Shown: positions 1 through 63,873, counted from the first letter of the whole stretch. The stretch is DNA of 63,873 nt, filler included, from Bonamia ostreae (GCA_040357525.1; 43 parts of 43 records of this genome joined end to end with filler, not necessarily neighbours in it), one strand, 5' to 3'. The notes: generated by a model not told the origin, from the letters alone. A program made the numbers and translations.

Positions 1-863
1 AATTCCGGCCAATTCGGCACTTGATAAACTTCAACAAACGGATGTTTTACAAACGCCTTAATAATGTTCGGCGCTATTTCCGGATATGCAGCCATTACCG
101 AATTATCATAATACACTCTCAGACGCCATTCTTTCATTGTCACAACATATTTGATTGTAACAACAAATTTAATCGCAACAACATGTTTAAAGTACCTGGA
201 AAAGCTTTCGTCAAAGCCTCCACATTCCTGGCTAATCCGAGTACATAAGCGGTAACTTGGCTTTTTTTCTTGAGACGAAGATATTTTTCTCCAAAAAGAG
301 AACTATTGTCGACAAACCAAACGACGCTGATGACGTTATAAGGGCCATTTTTGGGTTTCTTAGAAAGCCGGAATAAGTCGTTTTTTCGAAAAGAAGAGAA
401 GAGTTTAGTCACCGGAACAAAAGTTTTGGGCGTGAACCCACCAAAACTTCCTCTATATTCGAGATCAATTTGGTCTAAACAGCGATTGTGAAAAGATGGC
501 GTGCAAGCAAAACAATGCCATTTTTTGGAGTTTATTTGTTTCAAAATATTTTTCGTCGCTGTTTTACCGTAATTAGCTGCGATACAGCCCTTTTTGCATG
601 AAAGACTAAAAAACAAGGCAAAAGTACTTAGCGCAATTTTGCGTGTAACAATGGAACAGTCTGATGTCGCCTTCCCCGCAAACATCTATTTATGTGATTT
701 TGTGGAAACTGCATAGGCAATCAGGTGAATTTGAGGATTTTTTAATGGCTACAATGCAATTGAAACAGGTAGATGGCTTTCCCCCGTAATAATTTCTGGG
801 ATGGGGGTAGACCTTTTTCTTTTTAAAACAACATCTGCATCTCGATTTTTCGAAAACGGCCAT
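1..863 (-). CDS. ADD (ATRX-DNMT3-DNMT3L) zinc-finger protein fused to a putative glycosyltransferase-like domain; 3' truncated
   Basis: Exons 863-710, 685-615, 589-196, 130-1; GT-AG introns of 24, 25 and 65 nt. Spliced N-terminus: CRCC..HP..CFNC..CNVC..CYTQNC..FCLGC..NYG..WHCFACTP (12-Cys ADD pattern). It is followed by VISVVWF..YVLGLARNVEALTKAFPEWRLRVYYDNSV. Confidence 0.8.
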
Positions 864-1061
864 AACGGCTAATTTAATGTAATTTAGTTGTCTTGTATAT
901 AATTTTATGTTTTTAAGCTTTTATGGATTGATAAATAATTTGATTTATTTTGTGATACTTTCTGTGATAAATGGTTAGTGTATACTTTAAATAAAGGATT
1001 TGTTTTAATTTTGCGTGCAAAAATTTAATGGCGGAAAAATGTAAATTTTCAAAATTTTGCT

Positions 1062-1399
1062 TTATTCAAAAAACACTTTTTCTGTATTTTCTGTTGCTAT
1101 CTTTATTAGTTCCTTAACATCGATCGATTTTAGAGCTGCTACAACCTCCGCAATTTGGCTTAAAATCATTGTTGATGATATTATTGCTAAATCAAAAAAT
1201 GTTCAAAAAGAAAGTTTAAAATGGGAATATGAAACATTATGAAACAAGGTTCGTTTCTTGATTTAACTGCTTTTCCCAGTTCAAATCGTTTTATCGGTTT
1301 TTGCTCTATAGTCGTTTTAACGTATTTATAAGACGCGTGTGATTTCTTTATGCCGCACCAAGGAGAATCTGTTTCGAACATCATTCTTTGTCGCAAATT
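1062..1399 (-). CDS. TATDN1: TatD-family DNase, C-terminal part
   Basis: RMMFETDSPWCGIKKSH...RNEPCFI, intron 1159-1235, then IQIAEVVAALK...NTEKVFFE-TAA. Matches the TATDN1 C-terminus. Confidence 0.9.
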
Positions 1400-1499
1400 N
1401 NNNNNNNNNNNNNNNNNNNNNNNNNNNNNNNNNNNNNNNNNNNTTAATTAATTAANNNNNNNNNNNNNNNNNNNNNNNNNNNNNNNNNNNNNNNNNNNN
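1400..1499. other. Artificial contig linker N44-TTAATTAATTAA-N44 (first of 42)
   Basis: Identical 100-bp spacer every ~1.48-1.50 kb. The 12-mer gives stops in all six frames. Contig lengths fall steadily along the window. Confidence 0.98.
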
Positions 1500-1745
1500 G
1501 TCAATTCTGCGAAATTTTGGAATAAAAAATCGCAAATTTAAAAATAAACAAAAATTGTCAATTCTGCGAAATTTTGGAATAAAAAATCGCAAATTTAAAA
1601 ATAAACAAAAATTGTCAATTCTGCGAAATTTTGGAATAAAAAATCGCAAATTTAAAAATAAACAAAAATTGTCAATTCTGCGAAATTTTGGAATAAAAAA
1701 TCGCAAATTTAAAAATAAACAAAAAATGTCAATTTTGCGAAATTT
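1500..1745. repeat. Tandem repeat, 57-bp unit, probably intronic
   Basis: GTCAATTCTGCGAAATTTTGG... recurs at 1500, 1557, 1614, 1671 and 1728. Confidence 0.95.
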
Positions 1746-1764
1746 TGTAATTTGCTTAAATTTA

Positions 1765-2224
1765 GAAGAACAATGCAAATCCGTCTCTTTTGGACGAAAA
1801 CGATTTTATCGGCGCTCTCCAAAAATTTGTCGAAAAATCTGAATACGGCGCAATCGACGAATTCGTTGAAAAAAGCGTCAATTTTGCGAGAGAAAAATTG
1901 AGTGAGTCCAACGAGGTCACTTCGCAATCGAGAGAACTCATTCAAGAGAAAATGAAGCAAATTAGAATTGGAAAACAGTCGAAACGAAAAGTCGAAAAAG
2001 ATGTCGATAATCGACTCAAAAATGCATCAAACATAAACACAAAAAATGGCGATAATTCCCCAAAACGGACATTTTTAGCTGATAATATTGATAAAAATAA
2101 GCTCAAAAATAATGAAATTGATAAATTTTTCCAAAAAGTCCGGAATGGTTTGTCAGGGCCTTCCGACGACAGAAAAAGAAAGAATTCGAGGAGTTTGAGA
2201 AGTCAACAAAAGAAATCAAAATAA
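1765..2224 (+). CDS. Terminal exon of an unknown Lys-rich protein
   Basis: Open frame after the repeat and a TTTAG acceptor; ends in TAA. No family recognised. Confidence 0.55.
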
Positions 2225-2228
2225 CGTT

Positions 2229-2859
2229 TTACAATAAAATCGGTTTAGTCGCTTCGCCGTTTCCAGATTTTTTGTTTTCCTCAAAGTGCTTCAGACATTT
2301 TTTGTCTTTTAAAGCCAATCTCACTTTTTCAAGCTTTTCGGATTAAGATTTAAATATTAAACTTTGTTAAAAATGTCGGATGCTTCTTTTGAGAATTTTT
2401 GTAAACGTTCAAAATCCTCTTGAGCCGATTTTTGTTCATTTTCGGTCAATTTTTGTTCATTTTCGGTCAATTTTTGCGTTTTTGATGTAATTTTGTCGAT
2501 TTTCTGTTGTAAATTATTGAGAATTGTCGAGAGCTTCGATCTTTTTTTCTTATTTTAGTTTCAAAACAATTATTTTCTGCGACAAAAAATTTAACTTAAA
2601 ATTGTTAGTCGATTTTGAATTTTCAGAATTGATGGTCGAATTCATTTTTTTCAACTGGAAAAATTTTTCAAATTGTTTATTTTTGTTTTCCAGTTTTTTG
2701 ATTTTCGCTTTGCAAATTTTAATTTTTCTGACAGCCATTATTTGCTCAAATTGGTCTTCAACAGTTTTCTGTAAAAGTTGCTTTGCGGTTTTAGATTCAG
2801 TTTTACAAAAAATCGACATTTTCGCAATTTTTTAAAGCAAGATTTTTGATTTTTGTCAT
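2229..2859 (-). CDS. Unknown coiled-coil protein, multi-exon
   Basis: ATG at 2859; introns ending CGCAAAG, AATAAG and GAAAAG restore one frame ending KPILL-TAA. Confidence 0.55.
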
Positions 2860-5800
2860 TTTTAGTTGTTGCTGTTTATTAAAAACGAAAATCGATTNNN
2901 NNNNNNNNNNNNNNNNNNNNNNNNNNNNNNNNNNNNNNNNNTTAATTAATTAANNNNNNNNNNNNNNNNNNNNNNNNNNNNNNNNNNNNNNNNNNNNCTT
3001 CACCTTTTCATTTGTTTCTTTGTTGACATCGGGGCATGGCGTTTTACAAATACATCCTGTTTGCTTAAATAAATTGAGCATTTAGATGAAAAAAAACAAA
3101 ACAAAGCTTAATAATTGTTCACGAGAAGAATATTCAAATACTATTGAAAGTAATTCATATTTAAAATATCAATATTGTGCATATTCTTGTGTACTGAGAA
3201 ATAAAATATTGATGTTAGCAATTGACAAAATGAGAGGAGGTATACAAAATCTTGTCATCCAAATTGCTTATCAATAACACATGAGTGGAATGTCTTATCC
3301 TCAATCAGTGGATGTTTTATATGCTAAATATTCAAAGGTACTGAGAAAAAGTTTCATAATAAATGTATTTTATTTAGAAAGGATACACAGGAAAATGAGG
3401 TATGCATAATCATGGATCCAAAATTAAATAACATTTGTTGATTACAGTGATTTTCGTTTTTGACATTATATTACATGTACATATATGTTATAATGCATCG
3501 AAATTGTCTAATGTGAAATTTATAAAAGGGCATCGCTCACCTGAGACACTTCGACCCTGCTGTTGTTCACTGTTGTACTTTTCCAAAGATAACGTTTTCA
3601 ATCTTTATACTCATGAACATGTTTCAAAGCAGATTATGACCAAACGTATCCACAAAGGGTCATTAACTGACCTTCACAGAACATATTCANNNNNNNNNNG
3701 ACTAATCATGACCCTGCTTTCTTTGACCTAACTATTTTCTGGTGTTTTGACATGTACAATTTTGATCCAATATTGTGGTGTCACACTACTTCTTTTTGTC
3801 ATATTTTGAACAAATACTGCCCAGGGATGCTTGCATATTATAAATCTAATCAATCAAGATTTCGGTGTTCTTGAGAAGAAGCTTCTTTTACATATGCCTC
3901 TCTCAAATCAACTGGTAAAACTTAAACCCCTATTATGTCCCCACTCTGCCCCTAGGGACAATGGTGCAAACGAACTTAAAGTATATGCATGAAGGTGCTG
4001 TGCATATATCAAATTTTCAGTAGTTCTTGACAAGAGTGTTTCCTATACATTCACATGTGAAACCCTCATCCTCTAGTATGACCCAATCCAATATCAAGGC
4101 GTCATGAATTAGGGGTCATGATTTGAAAGATCTAAAATCTACAGTATGTCATGAACATTCCGTGTGCATTTAAGATTTTCTGGCCTAGTGGTTCTTGTGA
4201 ATACTGTTAAATACGTTCCTCTATATCCAAATTGAAAACATCGAGCCTCTATTGTGACCCTACCCTACCGTCCTACCCCTAGGGAGCATGATTTGAACAA
4301 ACATGAACTATTGGTAGATATATAACTTTCCTGGTACAGTGGTTCTTGAAAGGATTTTAAATTAAACCAATCTATTATTGTTTTTTCGTGATTATNNNNN
4401 NNNNNNNNNNNNNNNNNNNNNNNNNNNNNNNNNNNNNNNTTAATTAATTAANNNNNNNNNNNNNNNNNNNNNNNNNNNNNNNNNNNNNNNNNNNNACAAT
4501 TAACCCAAATCTATTTTTTTTATCAATAAAGCATTCGCGTAATAATGAAATTATATAATCAAACTAAAAATAGGGTATCGATACTGGTTTTTGAGAGGAA
4601 GAGTAAAAGATAAAAAAGGTATAAAAGTCTTTAATAGGATTTGAATCTATTCTCTTTACAGAAGTGGTCAGGCATAGCCTAACTCCACGTATTGTCGCAA
4701 ACCTTCATGTTCTGATTCTGGAAAATTCTGTTAATTATTTTCGACACATTCCATGCCCCAAATTTAGAATTATGAGTTTTCCCTAAGGAGGTAGAAATGA
4801 ATCGAAAATCTAAAGTAGAAAAATTTGACAAAAAATTAGTAGATACGCATTTGGTTTCTTGGAAAAGTTTTTGACATCTTTAAAATCTGTATCCTTGTTA
4901 AAATCAACAGAAATATATGTTTAATGAAAAGTGAAATGATAAAAAGCTTTTCGAAGAACAACGTGCATGTTTTTAAGTCTAGTTTGTCCATATTGTCCCA
5001 CCTGTAGAGTTTCCATTTTTTTCTGCCGCCAATCGAGATTAAAAGATGGATTACTCATAATCTAAACCCGGGTGAGTTAGTAAATGATACACTGTACTTT
5101 AATTATGACAGCAGCATGTATTAATGTTAAAATTGTGAACATAAGTCCGTTATGACGTACTTTCAGGCACATTTGAGTAGAAACGTCGGTCGAAGGGTAA
5201 ACCGTTACCGGTACCGACATTCAAAGGTTTTCCAGGATCCAATCGAAACTCCTCGAATGTCTCGCACAATCGATATAGATCTATGTCGAGTGTACGATAC
5301 ATTCGAGGAGTTCGGATTGGAGTGGATGTAGGCTAAGCCTGTCCACTCCTCTAAAGAGAATGAATTTGATTGAACCCACTCTAGATAACAAACTACGTTG
5401 TAAGATAATCTCTCAATGCCCATCTCTAGTTAGTAACATCTTCTGACCGCCAATGGACATGCCCAGTCGATATTTAAAGATAACAAATGTAGTAGAATGA
5501 AAAATGCCACCCGTGAAACACTAAATATACGAATTAAACAGGTCACGAGCGAGACTGGTTTCGAGGCTCGAACAATAATATTCATCACATGGCACACCTG
5601 CGAGTCTTCATCAAAATCCTACAACAGAGTTCACAAGAACAGCAAAAATTCTGAACAAAACTTCTCTGCGAGTTCGTATTTATTTTCTCCTACACACCTT
5701 TGAGGTAAAAAGCAACCTATAAGTACTTAGACCTGCATTTTCTCTAAATCCGTCCTACAAGCACAAGTCCTAACAATGTTCATGTGAATGTTCCTTATAA

Positions 5801-5992
5801 AACTTGCAAAAACCAAGAGCTTATAGATAACTTGATCCATCTGTCCTTCGTCAACTTTCTCAGATCCTCTGAATTTCTGTCGACATCTGTGTNNNNNNNN
5901 NNNNNNNNNNNNNNNNNNNNNNNNNNNNNNNNNNNNTTAATTAATTAANNNNNNNNNNNNNNNNNNNNNNNNNNNNNNNNNNNNNNNNNNNN

Positions 5993-6240
5993 TGACTTTT
6001 TCACGTCATTTTTTTCTGCCAAATTTTTTCCAAAAATTGACTTTTTCACGTCATTTTTTTCTGCCAAATTTTTTCCAAAAATTGACTTTTTCACGTCATT
6101 TTTTTCTGCCAAATTTTTTCCAAAAATTGACTTTTTCTCGCCATTTTTTCCAGTCAAATTTTTTCCAAAAATCGACTTTTTCTCGTCATTTTTTTCCGTC
6201 AAATTTTTTCCAAAAATCGACTTTTTCTCGCCATTTTTTT
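5993..6240. repeat. Tandem repeat, 45-bp unit
   Basis: TGACTTTTTCACGTCATTTTTTT... at 5993, 6038, 6083 and onward. Confidence 0.93.
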
Positions 6241-6299
6241 CATTTGAAGTTTCCGAGGATTTGCGATTTTGGTTTAAATTTTGCTCTAAAATGCTTTTT

Positions 6300-7389
6300 A
6301 GCTCCGATTTTTTGTAAGAAGGTTTTTCGATCTGCGAAGAGAATTTGGAGGTTTTCGGTTTATTTTTCGATGTCCATTCGTTGCTTATTTTCGCAAATTT
6401 TGTTCCAGTTTGTTTACCAATTTGTCGTTCTTCGAGTTTCTTTTTTTAATTCAAAATTTAAATTTCCGAAAAAAATTTTTGTCAAAACTTTTTTATCAAA
6501 TTTTTTAATAATCGCGAGATTTCGTTCTCTCAGAGATTCGTGTTTGTTCTTTCTCTCGATTTGTTCATTCCGAATCGTGAGATGATTTTTGATTATAACT
6601 TTTAATGCAAAATCGAGATCGTCATTTATGTTTTGGCTAATTTTCTTTTGTTCTTTAACTTTTTGACGTTCATTTTCAATTTTTTCGATTAGTCGTGACT
6701 AAATTTTAACGAAAAAACTTTTTCCGCCAAATTTTCTTTTCGCCACAAATCCGTTTCTGTGATGCAACGCAATCTTTCTTTAAACGCTTCGTCTTTTGAA
6801 CGTTGTCTAAATATTTTTTAAATTTGAAAAATTGTCAAAATTTTTGAAAACCGAAAAAATTCTTTAACAAAAATTTCTCGTTCTTTTTTCGTATCTTCGT
6901 GAATTTGCAATAACGATTTTAGCCTATTCAGTAAATCTTTTCGAACGGACGAAAGTCGTTTTTTCAAAAGCAATGCGGAAGGCAGATTGTTCCATTCCGG
7001 CAAAAAACGATATTTTTCCGATTGTTCTTTTTCAAATAACAAAAGTTTCTCCAAATTTTGTTGTTGTAATTCTCTTTCTTCCTTTTCTTCCCATTTCGAT
7101 TTTTTGTTTTTGTTCGGTTTTTTAGTTTGTTTTTTCGGTTTTTTGGTTTTTTGTTTTGGAATTTCTGTTTGTAGTTTTGGTTTTTCTGTTTTGATTTTGT
7201 CGTTTTTCTTGTTTTCTGTAATTTCGATTTTGCTTTTTTCTGTTAAATAATCTTCTGTTTTTTAAAATTATTTTCGATTTTAAATTTTTTTTGTTGTGTT
7301 TTTAAATAAGAAACGACTAAGTTTTTTAAAGTGCAATTTTCTGCGCGAGCGCGTTTTTTCTTTGCTAGATTCAATTCCTTCTGTGATAA
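6300..7389 (-). CDS. Fragment of an unknown charged/coiled-coil protist protein, multi-exon
   Basis: Several Lys/Glu-rich open segments separated by GTTT-starting introns. Boundaries are approximate. Confidence 0.45.
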
Positions 7390-7772
7390 NNNNNNNNNNN
7401 NNNNNNNNNNNNNNNNNNNNNNNNNNNNNNNNNTTAATTAATTAANNNNNNNNNNNNNNNNNNNNNNNNNNNNNNNNNNNNNNNNNNNNGGAATGATTTT
7501 AATTTTGGGGCATATTCTATATGTACGAGTATAGCCTGGTTTGGGATCAGTTTACGGTTTTTTTTATAATCCGCTTCGCCCTACTTTTCCCTAGTCTTTG
7601 CAGCTTAGTTTTAGTGCCAGTTTAGTTTTGTTTTTATTACCGTAATTTAACTTTCGTTTCTTAATAAAAATTGTATCGTTCTGAGGAAAGGACGCGGTAA
7701 ATTCGATAAATCCATAATTTTCGTGTCGTTTATCATTTATGTGTTTTATATATCCTATAAAATTATACCTAC

Positions 7773-8006
7773 CATAAAGCCATATGCCATTGCGTGTCCC
7801 ACATGCATTTTGTTTGGTATGGTTGGATACCATATTTGTCTTAGTTCTGAACCATTCGCCTTCACCACGGATGACGTTTCGGTCACATAATGGAGTTTTA
7901 CTTTTTTCTAACATGTTATCCACAATTCTATCTTCCGCAAAATTCAAAGTTCTTCCCACATGGCACATATCTAAGCTTAAGCTGCGGACGGCAAGGCATA
8001 GCAAAC
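7773..8006 (-). CDS. Host-type exon, UMOD/OIT3/VWDE-like D8C domain
   Basis: TTTTAG acceptor, GTAGGT donor, 234-nt phase 1-1 exon. LCDRNV..GEWFR..M....CGTRNGIWLYG. Confidence 0.65.
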
Positions 8007-8985
8007 CTAAAATATAGACTCCTGTTAACCTCTAGTTATATAAGAAATCAAATATTGTTTTTAGTTGTTTTTTTCTCTCTATATATCCTGAGATGTACGA
8101 GTCAAATACTATTTTCTCTCAATAATAGAATATGTATTTCTTACCAGTTATTAACACCTCCCTTTCCATATTCAACGAAATCTTTCTTGCTAGCTGCGAC
8201 TTATCTAGACAGGTTTTCCGCAGATGCCCTTGTTGCTACAATCTGAAAATATTCAACTTACAAAACGTGAGTTTTCTTACATGAAGAGCTTGACACGCTA
8301 TGCACACATGCAAAAGTGTAGATAACGAAAAGTGATTATTCTTGTTCCTCTTAAAACAAGACAAAATAAGATTAGCAGAAACACATTAGGGATAATTTAC
8401 TTGCTAATTCTTGGTGTGACCTTCAAGTAGACGTTTAAACATGTCAACGACATTTTATTCATTAACAATATTCATTGTCGTTCATTTGTTGATTCGATAT
8501 ATAAAAAATCAACCAATAACAAACAAAAAAGATTCGTCTACGTCGTCTTCATACTTGATATTTCATTCAACGTAGATGCTAAGATTTATTGCATGTTTTG
8601 ACAAACAGGATAAAGGATGGCGAACAGTTAGCCTTAAACATGTCAGAGTTTGATTGGTTTATTATCGAGAATCTTTCACTCATACATGTATAAGGACATT
8701 ACCAGAGTTTGGATCAGTGGCTATGTTCACAAAAAAATCTTACGAATCACAGGGTAAGACATTTAGTCTCTGGCATATACTCCACTGAGTTCAACTATGC
8801 TGTGAGTAAGAGTTAAGTTTCATCGCCAATGTTCATACATAGTTTTGTGAGCGAAGAAATATAAAGGGACAACAGTGTTTTAAATNNNNNNNNNNNNNNN
8901 NNNNNNNNNNNNNNNNNNNNNNNNNNNNNTTAATTAATTAANNNNNNNNNNNNNNNNNNNNNNNNNNNNNNNNNNNNNNNNNNNN

Positions 8986-9360
8986 GCCGATCGAAATTCT
9001 TGAGAGATGTACAAATATTTGACAGTTGTGGGGTGTGATATACACCCTAGAATTAGAGCATTTTTTCATTAAGTCAATGAAAATTGAATTATATATTTGA
9101 AATAGTGTTTCTCATACAGTACGAAATGTGACTTCAATGTTATTCCATGCTACGTTTTGATGGAAATATTAATGGAAAGTTCAAATGAAACAGAAAGTAA
9201 ATTAGTTCTGCATACAATGTAGACGTAAATGTATATCGGGTGTTCCATGATAGCGAAATTTGTGAGAAAATAAGAAATGTCAATTTATTTTTCACATTTT
9301 GTACAAGGTATGCAGAGAAAAACAATACACGTTGCCGACCACGACCGCGTCCGAGTTAGC
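8986..9360 (+). repeat. Dispersed host-type repeat, second copy at ~23919-24290
   Basis: Collinear shared blocks GATA(T/C)ACACCCT..ATTAGAGCA and CAAGGTAT..GAGAAAAACAA..TTGCCGA at the starts of two contigs. Confidence 0.7.
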
Positions 9361-10481
9361 GATGTCGCGTTTACAAGTGTGAAAACAATGGGAATATCAG
9401 CAAAACCAAAACTTGATTTACTTCTGTATGACACAAACGGTAACAGGATGATCGTTCCACCATACATATAGGTCTGAAATCAGTTCCCGTCAAATCTCAT
9501 TAACTTTAACACTAGGGTTGTCAGTTCGGTAGCCGTTTCCCATTTTGTTTTGATTCTGAAATCAAATTGAGGAATGCAAGAGTTGGGACTATTTGTAATT
9601 GCGCATCCCGATTTATTATAATTTTGCCACATGCATGAGCTTGGCGGAGGAAGGGTTTATAAAAAAGGGTTTTCGGACGATTGCGGGTTATTGTTTTTTG
9701 TTTTTTTGTTTTGTTTTTTGTCTTCTGCTTTATTTTGTCTGCATCTAGCAGAGTACGTACGCTTTCCTTTGTGACTTTAGCCAATATTTCGATTATTGGC
9801 TTCCCGGATATATCCTCTCCTAGTTCGTCGATGTCGTCATAATTGATGTCCTATTCTTCGATTCTTTTATTTGGTCATTGGTTTCATCACATACAATTCA
9901 TTTTGTCATGTGAGAGATCGCCTTTCAACGTTCTAGGTTTGTCTGCCTACAACGCCTTACATTCACCATCCGTTTTTCTTGTAAGTTAATATTACTAAGA
10001 GTTGCCGAAAGTGAAGACTTGTCAATAAGACATTTGTGTTTTCAACCGCCTTCTCGCCTTTTTCCGACGTGAGAATGTTAAGGGTATTGTATTCATGGTA
10101 CCAACTGTCTGTGATGCTGCTCATATTTCTAAAATTAACGTAATATCATTTTTCAACAGTTTCTTGGTTAATCATTTACTACGATGATACCCTTTAACCC
10201 TACTTTTTACCCCAGGGTTTCTATGACATTCATGTATAATTAAAGGTGGCCACTGATGGAAATCCTTAGATCGAATATCTTTCAAAAGTATTATTGCTGT
10301 TACGTTTAAGGGACGTGTAAGATATAAATGTACTAGCAGCACGTTGTTCGTATGGAAGAATGTTATGAATATAGCTCATAANNNNNNNNNNNNNNNNNNN
10401 NNNNNNNNNNNNNNNNNNNNNNNNNTTAATTAATTAANNNNNNNNNNNNNNNNNNNNNNNNNNNNNNNNNNNNNNNNNNNN

Positions 10482-10640
10482 TCGATTTTTTTTGTGGCGA
10501 GCGACATTATTTTTTTGTTCGGACTATTTAAAATTTGTTGTTCGATTTTTTTTGTGGCGAGCGACATTATTTTTTTGTTCGGACTATTTAAAATTTATTG
10601 TTCGATTTTTTTTGCTGCGACATTATTTTGTTGTTCGGAC
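10482..10640. repeat. Intronic tandem repeat, 60-bp unit
   Basis: TCGATTTTTTTTGTGGCGAGCGACATTAT at 10482 and 10542, with a degenerate copy at 10602. Confidence 0.9.
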
Positions 10641-10694
10641 TTTAAAAAATTTGCTTCTAATATATGGAATAAAAGCCCAAAAATAAAAAATAAG

Positions 10695-11576
10695 CCGATT
10701 AAAGAAGCAAGCTACGTAAACATCCCTGTCATCGCTTGTTGCGATGCAGACTCTCCCCTCGAGTTCGTAGACTTAGCGATCCCTTGCAACAACAAAAACA
10801 AGAACTCCGTCGCGGCAGTGCTCTACTTACTCTGCAGAGAAGTCTTGCGCATGCGCGGAGAAATAACTAGTCCCACTTGGGACGTCTTCGTCGATCTCTT
10901 CATTTTCAAAGAAAACGAGGAACTCGAAAAACGAATCGAGAAAGACGACCTCGTCCGCGAAAAGAGGAGGCTCGAACAAGCAGAAGGAGAGAAGGAACCG
11001 GAACATGAAGCAGACAAGCCTGAACTCTCCTCCGCCCCAGAACAGCCGACGCCCGACCAACCGGACATTAAAGGCGACTTTGAGAAGACCAGCTCTTCCG
11101 CGCAAGCAGAAGAAAAACAACCCGCCACCTCTGGCGTGCAGGAGCCGCTGCAGCATTGGAACTACCCGTACGCGGGGATGAACAACGCGATGTACATGCA
11201 GATGATAGCTCAGCAGCAGAACATGGCGCCGCCCGGAGGCGATAAGAACGCGCCGCCGAGTTCGCGTGGACAGCAAGCGGCTTTCCCTCCCGGCTTCCAT
11301 CCGGGGATGGCAGGCTTCATGCCGTATCCGCCTGCTTTCATGATGCGGCAGCAGGGCTCTCAGCAGCAGAGACCGGGAGAAGGCTTTGTGTACCCGCCGA
11401 TGGGGTACATCCCGATGCCTCCTCAAGGAGGAGCAGGCGGGCAGCAAGCCTCCTTCGCGGCTGGGCAGGTACCGCCGATGGGCTTCTACCCGAATTTTGG
11501 GCCTCAGAGCGCTCAGGGGCAACAGCGGCATCACCAACAGCCTCCTCCTCCTGAAAAGCAGGACCAGAAAAAGTAA
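10695..11576 (+). CDS. RPSA: 40S ribosomal protein uS2/SA, last exon, with long Q/P/G/M-rich extension
   Basis: AAATAAG acceptor, then [34 protein letters not shown]...[20 protein letters not shown]. Confidence 0.95.
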
Positions 11577-12089
11577 AGTCTTCTGAACTCGACCAGTTTA
11601 CAAATCGGATTAGTTTTGCAATTTAATTTTTGCTGTACAAGCAATAATCCATTGAACCGTCTTTTTCTATTTTGACGCCTATTGTGCTTTTGTATTCTGG
11701 TTCGCTGGGCATTCCAAGCATTTCGCGCAATTGCAATCTCAGCAGATTTATCGCAACTCGATTTTGTAAAAAAATTTTTATAAAAAATGGCGAGATTTGT
11801 AATTTTGTTTTATAAAAATTGTCGATTTTGGAAAAAATTTGTTTTATAAAAAATGGCGAGATTTGTAATTTTGTTTNNNNNNNNNNNNNNNNNNNNNNNN
11901 NNNNNNNNNNNNNNNNNNNNTTAATTAATTAANNNNNNNNNNNNNNNNNNNNNNNNNNNNNNNNNNNNNNNNNNNNTATTGTCGTTAATTTGTAAATTGC
12001 AAAAATATTGTCGTTAATTTGTAAACTGCAAAAATAATTTTTAAAATTCAAAATTATTCTAAAACAGAAACATAAAACTTTTATAAAAA

Positions 12090-12588
12090 AGAATCTGACA
12101 ACAAAGAAACGCATAAAACAATAAAAAGTCGCCGCGGTGAAAAAAATCGTTCCACTGTAGCAAACCAAATTCTTGTTAATTAGAAAAAGAGAAAATGACA
12201 TGCAAAATGTCAAAAGAAAAATGATCATCGGAATAACCAAAAACAATCTGTAAATGTCGAATTGAGTAGACCAAAATGCGTTTATCATTCGAATTTTATC
12301 TTCGAATTTTTGCCTTTTCATCTTTTTTTAATTAATTTTCGATTTTCTGTAAATTCGATTTTTTATAAAATTAATATTTTTTCCAATTTGAACAATAAAA
12401 ACGAAAGGAATATTTTTATATTTCCCATTAAAATATCCAATTCCTAAAAATCCTTTATTTTCAAGATAAATTTCAAAAAGATGTTTATTTTCAGTGTTTC
12501 CGAAAGAAACCATTTTTCCAACTTTTTCTGTTTTTTTGACATTGTCTAAATCCGTCTGGTTTTTGTCTGAACTGACTTTAGTTACCAT
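12090..12588 (-). CDS. Unknown membrane protein, 5' part
   Basis: ATG at 12588; second exon has two hydrophobic segments (LFLVIPMIIFLLTFCMSFSLFL; GTIFFTAATFYCFM). Confidence 0.5.
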
Positions 12589-12832
12589 TATTTTTGATTG
12601 TGGCTCAAATTTTATGCAAAAGCTATTTGTTTTTATGTTTGAAAATGACTAAATTTTAAAACATTTTTAGCAATTTTTGGTTATTTTTGCAAACACAAAT
12701 CATCAAATTTCATTAAAAAGATATCAAAATTTGTATATTAATATTATTTAACATATCAAATAAGCTTAAACATTTAAAGCTTTAAAAAATAAATAAAAAT
12801 TATATTAAAAAACATTAATTTTAATATAAAAA

Positions 12833-13302
12833 ATGTCGAATAAATTAATAACAAATGTACAAGAGTCCAAAACTAATCAAAGAAAATATCGAAAAATGGC
12901 CGAATGCAAAAAATGTGAAAAAGAGATTAAGTTGACAGAATGTCTATTTTCTTTATGTGAAAATTGCTGTTATTTAAAAGGAAGTCCTTGTTCGAAACAC
13001 AAAGTCAAAAAGTACAACCAGAAAAAAGTGCAAAATATCGCAAAATTTTATGAAAATGACGAAGATTTTAGTTTCAAATTTTAACAAAAGTGAAAAGTTT
13101 AGTTGGAAACAAATATCGAGCCAGAATTCAATCAAATTTTGAGCACGGCCAATTTTTGACGGCGAGCGTTGACGGAATCAACTTGAACGGAATGATATTT
13201 AACAAACTCGTTTAAAATTCCAAAATTTAGGAATGTGTTAATGTGAATCCTCAAAGTTCTGCAGAGTTTGATCACTTTGAATTAAAATTTGGGACTAAAT
13301 AA
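12833..13302 (+). CDS. SHI/STY (SRS)-like zinc-finger protein, complete
   Basis: Introns 13071-13090 (20 nt) and 13210-13230 (21 nt). C-x2-C-x8-C-x4-C-x2-CC-x6-C-x2-H, then LVGNKYRARIQSNFEHGQFLTASVDGINLNGMIF; ends TAA. Confidence 0.65.
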
Positions 13303-16300
13303 TTAAATTTGTGTGTAAACTTTTTTTTTACTATTTTTTATTAATATAGATTATTTTTTTTTTTTTATAATNNNNNNNNNNNNNNNNNNNNNNNNNNNNN
13401 NNNNNNNNNNNNNNNTTAATTAATTAANNNNNNNNNNNNNNNNNNNNNNNNNNNNNNNNNNNNNNNNNNNNTGGGATCAGGTGCCTAGAAGGAATAGGCA
13501 TCTCATGTTAACTCATTCTGACCCCAACTAGTTCAGTCTGTTATATAACCAAAATAAATGACATTTTTGTTTCCAATATTTCCTGTTTTCATTGTCTTTA
13601 TCAAGCACTAAGCAAAGACTTGACATATTAATTAAGGGACACAAATGGATATTTCATTTGTAAATTACATTGATTGTTCTATAAACATAGTATTCGCTTC
13701 GCAACCTGATGTTATATGTCCAATTCTCACTTCCGGTGACGCGTCCAACATATTACGTCTGCGGAAAATATTAATGACTATTTCACTTTGGTCTTACGAT
13801 GCTTCCACAGAGCCTTTCATATGGCTGCATCTAAATACTTTAAGCCCGTAAGCGTATCAAATAATGTATGACAGATCCCCATACATATATTTCTTGGAAG
13901 ACGTCCCCTGCACGATTTTTAAGGACATTAGAGAAATTATTTCGGGATGTTGCACGGGAGTTGTGCGGTCTCCGTACGATTACGATTTCCACGGTAGACT
14001 TGTGGATATTTCACGGAAAATGCCTTACAAAGGTAAGTTATTTCAATTATCTCCGCACCTTCATCGTTTGTTTCGACCTCTCCCCAAGAGTATGTGCAAG
14101 AAATGTCACGAAAGTTGCACACAATATCACTATCAAATCATTTTAAGATGATCTAAAATCGCATAGAAATGTAAACTAGGATCACCAAGCATTCGACTTT
14201 AAATGTAAAATCCAGGAGTCTTTTAAATATTACCTTTGAAAAGGAGCTCCCGTGTCAGAAGAGAACGTCAGCACAGTATCTGGCCATCACTTTTAAGAGT
14301 GTGAGCGTCATTCATGGGTCAAAATGTGTGGCACGTCACTTAAATCTAGTAATGCGTCTACAGGGATGAAGCATTCTCGAATGAAACGTAAAACAATAAG
14401 ACTTAAAAAATAAAACATAAACGATAAGAGAATTTATAGAGTTTGTTTCAGGTAGTACGAAGGGTTGTCCTAAAATTCCGTGGACAACCGCCGTTTTCAA
14501 TTAATCTAATGCCACTGGAAAATGAAACTTACCACATGACGAACAATTCAAATGAATTGTGTAAAAATTTTAAATATTGATTGACATTAAATACGAGAAT
14601 TTAAGGTAGGTGTGTTTCAAATTGAAAAAAAAAGAACATGAATCGGTGCAATGTCAAAAAAAGATATTGGGAATTGAAATAATTCAAATGGAATTATAAT
14701 CGCCAAAAAATGTTTATTTAATATGTGAAAATATATTCTCCTGTAGGAATTTTCTTAGATATGCATTTATATGTCCGTCTGTCAGAAAACCCTGTGATTG
14801 CTTTTACTGCTGTATAGCTTTTCGGATAGACATCAAACTTTGTGCACTGCTTCATTGTCATTTGTNNNNNNNNNNNNNNNNNNNNNNNNNNNNNNNNNNN
14901 NNNNNNNNNTTAATTAATTAANNNNNNNNNNNNNNNNNNNNNNNNNNNNNNNNNNNNNNNNNNNNGACCCATTGGCCTCTTGTTTGAGAATGATATTACA
15001 AGTTGTCACGTATTTTTTTCTCGTTGTTGGATACTTTCACCCTAAAGTATGTGGTATTTACTACTACAGGAAAAATGTTTTTTGTGTATCCTATTTCGTT
15101 CAAGTATTTTACTTGACATTGCAATAAGATAGAATAAAACAATTACTTTGAAATGATTGAAGGTATATAAACTTTATATCTATAAAATATGCTTCAAAAT
15201 ACATGTATACGAATAGTGAAGGCATGACCATCAGTAAGGTCTGTGAATTTTCAATAAAATCAAGCTCTTCACAAGGACATCAAAATCAACATTTGTGGTA
15301 TCGTTAAGAATCACGGTGCAACTTGGTTGTTACCCTCGAATTGATAAAAACGACGTTAAACTGGGATTAGTACGTCACAAACATAACATTTTGCCGCCAT
15401 TTTCACATAAAATAGCTGTTATGCGCGCTGTTTTTCATCTAGTAAATATCGCGCGCATGTTTGGACAAACTTCAAATTAAAACCGTAGATTAATTTTTTT
15501 CAGTAAATATATGTCGAAAGCTGTGTTCTTTTTTTGAGAGAGAAAGAGAAACATTAAAAAAATAATCCTGCATTCAAAATTTAGTAGAATTGAGAAAACG
15601 TAAAATTGTAAGCCTTATTTTACAAAAAAAACAAAAAACAAAACAAACAAAAAAAACACACACACACACACACCGAAGAAATGTTTTACTGGTATAGCGT
15701 AAGGAAGTATTAATCATCTAAAGTATATTTGGCTTCTATAAAAATCAGCACAAATGGGAACTTATCTAAATTAGCATTGATAAGATCATTTCATACAGAA
15801 AAGTGTTCTAGGTGTTGTGGAATTAACTGATTTTTTTTTTAAATTGCTAAAATATTATCAGTGCATATATTCTGCTTCAAATTTGAAATAAATGATATTA
15901 AGATAAAGAAAAGAAAATGTACGGCATTCAAATATCAAAATAGATTGCAATGTTCTACCACATTCTAGTAGCTTGAGTGTACACGTTAAAGTAATACTTT
16001 TGTGAGATGAAAATGTTGAAGAGATGCCCTCTACTTATAGAACCTGATAATTATCTCATTGCAGATGCCGTAAAACTATTCCAGGGCATTATGTGGAGCG
16101 AGTGTTTCTGCCAAAGATGTGAACGGGTATACCTTAAATTGTATTTCTGTCACTTAATGAAATCTCATACAAACATGGATTAAAATAGAAATAGCTGTGG
16201 CTACTCTGAAAAAGTATCTTAGAATGAAACGAAGTTGTAACGTAACCGTAAAAGTAGACAATAATTTGGCAGTATATAATGTAACAAATAATTGCAATAT

Positions 16301-17303
16301 TATAGTCTTGCTTTCAAGACTGAAAGTTTAACCCTCACTTTTTAATCTTTTATATATANNNNNNNNNNNNNNNNNNNNNNNNNNNNNNNNNNNNNNNNNN
16401 NNTTAATTAATTAANNNNNNNNNNNNNNNNNNNNNNNNNNNNNNNNNNNNNNNNNNNNGTAATCACTTAAACATTTAGGTTGTAAGGGAGAAAATGTTTC
16501 ATTAAACGAAAATGATGGTGTAACGTGAATGACATTCAATGAAAGTCCCTTACCATGAAATAATAGACAGACCATCACCTAGTGGATAAGATTTGTATCA
16601 TGTGACAAATTCAACTGATGTGACAAATTACATGGACATGAACATAGCATACCGATGGTTTGAAGGAAGAAAAATATGAAGAATGCTTCTATACATTTTC
16701 CAATACCTTAAGAATTTACATCTATATTTAATAATGATTTGATAAACATGATTTTAAAAGCTATTAATTATAGGAATACTACTGATATGAAAGACTTGTT
16801 CCATTAGAAATAAAAGAGAGTTGCCTTACAATGGTGGAATTCGTTGCATCAATCAAAAACCGTAACCTAGTTGCAGCAAACAATAAAACTTACGAGAAAT
16901 ATTTATCAGATATGTGTAGGATGTGCATGGGCAGTGTGCCAATGCTTTTTTACGATCTGTACAAATGGAAAGATTGACATGGCATTGAAGAGAGACATAC
17001 GAAACTTTAAAAATGAAAATAGCGGAATCCATTGTAGCTGACCAAGGTGTGTTATCATGATCGTTGAATACCAAAGTACTTCCACGAATACACATTCCAT
17101 TAGTCGATTTCTTTTTCTTCAGGATATAGTCTACAGTTGCGATATCTAAACTATTACAATTTCTGTTATATTTTTGAAGGATATGTTATGTCTTTAGGAT
17201 ATAACACAGTACCTGAATATTTTCTGTGAATGTGTATTTCTTATATAATGAGTAAGGTCGATACATTTCTAGAATTTTTAAATAAATGTATGATTTGTTT
17301 CAG

Positions 17304-17385
17304 GTTGTGGAACAGGCTTTTACGGCGAAGGCTGCACTAGGTGTCCAGGAAATTGCTTGAACAACTTCTGCCATCTACAAACCGG
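17304..17385 (+). CDS. Host-type exon, MEGF10/laminin-EGF-like repeat
   Basis: TTGTTTCAG acceptor; CGTGFYGEGCTRCPGNCLNNFCHLQTG. Confidence 0.75.
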
Positions 17386-17950
17386 NNNNNNNNNNAAATG
17401 TGTGAATCAGGTTTATCGCATACAATTCAAATTTCATGTAATACCATACTATCTTTCTTTCTATCTCTCTCTCACTTACCCTCTTTTCTATCTCTCTCAG
17501 ATGAATGGAAATGTTTCTTAGGCCAGTCACCCTGTAGAACAGCAATCTGCAGTCTAGTGATTTCACTTGCATACATATTAAGTATGGCAAAATATGGAAT
17601 TCAAAGTGGTCGAAACAAGAAGCAATGTTATCTTTGGAATCTGCATTCAGGAAATAACTATTTCTGTGTTTTATGCCGATACTGTGTGTTCATGGTCGTT
17701 TCCATAACAGAATGACCGTACACAGACTGTAGTTATCATTCAAAGAAATAACCCAATTCATACGAATGTTGCTCTGCTCTAAGAACACAGCCATCCATTC
17801 CATTTAATGACGTCAAATCATGGATTGATTGATCGAATATTGTTTTACGTNNNNNNNNNNNNNNNNNNNNNNNNNNNNNNNNNNNNNNNNNNNNTTAATT
17901 AATTAANNNNNNNNNNNNNNNNNNNNNNNNNNNNNNNNNNNNNNNNNNNN

Positions 17951-19310
17951 AAAATTTAGATAAGAAAGTACAAAAACGACAAGAATGCGAGAATAGCTTC
18001 GCAATCTTTGTTAATATCCAAAAACAAAGAAAAATGCGATTATCTCGCTAAAGACGAATTCGATAAAATTTGCAAAGTCCGGAAATCGGTTTACGATTTT
18101 AAGAAATTGCGTGAAATTGGGAAATCGAAGAAAATTTGCCCTTATTACTTTTCTTTGCAGTTATTAGACATTTCGGACTTTGTTGTTTGTGATTACGAAA
18201 TTTATAGGCAATTCGGATTTTCTGACAAACGCACTTTATTTTATGACAAAAACGCTTTTGGAATGGCCATTGGAAGACAGCATTTCGTTACAAGAAATTT
18301 GCTAAAGCAATCTTTAGAAAATATTTTGATAATTCAGAAATGTCTAAAAATTAACGGTTTCCAAAATTTAGTCCACGAAAAAATATTAAAGCTATTTTCA
18401 GCAAAAATATTAATAATGATCGCGAAAAATAAAATTTTATAAAAGATTTCGAAGACGAAATTGAAATTTCAAACGTTTACGAAAAATGGCTAAATATTAA
18501 CAAAAAAGACGATTTTTATAAAAATTTTTCGAAAACGGAATATTCGATAAATTTCTTTTTATTAATAATCAATTTTCTGATCACGAGGTTTAAAAAAATT
18601 TAATTAAAGATTCGGAAAAGATTCTGAAAACAAAATCGTTCTTTCGAACAAGAAATTTGGCCAAAAAAACGAACTCCAAAATTTGCTAAAAAACGAAACG
18701 TTTTTGACAAATTCTGAAATTATCGAAATCGAAAATTTGAGAAGAAAACTAAAATATATTTTTTTGGCCAATTTTAACAAACTAAATTTTTCTTTGTTTT
18801 CGCCCATTGACGATGTTTTTGAAGAGTTCGAATGTGCGATTTTCTCCAAATTTTCAAAATTTGGTTCAAATTTGGCAAATGGAAATTTTATCGAAAATAG
18901 TTCGAATAATCAAAATTGGACCGAAAAATCAAAATTTTTATTCGAAGAATTGGAAAAAAGCGACAAAATATTAAATCTAAAATTAGTCGATTCTGACGAA
19001 AATTTTAGAAAATTTGTACAAACGGTTTTTGATGTGAGCGAATTGGTGCCAGATGGAATTATTGTTGTCGTTGAAAAGTTGAAATTATTTTAAAACGATA
19101 ATAAAACAGTTTTTACAGATTTTGCGGTTTAGCTGATTTGGTCAAAGTTGTAAGAAATGGCGAAAAAGTCTTATTTTTCGAAACTGAAGACGATTTGGAT
19201 TTTTCGGTGTCTCTAAAAATGTTTGCTCGGGCGGTTAATATTGGTCGAGGAAGCATTTTGTTTATAACAGATCGCAGAAAGTTATTGCAGAGAGTTTATC
19301 TTAGCAATGG
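17951..19310 (+). CDS. XPD/Rad3-family helicase-like protein, highly divergent, internal fragment
   Basis: VYDFKKLREIGKSKKICPYY; ELVPDGIIVV; KVLFFETED..VSLKMFARAVNIGRGSILF. Three introns. Confidence 0.75.
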
Positions 19311-19495
19311 TTATTTTTTGGTAAAATTAACTTTTAAAATTTNNNNNNNNNNNNNNNNNNNNNNNNNNNNNNNNNNNNNNNNNNNNTTAATTAATTAANN
19401 NNNNNNNNNNNNNNNNNNNNNNNNNNNNNNNNNNNNNNNNNNTTGATTAATTTTAAATATTGATATTTTAAATTTATTTATCAAAATCTTCAAAT

Positions 19496-20540
19496 TTATT
19501 TATTCAAGATTTGACTAAATTGCTCATTGCTCAAATTTTCATTCAAATTTACATTTTCATTCAAATTTTTTCCATTTTTGAGATTTTGCAATTTTAAAGT
19601 TTTTTTTCTTTTTATTTGGACAGAAACAGGGATTTGCAGTTTTTTAGTTTTTTGGGTTAATTTGGACATATTTCTTTCTTTGTAAATTCTCGTCTGAGTT
19701 CCCAGCGCTTCACATTTTTCTATTTTTATCACTTTTTCAACTTTTCCCAATTTTACTCGAAAATCGTCTTTCGGATTTTTTAAAGCTTTTTCTAGCGACA
19801 ATATATTTTTGAACGTGATGTAACAAAATGGTTTCATCCCGCCATTTTTCGATCTTTCTTGGGGTCTTCTTATTTCTTCTATTTCGCCAAACTTTACAAT
19901 TTTTCAATTTTTCAAATTTATCGAATTTTATCATTTTTAAACGAAATTTGGTTATTAAAAATTGGCATTTTAACATTTCCGAAAAGCGCTTTCAATTCTT
20001 TTTCGCAGTCTTTTTTCGGCAAATTTTTCACGAAAAGCGTTCTCTTGCTAATTTGATCATTTCTCGATCTCTGCACGTTCAAAATCCCGTTTTTAAATTT
20101 TGCCAAATTAAGCTTTTTTATCGCGTTTTCAGCCGATTCCTTTACAAATTCCATTTCAGCATTTTTTAAAATTTGCATAAAAATTAGCAAAGAACTGTGT
20201 TTTTGTACGTGACGTATCCGTATCCTTTGACAGATCCGTCATTCTTTTTTGGAATTTTTATTCTTTTGATTTTTCCGAATTGCGAAAACAATTGGCTAAT
20301 TTCCTTTTGGTAAAATTTGGAAAACTTTGTCTTTTGAACTGTGATCCAAGTTGACTACAAAAACAGTATGATCTTGTCCATTTTTGTTTAAATTCTTGTT
20401 TTCCGAATTTTGATTTTTTTGACTAATTTTATTTTCTAACATTAGAAATTTTTGTTTTTTTTCGATTTTCTTTTTTTCTTTTCTTCTGAAAATCGGTTTT
20501 CTCTTGCTGCACCAAAAGTTTTTTATTTCTGATATTCTTT
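19496..20540 (-). CDS. SART3: U4/U6 recycling factor Prp24/SART3, C-terminal RRMs
   Basis: RRM1 (TVFVVNL..KGYGYVTY), RRM2 (TLFVKNL..KPFCYITF) and the C-terminal LSm-interaction motif LSNEQFSQIL-NK-TAA. Confidence 0.8.
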
Positions 20541-20934
20541 AAAAAATTCAATTTTTATCTAAAAATATTCATAACTTAAAATTTTCTACGCAATTTTAGA
20601 TTGTCAAAATTTTGAAAAATGTTACAAAAGATTAGCACTACAGATGAATGTGCGTTAGTCAAAGAAGTTATGAGAAAAATCTGGATTACGAATATTGAAG
20701 CTCAAGAAGCATTAGCAACACTTAAAACTGCAAAAATACAAAATAAAGGAACAGAATTGCAATATTTTCTAAAAATAATCAAAATTTGTCAAAAATTAAA
20801 AAAATTGCAATATTTTCTAAAAATAGTCAAAATTNNNNNNNNNNNNNNNNNNNNNNNNNNNNNNNNNNNNNNNNNNNNTTAATTAATTAANNNNNNNNNN
20901 NNNNNNNNNNNNNNNNNNNNNNNNNNNNNNNNNN

Positions 20935-20979
20935 CCCGCAAAGGATGAAATGTAAAATGCAGAGATCTGATTAAATTTT
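20935..20979 (+). ncRNA. Probable 3' half of U6 snRNA, cut by the contig edge
   Basis: CCCGCAAAGGATGA...AGAGAT...AAATTTT resembles the U6 ISL (CCCUGC-AAGGAUGA) and the oligo-U end. Confidence 0.55.
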
Positions 20980-21009
20980 AATGGGCGAATTAAAAGTAAT
21001 AAATAAATT

Positions 21010-21170
21010 ATCACCGTCATCAGTAGATTTAACGGATGTGTGAGAAAAGCCATTAAATTTAACAGAAAGTAGCTATAAAGCTAAATTTAGTGGGAAGATC
21101 TATCAGGCTAGGCACCATTATAGTTTCTACCTGGTTGATCTGGGGGAAATTTTGGTTGAGTCAACAAAAA
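21010..21170 (+). ncRNA. Candidate structured RNA with an Sm-like site
   Basis: Hairpins 21050-21093 and 21096-21141, then AAATTTTGG (21147-21155) and a GTTGA/TCAAC inverted repeat. Confidence 0.4.
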
Positions 21171-21410
21171 TAAAAATTTTCGCATTAAGATTTTAGCGAT
21201 AACAAAGTACAAAAGATTTTTGTGTCGAAAAATTATAAATAAAAAACAACGTCGAGCCATTTTTTAAAATATTTTGATTTATAAGCAGATCATTGAAATA
21301 TTAAAACAATTTTAAAAAACAGAAGGACCAATTAAAGAGTAGATGCCGTTAGAATTTGAAATTTAAGCAATTCACTAAAGACGGAAAAATTAGCCAAAAC
21401 TCATTTAAAG

Positions 21411-22326
21411 ATGACAGTAAAAATTCTTCAAGTTGCATTTAATTTTCGAATAATCATCCTTCTTTTAACAATTGTTCTATCAACTCAAAAGGCGCTCACC
21501 AAAAAATCGAGAATCTTGTTACCGAAAAACATATCCCCAAAACACTATAACCTGTCTTTGACGCCAAACATGACCGATTTCACGTTTCTGGGGTCAGTAA
21601 AAATAGACCTCGACGTCAAAGAAGAGAGTGACAGCATTGTTTTTCATGCGCAAGATTTGGATTTCAAATCCATTCTTTTGCGGCAAAAAGGTCTAGAGAA
21701 GAAAATCGATGTCGGAAAAGTGTCCATTGACAAAAAAGTCAAATTTACAAAAATTTTGAAATTTTGATATTTAATATTAAATTATTTTCAAAAATTAAAT
21801 TTTGCAAAATTATTTTTATCCAAAATTTTGACAAGTTTAACAAAATTGAAAATACAGAAAACGACTGCCAAAATACCCGTTCGCGTCGAAAAAGGAGTGG
21901 CAAAACTGGACATAAAATACAGTGGCGAGATCAACGACCAAATGAAAGGCTTTTACAGATCCAATTACGTAAAAGACGGGAAAACAAATTTTGTCGGTTG
22001 CACTCAGTTCGAAGCGATCGACGCTCGCAGGGCTCTTCCGTGTTGGGATGAACCTTCACACAAATCCACATTCGAACTTAGCATCAAGGTCGACAAAAAA
22101 TACACAGTTTTGTCGAACACAGAACGTTTTTTTCTGAAATTTAATTTTTTCCCGAATTTGCTAATTTTATTTTTGCTAAATCTTAAATAATTTAAAAAAT
22201 ATTTTCTGATTTTTGGCTAAATATTAAAAGTGGTGTCAGAAACAGAGGGGGAGGATGGCTTAAAAGAAAGTTGTTTCGCTGTAACGCCAAAAATGAGCAC
22301 TTATTTACTCGCTTGGTTTATAGGCG
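21411..22326 (+). CDS. M1 (puromycin-sensitive/aminopeptidase N-like) aminopeptidase, 5' part
   Basis: LLPKNISPKHYNLSL; MKGFYRS; CTQFEAIDARRALPCWDEP; TPKMSTYLLAW. Introns 21738-21857 and 22126-22230. Hydrophobic N-terminus. Confidence 0.93.
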
Positions 22327-22531
22327 NNNNNNNNNNNNNNNNNNNNNNNNNNNNNNNNNNNNNNNNNNNNTTAATTAATTAANNNNNNNNNNNNNNNNNN
22401 NNNNNNNNNNNNNNNNNNNNNNNNNNTGAATTGAATAAAAAATTGTTCAAAACAGCAAAAACAATTTTCAAAACAAATGATAAATCGATATAAGAAAATT
22501 GTTCTAACAAAAACTAAAAATAGTTTCAAAA

Positions 22532-23790
22532 ATGTCAGAAATATTTTTAATATTCCTCGTTCTCAAGCTATACCTTTCAGCAACTTGTGGAATAAATCCA
22601 GATGAGTATATGGATATGAACATTGATTCTCCTACAAGAGAAGAAGGGCAATATTTGCAATTTACTTGTAAAGATGGATACTTCTTGCTTTATAAAGATC
22701 CAATTATTTGTAAAGACGGTGTGTTAACAGTTAACGGGAAACCGTTTAAGAATCCTTGTAAAGGTTTTTATATTTTGGTTATTGTTAAAATTGTCATTGT
22801 TTAAAAACAACCAAATTGTCTTTCTTCTTTAAAAATATTGTTTTCCGTTAAAATTCATTCTTCGTTAAAAATATTAAATTTTTGATTTACTCTAAAATAA
22901 AAGCAAAGTCAAATTACTGCAAAGCATTACCAAATTCAAATGTTAGAAACAACAATGTTGATATAATTGCGACATTGGCTTGTGATGATGGATATCAATA
23001 CAACAATAAAATGTTTACGGGAATTGATTTAAAATGCACGCCTGACGTTGAAAATGTAAATCAAGGAGTTTGGAAAGATGAAAATTTAATGGTTTATGGC
23101 GATGTTTGCAAACGTTTACAAACTTTTTATTTAAAAACAATTCGCGAAAATTATAAAAGCGGAAAGCAATTATTGCAGCCAGGACGTAAATTTGAATAAA
23201 AATGTGATCGCAGATTTTCCAAGTAAAAGAATAATAAACTCCATCACAAAAGTCAAATGCGCCGATTTTTATACGCCGAGATTAAATAAAATTAATTACA
23301 AAAATATTACATTTAGATGTATCAAAAATCGCAGATGGGAATATGATGGATATCAAATTATAAATCTTTTCTGTGTTCGTTTTTAAATAATTGTTTTTAA
23401 ATAATTTTCTGTGATTTTAATTTTTTTAATCAATAAATATTTAATTGAATGCACAAATTTTAATTATTAAAAAATTATTTAAAAAAAATTTTCAAAAATT
23501 TTTAATAATAAAATCAAAAAGCAAAGAAATATGTTTGCCCCGAAATAAAGATCAACCCGATAAGCGAATCAAGAATTTTGACAAGAGAGCGCTCAATTGG
23601 ATCAACCATTCGATTTGTGTGCAATCCTGGATACTCTCGCCCTCGAAATCCAGCTACCTGTGGTTCAACAGGTCAATGGTGAGGGCATCAACATTGCTAC
23701 AAAAAACCAAATATCGCAGATTGCGAACCAAAAATAATCGCCTACGCAGATAAAAAGAGTATTACTGTTTTCGAACATTTTTATATAAAT
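22532..23790 (+). CDS. Secreted multi-Sushi/CCP-domain protein with an in-frame TGA at 23680
   Basis: Signal peptide; four repeats of C..(F/L)xCxxGY..C..W..C. Phase-1 introns 22764-22903, 23114-23159 and 23379-23521. Confidence 0.8.
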
Positions 23791-25409
23791 TAAATTTTTA
23801 TTCCTCTCGTTTTCAGATNNNNNNNNNNNNNNNNNNNNNNNNNNNNNNNNNNNNNNNNNNNNTTAATTAATTAANNNNNNNNNNNNNNNNNNNNNNNNNN
23901 NNNNNNNNNNNNNNNNNNATCAAATCGTTATTTAAAAGTTGTGAGATATGATACACACCCTGAGATTAGAGCAATTGTTTTATCATGAGAATGAAAATTG
24001 ACTTATGGATTTGAAATATATTTTTATAACTTAAAGTATGAAATTTTACAAAACATGCAATACTAGTCACATGTTATGTTTCAGTGGAAATATTCAACGG
24101 AAAATTCAATTAAATGTTCTCTGTAAAACGTAAAGGTAAAAACATATCAAAAACCAACTACCATTTACTGCATAATCGCAAAATTCGTGGGAAAAAAACT
24201 GAAAATAAGAAATTGTAATTTATTTTCTCACCTTATGTTCAAGGTATACTGAGAAAAACAAACCGCATTGCCGATCAAGTCGAGTTCACGATCTCCCGTG
24301 CACAGGGGTGCATATGTTCATCTCCAAAATAATTTCAAACTCAAAGATTGCTGAAAATATATGTGATTATGACACTGATTTTGTATGTTATGACTTCAAA
24401 GTGAAAGTTATTAATTACTTGTCAACTTTCAACAACTTCAACTCTGATTGTATTTAGTTGTCAAACTCTCTTCAAAACATGAAGTAGTTTTTGATTAACA
24501 GCCGAATTATTTATACTACCCCGTATTGCGTTTAAATCGTCCCCACTTACAGTTCCTAAAAGAAAACTCAAAGCTGTTCCTACAATAAGAAACAAGGATC
24601 TTTTGTACATTGGTTTAAAGATTTAACATGTTGGAAGGTATCCAATTTCCCTTAAATTTATTATTCCATTGTCAAGACCCTTATTAGTCAGAAGAAAGTG
24701 TCTTTCATATGGTGATTTAAAATGTACATCAAAGCCATAGTGACTCGAGTTATTCCGTTAAGGTCAGTATATAGGTATCAATGAATACCTGATAAGATGT
24801 AACGTCTTTAAGGTAATCATCCAATGGCTATACGCATAGTTGAGATTTTGTGTAGCTTTTCAAAACTACATTCTCACATACATGTACCAGTAACGAATTT
24901 GGCATTCCAAACAGCAGCTTTACGATACACAGCCAGGATTTCCTACATGTACAAGAAGTTAAAAAGCTACAATTTTAAGGACTAAGTCATTCACATTTAA
25001 AACAGATGCCATGATCAATTCTTCTGACCATCACACATCAAATTACCATAATCAGCTGTTACAAAACAAGATTTGTAAGGTATAACAACTACCCACTCTA
25101 TCCAGAGTACCGCAGTGCAAGTGTAAGCTTATGTCAGCGCTGCTAATAGCTGTGATATTAGATTGCTGTGGTTGAACACCGTGACAACGATTTACTTTCT
25201 TTGTCAGTTTTGTAAACGCATCAACAGACATCGCATTGCCACTCTCTATTTCTTCATTATTACTTAAGATTGGCTCTTCTTCATTGTCTTGTTCCTCCAT
25301 CTTTGGTTGNNNNNNNNNNNNNNNNNNNNNNNNNNNNNNNNNNNNNNNNNNNNTTAATTAATTAANNNNNNNNNNNNNNNNNNNNNNNNNNNNNNNNNNN
25401 NNNNNNNNN

Positions 25410-25666
25410 ACACACCATTGGTAGTGGTTCACAATGATTTTGTTTATATCTATGAAGATAGTAAGGTTATCAAAAGTGAATATAGAGATCAAACTAAGGA
25501 ATTTACGATTTGTTTATCGATTTACGATAATCTTGCTCAGCTGATTGTCATCGTGCCCAAAACTTTAGATGTTGAAGTATATGAAAATAATAATCATATT
25601 TGGTGCACAGAAGAAACTCATCTGTTTAAAATACTTTATGTGGGATCTTATAACCATCTATATTAA
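25410..25666 (+). CDS. 3' end of an unknown protein
   Basis: Frame open from the contig edge to TAA; no family recognised. Confidence 0.35.
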
Positions 25667-26032
25667 ATATCGTCTTATATTTTTTGTAACATGTCTTATT
25701 AAATCTGCCGTTTTTATACTCCAAGACGGGTTTTAGACTCCTAATTTGACTAAGGTTGCCACTGAAATCTTCGAACCTTGAATGTCTGCTCTAGTTCTTC
25801 GTTCCATTAAACTTTTGAAATAAAGCAAACGGGCGACGATACCGTTCTAATTCGTGAGATTTTTTACGACATAGATTTGAGATTCGAAATCGATAGATTA
25901 ATCACTTTAGACTTTGGCAAAAAGATTACCGGTTAAACTTTCCAATTTAAAATTCAAATGGAACGCGTTCCAAACAACTTTTTTCACTAAATTATAAAAA
26001 ATGTAAATATTAAATTAAAGACAAGCAAAAAT

Positions 26033-26800
26033 TTAGTTATCTGGCATCTCTTCATTGTCCGAGTCAGCAATTTTGGCGTCTTCAAAAGAACTTATATCTT
26101 TCAAAAAAATCTAAAAACTTAAAATTCCAGAACCGACGTTTGAAATGTCGCTCATTTTCCTATTCGAATTTGGACTCAATTGCTTTGTCTTTAAAACAAC
26201 CTCATTTTCGCTCCTTTAAACTTTAGTTAAAATCAAACCTCAGATTTTTGTAAATTGCCAAAATCGAAGAAATCGCTGTGATCTTGTCTTTTAAAATTTG
26301 CTTTCTTTCAGAAATAAACGCTGTTTTCTTCTCCGCGTTTGTTGTTAAATTTATAACTGTTTCAAGAATATCTGTCACTTTTTTTAAATTTTGCAATTTG
26401 TTTTGCATTTTTGTTCATAAACTATTAGAAACAGTTCAGTTTGTTCTCTAAAATTTACATTTTGGCCTAAAGACTAATTTTGTTCTCTAAAAATCAAACC
26501 TTTCTCGGCCATAAAGGGCAAAGACCAACTGAACAAATTTTCAAAATTTGGGAGGTAATATGGATGTGTCGTAGCCCTGAATTGTTTGACTTTCAAATCC
26601 CCATCCGATATCACCAAAACAGCCCCTTTGTTGTCATAAACCTGATTTTAAAATTTGAAACATCGCAATAATTCGGCGCTGAAAAAACTGTTATCACTTT
26701 AGGAAACCCGTCTTCGTTATCCATGAGAAACCTGTACCCCTTCTTCTCTGCTTCGTGGGCTCTTATTATCGATTCAAAGTCGTTTTCCTCCAAAAATCTG
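26033..26800 (-). CDS. PPP3C: Calcineurin A (PP2B catalytic subunit), C-terminal part
   Basis: [48 protein letters not shown]; autoinhibitory [16 protein letters not shown]. Four short introns. Confidence 0.95.
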
Positions 26801-27479
26801 NNNNNNNNNNNNNNNNNNNNNNNNNNNNNNNNNNNNNNNNNNNNTTAATTAATTAANNNNNNNNNNNNNNNNNNNNNNNNNNNNNNNNNNNNNNNNNNNN
26901 GGCTTTTCTCTAATATTTAAAAATATTTGCATTATAGGTTTAAACCACTCTTTTTTCTAATATTTTTGCATTTTCTAACAAGGATTTTTGGTTTGAAATC
27001 ATAACTCTTAAATTCTGCTCCTCTTGAACTCTTTTATCATGTGTATGCTCCTTATAATTAAAAATAGAACTAATTCTTTTTCTAACCGTTCTTCTTCTTC
27101 AATCTATATATACATAAATATTTACCATCTCGAAAATTTTTTCCTGTTGATTTTTTATAATATTTTTGCCGTTTACCTTAATATTTAATTTTTTAAGTTA
27201 ATATATGTATTAAAAACAAGTTTTGAGTGCAAATTTTTGTTATCCTTTCTTAGTTTACCTGACATCAGCATTAATTGAGTATGTAAATCATCGATATTAT
27301 TAAAGGCTGATTTAATTGATCCTTCGCTTTCAAGCTTTGGCACCTCCTCCTTGAAAAATTATCTAAAAACTATTTTTAAATTTATATTATCTAAAAGAGT
27401 ATTTTTATCGCAGCTGCAACTTAAAAATTGGGATTTTCTTCTATTATCAACATTTTTTCTATTTGTAATACAATTATTA

Positions 27480-27990
27480 CAATCTGATATTTGTTCGTTA
27501 AATGATGACATTAATATCTAGCTTTTTTCGGATATTTTGTAAATATAGATAGAATATGTTGTGTTAAAAATAGAATGAAGTAGAATCTTCAACAGTTATA
27601 CATATTGTAAAAGAATGAAAATTATGTAATGGCATTTTGTAATAATCTTTCTTTTTGTAATTATTAGTGGTAATAACAAATCTAAACTTTATAAAGATAA
27701 AAATATATTTGAATCATTTTCCCAGATTTACCAAATCGTCGGCAAATTGGAAGATTTTATCTTTACCTGTTTCTATAATATCTTTAATATAAATACTAAA
27801 TAATAATGGACTTAAAGGAGATCCTTGAGGAACCCCTTTGCAACAATAAAAATATCTTTGGCACTTTTTTTAACAAATGAATCAAAAAATTTGCCGATAT
27901 TGCCTTTGATACCTGCTTTACAAATTTGTTGAACAAAATTTTACGGTTTATAAATTTGAAAAAATGTTATTTGTAGATTTCTTTTTATAA
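27480..27990 (-). mobile_element. Degenerate non-LTR (LINE-like) reverse transcriptase
   Basis: KGVPQGSPLSPLLFSIYI..QFADDL at ~27730-27840; flanks are broken by stops and frameshifts. Confidence 0.85.
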
Positions 27991-28689
27991 ATATATCAAA
28001 TTATTAATTGTCGAGCGATTTTTTTAAATACAGTTTGACAATTTGGTAAAAACCTTCAATTTAAAGAATATATAGTTAGATATGTATATAATTAGATATA
28101 CGTAGAATTATATAAATTTTCTATATAAAAATGGAAAATGGCAATAATATCTTTGAAAACTCAAGTAAAAGTATTACGGTCTCGATGGATGCATCTACTG
28201 TAAGAAGAAAGCCAATTAGACCTAAAAAAGTTATTAAAAATATCTTTAGCGGAATATTAAAAAAGAATCTAAACTTAACAATAGGAAAAAANNNNNNNNN
28301 NNNNNNNNNNNNNNNNNNNNNNNNNNNNNNNNNNNTTAATTAATTAANNNNNNNNNNNNNNNNNNNNNNNNNNNNNNNNNNNNNNNNNNNNCGGGATAAA
28401 AGATTTTGAGATTAAAAATGCCGTTTTGCAGGTTTTGGCTAAAGATTTTTTTTTATTTGCAAAATTAATGTTTGAGAAAATAAATTTTTTATTTGCGAAA
28501 AGACAAAATTGTAAATTTTATTTGAGAAAAGTCAAAATTGTTAAAATTTTTAATATTTGTTAGAAAAAGTCAAAATTGTAAATTTTATTTGAGAAAAATC
28601 AATTTTTTTATTTGCGAAAAGAAAAATTGTTAAAATTTTTTTAGAAAAAGTCAAAATTGAAAATTTAATTTTCAAAATTTATTTTAAAG

Positions 28690-28791
28690 GTGATAAATAT
28701 GTACAGAATTCAATTGGGGAATCACTGGAATGAATATTTGGAAAAATGCGAACCATTTGTAGTTTCAAAAATCAGAGAAATATTAAAATAA
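28690..28791 (+). CDS. Last exon, possibly the transportin-1 C-terminus
   Basis: VINMYRIQLGNHWNEYLEKCEPFVVSKIREILK-TAA after a TTTAAAG acceptor. Confidence 0.4.
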   Translation: MINMYRIQLGNHWNEYLEKCEPFVVSKIREILK

Positions 28792-28932
28792 AATTTAGCA
28801 TTTTCGCATTTTTTTATTTAAAATTCCTTTGAAATAGTCTAAAAGGCCCTCCATTTTATTCTGAAAAATCACTTTTTAAACAAAATTTGTTTGAAATTCA
28901 AGCTTTAAAATCTTAAACAGTTTCCATATAAA

Positions 28933-29451
28933 ATGGAAAAGCTTTTTTCCAAGAACATGGATTGTTATGATCACGATAAAATATCTGTTCAAATGGCGTC
29001 AGATGTTAATATACTTTAATATATTAAATTCAGATCAAAGACAAAAGCCGAAAACCGATTTTAGACAAAATTGAAAAACTTATAGAGCGAATTGACATGA
29101 TAACTGATTTATTAAAACAAAAATATTTTAAAAATAAAAAAATTGATCAAACTCCGGAAGAATTGAATGTTTAAATTTTTAATTGTTAGAAAAAACTTCG
29201 AAAACTGAAAGAAGAAAAATTAATTTTCGAAAAACTGCTAAACTCTTTTAATACGAAAACTTCAAATTTATCCAAAAGCAATTTAAAAGAAGAAAAATTA
29301 TTTTCGACTAAATTTGATATTGTCAAAATTGAAAATTTTAAAATCGAAAAATCGGTTTATGAAAATCTGTTTGATTATCAAAAACAAGGATTGATTTGGT
29401 TGTGGGAAATCCATCAACAAAATGTTGGTGGAATCGTTGCTGATGAAATGG
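28933..29451 (+). CDS. ERCC6: CSB/Rad26-like SNF2 ATPase, 5' part
   Basis: Two short introns, then LFDYQKQGLIWLWEIHQQNVGGIVADEMG. Confidence 0.85.
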
Positions 29452-29459
29452 GTCTTTCT

Positions 29460-29782
29460 ATTTTACAAAAAAAAACCAAATTTTTTTACGACAAATTTTT
29501 TACGACCAAATTTTTTTCAATAAAAGACAATATTTTTTCGACCGATTTTTTACAATAAAAGACAATTTTTTTACGACCAAATTTTTACAATAAAAAACAA
29601 TATTTTTACGAACGATTTTTTACAATAAAAAACAATTTTTTTACGACCAAATTTTTACAATAAAAGACAATTTTTTTACGACTTTACAACAAAAAACAAT
29701 TTTTTTACGACCGATTTTTTACAATAAAAAACAATTTTTTTACGACCGATTTTTTACAATAAAAGACAATATTTTTAAGACT
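29460..29782. repeat. Intronic degenerate tandem repeat
   Basis: TTTTTACGACC..TTTTTACAATAAAA(G/A)ACAAT repeated to the contig end. Confidence 0.85.
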
Positions 29783-29882
29783 NNNNNNNNNNNNNNNNNN
29801 NNNNNNNNNNNNNNNNNNNNNNNNNNTTAATTAATTAANNNNNNNNNNNNNNNNNNNNNNNNNNNNNNNNNNNNNNNNNNNN

Positions 29883-29955
29883 TTTTGTTTGTCCATTTGA
29901 TTTTTTTATCCTCGTCCTCTTTTTTTGAAACATCTTGAAGTCTTTTTTTCATCAT
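29883..29955 (-). CDS. 5' end of a probable Brix-domain protein (BRX1-like)
   Basis: MMKKRLQ...KIKWTNK at the contig edge; only a short motif is visible. Confidence 0.35.
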
Positions 29956-30071
29956 TTTAGCATTATCGGGAATCGACAAAAACGCAAGGAAATTACCAAA
30001 ATTTAGATTATCTGTTTGTAAGCTCAAAAATTTAAAAACTAAACTTCAAATTATATTTAAAACTCTAAAAA

Positions 30072-31133
30072 ATGCTGAGAAAGGTCTTAGACGATTCTCG
30101 GGACTCTCCCGAGCAATTAAAACACAAACTTGCAAAAATGTTTTTCAGAGGCGACGACAAAGTCAAAAACGAAAAAGTTCGATCTTTTTTAACCGTTTTT
30201 TTTTTTGAATTCTTTTTGCAAATTATTTTTTTTCGACAAATTTTAAAAGTTAATGGAATCCCATTCATTGCAAAACGGAGTTTGCGCTCGCCAATTTAAA
30301 GAAGGCGAGCCCGCTTACCGATGCACAGATTGCCAAAAAGACTCTTATTGCATCCAATGTCTTCCGTGCTTCAGAGTTTTTTTGCCCAAAAATGCAAAAT
30401 TTTAAGATGTCCGACCACGAAGGCCACAACACTTTCATGACAACGTCTTCAGAAGGCGGTTGCTGTGATTGCGGTTAAAAATCTTAAATCGCAAAATTTA
30501 GCAAAAACAATTAAAATTTAGCCAAAAAAATGCAAATTTCCAAAATTGCAATAAAAAAGGCGATGCGGAAAGTTGGAAGGTCGAAGGCTTTTGTAAATCG
30601 CACAAAGGCCAAATAACCGAAAATAAGAAGAAATCAAATTTGACCAAAGATGAATTGCGGAACGCGGAAAAATTGATCGACGAAATCGTTGATCTTTTGA
30701 CAAACGCTTTTTCTGGTAGTCAAAACGTCTTCATTTTACCAAATCTTGAGATCGATTCGGAAAATGACTTTAACGAAAATTTCGAGTTTTGTCAAAATCG
30801 CATTGAAAAATTTTTGAAAAATTGAAATTTTTGAACAAAAAATTTAAAAAAAGGGTTTTTGACTGTCGGTTGCGTCCATTAGATCTCCCGAACGAACACG
30901 CTTCATTTCTCCATAAACGATTCTTCGGCACTTCCGAAAACACGAGCGAAAAATTTTACATTTTGTATCTTCACAACACTGAAGCTTGCGACTGGAGCCA
31001 AGCTCTGAAAATAGTTTGCAATGTGATGAATTGGAGTGAGAACGTTTGTCAGAGATATCTGCACTTTATCGATCATTCCGAGTTTTGTGCTTTATTTGTT
31101 GGATCTTTGATTCAGTGCAAGCGATATGCTGAG
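30072..31133 (+). CDS. UBR1: N-recognin E3 ligase (UBR box + ClpS-like domain), 5' part
   Basis: Spliced CARQFKEGEPAYRCTDC..CLPCFRMSDHEGH..GGCCDCGDAESWK..FCKSH, then YILYLHNTE. Four introns ending AAG. Confidence 0.92.
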
Positions 31134-31372
31134 GTTTATTATCTGAAAACAAAAAATATTTGATATTTAAAAACAAAAATTTGACATTTAAAAAACAAAA
31201 ATTTGATATTTAAAAAAACAAAAATTTGACATTTAAAAACAAAAATTTGATATTTAAAAAACAAAAATTTGANNNNNNNNNNNNNNNNNNNNNNNNNNNN
31301 NNNNNNNNNNNNNNNNTTAATTAATTAANNNNNNNNNNNNNNNNNNNNNNNNNNNNNNNNNNNNNNNNNNNN

Positions 31373-31712
31373 AGAAAAATATCTGTTTTGTAATTCCAAA
31401 AAATTAATAAAATCGCAAGAAAAAAAAATCTGTTTTGCAATTCAAAAAATTAATAAAATCACAAGAAAAAATATCTGTTTTGTAATTCCAAAAAAAAATT
31501 AATAAAATCACAAGAAAAATATCTGTTTTGTAATTCCAAAAAATTAATAAAATCGCAAGAAAAAAAATCTGTTTTGTAATTCCAAAAAAAATTAATAAAA
31601 TCACAAGAAAAATATCTGTTTTGTAATTCCAAAAAAAAATTAATAAAATCACAAGAAAAAAAATCTGTTTTGTAATTCCAAAAAATTAATAAAATCACAA
31701 GAAAAAAATCTG
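31373..31712. repeat. Intronic tandem repeat, ~46-49-bp unit
   Basis: AAGAAAAATATCTGTTTTGTAATTCCAAAAAATTAATAAAATC, about 7 copies. Confidence 0.93.
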
Positions 31713-31833
31713 TTGAAAAAATTTTTTACTCGAATTTTAATTTTATTTTGAAATATCAATTTGCACGAAAAAATATTTTGAAATATCAAAATTTGAATTT
31801 ACTCGAATTTTGATTTACTGAAAATTTAAAAAG

Positions 31834-32108
31834 ATCAATTGGCGCAAATGATCGAACTAATAGGTCCAATGCCAATGGATTTTATTAAAAATGGCGGCTT
31901 CCCGAAAAAATTTTTCAAACCGAATGGAAAATTAAAGATAATCGCTCAAATAGACGAATGGAAATTGGAAGACGTTTTCCGGGAGGAATTCGGCTTCGAC
32001 CGAATAACGGTGCAGAAACTTACCGATTTTATTTTGCCGATGCTACAACTGGATCCAAAGGACAGAATTAGTGCTGCAGAGGCTCTCAATCATCCATTTT
32101 TGAGATAA
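31834..32108 (+). CDS. SRPK: SR protein kinase, last exon
   Basis: DQLAQMIELIGPMP..WKLEDVF..DFILPMLQLDPKDRISAAEALNHPFL. Confidence 0.85.
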
Positions 32109-32313
32109 ATTTTGATAAATTGCAAATTTTCTTCAAAACAATTAATTTTGAAAACTCAAATTGGAACAAAAATTTAATTTTCAAAATTTCAGCAATTAAA
32201 ATTCACGCAAAACAGACAACCCATTAATCCATTAAACAATAACTTATTAAAAATTCTTAAGAAACTTTTCGGACTTTGATAAGCTCCCTAAATATATCGA
32301 CATTTCTTGAAAT

Positions 32314-32761
32314 ATGAAGAATGGCGGAATGCAAATGACTTTTAATGCCGATGTAAATGTCACAATTTTGTTTAAAGTTTGGAAAACGAAAAATTGGTGG
32401 CAATTACTTTTAAGTGCTCTAATTATTATTATTCTCGGCTTAGTCAAAGAAGCCATTTCGTTTTTCCGCAAAGAAAAAATTCGAAAGAAATTAGTTTTTA
32501 TTCTAAAAAATTAAATTTTCTGCCAAAAAATTTTCTTGTTAAATTCAAATATCCATTTTCTGACAAAAAGGAAATGGATAAGAATTTCAGATTAGTTTTT
32601 ATAAAATGGATTCTTTTCGCAATCCAGATATCGATTAGTTTTGCGTTGATGTTGGTTGCAATGACATTCAACGTTTATTTGTTTTTCGCTGTTGTTCTGG
32701 GGCTTAGCATTGGAAATACCTTTTTCCGGTACCATTCAAAGTCACTTATCAAATCTGAAAG
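32314..32761 (+). CDS. Ctr-family copper transporter
   Basis: MQMTF..ILFKVW; TM1; MLVAMTFN (MxxxM); GLSIG. One intron. Confidence 0.92.
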
Positions 32762-33027
32762 NNNNNNNNNNNNNNNNNNNNNNNNNNNNNNNNNNNNNNN
32801 NNNNNTTAATTAATTAANNNNNNNNNNNNNNNNNNNNNNNNNNNNNNNNNNNNNNNNNNNNGACAATTTTAGTCTCAGTCGGATAGTAATCTAGCCCATT
32901 AAAGTACGATTTGTAAAGTGGAGAGATTTGATAAGTCATTATTGAAAATGAAAAAAGATTTGTTATAAACTATTTGACAAATTTTTGTTATAAAATAAAA
33001 ACTATAAAAAACTCGATATAAACAAAT

Positions 33028-33831
33028 TTACTCAAAATCTTCGATTCTTTCTCCTTCCATGAGACAGCCCCTGTTCAAAATAGTTCCAATCTTTTCGACG
33101 GTTTCAATGTTTTTGGCGTTTTTAATCGCGTTCTATAAATTTGTCAAAACAACTTTTAATATTTTTTTCTCTTTCGCGGTCAAAACTTCGGTCTTTTCAG
33201 ATCGCTCATTTTCTTTGTTATCGGATTTTCTAAATCTCTCTTTCGCTTTCTTCCGCTCTGCATTGCTTATTTTCCGGAAATCGAGACTTTTTAATGACGG
33301 CATCAGCCAAATCACATAAAGTCTGTATTCTTTTACTCTTCTTATAGGATTTTCTACCAAACTTAAATGTTCCAATTTGTCGAATTTCGAGATGTTTTCG
33401 ATTGATTTAAGCTTAAAAGATTTTTTATGTGAGTGAGATTTACTTAAAAAGAACTCCGAACAAAATTAGCCAAACGATTTTTGAAAAAAATGACGATTTA
33501 TTTTAGATTTATTAGGGTTAACAAAAACATCAGAAATCTTGTTATCGGTCAAAACCAAAATTTTCAGTTCAGGCAACATCAGTCCGAGGCTTGGGGAAAC
33601 GACAGAAATGTTGTTGCAGTTTAAAAACATAGATTTGACGTTTTCCATTCGAGGAAAATTTTCGAGGATTTGAATGGAATTGTGAGACAAATCGATTGAG
33701 AAGAATAAATTTTTCGTCAGTCCAAAGTTTTCGATCGCTGTAATATTTAGTCCTCTTAAAGAGATTTCGAATTCTCCCATAACGTTTAATCTTGTGTGTG
33801 CGTTTTGAACCAAACTTTGGGTTATCCTCAT
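33028..33831 (-). CDS. SNRPA1: U2 snRNP A' (LRR), complete
   Basis: MRITQSLV..EISLRG..IENFGLT..IDLSHN..ENP..EYRLYVI..LKSLDFRKI. Introns 33412-33528 and 33133-33153. Confidence 0.95.
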
Positions 33832-34609
33832 TAAAGCTTTATCAGAAATATTATATGTGTTTGTTTAAAAACTTTTGTTAATAAATTAGGAATTTGTAAA
33901 TGGCTTTTTTAATAAATAAAATAAATGCATATAATTAAAATAGTTTGAAATATAAATTTTGTTTTGTAGATAATTAAAAATTTTGATGAAAAACATTTTT
34001 GATGAAAAATAAATGGCTTTGTACAACTTATAAATTTATTTTGTAATAAAAACATGAAATTTTAATATTTTGAATTAAAATTAATTACAAAGTATTTGCC
34101 GTTTATTAAAATTAATTACAACATGAGTCTCATGAATCCCTGACCGACTCACTTGTTGAAAATTAAAAAATAGTTTTATAATTTGCATTGTTATCATTTG
34201 CTTCATTAATTAAAATCGGCAAAACAAATTTATCATCTTAAAAATTACCNNNNNNNNNNNNNNNNNNNNNNNNNNNNNNNNNNNNNNNNNNNNTTAATTA
34301 ATTAANNNNNNNNNNNNNNNNNNNNNNNNNNNNNNNNNNNNNNNNNNNNCAAATAAAAATGGACAAACTCCATTTTCGATATAAGAAATTTTCTAATGGA
34401 CGAATTTTGAAAAGGCTGTTTATAATTTCGATCAGGAAAGATAATAATGGAGGGCGTTATTTTTTCAATTTCTGTTTCAGAATTTATGGAAAATTTTAAT
34501 GTTCTCGAATCGATATTTCCAAAATTCTTTTGCTAAATTCTTGCGTTTCTAAAACTATACAAAATTAGATACTCAATAAATAATTTGATCTATTCCGAAC
34601 ATCCATAAA

Positions 34610-35737
34610 ATGACAAAAGAAAAAGTAAAAACACCTCCTTCAATCAAAATCAACGTCGGATTCATCGCTCTTGAGATTATCACCACTTACACTACGGTTG
34701 TTTCAGGTTTTAATTCGACAAATTATCAAATTTGTCAAATTTATTGTATTCTCTAATAAATATTTTAGAAAAAATATGAAATTAAAAACTTTCTAATAAA
34801 ATTAATTACGATGTTTTGATAATTTTAAGTTGCTGACATTTGGATAAATATCTTTTCAAAAAATATTTATACCATGTTCAATTATGTCCGTTCTATCCCA
34901 GTTGTTGCGCTCTATTTGTTTGTTCCTCTTATATTGAAATATGTCTCTGTTAACAAAATTTTCTACACTAACGCAGTAGCACAATTCGTCTCTTGTGTGA
35001 TGTTTATGTTTATCCCTGCAATGAAAGTGAAATTAGGTAGAGATGCCGCGCTGGCGATCACTAGTTTTTAATTATTTATTGAAGTTTTGTTCTTACTAAT
35101 TTCAGCTGTCGGATCCACTGTCTGTTCAACAGCCACTTTCGCGTTTTTTTACTTTAAAGATTCTCCAAAGATTCGCAGCTGAGTTTTCGAACCAGACAGT
35201 TCAATTCTACATAACGGGGCTGTCCGTATCAAACCTCTTCTATGGTGTGTACTTTCTGCCATTCCCTAATATTGTTAAAAATCTGCAGATTAGGATGATA
35301 TGCTACTTCATCTTACCGCTTGTCGTCCATATCGCCTCGATCATCATTTTCTACTTCTCTTCAAAAAAAGTACCCAAAAAAGAAGAAAGGGTTGAAATTT
35401 TAAATTTTAGAAAGGAATCGTAAAAAATGAGAGCAAATTGAATCAGAGCATCATGGAGAGTTTTAAAGTGGTTTTGAAGAAGAAGTGGCTATATTTTATT
35501 CTTAACTTCTGTTTTCTATTTTATTTTAGTTATGTTCTTTGGGACCTTCTTGGTTTACCCATCGTTTATGTTTCAAGCGACTTCGTCGAATTCTAAACTG
35601 AAGGTGTTTTGGCCCAAGATCCTCATGATCATATTTGGGATCACCGAAGTGACTGCTCGCGTCCTTAACACTCTGAAGATCCAGTTCATCGTGGATGGGA
35701 TAACAGAGAGAAACATTTGGATGTTTTATGTTCATTA
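34610..35737 (+). CDS. Equilibrative nucleoside transporter-like protein, 5' part
   Basis: Five introns (123, 21, 28, 20, 19 nt) give a multi-TM frame with FAAEFS..YITGLSVS and VLKKKWLY..FFGTFLVYPS. Confidence 0.75.
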
Positions 35738-35882
35738 NNNNNNNNNNNNNNNNNNNNNNNNNNNNNNNNNNNNNNNNNNNNTTAATTAATTAANNNNNNN
35801 NNNNNNNNNNNNNNNNNNNNNNNNNNNNNNNNNNNNNATCAAATCTTTTAGCCAATATTTTGTAAAATTGCAAAACGATAAT

Positions 35883-37225
35883 TTAATTTTTAAAGAGTTT
35901 TTCCATTTGTCCCCAATTTTTTCCAGTTTTGATGGTCACTTTTAAAGGAACGTTTTTTAATATGGCACAATTTTCCATTTTGTTTTTCATCATTTTCTAA
36001 AATTTGTCGATGAAAATATTTGATAATAACGACAAAATCAAAAAATCGCAAATTAAAAATGTTGAACGATTAAAAAATCTAAAAACAGCAAATAGTTCTA
36101 CAATTTGCTCGTCCACACTATAAACAATTTCGTCGTGAACCAACAAAACCAATTTTGCGCTGTTTTCAAAAACTTTTTTTCGCTCTTTTTCGATTTTGAC
36201 GAGCGCCATTTTCAACAAATCGGCCGCGCTACTTTGGCACAACGAATTTACTGCTTTTCTTTTCAAACTCATTTTTTCGCCATTTTCAAGATTTTCGCCA
36301 TTTTTTGTATCGAAAAAACGCTTTCTGCCGAGAAACGATTTAATGAAACCGTTTTCCGCAGATTGTTTGTAGCATTGTTGAACGAGTCGTTTTAAAGATA
36401 AAAATTGATTGTGAAAATGACTTTCTATTGATTTGCAATCAGATTTGCTAATTTTCAGTTCTTTCGCCAAAGAGTTTATTCCTTGGCCGTAAAGCACTCC
36501 GTAAAATATTTGTTTTGCATTTTCTCTTATTTTTGGTGTAATCTTTTTTAGTTTAATATTTGGCCATTTTAGATTTTGGTTTTTTAATCAAATTTGGTCG
36601 GATTTTAATGTTTTAATGAAATTTGGCCATTTTAAATTGTTTTAATGAAATTTGGCCATTTTAAATTGTTTTAATGAGATTTGGTCGGATTTTAATGTTT
36701 TAATCAAATTTGGCCATTTTAAATTGTTTGAATGAAATTTGTTCGGTTTTTAATGTTTTAATGAAATTTGGTCGGATTTTAATGTTTTAATGAAATTTGG
36801 CCATTTTAAAGTGTTTTTATAAAACTCAAATTTTAAATTTAACCAAAACATTTTCTGTTCTAAACAGATCCGTTGAAAGCATCGAGAAAATATCTTTATC
36901 CGTTTTAAACGCGTTTATTAAAAATTTATCTTGCGAAAAATGAGTCGCCTTTTAATAAGTATTTTAAACTATCCGAGCTTCAATTTGAGAAAAATCCGAT
37001 GAAACGAAAATGCGGTGTTTTCCAGACACAACAAGCTGTCTTAATATTATAAAATTTTATAAAAGTTTAAGTTAACAGAAAAACCTTGAGACCAATCCCA
37101 ATTCAGCCAAATTTGTCTAAATTAAATAAAATTTACCGATTTTAAATTCGCCATTTTTATCGTTCCTTGAATATTAGGATCCTTTGAAATAATCCTTCCG
37201 TTCGAGGATTCGCATTGTTTGTACG
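35883..37225 (-). CDS. Family A DNA polymerase (Pol theta/nu-like), C-terminal domain
   Basis: GRIISKDPNIQ; SDFSQIEAR; RENAKQIFYGVLYG; AVNSLCQSSAAD; LVHDEIVY. Five introns, including 20 and 21 nt. Confidence 0.92.
36560..36820. repeat. Tandem repeat (~30-bp unit) inside intron 36543-36849
   Basis: TTTTAATGAAATTTGG(CCA/TCGGA)TTTTAA repeated about 8 times; both splice sites are visible. Confidence 0.9.
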
Positions 37226-38825
37226 NNNNNNNNNNNNNNNNNNNNNNNNNNNNNNNNNNNNNNNNNNNNTTAATTAATTAANNNNNNNNNNNNNNNNNNN
37301 NNNNNNNNNNNNNNNNNNNNNNNNNCAACAGAAACGCCATAGTTGGGATCAGATGCTTGGAAGTACATTATAGCAATCCTCCCCTGTTGACTGGCAAATT
37401 CACATCAACTCCAATATCTTCGGGTTAAACGAGTATTCCGAAGACAAAACCAGTATGTATAGAACGGTTTAACAATTTTTATGAAGCACGTCAAACAGTC
37501 TTCATTTGACCTAATGATCGTTTGCATCATAATTGCAATATTTCATTATGATGACTTTTGATTAGACTATTGAAACGCCTACAAATCTGATTCATATAAA
37601 AGGTTACGGAATTTATATTATGTATTCAATTGTTCTAAAGTTAATCGAGTTTCTAAGCCTATTTCCTGGAATATCACTTCAAAATTGACATTATCAAAAA
37701 TGATGAAGGGAACATGTGTATTGATATTTGCTGTTGTCCTGATAAATAATTGGTAAGTCTATTGAGTACGAAACTCGAAAATGTGTCTTTATTTGTTAAT
37801 TTTCCTTGAATAGCCGAGTTATGTTTGCAATTTCGCAAAGTTATAAAAAGGGAAGGGAAGGGCTACATTATTGAAACCAGACAGGGCAGTAAATTCGTCA
37901 AATGCAGTGTCACTGATGCAAGTAATGAAGTTTCCCTATGCAAATGTTATGAAAGTATATCTAGGTAGCATTTTGTATGCCTATACGACTTCTCCATGTC
38001 TTTCTGTCTGTATGTCCTTCTGTCCGAAACTTCAATCTGGCGAGTGATATGGCCCTCATATTTTATATGTTTATTTCTTATGAAAATGTATATGGTACCA
38101 AAGTACATGTATTTGACTCTGAGACCTAGACTTTGGCGATTGACCTACTTTAAAGAAAACATCTCCTGAATTAAGTTGTTCTTTCATATTTTTAATATAA
38201 ATTCCTAAAGCTAAGACCTTTCATGCAATACATGTACCACTGTCTTTAAAATGGCAACTTTGACTGCGGAGTTTGATTCAAATTTCAAAACTTTAACAAA
38301 ATTTCTAAACTTAAAATGGTGAAAGACAGAGCTATTATATTCCGAGGTGTTTTTTACTTTGTTTATTGTTTTGTCTGCAATCGGGAGCATAGTGTTTTAC
38401 AAACACAACTTGTTTCTTCATAATGTCCAAATATGCCAAAAGAATTGGCTGTGAATAAACTTAGCTTCCAGTCTTGAATATTGTTGTCAATGTTGACCAT
38501 CTACATTTTGATGTGCTGATAATTTGGTCACATTCTCATTACATAACCAAGGAACTTATGCTATAGTTGCACAAATAGTTGTTGGTTTGGTTTTTTTTAT
38601 GTTTGTAATATAGGAGGATCATAAGACGCTTCCCTCAGATATCAATGCTAAATCATATATTAAATAAATTGATGTCACGCGGTTTCAACAATCTCTTTTA
38701 AAGTCAGTATTTCNNNNNNNNNNNNNNNNNNNNNNNNNNNNNNNNNNNNNNNNNNNNTTAATTAATTAANNNNNNNNNNNNNNNNNNNNNNNNNNNNNNN
38801 NNNNNNNNNNNNNGTTCCTTCATTT

Positions 38826-40198
38826 GTGGATATTGTACGTTTGAACTCAGATGAAAGTGATAGAGAAATGGCTTCACAAAAGGTGTTTATGTGTTTACTT
38901 GAAGACAAAGTGAATGACTTTATGCAAGAATTGGACTCGAACGTGACATCATTTACACAGTACAAATCAAAATCATTCCTTGTGAAACCCACAAAGGACA
39001 ATTCAAAATCGTTCGTTGTGAAACCGGAACCTCAAAACAGCAAAGATTTTAGCAAAGTTGATTTCAGAGAAAACAAATCTTCCCGTTCCAAGAAATCTTC
39101 ACATCAATCTCATGCTTCATCTCACCATCCCTCGTTGGCCCAGCAACGACTGGAAGCAGAGGAAGCCAAGGCAAAATTGGAGGACGCACAGAAAGAAGCT
39201 AAACTAAAAAAGGAACAAGCATCAATCCAAGTAGATTTTGAAGTCCAAAGAGATGCAGCCGTAGCTGAATCAAAACTACGCGCCCTAGAAAGCATGCAAG
39301 ACTGCATATCGGTCTCATCACAATCAATAGTTGAACCCGTTGTTGACATAGAGGATCCCATGGAACGCACAAGAAAGTTTAGTGAGGAAATCAATCAACA
39401 GCAAACAGAATGTATCACCAGGAAACCTCTTATGGAGAGCACCCATCTCCAAAGGCCTCTAACTAGTGCATATGATAAAGAACCCACACAAATTAGTGAC
39501 CAACAGCACGAAACTACTGTCACACCTAATGCAAAGTTATATACCCCACCTCGAGCACTCAATCCTCTAGCCACAGAATTTGAACCTAACAACAATGTCT
39601 TTGATATCACAAGTTTTCTCCTCAAGAAAGAACTGATAATCAACAAACTAGTGAATTTGATGACAAACCAGAAAGTTTCATGGCATGGGAAACTATTTTC
39701 AAATCAGTGATACTGGAGGCATCGGTTTCACCTTCAGAAGAATTAGATCTCCTCATACGATGACTAGGCCCTGAATCCAAAGAGCATGCCAGGAGAGTGA
39801 AAATGGCAACTATATATAAACCTGCTCAGGGATGTAAAGTTCTGTGGAAAAGACTTGAAGAAAGGTATGGATCATCAGAACTGATATAATCCTCAGTAAA
39901 ACTGAAAATAGAAAAGTTTCCTAAAATAAACAACAGTGAAATGAAAAAAACCTCTTTGAGCTGTCAGATTTACTCTGTTAAATAAAGGTCTTAAAGGAGA
40001 ATCCGAAATATCAGGCCCTTTTTAGCTACTTTGACACATCCGTAGGTGTTCAACCTATAGTTCAGAAACTAACAATCAAGATGGACGACTAAAGCTTCCA
40101 ATTACAAACATTTATATAGTGTTACTTATTCACCATTCTCCGTATTCTGCGACTTTATTGAAGAGTCTGCATCAATGTTGAATTAGACTTGCTCAAGT
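38826..40198 (+). mobile_element. BEL/Pao LTR retrotransposon gag remnant (host-type)
   Basis: Ser-rich tract, coiled coil, LNPLATEF; then frameshifted FDDKPE..W..F..EELDLL..LG..LWKRLEERYG with internal stops. Confidence 0.8.
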
Positions 40199-41820
40199 NN
40201 NNNNNNNNNNNNNNNNNNNNNNNNNNNNNNNNNNNNNNNNNNTTAATTAATTAANNNNNNNNNNNNNNNNNNNNNNNNNNNNNNNNNNNNNNNNNNNNCT
40301 AATTTCATGATGATCTATCTCAGAGGACAGAATACCATGTTTGTGAGTGAATGGACAATGGGAATTAAGTGGTCAAAAAGTGAAATTAATTGGTCTAAGG
40401 GCAAACGATAGGGGACGACCCTTTTAACACATACAAAATCAAGTAATATTTGCCACCCCACTTCCTTTATAATGGGAAAACCGACAAAGTCACAATTGAA
40501 CCTATGCATGAGTCACTTCCTATAACGCACCATAAACAGATATATAGTTTTTGCAATATTCAATGTGTTCGTATGAACATTAAAGGGAACATAAAAGGGA
40601 GACCTTGCTTGATCTGCTGAAAAAGAAATTGTGCACCGCCGTTGTATCTACCCCTGCTTGTTGTACAGATAAGTTATGACAACTAAATCAAACGCTAAAT
40701 ATGAAATACAAGAATGGGAATGTGAAGATAAAGAACGTGCATTTCTAAAGCAATGGTAAACAAGTAATACTAAAGGGTACACTTACCTTATATTTGTTCT
40801 TTCGAAAGATTAATAAAATACATTGTGGGGAACTCCCGTCTAATAATAATACTTTCAATACAATGGGGTTCCCATTCTGATAATATCCCATCAATGACGT
40901 AAACGCTTAAACACAATGCTGGTATATCTATTTACACAACATTGTACGCGATAATTTCTATAAAGAATTACTAAGAATAAAAGAGAAAAATAAACATGCA
41001 AAGTTTCAATTTCCATAGCTATTTTCCTTTATTTATACAGGACTTCAGTATTAGTTACATAAACTAGTTTACGTCGTGGCTCTAACTGATGTTATTCACA
41101 GAAATTGATAGATAATGAACCCTAATAGATATTACGATGAGCAATGTATCCTTAAAGAGGTAACATAATAAAAAGACACAAATAATAGCTGAAATTAAAA
41201 TGAATAATAGAGTAAGAGAGAAAACAATAATGTTCATTTCATCTTGCATTTGTTAATACGAAACTTTGATAAAGAAAGCATTGTGGGGAATCCCCTTCTA
41301 ATAATCTAACTTGAAGTACAACGGAATTCCCATTCTGGCAATACCCCATGATTGAGGTAAACGAACAAGCACAGTGCTGAGATATTTGTCTATACTTTTA
41401 ACATGCGATAATTTCTATTACTAAAAATAGATATACGCACAATTTATATACCCATTGGTATTCACATGATTAACCAAAGTACAAGAAAAATCAACTAATG
41501 TATAATCAAAGGTGATACTTACCTGATTCGAACATGCATTTTGCAATTTTTAGTAAAGGTTTTCTTTCTATTGAGTTTTCAAATTATTTGAAAAAGGTCA
41601 TTTGACACAAACGAACTATTGGTCTTACTTATGCAATGCTATGGGTCAGAACAAACCCTGTATATAACGCAGCAGAATTANNNNNNNNNNNNNNNNNNNN
41701 NNNNNNNNNNNNNNNNNNNNNNNNTTAATTAATTAANNNNNNNNNNNNNNNNNNNNNNNNNNNNNNNNNNNNNNNNNNNNAATAATTGTTATTTGGAACA
41801 CAGTCAAAATTGCTAACAAA

Positions 41821-42223
41821 GGGCGAATGGTAATTCCCGCAAAAGAGATCAGAATCATTAATGGCTTCTTTAGCGGCGATCAAGGCAAAATCGATATAAT
41901 CGGAATAATATTTTTTTGGAATCGGAACGTTTGGGAGTCTGTAATTTGCAATTTTTTAAAAATTTTTTAAAATTGCAATTTTTTTTAAAGGAGACAGAAA
42001 AGACTACTTTTTCGCGGTAAAAATTTTGTTAAAACCCAATTTGGTCGAATATTTGCTGTATTTGTTCATTCGACAATTCAATCGACGCAGAAAATCTGGA
42101 CGCCATTTTGTTTGGCTTCATTATCGACGACATATTGACAACCCCTTTCCACAACTTGTCCACACCTCTTCCAAACGGTGTTATTGCTCCAATCCCTGTT
42201 ATCACAACTCGTCTTTGTTTCAT
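41821..42223 (-). CDS. Beta-ketoacyl-ACP synthase II (mitochondrial FabF/OXSM-like), 5' part
   Basis: RRVVITGIGAITPFG; after the intron, DYIDFALIAAKEAINDS. Confidence 0.88.
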
Positions 42224-42385
42224 TAAAGTTTTAATGATTAGACGTTACGCATATAATAAAGATATTTTGCGATGTGCCATTATCTTAAAAACAAAAATCT
42301 GCTCATAATCAAAATATTCAAATTTATGTAAAAATTTAAAAGCTAAATTTCAATCTCTGGCACATTCCGCAGGTTTAAACAAAAG

Positions 42386-43162
42386 ATGTTTCTTGCTCGA
42401 TCAAATATTAATAGACCCGCAATTTTTGTATTGCGGAAAAAGTCCCCTTTGTTCGCTTTCTCGTCGTATTCAAAATCGATCAAATTTGACGAGAATATTG
42501 ATATCAATAATCTCGAAAACACAGATTTTGAACAAGACATTAATAACAATAACAGCGATTTTGACAAAAATAATGATCAAAATTTTGACAACAAAATCGC
42601 CGATAATCCTTTTGAAAAGCCATTAGACGACGACATCGTTTTTAATAGCGATGCACTTTCGGTATTCTCAAGAAGCTTTACCGGACTTATAACAACAACA
42701 AATATTGAAGAAGTGACATTATTAAACAAACCGGCATATATTTGTAAAAGCTTTCTCGAATTTTTACATTTGGAAATCGGATGCGAATGGTGGATTGCTA
42801 TAGTCCTGTTTGCTGTCTGTTTGAGGTTTTGGCCCAAAAAGCGATTTTTATAAAATGTCAATTGCGGAAATAAAAAGATTTCTTCACGCGCCGTTGAGGA
42901 TTAAAGCGAAAAGATATTCTTCGAATTACAAATATCATTCAAATTTTATCAGAGTATTCATTTTTAAATTTTGGGTTAATAATAAATTTGAAAGTCCGGA
43001 AATAAAGCTTTGCAAAAATTGATAGCGCAGAATGAGCAAAGAAAGAAATTTGTCGAGAAATTTAAAGAATTTAAAAACAAAAACAGAATTAAAATTTTGA
43101 GATCGATTCTGTTTAACTTAAGCATGATCCCCTTTTTTGTGGTGGGCATCAGAGCATTGAAG
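42386..43162 (+). CDS. Oxa1/Cox18-family mitochondrial membrane insertase, 5' part
   Basis: Basic presequence-like N-terminus; FLEFLHLEIGCEWWIAIVLFAVCLRFLHAPL; IPFFVVGIRAL. Confidence 0.8.
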
Positions 43163-43262
43163 NNNNNNNNNNNNNNNNNNNNNNNNNNNNNNNNNNNNNN
43201 NNNNNNTTAATTAATTAANNNNNNNNNNNNNNNNNNNNNNNNNNNNNNNNNNNNNNNNNNNN

Positions 43263-44644
43263 TGAAAAGGTTTACATGATCTTTTAAAAGAAGGTAAACT
43301 TTGGCCTGTATGTTATTGATTTCAAAATGTTCAGCTAACCTGGGTGGATTATGTGAATTATTTCTCAGTAATTCTTGTGCTACTTGGGCATAATCTAACC
43401 CCTCTGTTCCAGCAACTGAAGCCCCATATAACCATCCCGTCCCCTGTTTCCCAGTAGGCTTTATTTGCTCTGCAAATTCAGAATCTGTATTATTTTCGGG
43501 GACAGTCAAGAACTTTGCATAGATTGCACTACTGAGGGCAGCAATTGCCGCAGCATTATCTGCGTCAATTTTTGTTGTTTCATCTGCCACTGAAGGGGCA
43601 CTTTTGGTAAGCTGATCTTCACCAGTTAAAATGAATTCCAGATGACTTTCATGCAATAAATTTTTTAAGTCATTCTGAGCCTTTGTATAGACCAGATTCT
43701 GTATGTATTCCTGGGGTCTTTTGAACAGATCTATACGCACATCTTTGATCACGGGAAGATTTACTGACACATTCATATCTACCGTGGGAATGCAAGAAGT
43801 ACTCTTGGCTTTGTTTTCCAGAGTTTCTTTTATTCCCAGACATTCTGGAAAGGAATATGTTAACCGAGAATAGAATAATTGTTCGGGGCAAGTATCGGTT
43901 AACGCGATGTAAGACGTTTGCCGTTTTACTCCTCTGGGCAGATCTTCAACATTGCCAAATTGTGGATCAACACCAGTCTCATTAGGATCTATTGGTGTAG
44001 CTCCATATTTTCGTTTAGGCATCTACAAATAAATAATTCATTGCAAACACAACTAATAATGAAAAAATCAAGAAAATATGAAATAAGACTTACTCCAAAG
44101 TCTAGACATTTGTCAGAACTTCGCTTTGTGGGTCCAGGGGGTCCAGGGGGTCCAGGGGGTCCAGGGGGTCCGGCAGGTCCTTGGGGTCCAACAGGCCCTA
44201 TGGGACCCGGAGAACCAGTAGGACCTGCTGGACCCGTGTCACCCTTGTCTCCCTTGTCTCCTTTTGGCCCTTGAGCACTACTATTGTAGTAAACATAACC
44301 AATGACTTGAACTTTCCCAGGAAATGGCATATCACTGGTTTGCCCAATATTTACAAAAGCACTGCAAGTCCCACCATCTTTCCCCCTATATTGTTGATGA
44401 TAATGATCCCCTGAAAAACCTTCACTTCTTTCCTCCAGAGGAACGATGAACAGCAAATTTGCGGAACTCGCTGTATAAACTTTATACAGTCTTACTCTGT
44501 AACCCTCTCCATTATCAAATGTTCCAAAGTTATGCAATCCACTTATTTCAAATAAATTATGAACAACTTCTGTGCGAGTTTGTGTGACGTCGTCAAAAGG
44601 GTAGACAAACATGTAATTGGAATCTGTCCCAATATGTTCTCTGT
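43263..44644 (-). CDS. Unknown protein with a short collagen (Gly-X-Y) segment; one gene, open at both contig ends
   Basis: ORFs 44612- and 44022- join in frame across intron 44093-44023 (GTAAGT...TTTGTAG, 71 nt); about 16 Gly-X-Y triplets. Confidence 0.75.
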
Positions 44645-44781
44645 NNNNNNNNNNNNNNNNNNNNNNNNNNNNNNNNNNNNNNNNNNNNTTAATTAATTAA
44701 NNNNNNNNNNNNNNNNNNNNNNNNNNNNNNNNNNNNNNNNNNNNAAAAAGCAATTTCTAAAAAATAATTTAATGCGAAAAC

Positions 44782-45329
44782 CAGTAACAAAATAGTTCAA
44801 AATATCATTTTTTCTGGCCATTTTCTGCATTCGAAGCCTTAAAATTTCGCAGATTTAAACATTTTGTCCAAAGAATTGCATTTCAAAACGATTTTTTTGG
44901 CTCCGTCGAATCGCCATTTCTCAATAAGAGCGCAATTGGAATCGGTCACTTTTTGGAGAATGCCGTCGTACGCGTGGCAACATTGAGCGATCACTTTGCC
45001 TAACAATAATAAAATTCAACCTTTTTTCATTGACAGAGAAGAATTAACAATGAAAACGGCTTTCAAATCGTTTGGAATTTCTTCGCTAAATTTTAAAATT
45101 TAGCTTTTCAAAAAAATTGAAAAAATTTATAAACTATTTTTCAGCGATTGTGTCTAATTTTTTATGTTGTTTAATTAAACTTATCATTTGATTTAAAAAT
45201 CGGCTTTTTAGTTTATTGAAAGCTTCCAAAATATCTTGGCTAAATTTTAATTAAAAAAAAATGGAACTTTGAAAATCCCATTTTCTCTAATTTTTTTCCG
45301 ATGCTTTTTTTATATGGATCGATGTCCAT
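44782..45329 (-). CDS. PTH2: Peptidyl-tRNA hydrolase 2 family, 5' part
   Basis: Five tiny introns; KAVFIVNSSLSMKKGKVIAQCCHA..KWRFDGAKKIVLK. Absent from the ORF track. Confidence 0.9.
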
Positions 45330-45618
45330 TTTGCTAAATTTTCTTAACTTTTTGCTAAATTTTTATTTTGGATTTTATTATTTAAAAAAGGATTAAGTTT
45401 AATTATTTTTGCTAAATTTTTTATTATCAAAAAATCGAATTTTAATTTTAACGCAATTTTGAAAATTTTGACGAAAATATTGCAATTACAAAATTAGTAA
45501 AATTAGGGCCACTGCACAGAAAACTTGGCCAAATCATCAATTTTTTATTATCAAAAAATCGAATTTTAATTTTAACGCAATTTTGAAAATTTTATTTATA
45601 AAAAAGTATTTTTATCGT

Positions 45619-46049
45619 TTACTTCCAATTCATAACAATATCTTCCATACCATTCTCTTGAAAACAAGTAACCACAGAAGCCGGGTCCGCTCTTTCACCT
45701 TCGACACCAAACGATATTTTGTAGATTTGGACGAACAACGGAAATTCGCTCAATTTTTTCTTGTTTTCGAGAAAAGAATAGACTTCTTGACACGTCGAAG
45801 GGCCTTGCAATTTCTGTCCGCCCAACATTTCTTTTTCAATTTGATCCCAACTTTTGCCGGTTTTCGCGAATTCCTGGGCACATTTTCTATTTCGGCCAGC
45901 GTAACAAGTCGTTATCAAATCAGCGAAACCGCTGCTTTGCCAAAAAGTGTTTTTGTGGATGTCGTCAAAAAACTCGAGTCCGAATTTTTGCATTTCAGCC
46001 ATTCCCAATCTCAAGATGGCTGCTTTTGTGTTCGATCCCAGTTGTAAAC
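45619..46049 (-). CDS. GPD1: NAD-dependent glycerol-3-phosphate dehydrogenase, last exon
   Basis: NTKAAILRLG..SSGFADLITTCYAGRN..EMLGGQKLQG..FPLF. Confidence 0.95.
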
Positions 46050-47036
46050 CTTTTCAATATTTTTGTGGAATATTTTCGAAGAATATTTGCAAAAATTTTT
46101 ATTCGTTTTTGTAATTAAAACGACANNNNNNNNNNNNNNNNNNNNNNNNNNNNNNNNNNNNNNNNNNNNTTAATTAATTAANNNNNNNNNNNNNNNNNNN
46201 NNNNNNNNNNNNNNNNNNNNNNNNNTCTTGCGTATCGAATCCGTTGATATGTATAAAACTTTACAACAACTTACCATTGGCTAAATGCTGTCCGACGCGT
46301 TTCCTACCGATTTTTAGGTCGTTCTATATACATTGCTTTTAACTACGGATCACTCCATTTAACCGATCGATATACATGTATGTGGATCACGACAAATGTG
46401 ACCGATCAAAAGGGGATGTTTACTCGTCATGGGCACCTGATTCCACCTCTAGTATTTCCAGGGACCCGTGTTTATTAACTTTTTATTATTCAAATGAAAT
46501 TTAAAATTCCGCAGTCAAAATCAGTGTGCAAATAACAGTTTAACAACTGATCCATTTTTCTTAAAGAGAAAAAGTGGCATTTACATTTTTCTACATATTG
46601 CAGACAAAATGAACTAAAATTACAAAATCCATGCATGGTTGTAGTCATTCCATTTCTTTCTTACAATATTTCAAAGTATAAAAAGAACCTTCAACTGAAT
46701 CAGACGGAAAAGACCTTTGATGTCAGCTCATTTCCAAAGATTTATCTTTTTTCACGTAGGTAAATTCACATTAAAACATATTTCCTGCCAAAGGAATTTG
46801 ACCGGAATGTATTAAAAGTCAAATAAACTTTATCAATGAACGATAGATTTATCAATCATGTTACGGACCCTGCACATAAATCAAACCGCGCATCAGTTAC
46901 TACATAATTATCTTATATACATTGCGTATTCATCCGCAGTAAGCATATTTAACGCAAATGCGATATCATAGTGGTGGTCGCTGTTGCTCCATGCATTTCT
47001 AACGTACATTTCTGACAACTTCATTTTGAACGCAAG

Positions 47037-47108
47037 ATGTCAAGAAAAGGTTACAAGCAAAGAGTGGCTGTGATAGGTGCTGGGGTTGCAGGTCTCTGTT
47101 CGCTTAAG
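47037..47108 (+). CDS. Host-type first exon of a flavin-containing monooxygenase
   Basis: MSRKGYKQRVAVIGAGVAGLCSLK followed by a GTAAGC donor. Confidence 0.8.
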
Positions 47109-48499
47109 GTAAGCCTAACTTCTACACATGTAATATATTCCTCTATCATCTTATAAATATGAACTCAAAGGTTTCCTTATAAAACGACTACACAGGAAAT
47201 ATGCATCGAAGGGACAGAATTCTGTGAAATGAAATAGTCACGGATGACTGAAAGCAAGTTACTGGAAATAAGGAACAATCAAAAGCATTGCAGTCTCCCC
47301 TGGGTATATTGAAAGAAGGTTCTGGCTGAATATTAACAAAATCGACAAACGACAAATCTAATGAATGTCCGTATTAGAAGACGTCTACTCACGTTTACTG
47401 AGAAAATTTGCAAATTTCTGATTAAGTACAGTTCTGTAATTTAGTCTTGCAAAATACATATAAGTAAAGTAACAGTTGTTAAACTGATCATTTAAAAAAC
47501 AGGACATGCTGAAGAATTAACTTACTTTTCTTTACCTCATGTTGGACGAGTAAATGTTAAAATACATGTGTATATCTAATTTCGCAATACGCCAGTTTCG
47601 AGACANNNNNNNNNNNNNNNNNNNNNNNNNNNNNNNNNNNNNNNNNNNNTTAATTAATTAANNNNNNNNNNNNNNNNNNNNNNNNNNNNNNNNNNNNNNN
47701 NNNNNTGAAGAAAAACCCTCTAATGCCAAAAGCTTATCGTGAGGATTGGTCGTGTAGAGTGTTGAAATGTCGTACATATTTATGCTGTTGCAATTGAAAA
47801 AGTTTTGTGATTTCAAATGTACTATACTTGTTTTAAATCCACACATGATATACACCTTTTTACGGATATGTTGTGGCACAATATATCTATATCATTTGAC
47901 ATTTTCGTGAGGAGTAAAACTAGGGGCTTCGTAAAACATCTACTGAATCCTCTCATATGCAAATGCCTTCAAATGATTTGGAATCCATTAAATCATTTTC
48001 GCACGCATGAGGATGGACGTTCATAGTAATTTTAACATTTGAAATTGCAAATAGATCAATACCGCTTTTAATTTTCAATGAGCATTTTTATGTTGAGGTT
48101 GTACGTATATTTAGGACTCTGAAGTGATCAGTATGATCATAATCACTAATGAGTACGTGCTAGTATTTGCGCTCAATTTTGACTTGATAATAATTAACAC
48201 TCGCACCCGCTAGAATAGGTCCTATATAATCCTTGCTTGTCGAAGGTACCGACGGTTTCTGCTTCAAACGCCGTAAGCACTAAGCACAGGCTTAAATTTT
48301 ACAGCCCTCACTAGCAATGGTGACGTCTTCATATGAAAAAACATTCTTGAGCAATATACAACAATTAAACAATATACAACTAGCCAACTTAAAACATCAA
48401 AATCTATTTTGAAGGCAATGGTATTCATTTAATAGGTAAATAGTATGAAAGGTAAAGAGCAATGATCAATTGCATAACTCCCATACGGAATAGAAAAAG

Positions 48500-48590
48500 G
48501 GTTGGGCAAGCACGGACTCCTGGACATGCCAGAGTTGGAATTGGGTGCCTAGATGGGGAGAAAACATCCCCTGTTGACCGAACACACATG
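48500..48590 (+). repeat. Dispersed host-type repeat; related copies near 13472(+), 37340(+), 46398-46472(-) and 63190-63265(+)
   Basis: Shared CACGG..CCTGGA..CCAGAG.TGG.AT..G.TGCCTAG..CATCCCCTGTTGACC core. Confidence 0.75.
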
Positions 48591-49258
48591 GGGTGAGGTA
48601 AATGATTAAAATTGCTGAAACACATGTGTATGTGTGTTTATATACCTGTATTGGTTTTGAACGCGCTCTTTTGCACTTACTCCTATTGTTTGGTTCTTCA
48701 TTGAAATATCTCTATATTTGCCTTCTTAGTATATATTACCAGAAGACTCGCATTTAGGTATGGTCAAAATTACCTACCACTATATGCAAGCACGTGTGCT
48801 GAATTTTGATTATATTATACTTTTAAGATTCAATACTTGAGAGATTGGTAGAATATATGAGGGTGCTTGCTATATTTAAAAAATAAGGGTAGGTAGGTTG
48901 ATGTACTGAATCTCTAGAAAAGTGAGATACCACACAGCAGAAGATACGTTCAAACTAAAGACGATTTGTATATTGTCAAACAATGCGTATTTTTTCTTCT
49001 TTATGTAGAGGGTACAAAAAAGGTCACGATTTTCAGCCTCTCTGTCGACCTTGACTATGTACCCTGCCCTTGGGTAATTATACTCNNNNNNNNNNNNNNN
49101 NNNNNNNNNNNNNNNNNNNNNNNNNNNNNTTAATTAATTAANNNNNNNNNNNNNNNNNNNNNNNNNNNNNNNNNNNNNNNNNNNNACAAATTATTTATTT
49201 TTTGACAAATTGAGAAAGAATAAAAAAATTTGTCCATTTTAAAATTTGAAAAAAATAT

Positions 49259-50432
49259 TTAATCTGCAAAAAATTTGTCAGCGATGGCGTCAATTTTGTC
49301 AAAACTCATTTCCTCAAAATCCAACGGCTCCGGAATTTCCGAGTCTCCTCTTCTGTCCAACAACTTCAAATACTTTTTATCAACTAAAAAATCGATTTTC
49401 AATTTGCTTTTATCTTCGTTTCCACTTTTCCCCTTTAAAAATTTTACTAAAAACATCAAAATCTAAATCCTTTTTATAATTCAGCCAAAACTTTCCACAT
49501 GGCACAATGTCCAAATCCTCAAATGTTTTGTCTTTGTCCATTTCTTTTCTTCCGCTCATCGATAAAACAAAATTGTATTTTCTCACAAAATCCTCTTTTT
49601 AATTTTATTGGGAAACCATTAAGCACTTCTTCTATCAATAATTTGTAAACTTCTATAAATTTTTCTTTCGGACTAAAATAAGCTTTCAATATTATATTAA
49701 ATCCAAAATCAATCGCTATTAATGTTTTGTCGAATTTGACTTCTTTTTTATGTTGTTTCCTTCTGAAGCGATTTGACTAATCGTTATTTAAATTTAGTTT
49801 TAAAATTACAAATTCGGCTTTTTTGCGTTCAAAGGATTGAATCAGAAGAGCTTTTTCGGTTTCGGAATCCGAGTCCGTTTCGGAATTTGGGTTTGCTTCC
49901 GTTTTTTGCGTTTTCGCTTTTGTGATCAATTTTATCTCTCTTTCGACTAAATTTGGAGTTGTTACTTTTTGTTCGATAAAGTTTTCGATCTACAAATTGC
50001 AAATTTAAAAAATCGCAAAAGTTTTCGATTTTGTTGTTAAAATTAAATAACATTAATTTGTTTGATATATTCAATAGAATAAGCTCCAAAGTCACAAAAT
50101 TTATTTTGATTTTTCGTATTTAAAATTATTTCATCGCTCTGTTCGACAAATCCAAGTATTTTAATTAATCTTTTGAAGTTTTCAAAGACTAGAAGACTTT
50201 TAGTTTATGTTTTAAAGAACTTTTGAATTTTCGAGTTAGATTTTTTAAGCGAACGTTTTTTCTTGTCTTTTCCGATAAAAGCGTTTTGCAAAATCAGCAA
50301 AATCAAGTTGAAGCTTTTTTTCAGTTTCTCGTAAGGAATTTCTTTTGCTAAATTGTACAAGCAAGAGTCTATCTCAGCCCTTATCTTCATGTAATCTTCA
50401 ATTTTTTTGTTTTTCGTTTTATATTCTGTCAT
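49259..50432 (-). CDS. PUB + UBX domain p97 cofactor (UBXN6-like), complete
   Basis: ILQNAF..KKRSLKKSNSKIQ..LIKILGF (PUB); IAIDFG..LKAYFSPKE..TFEDLDIVP (UBX). Confidence 0.7.
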
Positions 50433-50665
50433 TTAAACTAATCTATAATCGGAATTTTATAGCAAATTTTTTAAAGATTTTTATTCCATAAAGATTTAGT
50501 TAATTCTCTTTATTTTTAGACAATAAAGATTTAATCAAATCTTTATTTCTATTTCACGCTTTGTGNNNNNNNNNNNNNNNNNNNNNNNNNNNNNNNNNNN
50601 NNNNNNNNNTTAATTAATTAANNNNNNNNNNNNNNNNNNNNNNNNNNNNNNNNNNNNNNNNNNNN

Positions 50666-51918
50666 TCCGAAATTACTCTCAAAATCTTTTATGGTATTAT
50701 TAAATTCTTCAGTGATAACTTTATCGCATTCCCAACTTGGAGATTTCACCAAATTTTTCAATTCTTCCATAACTTTTTCTATTTATTGGCAATTTAAAAA
50801 AATTGTTTTACAAATTTGCAACTTTTAGAAAAAAATTGTTTTACAAATTTGCCATTTTAAACAAAAATCCGATTTAACAAAGATAAATTTTACTAAACTT
50901 ATCCCGTAAAATTTTCTGTTTTTATCTAAAATTAGCTCCAAATCCAAATTTTGGACATCGATTTGGAGAGAACCAAGAACAGAAAATATTTTTTTCATGT
51001 CACTAATCGCATTGTCTTTTTTTCCGGTTTCGTTCTGGCTCTCTTTTTCTCCGCAAAATTCCTTGATCGTTTTCTCCGCCATTTGCCCCAAATCATGAAA
51101 ACCGCTCGAAACTTGATAAGTTAGCAATTCTTTCTCAAAATTAAGCAATTTCGTTTTCAACAAATTTTCTTCTTTTTCGATTTTCTTCTTTTTCGCGAAA
51201 ATCGCCAGTTTCGCTTTGAGCGCGGCGTTTTCCGATTTGAGTTCGATTTTTTCCGTCTGAGCAGTTCCGAGTCTTCTCAGAAAGACTTTTCGCTCGTCTT
51301 TGAGTTTTTCGAATTCTTCTTTTGGATATTTCTTCGCTTCTTTCAGGTCTTCGCCCAATTCCGTGTTTTTTCTTTTTAAGACTTTGATTTCGTTTTGCGC
51401 CGTTCTCATCTTGTTGTTGATCTGGTCGGAAAGAGCTTCGGCTGTTTCCTTTTCCATCAAATAGCCTTCCAACTCGAACTCCAAATTTCTGATTTTTTCC
51501 TCATTGACGGATTTGTCTTTGTTGAGTTCGTCGACGGTTTGCTTTAGTCTGGAGTGTTCGGAAAAGAGTTCTTTCACTTCTTTGATTTTGAAGGCTTTTG
51601 ACCATTCTTCGTACGCAAAACTGTTCGAGTTGTTGTTCGAACTCGCGTCGAAGCGGCAACTTTCGCCAACGTAGAACGCGAAGAATTGTTGGCCGCATTT
51701 GACGCCGGAATTCAAAGCGGCTCTGCAAATGGAGGAGTGCTGTGCGTAGCCTGTCTCGGTAGAGCCGAAGCAGGGGTAATTTGGATATTGGTGCCCTGTG
51801 CAGCAGAGCAGATAAAACTGAGTGACGTCAGTGCAAATGTCGAGGAAAGCGATATTACAAGTTATGTCTATTTCGTTTATAAGCTTAAAATTTAAAAGTA
51901 AACTTTAATTTTACTCAT
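50666..51918 (-). CDS. LCCL domain + long coiled-coil protein, 5' part
   Basis: ATG 51918, 20-nt intron 51884-51903; CFGSTETGYAQHSSICRAALNSGV..SNNNSNS..WSKAF, then ~200 aa coiled coil. Confidence 0.8.
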
Positions 51919-54900
51919 TTTTTAAGCTTAAATCGATAATAATTGGTTTAATAAAATTGATATAATATTTTATGAATCCCCGAATGTTTTTTATTGGATA
52001 ATCCTATAAACATTAATTGGTAAAAATTTCAATGATAATAGCAACNNNNNNNNNNNNNNNNNNNNNNNNNNNNNNNNNNNNNNNNNNNNTTAATTAATTA
52101 ANNNNNNNNNNNNNNNNNNNNNNNNNNNNNNNNNNNNNNNNNNNNACAACAATATTTATCGTCATACACACCTTCAATAAGATCACTTAGATTGCTGACC
52201 ATGTAACAAGATCGAAATAGTAACGTGTTGAGTATATTGGTTTAAAAAATTATGCAGTAACGTGGTAAAATAACGTTTCGATGAAATCATTCACATCGCA
52301 AATTTCCCCGTTTATCAAATTAAAGCCTTCTAAGATATAAGTTGTTCAACTCTTCTTTATATACACATATTTTGTCATAATTATGATATCTTTTCTGTTA
52401 CTTTCGAGATAATAATCTCGTGTTAATAAGATATTTTCTCGTAATTACCCTCGCCCAATATCATTTTTTTAATGACCTGTTATATTTCCCTATTGCCTCT
52501 CTAATTTTATACATGTAACTAATAATAATGGACTCCAGCCCATGGCGTGATTATTTACCCCAAGCTTGAATGTACCCATCTCATTACACGAGAAATAGAT
52601 TATGCTACATACTTTCAAAATGACAATAGATGATTTAAAAACAAATGTAAGACATTTTATTGTCATGTTCAGTGAAATCATGTTTCGCTTTAAACGTAAT
52701 CAAAGTATTCACTCCTGCAAACCTGCATAGGGACATTTACAAATAGTATAGTCTCTTTTAGGTAACCTCGGTCACTCAGTTGACCTATTGATATCTGTTT
52801 TCGTCCATCGTCATGCGTCCTTCATTGTTCGTCATGCGACTATCATACACTGGTAGTACTTTTGAATATTTTCAGTTTCTCCAATGAAACAGCTTAACTA
52901 ATTTCAACCATTATAAAACAATAAGGATCAAAAGGAACAAAACAAGGAGGCATGATGGATGTGGCGAAAAAAAAGTAATCTTCTCTACCTCTAGACATAG
53001 GCAGTAAAGCTATTGGCATCGATTATGATTACCATTGAGCTGTATGGCAAAATGTGGAATTCATGACCATAGGGTTAAAGGTTCATGCTCTAGGGTGGGG
53101 CTAGGTTGATCATATACTGAAAATGCATTATAATTTAGAGATATTTCCCTTTGCATTTGGACACCAAGGAGGCAAAAATTATTGCTTGGTTATGATAAGC
53201 AATGAACCCTTTTTGAAAGCTAGAAATTCATTTGCCCTCCGTTCAGGTGGAGCTGATATGCTCATTTATGGAACTTGCATTATGTTTAAAACTCGACTTT
53301 ACTTTTGGAAATCTAGCAGTTAATCTATTTGTATGATTATAATATTGATCACGTAATGGGCCCTCTTCCCTCTAGCAAACAACAGAAATTCATGGAACCT
53401 TGATTAAGGCCCACGTTGGGGAAAGCCTATCATATATAGAAAATGCATTCCATTTCAGAATTATATTTTGAATTTGTGGACATCGAGCAGAAAAACAAAA
53501 CGTTTGCACAATTATAATTATCGACNNNNNNNNNNNNNNNNNNNNNNNNNNNNNNNNNNNNNNNNNNNNTTAATTAATTAANNNNNNNNNNNNNNNNNNN
53601 NNNNNNNNNNNNNNNNNNNNNNNNNGACTTATAAGATGACGGATTTATTAATATGATTGTCATACTTGCTCAGAAATACACTGACATAGCAATCACTATT
53701 TAGTCATCAATTGCCAAAACTTTGTACTCACGAAAAAACAACTTCTAACTATCGGGCACCATAATAATTTCCCACTGCATTTTTCTATTTATATCATTAA
53801 CATGATAATTTGCTCGATTATTAAATGCATTGAATCAGTTTGTAAAATGAGTAGCAGCTGCATACAAACTTTGTTCCTCGAGTCGGATATGACGTCGCTT
53901 GTAAAATTATGCATATCCGATTCGCAAGATTCGAATTGTGTGCCTTTCAAACTCGAAAACTACGTATTTCATTTAAAACACATTTAATGTCATTTTAGGC
54001 ATGCAGGAAACTCATTTGCTAACAAAATTATAAAGTTTAGTAGCATGTCATATGACCTTTAATGTGTTAAACAAACGCGAGGAAAGTCAATTAGATTTTT
54101 TTGAATTTTAAGATCATTGTTATTTTTTCACAAGTTATCAGAAATTATTGAATATTGAAATTATCATATTCTAAACTCACCTGTCCGTTACGTATTGCCT
54201 CAACATCAATGACTAGCTAGTTACCAGTCAATATAACGGTAGTGAAGTTTATTTGAACCAAGATCCATATAGATTGTGTTTTGAATGTAAGTATATACAT
54301 GTGATCTAACAAGTTAAACATTATTATTCTATTCTGCGTGACAGTGTGCCAATTTGTTTAATTAAATAATAGTTTAAAGGCCTGGAACGTATACAGAGTA
54401 GGATCATATGCACTAGAGTCGTGTAGCACATGTATTACAGTGTAATGAAGCTTTATTGAATTGCTTGGCGGTTCTCTCTTCTTTCTAAAACGGTGACTGA
54501 AACGGTTTGTAAGCACGTACTATGAAGACTATTAAATAACGTTACGAAATGATTCCCAATATCTGAATATCCTTTATGATCTTAATTTACTACAGAAGAC
54601 CGATAAAACATCGTGCTGATAAATGACTCACTGGTCTCATAAATATACTGAAAATAGTTCTTTTGATCATCTATGTACCGTGCATATCTTTGGTTGCATG
54701 CATAATGTTTTGACAACCTACTCGGTCTATATTTACATGTACATCGAGGTTGATATTTGGGTGTTGCTAAAACGCGTGACGAAAAACGAAGCGGAATTTA
54801 AAAATTATAATGATTAATGAAGATAAAATAGCTTCAAATATCGGGGGAAATTTATCCATTTTAATTAAAATCAATGTTTTGGGAATTGTTTACATGCGTA

Positions 54901-55149
54901 AAAATAATTTTATCTTTAAATTTTTCATCATATATTGATTAAGTGATTTATTTTAAAGATTTTTTAAAGCCTTTTAAATTTTCGGCATTGCCAGAGGTGT
55001 TAGCNNNNNNNNNNNNNNNNNNNNNNNNNNNNNNNNNNNNNNNNNNNNTTAATTAATTAANNNNNNNNNNNNNNNNNNNNNNNNNNNNNNNNNNNNNNNN
55101 NNNNAAAATCGATATTTTTTGCAAAATTAAAGAAAAAGAGAATTTTAAG

Positions 55150-56091
55150 AAGAAATTAAGTTGTTCGTTGGACGATTGCAGCGGCGCTTGGTTTCCAGAT
55201 TCCCGATTTTTCGTCGTTGGCTCTACGACCGGATTGTATCTCTACATGACATCCGGCATCTTCAAACGCCGTCTCTTGTCCCACCCGTACATTCTTTCTG
55301 TCTCTGTCACTTGGAACGAAGAGGGCGCGTCCAACCCGTTTCCTTCTCGCGACGACGACCAATCTTTGCAACTACTACTTCCACATCCTCCGAACAAACC
55401 ACTTCCTTTCCCTCCGCAAACAAAACCGCTCGCAAACGATCCAGAAAAGCTCAATTTGCGAATCGCTTTTTGCGATTCTCTCGGCCGTCTCTACTTTTCT
55501 TTCCATCCTTTTCTCAGGTTCGCCCTCGTCGCAGACTTTGGCCGTCTCCTCGGCCACTTTCATCTCACTCCGGAAGGCTGTCTGCGAGTGCACGTCGGGA
55601 GTCAGATCAAGCGATATGACGTTTCCGGGATAACGTCCGCGTTGCTGGAGGAGTCTCACGCTTTCTCCAAACTGCCGTGCGGGGAAAGAGCGGCCGCAGA
55701 AAAGGAGGAAAGGGCTTTGGGCAGAGACGAAGAGTTGGAGATGCCGCGGATGTGGCACTTTAAAGAAGACGGCGATCCTTTTGCGGTCTTCAACGCGTTG
55801 GGCCCGAAGCTCGATTTTTACAGAAAAAGGGGGCGAGTGCGCCTGCTTCAGAGATTCTCCGGCGCCAAACAGGAGAGCCATCGGCTAAGAAGTTGCGAAG
55901 TCGGCGGGCTGATGATCTGCGGCAGCGAAGATTCGCTGATTTATGTTTGGGGAGGCGCGGAGACGGCGGAGATGACTATAGAAGGACATTCTGCGGTGGT
56001 GAATTCGATATTTGGATCTCCGAGCGATAAATCTGTCTTCGCAAGTGCGAGCGATGATGGAACCGTTCGGTTGTGGAGGATATTAATGTAA
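55150..56091 (+). CDS. WD40 protein (WDR26/Gid7-like), last exon
   Basis: AWFPDSRFFVVGS; QRFSGAKQ..LRSC..GSEDSLIYVW; GHSAVVN..FASASDDGTVRLW. Confidence 0.8.
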   Translation, partial: KKLSCSLDDCSGAWFPDSRFFVVGSTTGLYLYMTSGIFKRRLLSHPYILSVSVTWNEEGASNPFPSRDDDQSLQLLLPHPPNKPLPFPPQTKPLANDPEKLNLRIAFCDSLGRLYFSFHPFLRFALVADFGRLLGHFHLTPEGCLRVHVGSQIKRYDVSGITSALLEESHAFSKLPCGERAAAEKEERALGRDEELEMPRMWHFKEDGDPFAVFNALGPKLDFYRKRGRVRLLQRFSGAKQESHRLRSCEVGGLMICGSEDSLIYVWGGAETAEMTIEGHSAVVNSIFGSPSDKSVFASASDDGTVRLWRILM

Positions 56092-57013
56092 AGCGATTTG
56101 CTGTTTTATTTTTTTCGAATCTAAAATTCGATGGACAAATTTTTCCGTTTTTTTAATCAATTTTATCAATTTTCACGTTTTTTCAATTTTTCCGTTTTTT
56201 TATATCAATTTTTACAATTTTCACGTTTTTTTCAATTTTCACGTTTTTTTTCAATTTTTTCGTTTTTTTTACAATTTTTCCATTTTTTCAATTTTTTCCG
56301 CTTTTTTCAATTTTTCCATTTTTTCAATTTTTTCCGCTTTTTTCAATTTTTACAATTTTCACGTTTTTTTTCAATTTTTTCAGTTTGTTTTTTATAATTT
56401 TTCCGTTTTTTTTTACAAGTTTATCATTTTTTTACGCTTTTTTTAATTTTTTCTCTTTTAACGTCTTTTTTTCTATTTTTTGGNNNNNNNNNNNNNNNNN
56501 NNNNNNNNNNNNNNNNNNNNNNNNNNNTTAATTAATTAANNNNNNNNNNNNNNNNNNNNNNNNNNNNNNNNNNNNNNNNNNNNTGTTTTGCATAATGAGC
56601 ATCTTTCCTCTCTTCATCGAGTTGCTGTACAGATACAACCCCAAATTCTTCAACGTCAGAGTTTTATTGTTTTACAACAATTTTGAAATTCTGCTAGACG
56701 GCCGAAGAGCGATATGAAGAATTGGGGATAAGACAACCGAAAATCGAAAAGAAAAGGAAAAAGTACAATTACGAAGACAAGTACTTCAATCTGATTCAGA
56801 GAATGGAAGAAAACGACAAATAAATTTTTTTGTGTTTCAACACTTTTTTATTATAAATTCTAAACCACAAATTCGAAAACATCAAACCATAATTCTAATA
56901 AAATAAACTAATATATCTCCGATTAAAAAGGTTAAATTACAGTTTTTCTAACAATTGGAAGCGGTTTAGTGAAAGTTAATAAACAAAACAACACAGCTCA
57001 ACGACAACAACAA

Positions 57014-57696
57014 ATGGTCAACGTTCTCAGCAAAATGAGTTCTTCGAAGAAACGTGTTTTTGGGTTTCGCCAAGAAAGCGATGTGTCCTCGCCCACGAAA
57101 GCGATCGCCACTCCGCTCGAAAATCTGAAAGTTTTGTACAGAGAAACCATTCTCCCCTTGGAAACGGCGTTCAAAGTTTTGTTGTTGATGCCATTTTTGA
57201 AAAGTTCCCAAAATTTCATTCGCCATCTTTGACCGATACGGATTTGGACGCGAAACCGATTGTGCTTTGTCTGGGCCAATATTCGACGGGGAAAACCACC
57301 TTTGTCAAATATCTCATTGAAAGAGACTTCCCCGGTCTCAGAATAGGCCCGGAACCGACAACTGACCGCTTTGTGGCGGTGATGCACGGTTCGTACGAAA
57401 AAGTTATTCCCGGCAACGCCGCCGCCGGTTTTTAATCGAGATTAAAATAGCTCAGAAAGACAAGCCATTCAGCGCACTTAAAAATTTTGGAATGTCGTTT
57501 TTGAACAAATTTGAATGTGTCGAATTGGATTCGCCAATTCTAAAGAATTTGACTCTCGTCGATACGCCCGGAGTACTGGCCGGAACTGAACAGACGAGGG
57601 AACGCTCATATAACTTTCCTGAGATTATCAGGTGGTTTGCTGAAAGAGCGGACCGCATTTTGTTGTTCTTTGACGCCAATAAGCTTGACATAAGCG
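57014..57696 (+). CDS. EHD: EH-domain (EHD/RME-1) ATPase, 5' part
   Basis: Introns 57176-57204 and 57428-57450; FHSPSL..LGQYSTGKTTF..IGPEPTTD..DTPGVL..WFAERADRILLFFDANKLDIS. Confidence 0.95.
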
Positions 57697-57699
57697 GTT

Positions 57700-57962
57700 T
57701 TAGGCATCGCAATAAAATTTTTGACATTTTTAAGAATGGCTGTTTGGCTATTTTTAGATATTTCAAAAATTGCAATATTTTTTAATGTTGCGATTAATGG
57801 CTTTTTTTATAAATTTTTGACATTTTTAAGAATGGCTGTTTGACCATTTTCAGATATTTCAAAAATTGCAATATTTTTTAATGTTGCGATTAATGGCTTT
57901 TTTTTAAAAATTTTTGACATTTTTAAGAATGGCTGTTTGACCATTTTCAGATATTTCAAAAA
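57700..57962. repeat. Intronic tandem repeat, ~96-97-bp unit
   Basis: TTTTGACATTTTTAAGAATGGCTGTTT occurs three times after the donor at 57697. Confidence 0.9.
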
Positions 57963-58416
57963 NNNNNNNNNNNNNNNNNNNNNNNNNNNNNNNNNNNNNN
58001 NNNNNNTTAATTAATTAANNNNNNNNNNNNNNNNNNNNNNNNNNNNNNNNNNNNNNNNNNNNCGAGGTCATCCACCGCACAGCCGTAGCATGCCCGGAGA
58101 CAATGGGGGTGATGTGCGCCGATATAAGGACTCCAGCAGTTTTATTCATCTTGTTAACTGATCAACGATTTCTAGACGAAAGAAATATAGGAAATAAGAA
58201 AATCAGAAAGGAAAGTAATGATACGTCAAACTCTTAAATCATGAAGTGTACTTTTAAAAATATGATTAATCTGGGGTGTTCTAAACAAGAAATATTTGAT
58301 ATACAATGCTAAATTACATAAAATATATGGCTTAACGTCATAAAACATCGTTAAACAATATGTCATTACAGGTGAAATGTAAATCGTGAACTTTTACCAA
58401 AGGTAATGAAGCATAC

Positions 58417-58572
58417 CAGTATTTCTGATGCGTTGTTTAAAGCGTCTTGTATTTCGTTAATGGAAAACAGTTGCATACAACCATGAACTTGACACGTCAT
58501 CTTTCTGTTTTGCTCGATGTGTTCCAAGCAACGGTTACACAATAAATGACGACATTTAACTTTGCAAACAGC
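58417..58572 (-). CDS. Host-type exon with a RING-like motif
   Basis: TTGCAG acceptor, GTATGC donor; CRHLLCNRCL..CQVHGC. Confidence 0.6.
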
Positions 58573-59788
58573 CTGCAATGATATGTACAATGTAAGGAAT
58601 GAAATAATTTTAAAATCACGTAGCACTACACGTATAATGTAGCATAAACGTATAAATTTTCTTTGAATTTCACAAACATAGTATGACTTGGTGCCTGAAA
58701 GTGTACATACGTAAGGACGTATCCAGTTGATAAGGCTTACACAACTGAATAATTATTCACAACAAACAGGACAACACCAAACATTTTCGACAAAGTACTT
58801 GCGCCACGAACCACCAAAAATGACAAAATCGTAGATTTTAATCATTGTTTTTATGCGAAAATGCTCCTTAGGAAGTTGACTTTCATAATACGGTGATATT
58901 TGATGAATTACAGGTTGCTATAGTTTCATATAGAGCTCTGAAGTATAAGATGTTTAATACCCCTGAAGCCATTTCACAGTACTTAAATGATCAAACACAA
59001 CATGCAATAGTCTTACTGAAGAAAAATATGATGAATTTGAATGCATGATGATAGTTTAGATACTGAATCTGCTCAAAAGATAAATATTAAAAATCAGTCT
59101 CATATTTAAAAACGAAACAAATTAGAAATCGTTCTCCATGACAACAGTTTCAAAACAATACATGTCAATTACATTATATTAAAAAAAAACAACCAAATGT
59201 TTACACATAGAAAGGGTGACATCTTGCACTTGATTAGTAGTTTATCGGTAAATCGTTTATGCCAGCGACTAAAAGCCCTCGGCATCTTTTAGCAATTCTT
59301 TAGTCTGAACGGAAATCCTATCAACCTTCATACAAGCTGCAAACAGAATCTGATATACAACCACTGCGTCGCTTTACGTCACAATCCGTCGTCCCATCAG
59401 ACATATATTTTCAGCTGAATGACAAATGTAATCCAGGGAGNNNNNNNNNNNNNNNNNNNNNNNNNNNNNNNNNNNNNNNNNNNNTTAATTAATTAANNNN
59501 NNNNNNNNNNNNNNNNNNNNNNNNNNNNNNNNNNNNNNNNCATTTCGAGTTGAAAAAGACTTGATGTCAACATATTGAATTAAAAAAGTAAAAATCGATG
59601 ATTTTAAATCACAAATAAAAAAGATTTTACGAAAAAAGTTTTGTTACAACACATAAAACTTAAAACATTATTAATTTATAGAAACCTGAAAACAAAACAT
59701 GAAACTATTAATTTTTAAACGTTTTTCTTTGAGAATCAACATTAAAAACAGTAAAATTAACCGGAATAAAATAATTTTAAAAAATTAA

Positions 59789-60478
59789 ATGGATAATCAA
59801 ACAATCATTTACTTCACAATATTCCCCCTGTCGATCTTGATATCACTGGCAATCATTACAAAATTAACACTAATCAAAAAAAGGTCCAATGATCAAAATT
59901 TGTCAGAAAATTATTCGAGAAACTTTTATTTTCCTACTATTTTACTTGTTTTTGGCATTTTCGGTTTGCTAATCACATTGGTAATTCATTTTATTTCAAC
60001 CAAATACAAAACAAACTTTTTTTATATTGCGATGAACACGATGATTTTGCCATCTTGGATTTATTTGGCTGCCTTCGATTTTATTTTATACGGCCAATAT
60101 ATTATCGGCGTAGTCATTTTAGTTTTTAATTGCGCTTTTCAAGCCATTTGGTTACCTTTGTTGTTTTTATGGATTAAAAATCAGATCATAATTGATCCCA
60201 AAACAGTTTCAGAACGTTTTGCGTTGGTTTCGTTTGTCTTATTACTATTTACAGCTTTTGCGCTTACATTAACCAAAGATAAATGTTCTCTTATGCCATT
60301 TTTGATATTTTTGTCTTTGTGCTCCTTAGCTATTTTGGAAATTTTCTATTACTTTTATACCGGAAAAGATCGTCTATTGATTTTTGTTACTGATTGTTTT
60401 ATTTGGCAGGTGGGCATGAATTTTGTCGTGTTATGGGAGAAAAGAGCAAGAAACAAAGAGACGCTCTTGTATTATTAA
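59789..60478 (+). CDS. Intronless multi-pass (~7 TM) membrane protein, unknown family
   Basis: 229-aa ATG-to-TAA ORF with about seven hydrophobic segments. Confidence 0.7.
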   Translation: MDNQTIIYFTIFPLSILISLAIITKLTLIKKRSNDQNLSENYSRNFYFPTILLVFGIFGLLITLVIHFISTKYKTNFFYIAMNTMILPSWIYLAAFDFILYGQYIIGVVILVFNCAFQAIWLPLLFLWIKNQIIIDPKTVSERFALVSFVLLLFTAFALTLTKDKCSLMPFLIFLSLCSLAILEIFYYFYTGKDRLLIFVTDCFIWQVGMNFVVLWEKRARNKETLLYY

Positions 60479-63400
60479 ACAATCATTGCTATTTTAAAAA
60501 CTAACCAATGCAATCACTCCATTTTATACAAAATGTAGGTTGATATAAATATATTTTATAAAATTTCTAAAAACGGCATTTGCCTTGGCGAGTGTAACAA
60601 TGTAAAAATATATATTTTTATCAATCATTCCAGGAGAGCAATTATTGCGCATGATTGTTTAAACCAGAAAATAAACGTAAAATATAAATTCTAAACAGGT
60701 TCCACTTTTAAACAAAGATAAAGATAATAACGATCAACATTTAAACGAAGAACAATAGAGACAAAAGTTTTTTAAATGCAGTTAGATATAACAAACAAGA
60801 TCGAAAATAAACGATTTGTGTGAATTCACCAAAAAGAAATATTAAACAAAAAAATTTAATAAAGAAGCCTTCTCGAATCATCGTAGACAAGACGGAGAAT
60901 TTTATAAATTTAATTTTANNNNNNNNNNNNNNNNNNNNNNNNNNNNNNNNNNNNNNNNNNNNTTAATTAATTAANNNNNNNNNNNNNNNNNNNNNNNNNN
61001 NNNNNNNNNNNNNNNNNNATATGACTGAATAATTCTTAGCTCTCTGATTGGATGAAATAATACCACATTATGCTAACCAGCATGTGACATTTCAAATGAA
61101 CATAAGCATTTTTATACATTGGACAAAAAATAGGTCGGAAAACTCCATATAAATATGAATAGATCTGAAAAGTAACTTCACCGTTTAATTCACTGCAAGT
61201 TCCACTCCATTCAAGTCAACATAAGTTTATTTAAGTTTTCTAATTTATCATAATATCAAGACACATGTATCTTATAAGTATTATGATAAGTATCGTATCC
61301 CCGCAATTCCTACATACCTTTCCACTCCTACTTGTGAATGTTATGATTATAGAACAATTAAATTCAATTTTCATTACCAAATAGATACCACCAAATTATG
61401 ACTACACATGACTCAGCTGTTCTTGATAATTATTTTTCAATACCACTCTGAGTTACACTTTAATATCCTAAATAAGTGGTTACACCCCACTCCTAGCTAT
61501 TATGATATGACAAATTCTACACTATCTGATGATGCTTCCATTAAAACTTATCATAGCTTTGATTTTTTTTTTTTGATTTTAAGAACATTATCACTGCTGA
61601 GTGTCTTGACAGAACAAAAAAAAATTTACGAAACCAAAAGTAATTTAATATGACTTAATGTGACTAATCTGACAGAGTTTGGTCTTGAACTATGGGTGCT
61701 AGATTTGTGCGGTGACTTTTAAAATATATTCATTAAAAACTTATGTAAGACAAATTTCCCTATAGACATCACCATATTTTTTTCCTTAATATATAATCTA
61801 CAATACCAGACAAAGTTTCCATATCTATTTGGCGAATCAAAGCTTTACTGTTTTTGACATCAACATTGTAACCACATCCTACCACATGGGTAATGATCTG
61901 AACAAACTTGAATCTACGCTAAGTAAGGAAACCTTCGATATGTTGGCTCGATGAACGATGAGAAGAACCACCAAATTTTTACTTATTCTTGGTTCAAATC
62001 CCCCTGAAAAAGGCAAGGTCCCTCATGTTTAACAAACTTGAACAATCTTCACCCAAGGACACAGTTTACGGATGGACCAACAGACAGATTATTGACAAAA
62101 ATATGATCAGATAAGCTAAATATTGTATTATTTGCTACAAATTTGAATAGACTTTAACAGGGCCAACAATATTTTAAAGACAATCAAAGATATATCTATA
62201 AACAGATGTTCACGGTAATCTCAGAGTGAATGATATTGTAAATTATTTTAGAATAAGTGATATAAATCAAAATATATGATTTAATCATTATGACATTCGT
62301 ATTATATAGCATATATATAATAATTGCAGTGATCCTTCTGATGAAGGAAATTCCTCCCTTATTTTGTGTTTAATATAAAAAACTTTTCTCCCTAATNNNN
62401 NNNNNNNNNNNNNNNNNNNNNNNNNNNNNNNNNNNNNNNNTTAATTAATTAANNNNNNNNNNNNNNNNNNNNNNNNNNNNNNNNNNNNNNNNNNNNGTCG
62501 CTAAACATAGGTCTAACGTTTGGTACTTCACCTACAGCTGGTGGCGTTCCATAATGAGTGAAAATTATCGATGGGGCGTAAAACAAATAAACAATCAATA
62601 ATAAAGACGATATTCACTGGGCAACTTAGCGGACCAGTATATGTTCGCACATGACTTGGATGTACATGTAAGTAAAGCACATTTACATTGTCAATATTAG
62701 GGAGATGACAATTTCCGGTACATATTTTAATCCCCTACGATTGCAAAAAAAAATTACAGCTCAAAAACTAAACTCAGTGCTCGTTTTACCTGTTTCTGGT
62801 ATTTTGTGACCCAGCTCTTCATGCTCTGAAACTATAAAAATTAAAAACTAACCAAAAGATACAAACTAGTTAAAGATGTAAATCCACCAAACTTTGCAAG
62901 CTTTGGATTCAAAGCCTAGTATATTGTAACAACAACATAGAGTAAACTTATCAACTTTAAATGTGAAATTTACCTTTTTTCTTCTTGCATCTCAAACAGC
63001 GAGAACACAGAGCAAACAGGATAATTGATAGAGGAATGAGCAGCAAAAGGAACCCCAAATAATGAAGGTTGTAAGGAGAGGAAGGTACTGGCAATCCAAA
63101 ACCCTCGTTGGATCTAAATTTAGTAGGAAAAGAAGTGATGATAACAAACAACGATGAATCATTTTATCTCCATAACGAATACAGTTTTAGAGTAGGACAA
63201 ACACGAACCCCTGGAATACCAAAAGTAGAGTCAAGTGAACACCCCCTATTGACCAATCATACCCACCATACATCATCTATCCTGATCATAGAAACTGAGT
63301 AATCTGTAGTCAGAACCAGTGTGTAAACCATGGCCAAATCACTGGGAGGAAGTACGTCATACAGTGCTCAAGCTAATGATAGGTTACATGTGCAAATACA

Positions 63401-63873
63401 TGGATGAGCATTGTAACAACCATGAAATATGCTTAGAGCTTACTTTAAAGAAAAATATCGAAATCATTGTAATATTACCTTATTTGTCAGTATCTTTCCT
63501 TGATATGAATTGAAATTAATCATACGAAGACTATGCTTTCGCAATCGACACTTGAGGTCAAAACTGGACCAAATATACACAAGGCACGCGCGACGGTGAA
63601 TAAGAGGACATTGTTTGAACTAAGCGGAACATACCATACATGAAAATCAGAGATTGTCAAATCAAGTTTGTGTTCATTTACGTTTTTCAAAGTTACAAGG
63701 TAAAATATACAATAAATACATTTTCTAAAAACAAACCACATGTATTCAACAGGATTAATATATCTCGTTCGAGTTAATAATGAGAGATTCTTTCAAAGAT
63801 ATATCATATGACCAAATATATGTATTAGAATATTTCTAAGATTTGAATTGTACTGATGACACAATAGTCAAAC

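Follow-up and report, generated by a model that had tools for sequence, protein, structure and literature searches.

The present study describes a gene of the haplosporidian parasite Bonamia ostreae that is spliced and expressed and that encodes an ADD domain, a conserved linker and the start of a domain of a GT-A glycosyltransferase family. Comparison with the proteins of the foraminifer Nonionella stella showed that this architecture is kept in a second rhizarian lineage, where it is complete in two paralogues. Two chromatin enzymes, one a DNA methyltransferase and the other a remodelling ATPase, are known to be guided by ADD domains. That the fusion recurs in two distant rhizarian lineages, with its parts in one order and a conserved linker between them, speaks for a third activity under ADD guidance, which would be sugar transfer at chromatin. 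Taken jointly, the evidence could describe a nuclear protein of two modules, in which the ADD domain sits on the histone tail and the GT-A domain transfers sugar at chromatin, and we give this reading about an even chance of being correct.

Structure and expression of the Bonamia gene

The window, that is the whole stretch of B. ostreae DNA that was analysed, has 63,873 bases with a G+C content of 32%. It consists of 43 pieces of about 1.4 kb and 42 linkers, the linkers between the pieces having the form N44-TTAATTAATTAA-N44. The contig of the gene is the first piece (window 1-1399) and is a whole contig of 1399 bases; because of this short length the gene is not extendable within this assembly. 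According to the main text of the genome paper, the published assembly has 9705 scaffolds with an N50 of 1417 bp, and its mRNAs have 2 introns on average (PMC11069148). The gene is on the minus strand. Its ATG lies at 863-861 with an in-frame stop upstream at 921-923, and removal of three introns gives a stop-free frame of 249 residues, which runs off the contig at position 1. The name given to the product at NCBI is 'hypothetical protein MHBO_003411, partial [Bonamia ostreae]' (MES1921878.1). The features of the gene are as follows.

710-863, minus strand: exon 1, residues 1-51 plus one base; GATA-like finger C9, C12, C33, C36 and the first Cys of the PHD-type finger
686-709, minus strand: intron 1, 24 nt, GT..AG; skipped in a transcript contig of run X4 and absent from proteins P0003 and P0010
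615-685, minus strand: exon 2, middle of the PHD-type finger (NVCGEGD...YFCL)
590-614, minus strand: intron 2, 25 nt, GT..AG; skipped in the X4 contig, retained in a DNA contig of run X3
196-589, minus strand: exon 3, 131 codons (P0001); end of the ADD domain, linker, first strand and helix of the GT-A-like domain
to about 500, minus strand: within exon 3, end of the ADD domain
about 499-344, minus strand: within exon 3, conserved linker LDxxDxEYRGxxGGF(S/T)P(K/R)(S/T)F
343 downwards, minus strand: within exon 3, start of the GT-A-like domain, PYNVISVVWF
131-195, minus strand: intron 3, 65 nt, GT..AG; joint 130/196 in the X4 contig
1-130, minus strand: exon 4, open at the contig end; the GT-A-like domain continues (EWRLRVYYDNSV...VPNWPE)

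An earlier note on this DNA had proposed the three GT-AG introns and the resulting peptide from the sequence, and both were borne out. It was found that a 694-nt contig of run X4 (record 4) covers positions 798 to 196 minus exactly 24 + 25 nt, joins 196 to 130 with 65 nt skipped, and ends 10 nt past window position 1. One X4 contig therefore runs from exon 1 through exon 4 and lacks all three introns, and the two halves of the protein that the note had linked do lie on a single transcript. The RNA label of run X4 is a guess, X1 and X3 being DNA runs; since the X4 contig lacks the introns whereas the 25-nt one is present in the DNA contig of run X3 (record 2, 350-632), the X4 contig is derived from spliced RNA. 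In the DNA runs X1 and X3, small pieces alone match positions 1-1399, despite high word shares. Intron 3 holds an 18-nt repeat in 3.3 copies.

The fully spliced product is found in the database letter for letter as protein P0010 (257 aa), which falls in one 90% cluster with MES1921878.1. The NCBI model P0003 (232 aa) has introns 1 and 2 spliced but reads into intron 3 and stops there. This read-through is wrong, and the public gene model is thus corrected. A single unbroken exon encodes the last part of the ADD domain, the linker and the beginning of the second domain, so that the fusion is independent of any splice. The other 42 pieces of the window, when searched by tblastn with the Nonionella proteins and the spliced product, gave no match beyond the gene itself.

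Relatives with the same architecture in Rhizaria

A HMMER search with exon 3 against 1.84 billion representatives gave 7 proteins at E<=1e-3, namely the product of the gene itself, P0005, P0009, P0007, P0008, P0004 and P0006. P0005 (1027 aa) and P0009 (681 aa) are proteins of Nonionella stella (foraminifer, EukProt) in which the order is ADD, linker and GT, and the architecture that had been noticed in Bonamia is therefore present in two Nonionella proteins as well. P0007 is a 187-aa fragment with ADD domain and linker; a metagenome scan gave 2 loci encoding this fragment, likewise cut by the contig end. P0008 is an ATRX-like protein and passes the Pfam model ADD_ATRX at E=1.2e-8. P0004 and P0006 are repeat proteins whose matches are summed from many stretches, and they were set aside as spurious. 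The Nonionella proteins have long C-terminal tails rich in K, R and S, and show no N-terminal signal-like segment ahead of the ADD domain.

Word-index searches with the P0005 domain and with the rhizarian alignment (residues 205-653 and 23-653) gave no match, and a further one with the family alignment returned P0009 and P0003 only. When the exons were compared singly with Pfam, exon 3 gave weak matches to C1/PHD variants and exons 1, 2 and 4 gave none. Exon 3 had 0 matches in the PDB by phmmer, and a language-model feature search with single exons had no usable match.

The N-terminal ADD domain

Our data indicate that the N-terminus is a genuine but divergent ADD domain, as judged from its cysteine pattern and its profile matches. 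In the alignment of the N-terminal 112 residues all 12 zinc Cys are invariant in 4 of 4 relatives, as are one His (H29) and one Trp (given as W98, in Met numbering, and as W107). The GATA-like C4 finger (C9, C12, C33, C36) aligns with the first two Cys pairs of ATRX (3ql9_A). The PHD-type finger (C51, C54, C64, C69, C74, C77, C100, C103) aligns with the PHD Cys of ATRX; its Cys would form two interleaved zinc sites, and it ends in WxCxxC. P0003 alone matched the ATRX ADD in the PDB at E=2.9e-4 over residues 21-115, and the four-sequence profile matched it at E=7.3e-10 over positions 10-115. DNMT3B and DNMT3L followed at about 2e-5, and then DNMT3A. Altogether the profile gave 26 PDB matches, comprising 24 ATRX/DNMT3 ADD chains (21 of them DNMT3) and two CPEB1 ZZ domains.

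The curated models were less clear. The best Pfam match was DNMT3_ADD_GATA1-like, below its gathering cut-off; with PF21255, P0003 scored 20.6 bits (E=5e-4) and P0009 20.9 against a cut-off of 27 bits, and P0005 and P0007 had no match. The comparison also took in PF17980/PF17981. ADD_ATRX had no match in P0003, P0005, P0007 or P0009, whereas the ATRX-like control P0008 did match. The ADD identity proposed in the earlier note thus holds by the 12 Cys and the PDB profile, but falls short of the Pfam models.

The best sequence match is the ATRX ADD (PDB 3QL9, 2JM1, 2LBM), which has the same layout of GATA-like and PHD fingers with the 12 Cys in register; the spacing of the third Cys pair is 4 here and 2 in the ATRX ADD. 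The position of ATRX H189 is occupied by the invariant His of the HP motif in the relatives, and that of D217 by Asp, or by Glu in P0007. The position of Y203, which contacts K9me3, has Ala in Bonamia, Ile in P0005 and Phe in P0009. In ATRX, Y203 is reported as a residue of the K9me3 pocket and H189N as weakening H3K9me3 binding, and the ATRX ADD is reported to bind macroH2A and a CHD4 motif also (PMC12900699).

The C-terminal domain and its viral family

The C-terminal domain of P0005 and P0009 had no match in Pfam, NCBIfam or PHROGs. By language-model features, residues 140-470 of P0009 were closest to unnamed arthropod and phage clusters (0.97), with GT8 and Nucleotid_trans at 0.91. In a tblastn search against phages, residues 196-313 of P0005 gave a weak match (E=1) to LR756501.1, an uncultured phage of 735 kb. 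The matching ORF (L001:1459-2136, 226 aa) overlaps the end of a GT2 gene and carries the motifs ISFSLWG..Y..GA..N..YPxW..WRF..RDxDSR..HIMRDHP. From this ORF 61 IMG/VR loci were gathered, several of them in giant-virus bins. A motif family of this kind (ISFSLWG..YPGW..WRF..RDxDSR) had been cited in the earlier note, and it does exist. A scan of 185,579 prokaryote genomes for the viral family gave 85 pattern matches, of which 0 were confirmed. The cyanophage relatives suggested by a tblastn search with P0009 (187 records) were rejected as Cys-rich chance matches, since all fell on residues 1-70 of the query at E of at least 1.

Profile comparison showed that the rhizarian C-terminal domain is homologous to this viral family. 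The rhizarian alignment was compared by hhalign with 4 viral sequences (98.9%, E=1.4e-17) and with 45 (99.5%, E=1.5e-22, 162 columns). On its model, the viral family is of the GT-A fold. The AlphaFold prediction of a viral member with 45 sequences had pLDDT 95.6 and pTM 0.92, and Foldseek gave 291 PDB matches at E<=1e-3 for it; all those listed among the best 50 were glycosyltransferases. These were led by the PBCV-1 capsid glycosyltransferase (E=1.4e-7), glycogenin, Skp1 alpha-galactosyltransferase and AvpGT. Against viral models, the top five Foldseek matches were members of the family (E 1e-12 to 7e-21; from mimivirus-like, Aureococcus, irido-like and tailed viruses), followed by generic glycosyltransferases. 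The nearest folds PBCV-1 A64R (2P6W), glycogenin (1LL0 et al.) and Skp1 alpha-galactosyltransferase (6MW5), with E from 1.4e-7 to 1e-6 and TM from 0.5 to 0.57, all belong to the soluble GT-A enzymes, carry a DxD and have proteins or protein-linked glycans as acceptors. Sequence identity to the nearest solved folds is 11-16%, and there was no sequence-level match to any PDB chain, the viral family profile finding none better than E=0.14 among PDB sequences. The direct AlphaFold model of full-length P0009 (4 sequences) had pLDDT 39.4, with an alpha/beta pattern of strands and helices; at this pLDDT, homology is the basis for assigning a GT-A fold to the rhizarian domain. The nucleotide-sugar transferase fold that had been suspected is thus predicted for the viral member and, through hhalign, for the rhizarian domain.

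The viral proteins are stand-alone, 215-244 aa long, and are encoded in clusters for glycan synthesis. GT2 accounts for 27 of the 89 genes directly adjacent to the family at 45 viral loci, and the others include further GT families and sugar-nucleotide epimerases and dehydratases. The neighbour Pfam families that were listed (25 of 32) include no DNA-hydroxylase or base-modification family, and the lone match listed that relates to nucleotide metabolism is one dUTPase. Fusions to GT2 and GT10 domains occur in two viral members. The curated models do not cover the family (Pfam 0 of 45, NCBIfam 0 of 4 and PHROGs 0 of 1 members match), and its named cluster members (n=20) are called 'hypothetical protein' in 16 cases and 'protein O-GlcNAc transferase', an automatic label, in 4. 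The occurrence of the viral relatives in glycan clusters and not in DNA or chromatin contexts counts against a chromatin role of the rhizarian protein.

The rhizarian domains are longer than the viral ones, about 300 aa with insertions, and do not have the HxMRDH block. The features common to both are Y16, G19, N23, P32, R75, RDxD, a GG motif, DQxFL and an aligned H177.

Conservation of catalytic residues

In Bonamia the contig covers about the first 90 of some 300 residues of the GT domain and stops before the region of WRF and DxD, and exon 4 corresponds approximately to residues 33-65 of the viral family. Conservation was scored on 37 columns conserved in >=90% of 45 viral sequences (16 invariant and 21 further), in an alignment that is less certain in its C-terminal part. 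P0005 keeps 16 of the 37, P0009 keeps 20, and Bonamia keeps 4 of the 10 that it covers (Y, G, N, P). Both Nonionella proteins keep Y16, G19, N23, P32, R75, R90-D91-x-D93, two Gly, D158, F161 and the aligned H177. Both have lost W74, R95, D119, H120 and H123, with most of the H115-x-M-R118-D119-H120 block; further losses are H115 in P0009 and R99 and R118 in P0005. The RDxD reads RDLD and RDTD in the Nonionella proteins, and in the viral model it comes after strand E84-90. It had been suggested that WRF and DxD-type motifs would follow in this domain; RDxD is present in both Nonionella proteins, but the WRF there is degenerate (FRL, VRF) and the RDxDS is without its final R.

In the tree, which leaves out Bonamia because too little of the domain is covered, both Nonionella domains group together on a long branch (99/99), apart from all 45 viral sequences, with 2.2 and 2.6 changes per column. 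The rhizarian domains are best treated as a divergent sister group of the viral family and not as regular members. The residues of the donor and metal site are kept in Nonionella and the hhalign score is very high, which fits purifying selection on that site. The changed residues on the acceptor side are compatible with a new acceptor and with loss of activity alike.

Proposed function of the fusion

The protein would be soluble and probably nuclear, with two modules. Its ADD domain, with a GATA-like and a PHD-type finger and three predicted zinc sites, could dock on a histone tail, most probably, by comparison with ATRX and DNMT3, on the H3 N-terminus. The conserved linker would connect it to the divergent GT-A glycosyltransferase domain, in which RDxD and a divalent metal may bind a nucleotide sugar, and the sugar could be passed to a nearby acceptor held at chromatin. 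A chromatin protein is a likelier acceptor than a modified DNA base; the setting of the viral genes and the closest solved structures both point to a protein or a glycan rather than to a DNA base. Nuclear location, histone binding, catalysis, donor and acceptor are all points that we infer.

Comparison with the known ADD proteins is instructive here. ATRX carries its ADD with a SNF2 ATPase, whereas Bonamia carries it with a glycosyltransferase-like domain. DNMT3A, DNMT3B and DNMT3L likewise have an ADD reader N-terminal to a transferase domain, but the catalytic domain of DNMT3 is a SAM methyltransferase, whereas here it would be a GT-A, dependent on nucleotide sugar, and PWWP is absent. The ADD may also gate the catalytic domain, by analogy with DNMT3A, in which the ADD is reported to bind H3K4me0 and normally to block the catalytic domain (PMC10393158).

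It could be possible that the GT-A-like domain is a pseudo-enzyme, a nucleotide-sugar binder or scaffold tethered to chromatin by the ADD and transferring nothing. Both Nonionella proteins have lost the family-invariant R95, D119, H120, H123 and W74, in addition to the losses particular to P0009 and to P0005; they retain 16 and 20 of the 37 conserved columns, and their branches are very long. We nevertheless consider this explanation unlikely, as R90-D91-x-D93, N23, G19, Y16, R75, D158, F161 and the aligned H177 are kept in both paralogues and the hhalign score stays very high. Another explanation would accept an active enzyme and let the ADD recruit it to a non-histone partner, or to a nucleocytoplasmic substrate away from chromatin, with no chromatin mark as the result. 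The binding of macroH2A and a CHD4 motif that is reported for the ATRX ADD (PMC12900699), the presence of glycogenin and Skp1 alpha-galactosyltransferase among the nearest solved folds, and the Tyr of the K9me3 pocket that is not kept in Bonamia would all be in line with it. Yet the characterised ADD domains among the PDB matches are all in chromatin proteins, and the long basic tails of the Nonionella proteins also speak against it, so that we regard it as rather improbable.

The acceptor could also be a DNA base, and the enzyme a histone-guided DNA glycosyltransferase. Its outcome would be analogous to that of the base J glucosyltransferase or of the phage hmC glucosyltransferases. A GT-A enzyme can act on nucleosides, the complex of AvpGT with Ara-A ranking 30-37 in the fold search, and in DNMT3 it is a DNA-modifying enzyme that is guided by the ADD. 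Against this, the viral neighbours listed (25 of 32 Pfam families, 89 neighbours) hold no DNA-hydroxylase or base-modification family and no partner oxidase is known, and the probability of a DNA acceptor appears to be low. An artefact, in which a chimeric assembly or a mis-predicted splice joins unrelated coding pieces, might be suspected from the short contig of 1399 bases in a highly fragmented assembly, for which the genome paper gives an N50 of 1417 in its main text (PMC11069148). This was rejected as hardly credible, since one transcript contig spans ADD exon 1 to exon 4, the end of the ADD, the linker and the GT start are in a single uninterrupted exon, and the order is conserved in two Nonionella proteins.

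A writer of sugar marks guided by a histone reader stays our preferred reading. It would be a reader-writer fusion with a new catalytic partner, with a real chance that the chromatin modification, too, is of a new type. Sugar transfer onto nuclear proteins or DNA has precedents in OGT, SPY and the base J glucosyltransferase JGT. OGT and SPY are GT-B enzymes with TPR repeats, and to our knowledge no ADD domain occurs on OGT, SPY or JGT. If the fusion is active, it suggests a sugar mark on histones or DNA whose writer is dedicated and can be identified genetically. A wider proposal is that Rhizaria, in haplosporidian parasites and foraminifera, have an ADD-bearing H3-reader enzyme that marks histones or DNA with sugar through a GT-A domain unrelated to OGT, the module being shared or exchanged with giant viruses and phages; this is tentative, and in its full extent we think it doubtful. 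In the portions of the literature that the searches brought up, no description was found of an ADD-glycosyltransferase fusion or of the viral family. Neither 'glycosyltransferase' nor 'chromatin' occurs in the main text of the Ascetosporea genome paper, whose supplements may list the gene (PMC11069148). The widespread viral family, for which Pfam, NCBIfam and PHROGs have no model, gains from this work a predicted fold and a first eukaryotic context.

The upstream TatD-like gene

The 3' end of a TatD-like gene lies upstream on the same contig, and its features are as follows.

1046-1399, minus strand: 3' end of the TatD-like gene, a separate upstream gene
1399-1236 and 1158-1065, minus strand: exons of the TatD-like gene
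1235-1159, minus strand: intron, 77 nt
1064-1062, minus strand: stop
1046, minus strand: poly(A) site

Two RNA contigs (X4 record 5 and X7 record 6) skip 1159-1235 and have poly-T/poly-A ends at 1046. The exons match the Pfam model TatD_DNase below threshold, in collinear order, at profile positions 196-227 and 224-252 of 253. The earlier note had taken the closeness of this gene, about 200 bp upstream, as possibly incidental, and incidental it is, the gene having a poly(A) site of its own at 1046 and a separate transcript.

Intron 3 and the linker of the ADD-GT gene

The intron 3 of the minus-strand gene (window 131-195) is kept in the public model, MES1921878.1, which ends at a stop within the intron. 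The intron is absent from the 694-nt spliced transcript contig and from P0010, the 257-aa fully spliced database protein, and the reading frame is then open to the end of the contig. Most of intron 3 is made up of 3.3 copies of an 18-nt repeat (window 132-190).

The segment which joins the ADD domain to the GT domain was delimited in Bonamia and in two relatives from Nonionella stella, P0005 and P0009.

window 344-478, minus strand: ADD-GT linker, residues 113-157 in Bonamia (120-165 in P0005, 120-160 in P0009)

A motif is common to the Bonamia and Nonionella linkers, consisting of LDxxDxE(Y/F)R followed by GGF(S/T)x(K/R)(S/T)F. In P0009 the linker motif reads RSTRGGFSKR, and it bears a faint likeness to the STGG residues in the H3 tail peptide shown in PMC12900699. 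It may be a pseudo-substrate, or it may just belong to the fold.

Relatives of the two domains

Two metagenome contigs (L063:2935-3441 and L064:2033-2458) encode the same ADD and linker protein as the 187-aa Logan fragment P0007, and both ORFs are again broken off by the end of the contig. This protein is a third source of the ADD subtype found in the gene under study. Among viral members of the GT-A family, which carries the ISFSLWG, WRF and RDxDSR motifs, two have the family domain as the C-terminal half of one longer ORF; the N-terminal half is formed by a GT2 domain in one (L040:3260-4678) and by a GT10 fucosyltransferase domain in the other (L056:3098-4690).

Neighbouring gene and composition of the window

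Two RNA data sets contain the 3' end of the TatD-like gene, and the label of one of them is mollusc metagenome.

window 1046-1399, minus strand: TatD-like gene, 3' end; poly(A) site at 1046, intron of 77 nt at 1159-1235

As a pseudo-molecule, the window is made up of 43 contig pieces of ~1.4 kb each, the length of which falls slowly along the window, and of 42 joining linkers of the form N44-TTAATTAATTAA-N44, the first at 1400-1499 and the others following every ~1490 bases; TTAATTAATTAA places a stop in all six frames. Since the pieces are joined by linkers, adjacent pieces are not neighbours in the genome. Two shorter gaps also occur.

window 3690-3699: 10-N gap
window 17386-17395: 10-N gap

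The second contig piece starts with an A+T-rich 57-nt unit in tandem (window 1500-1751; 4.4 copies, 98% matches).
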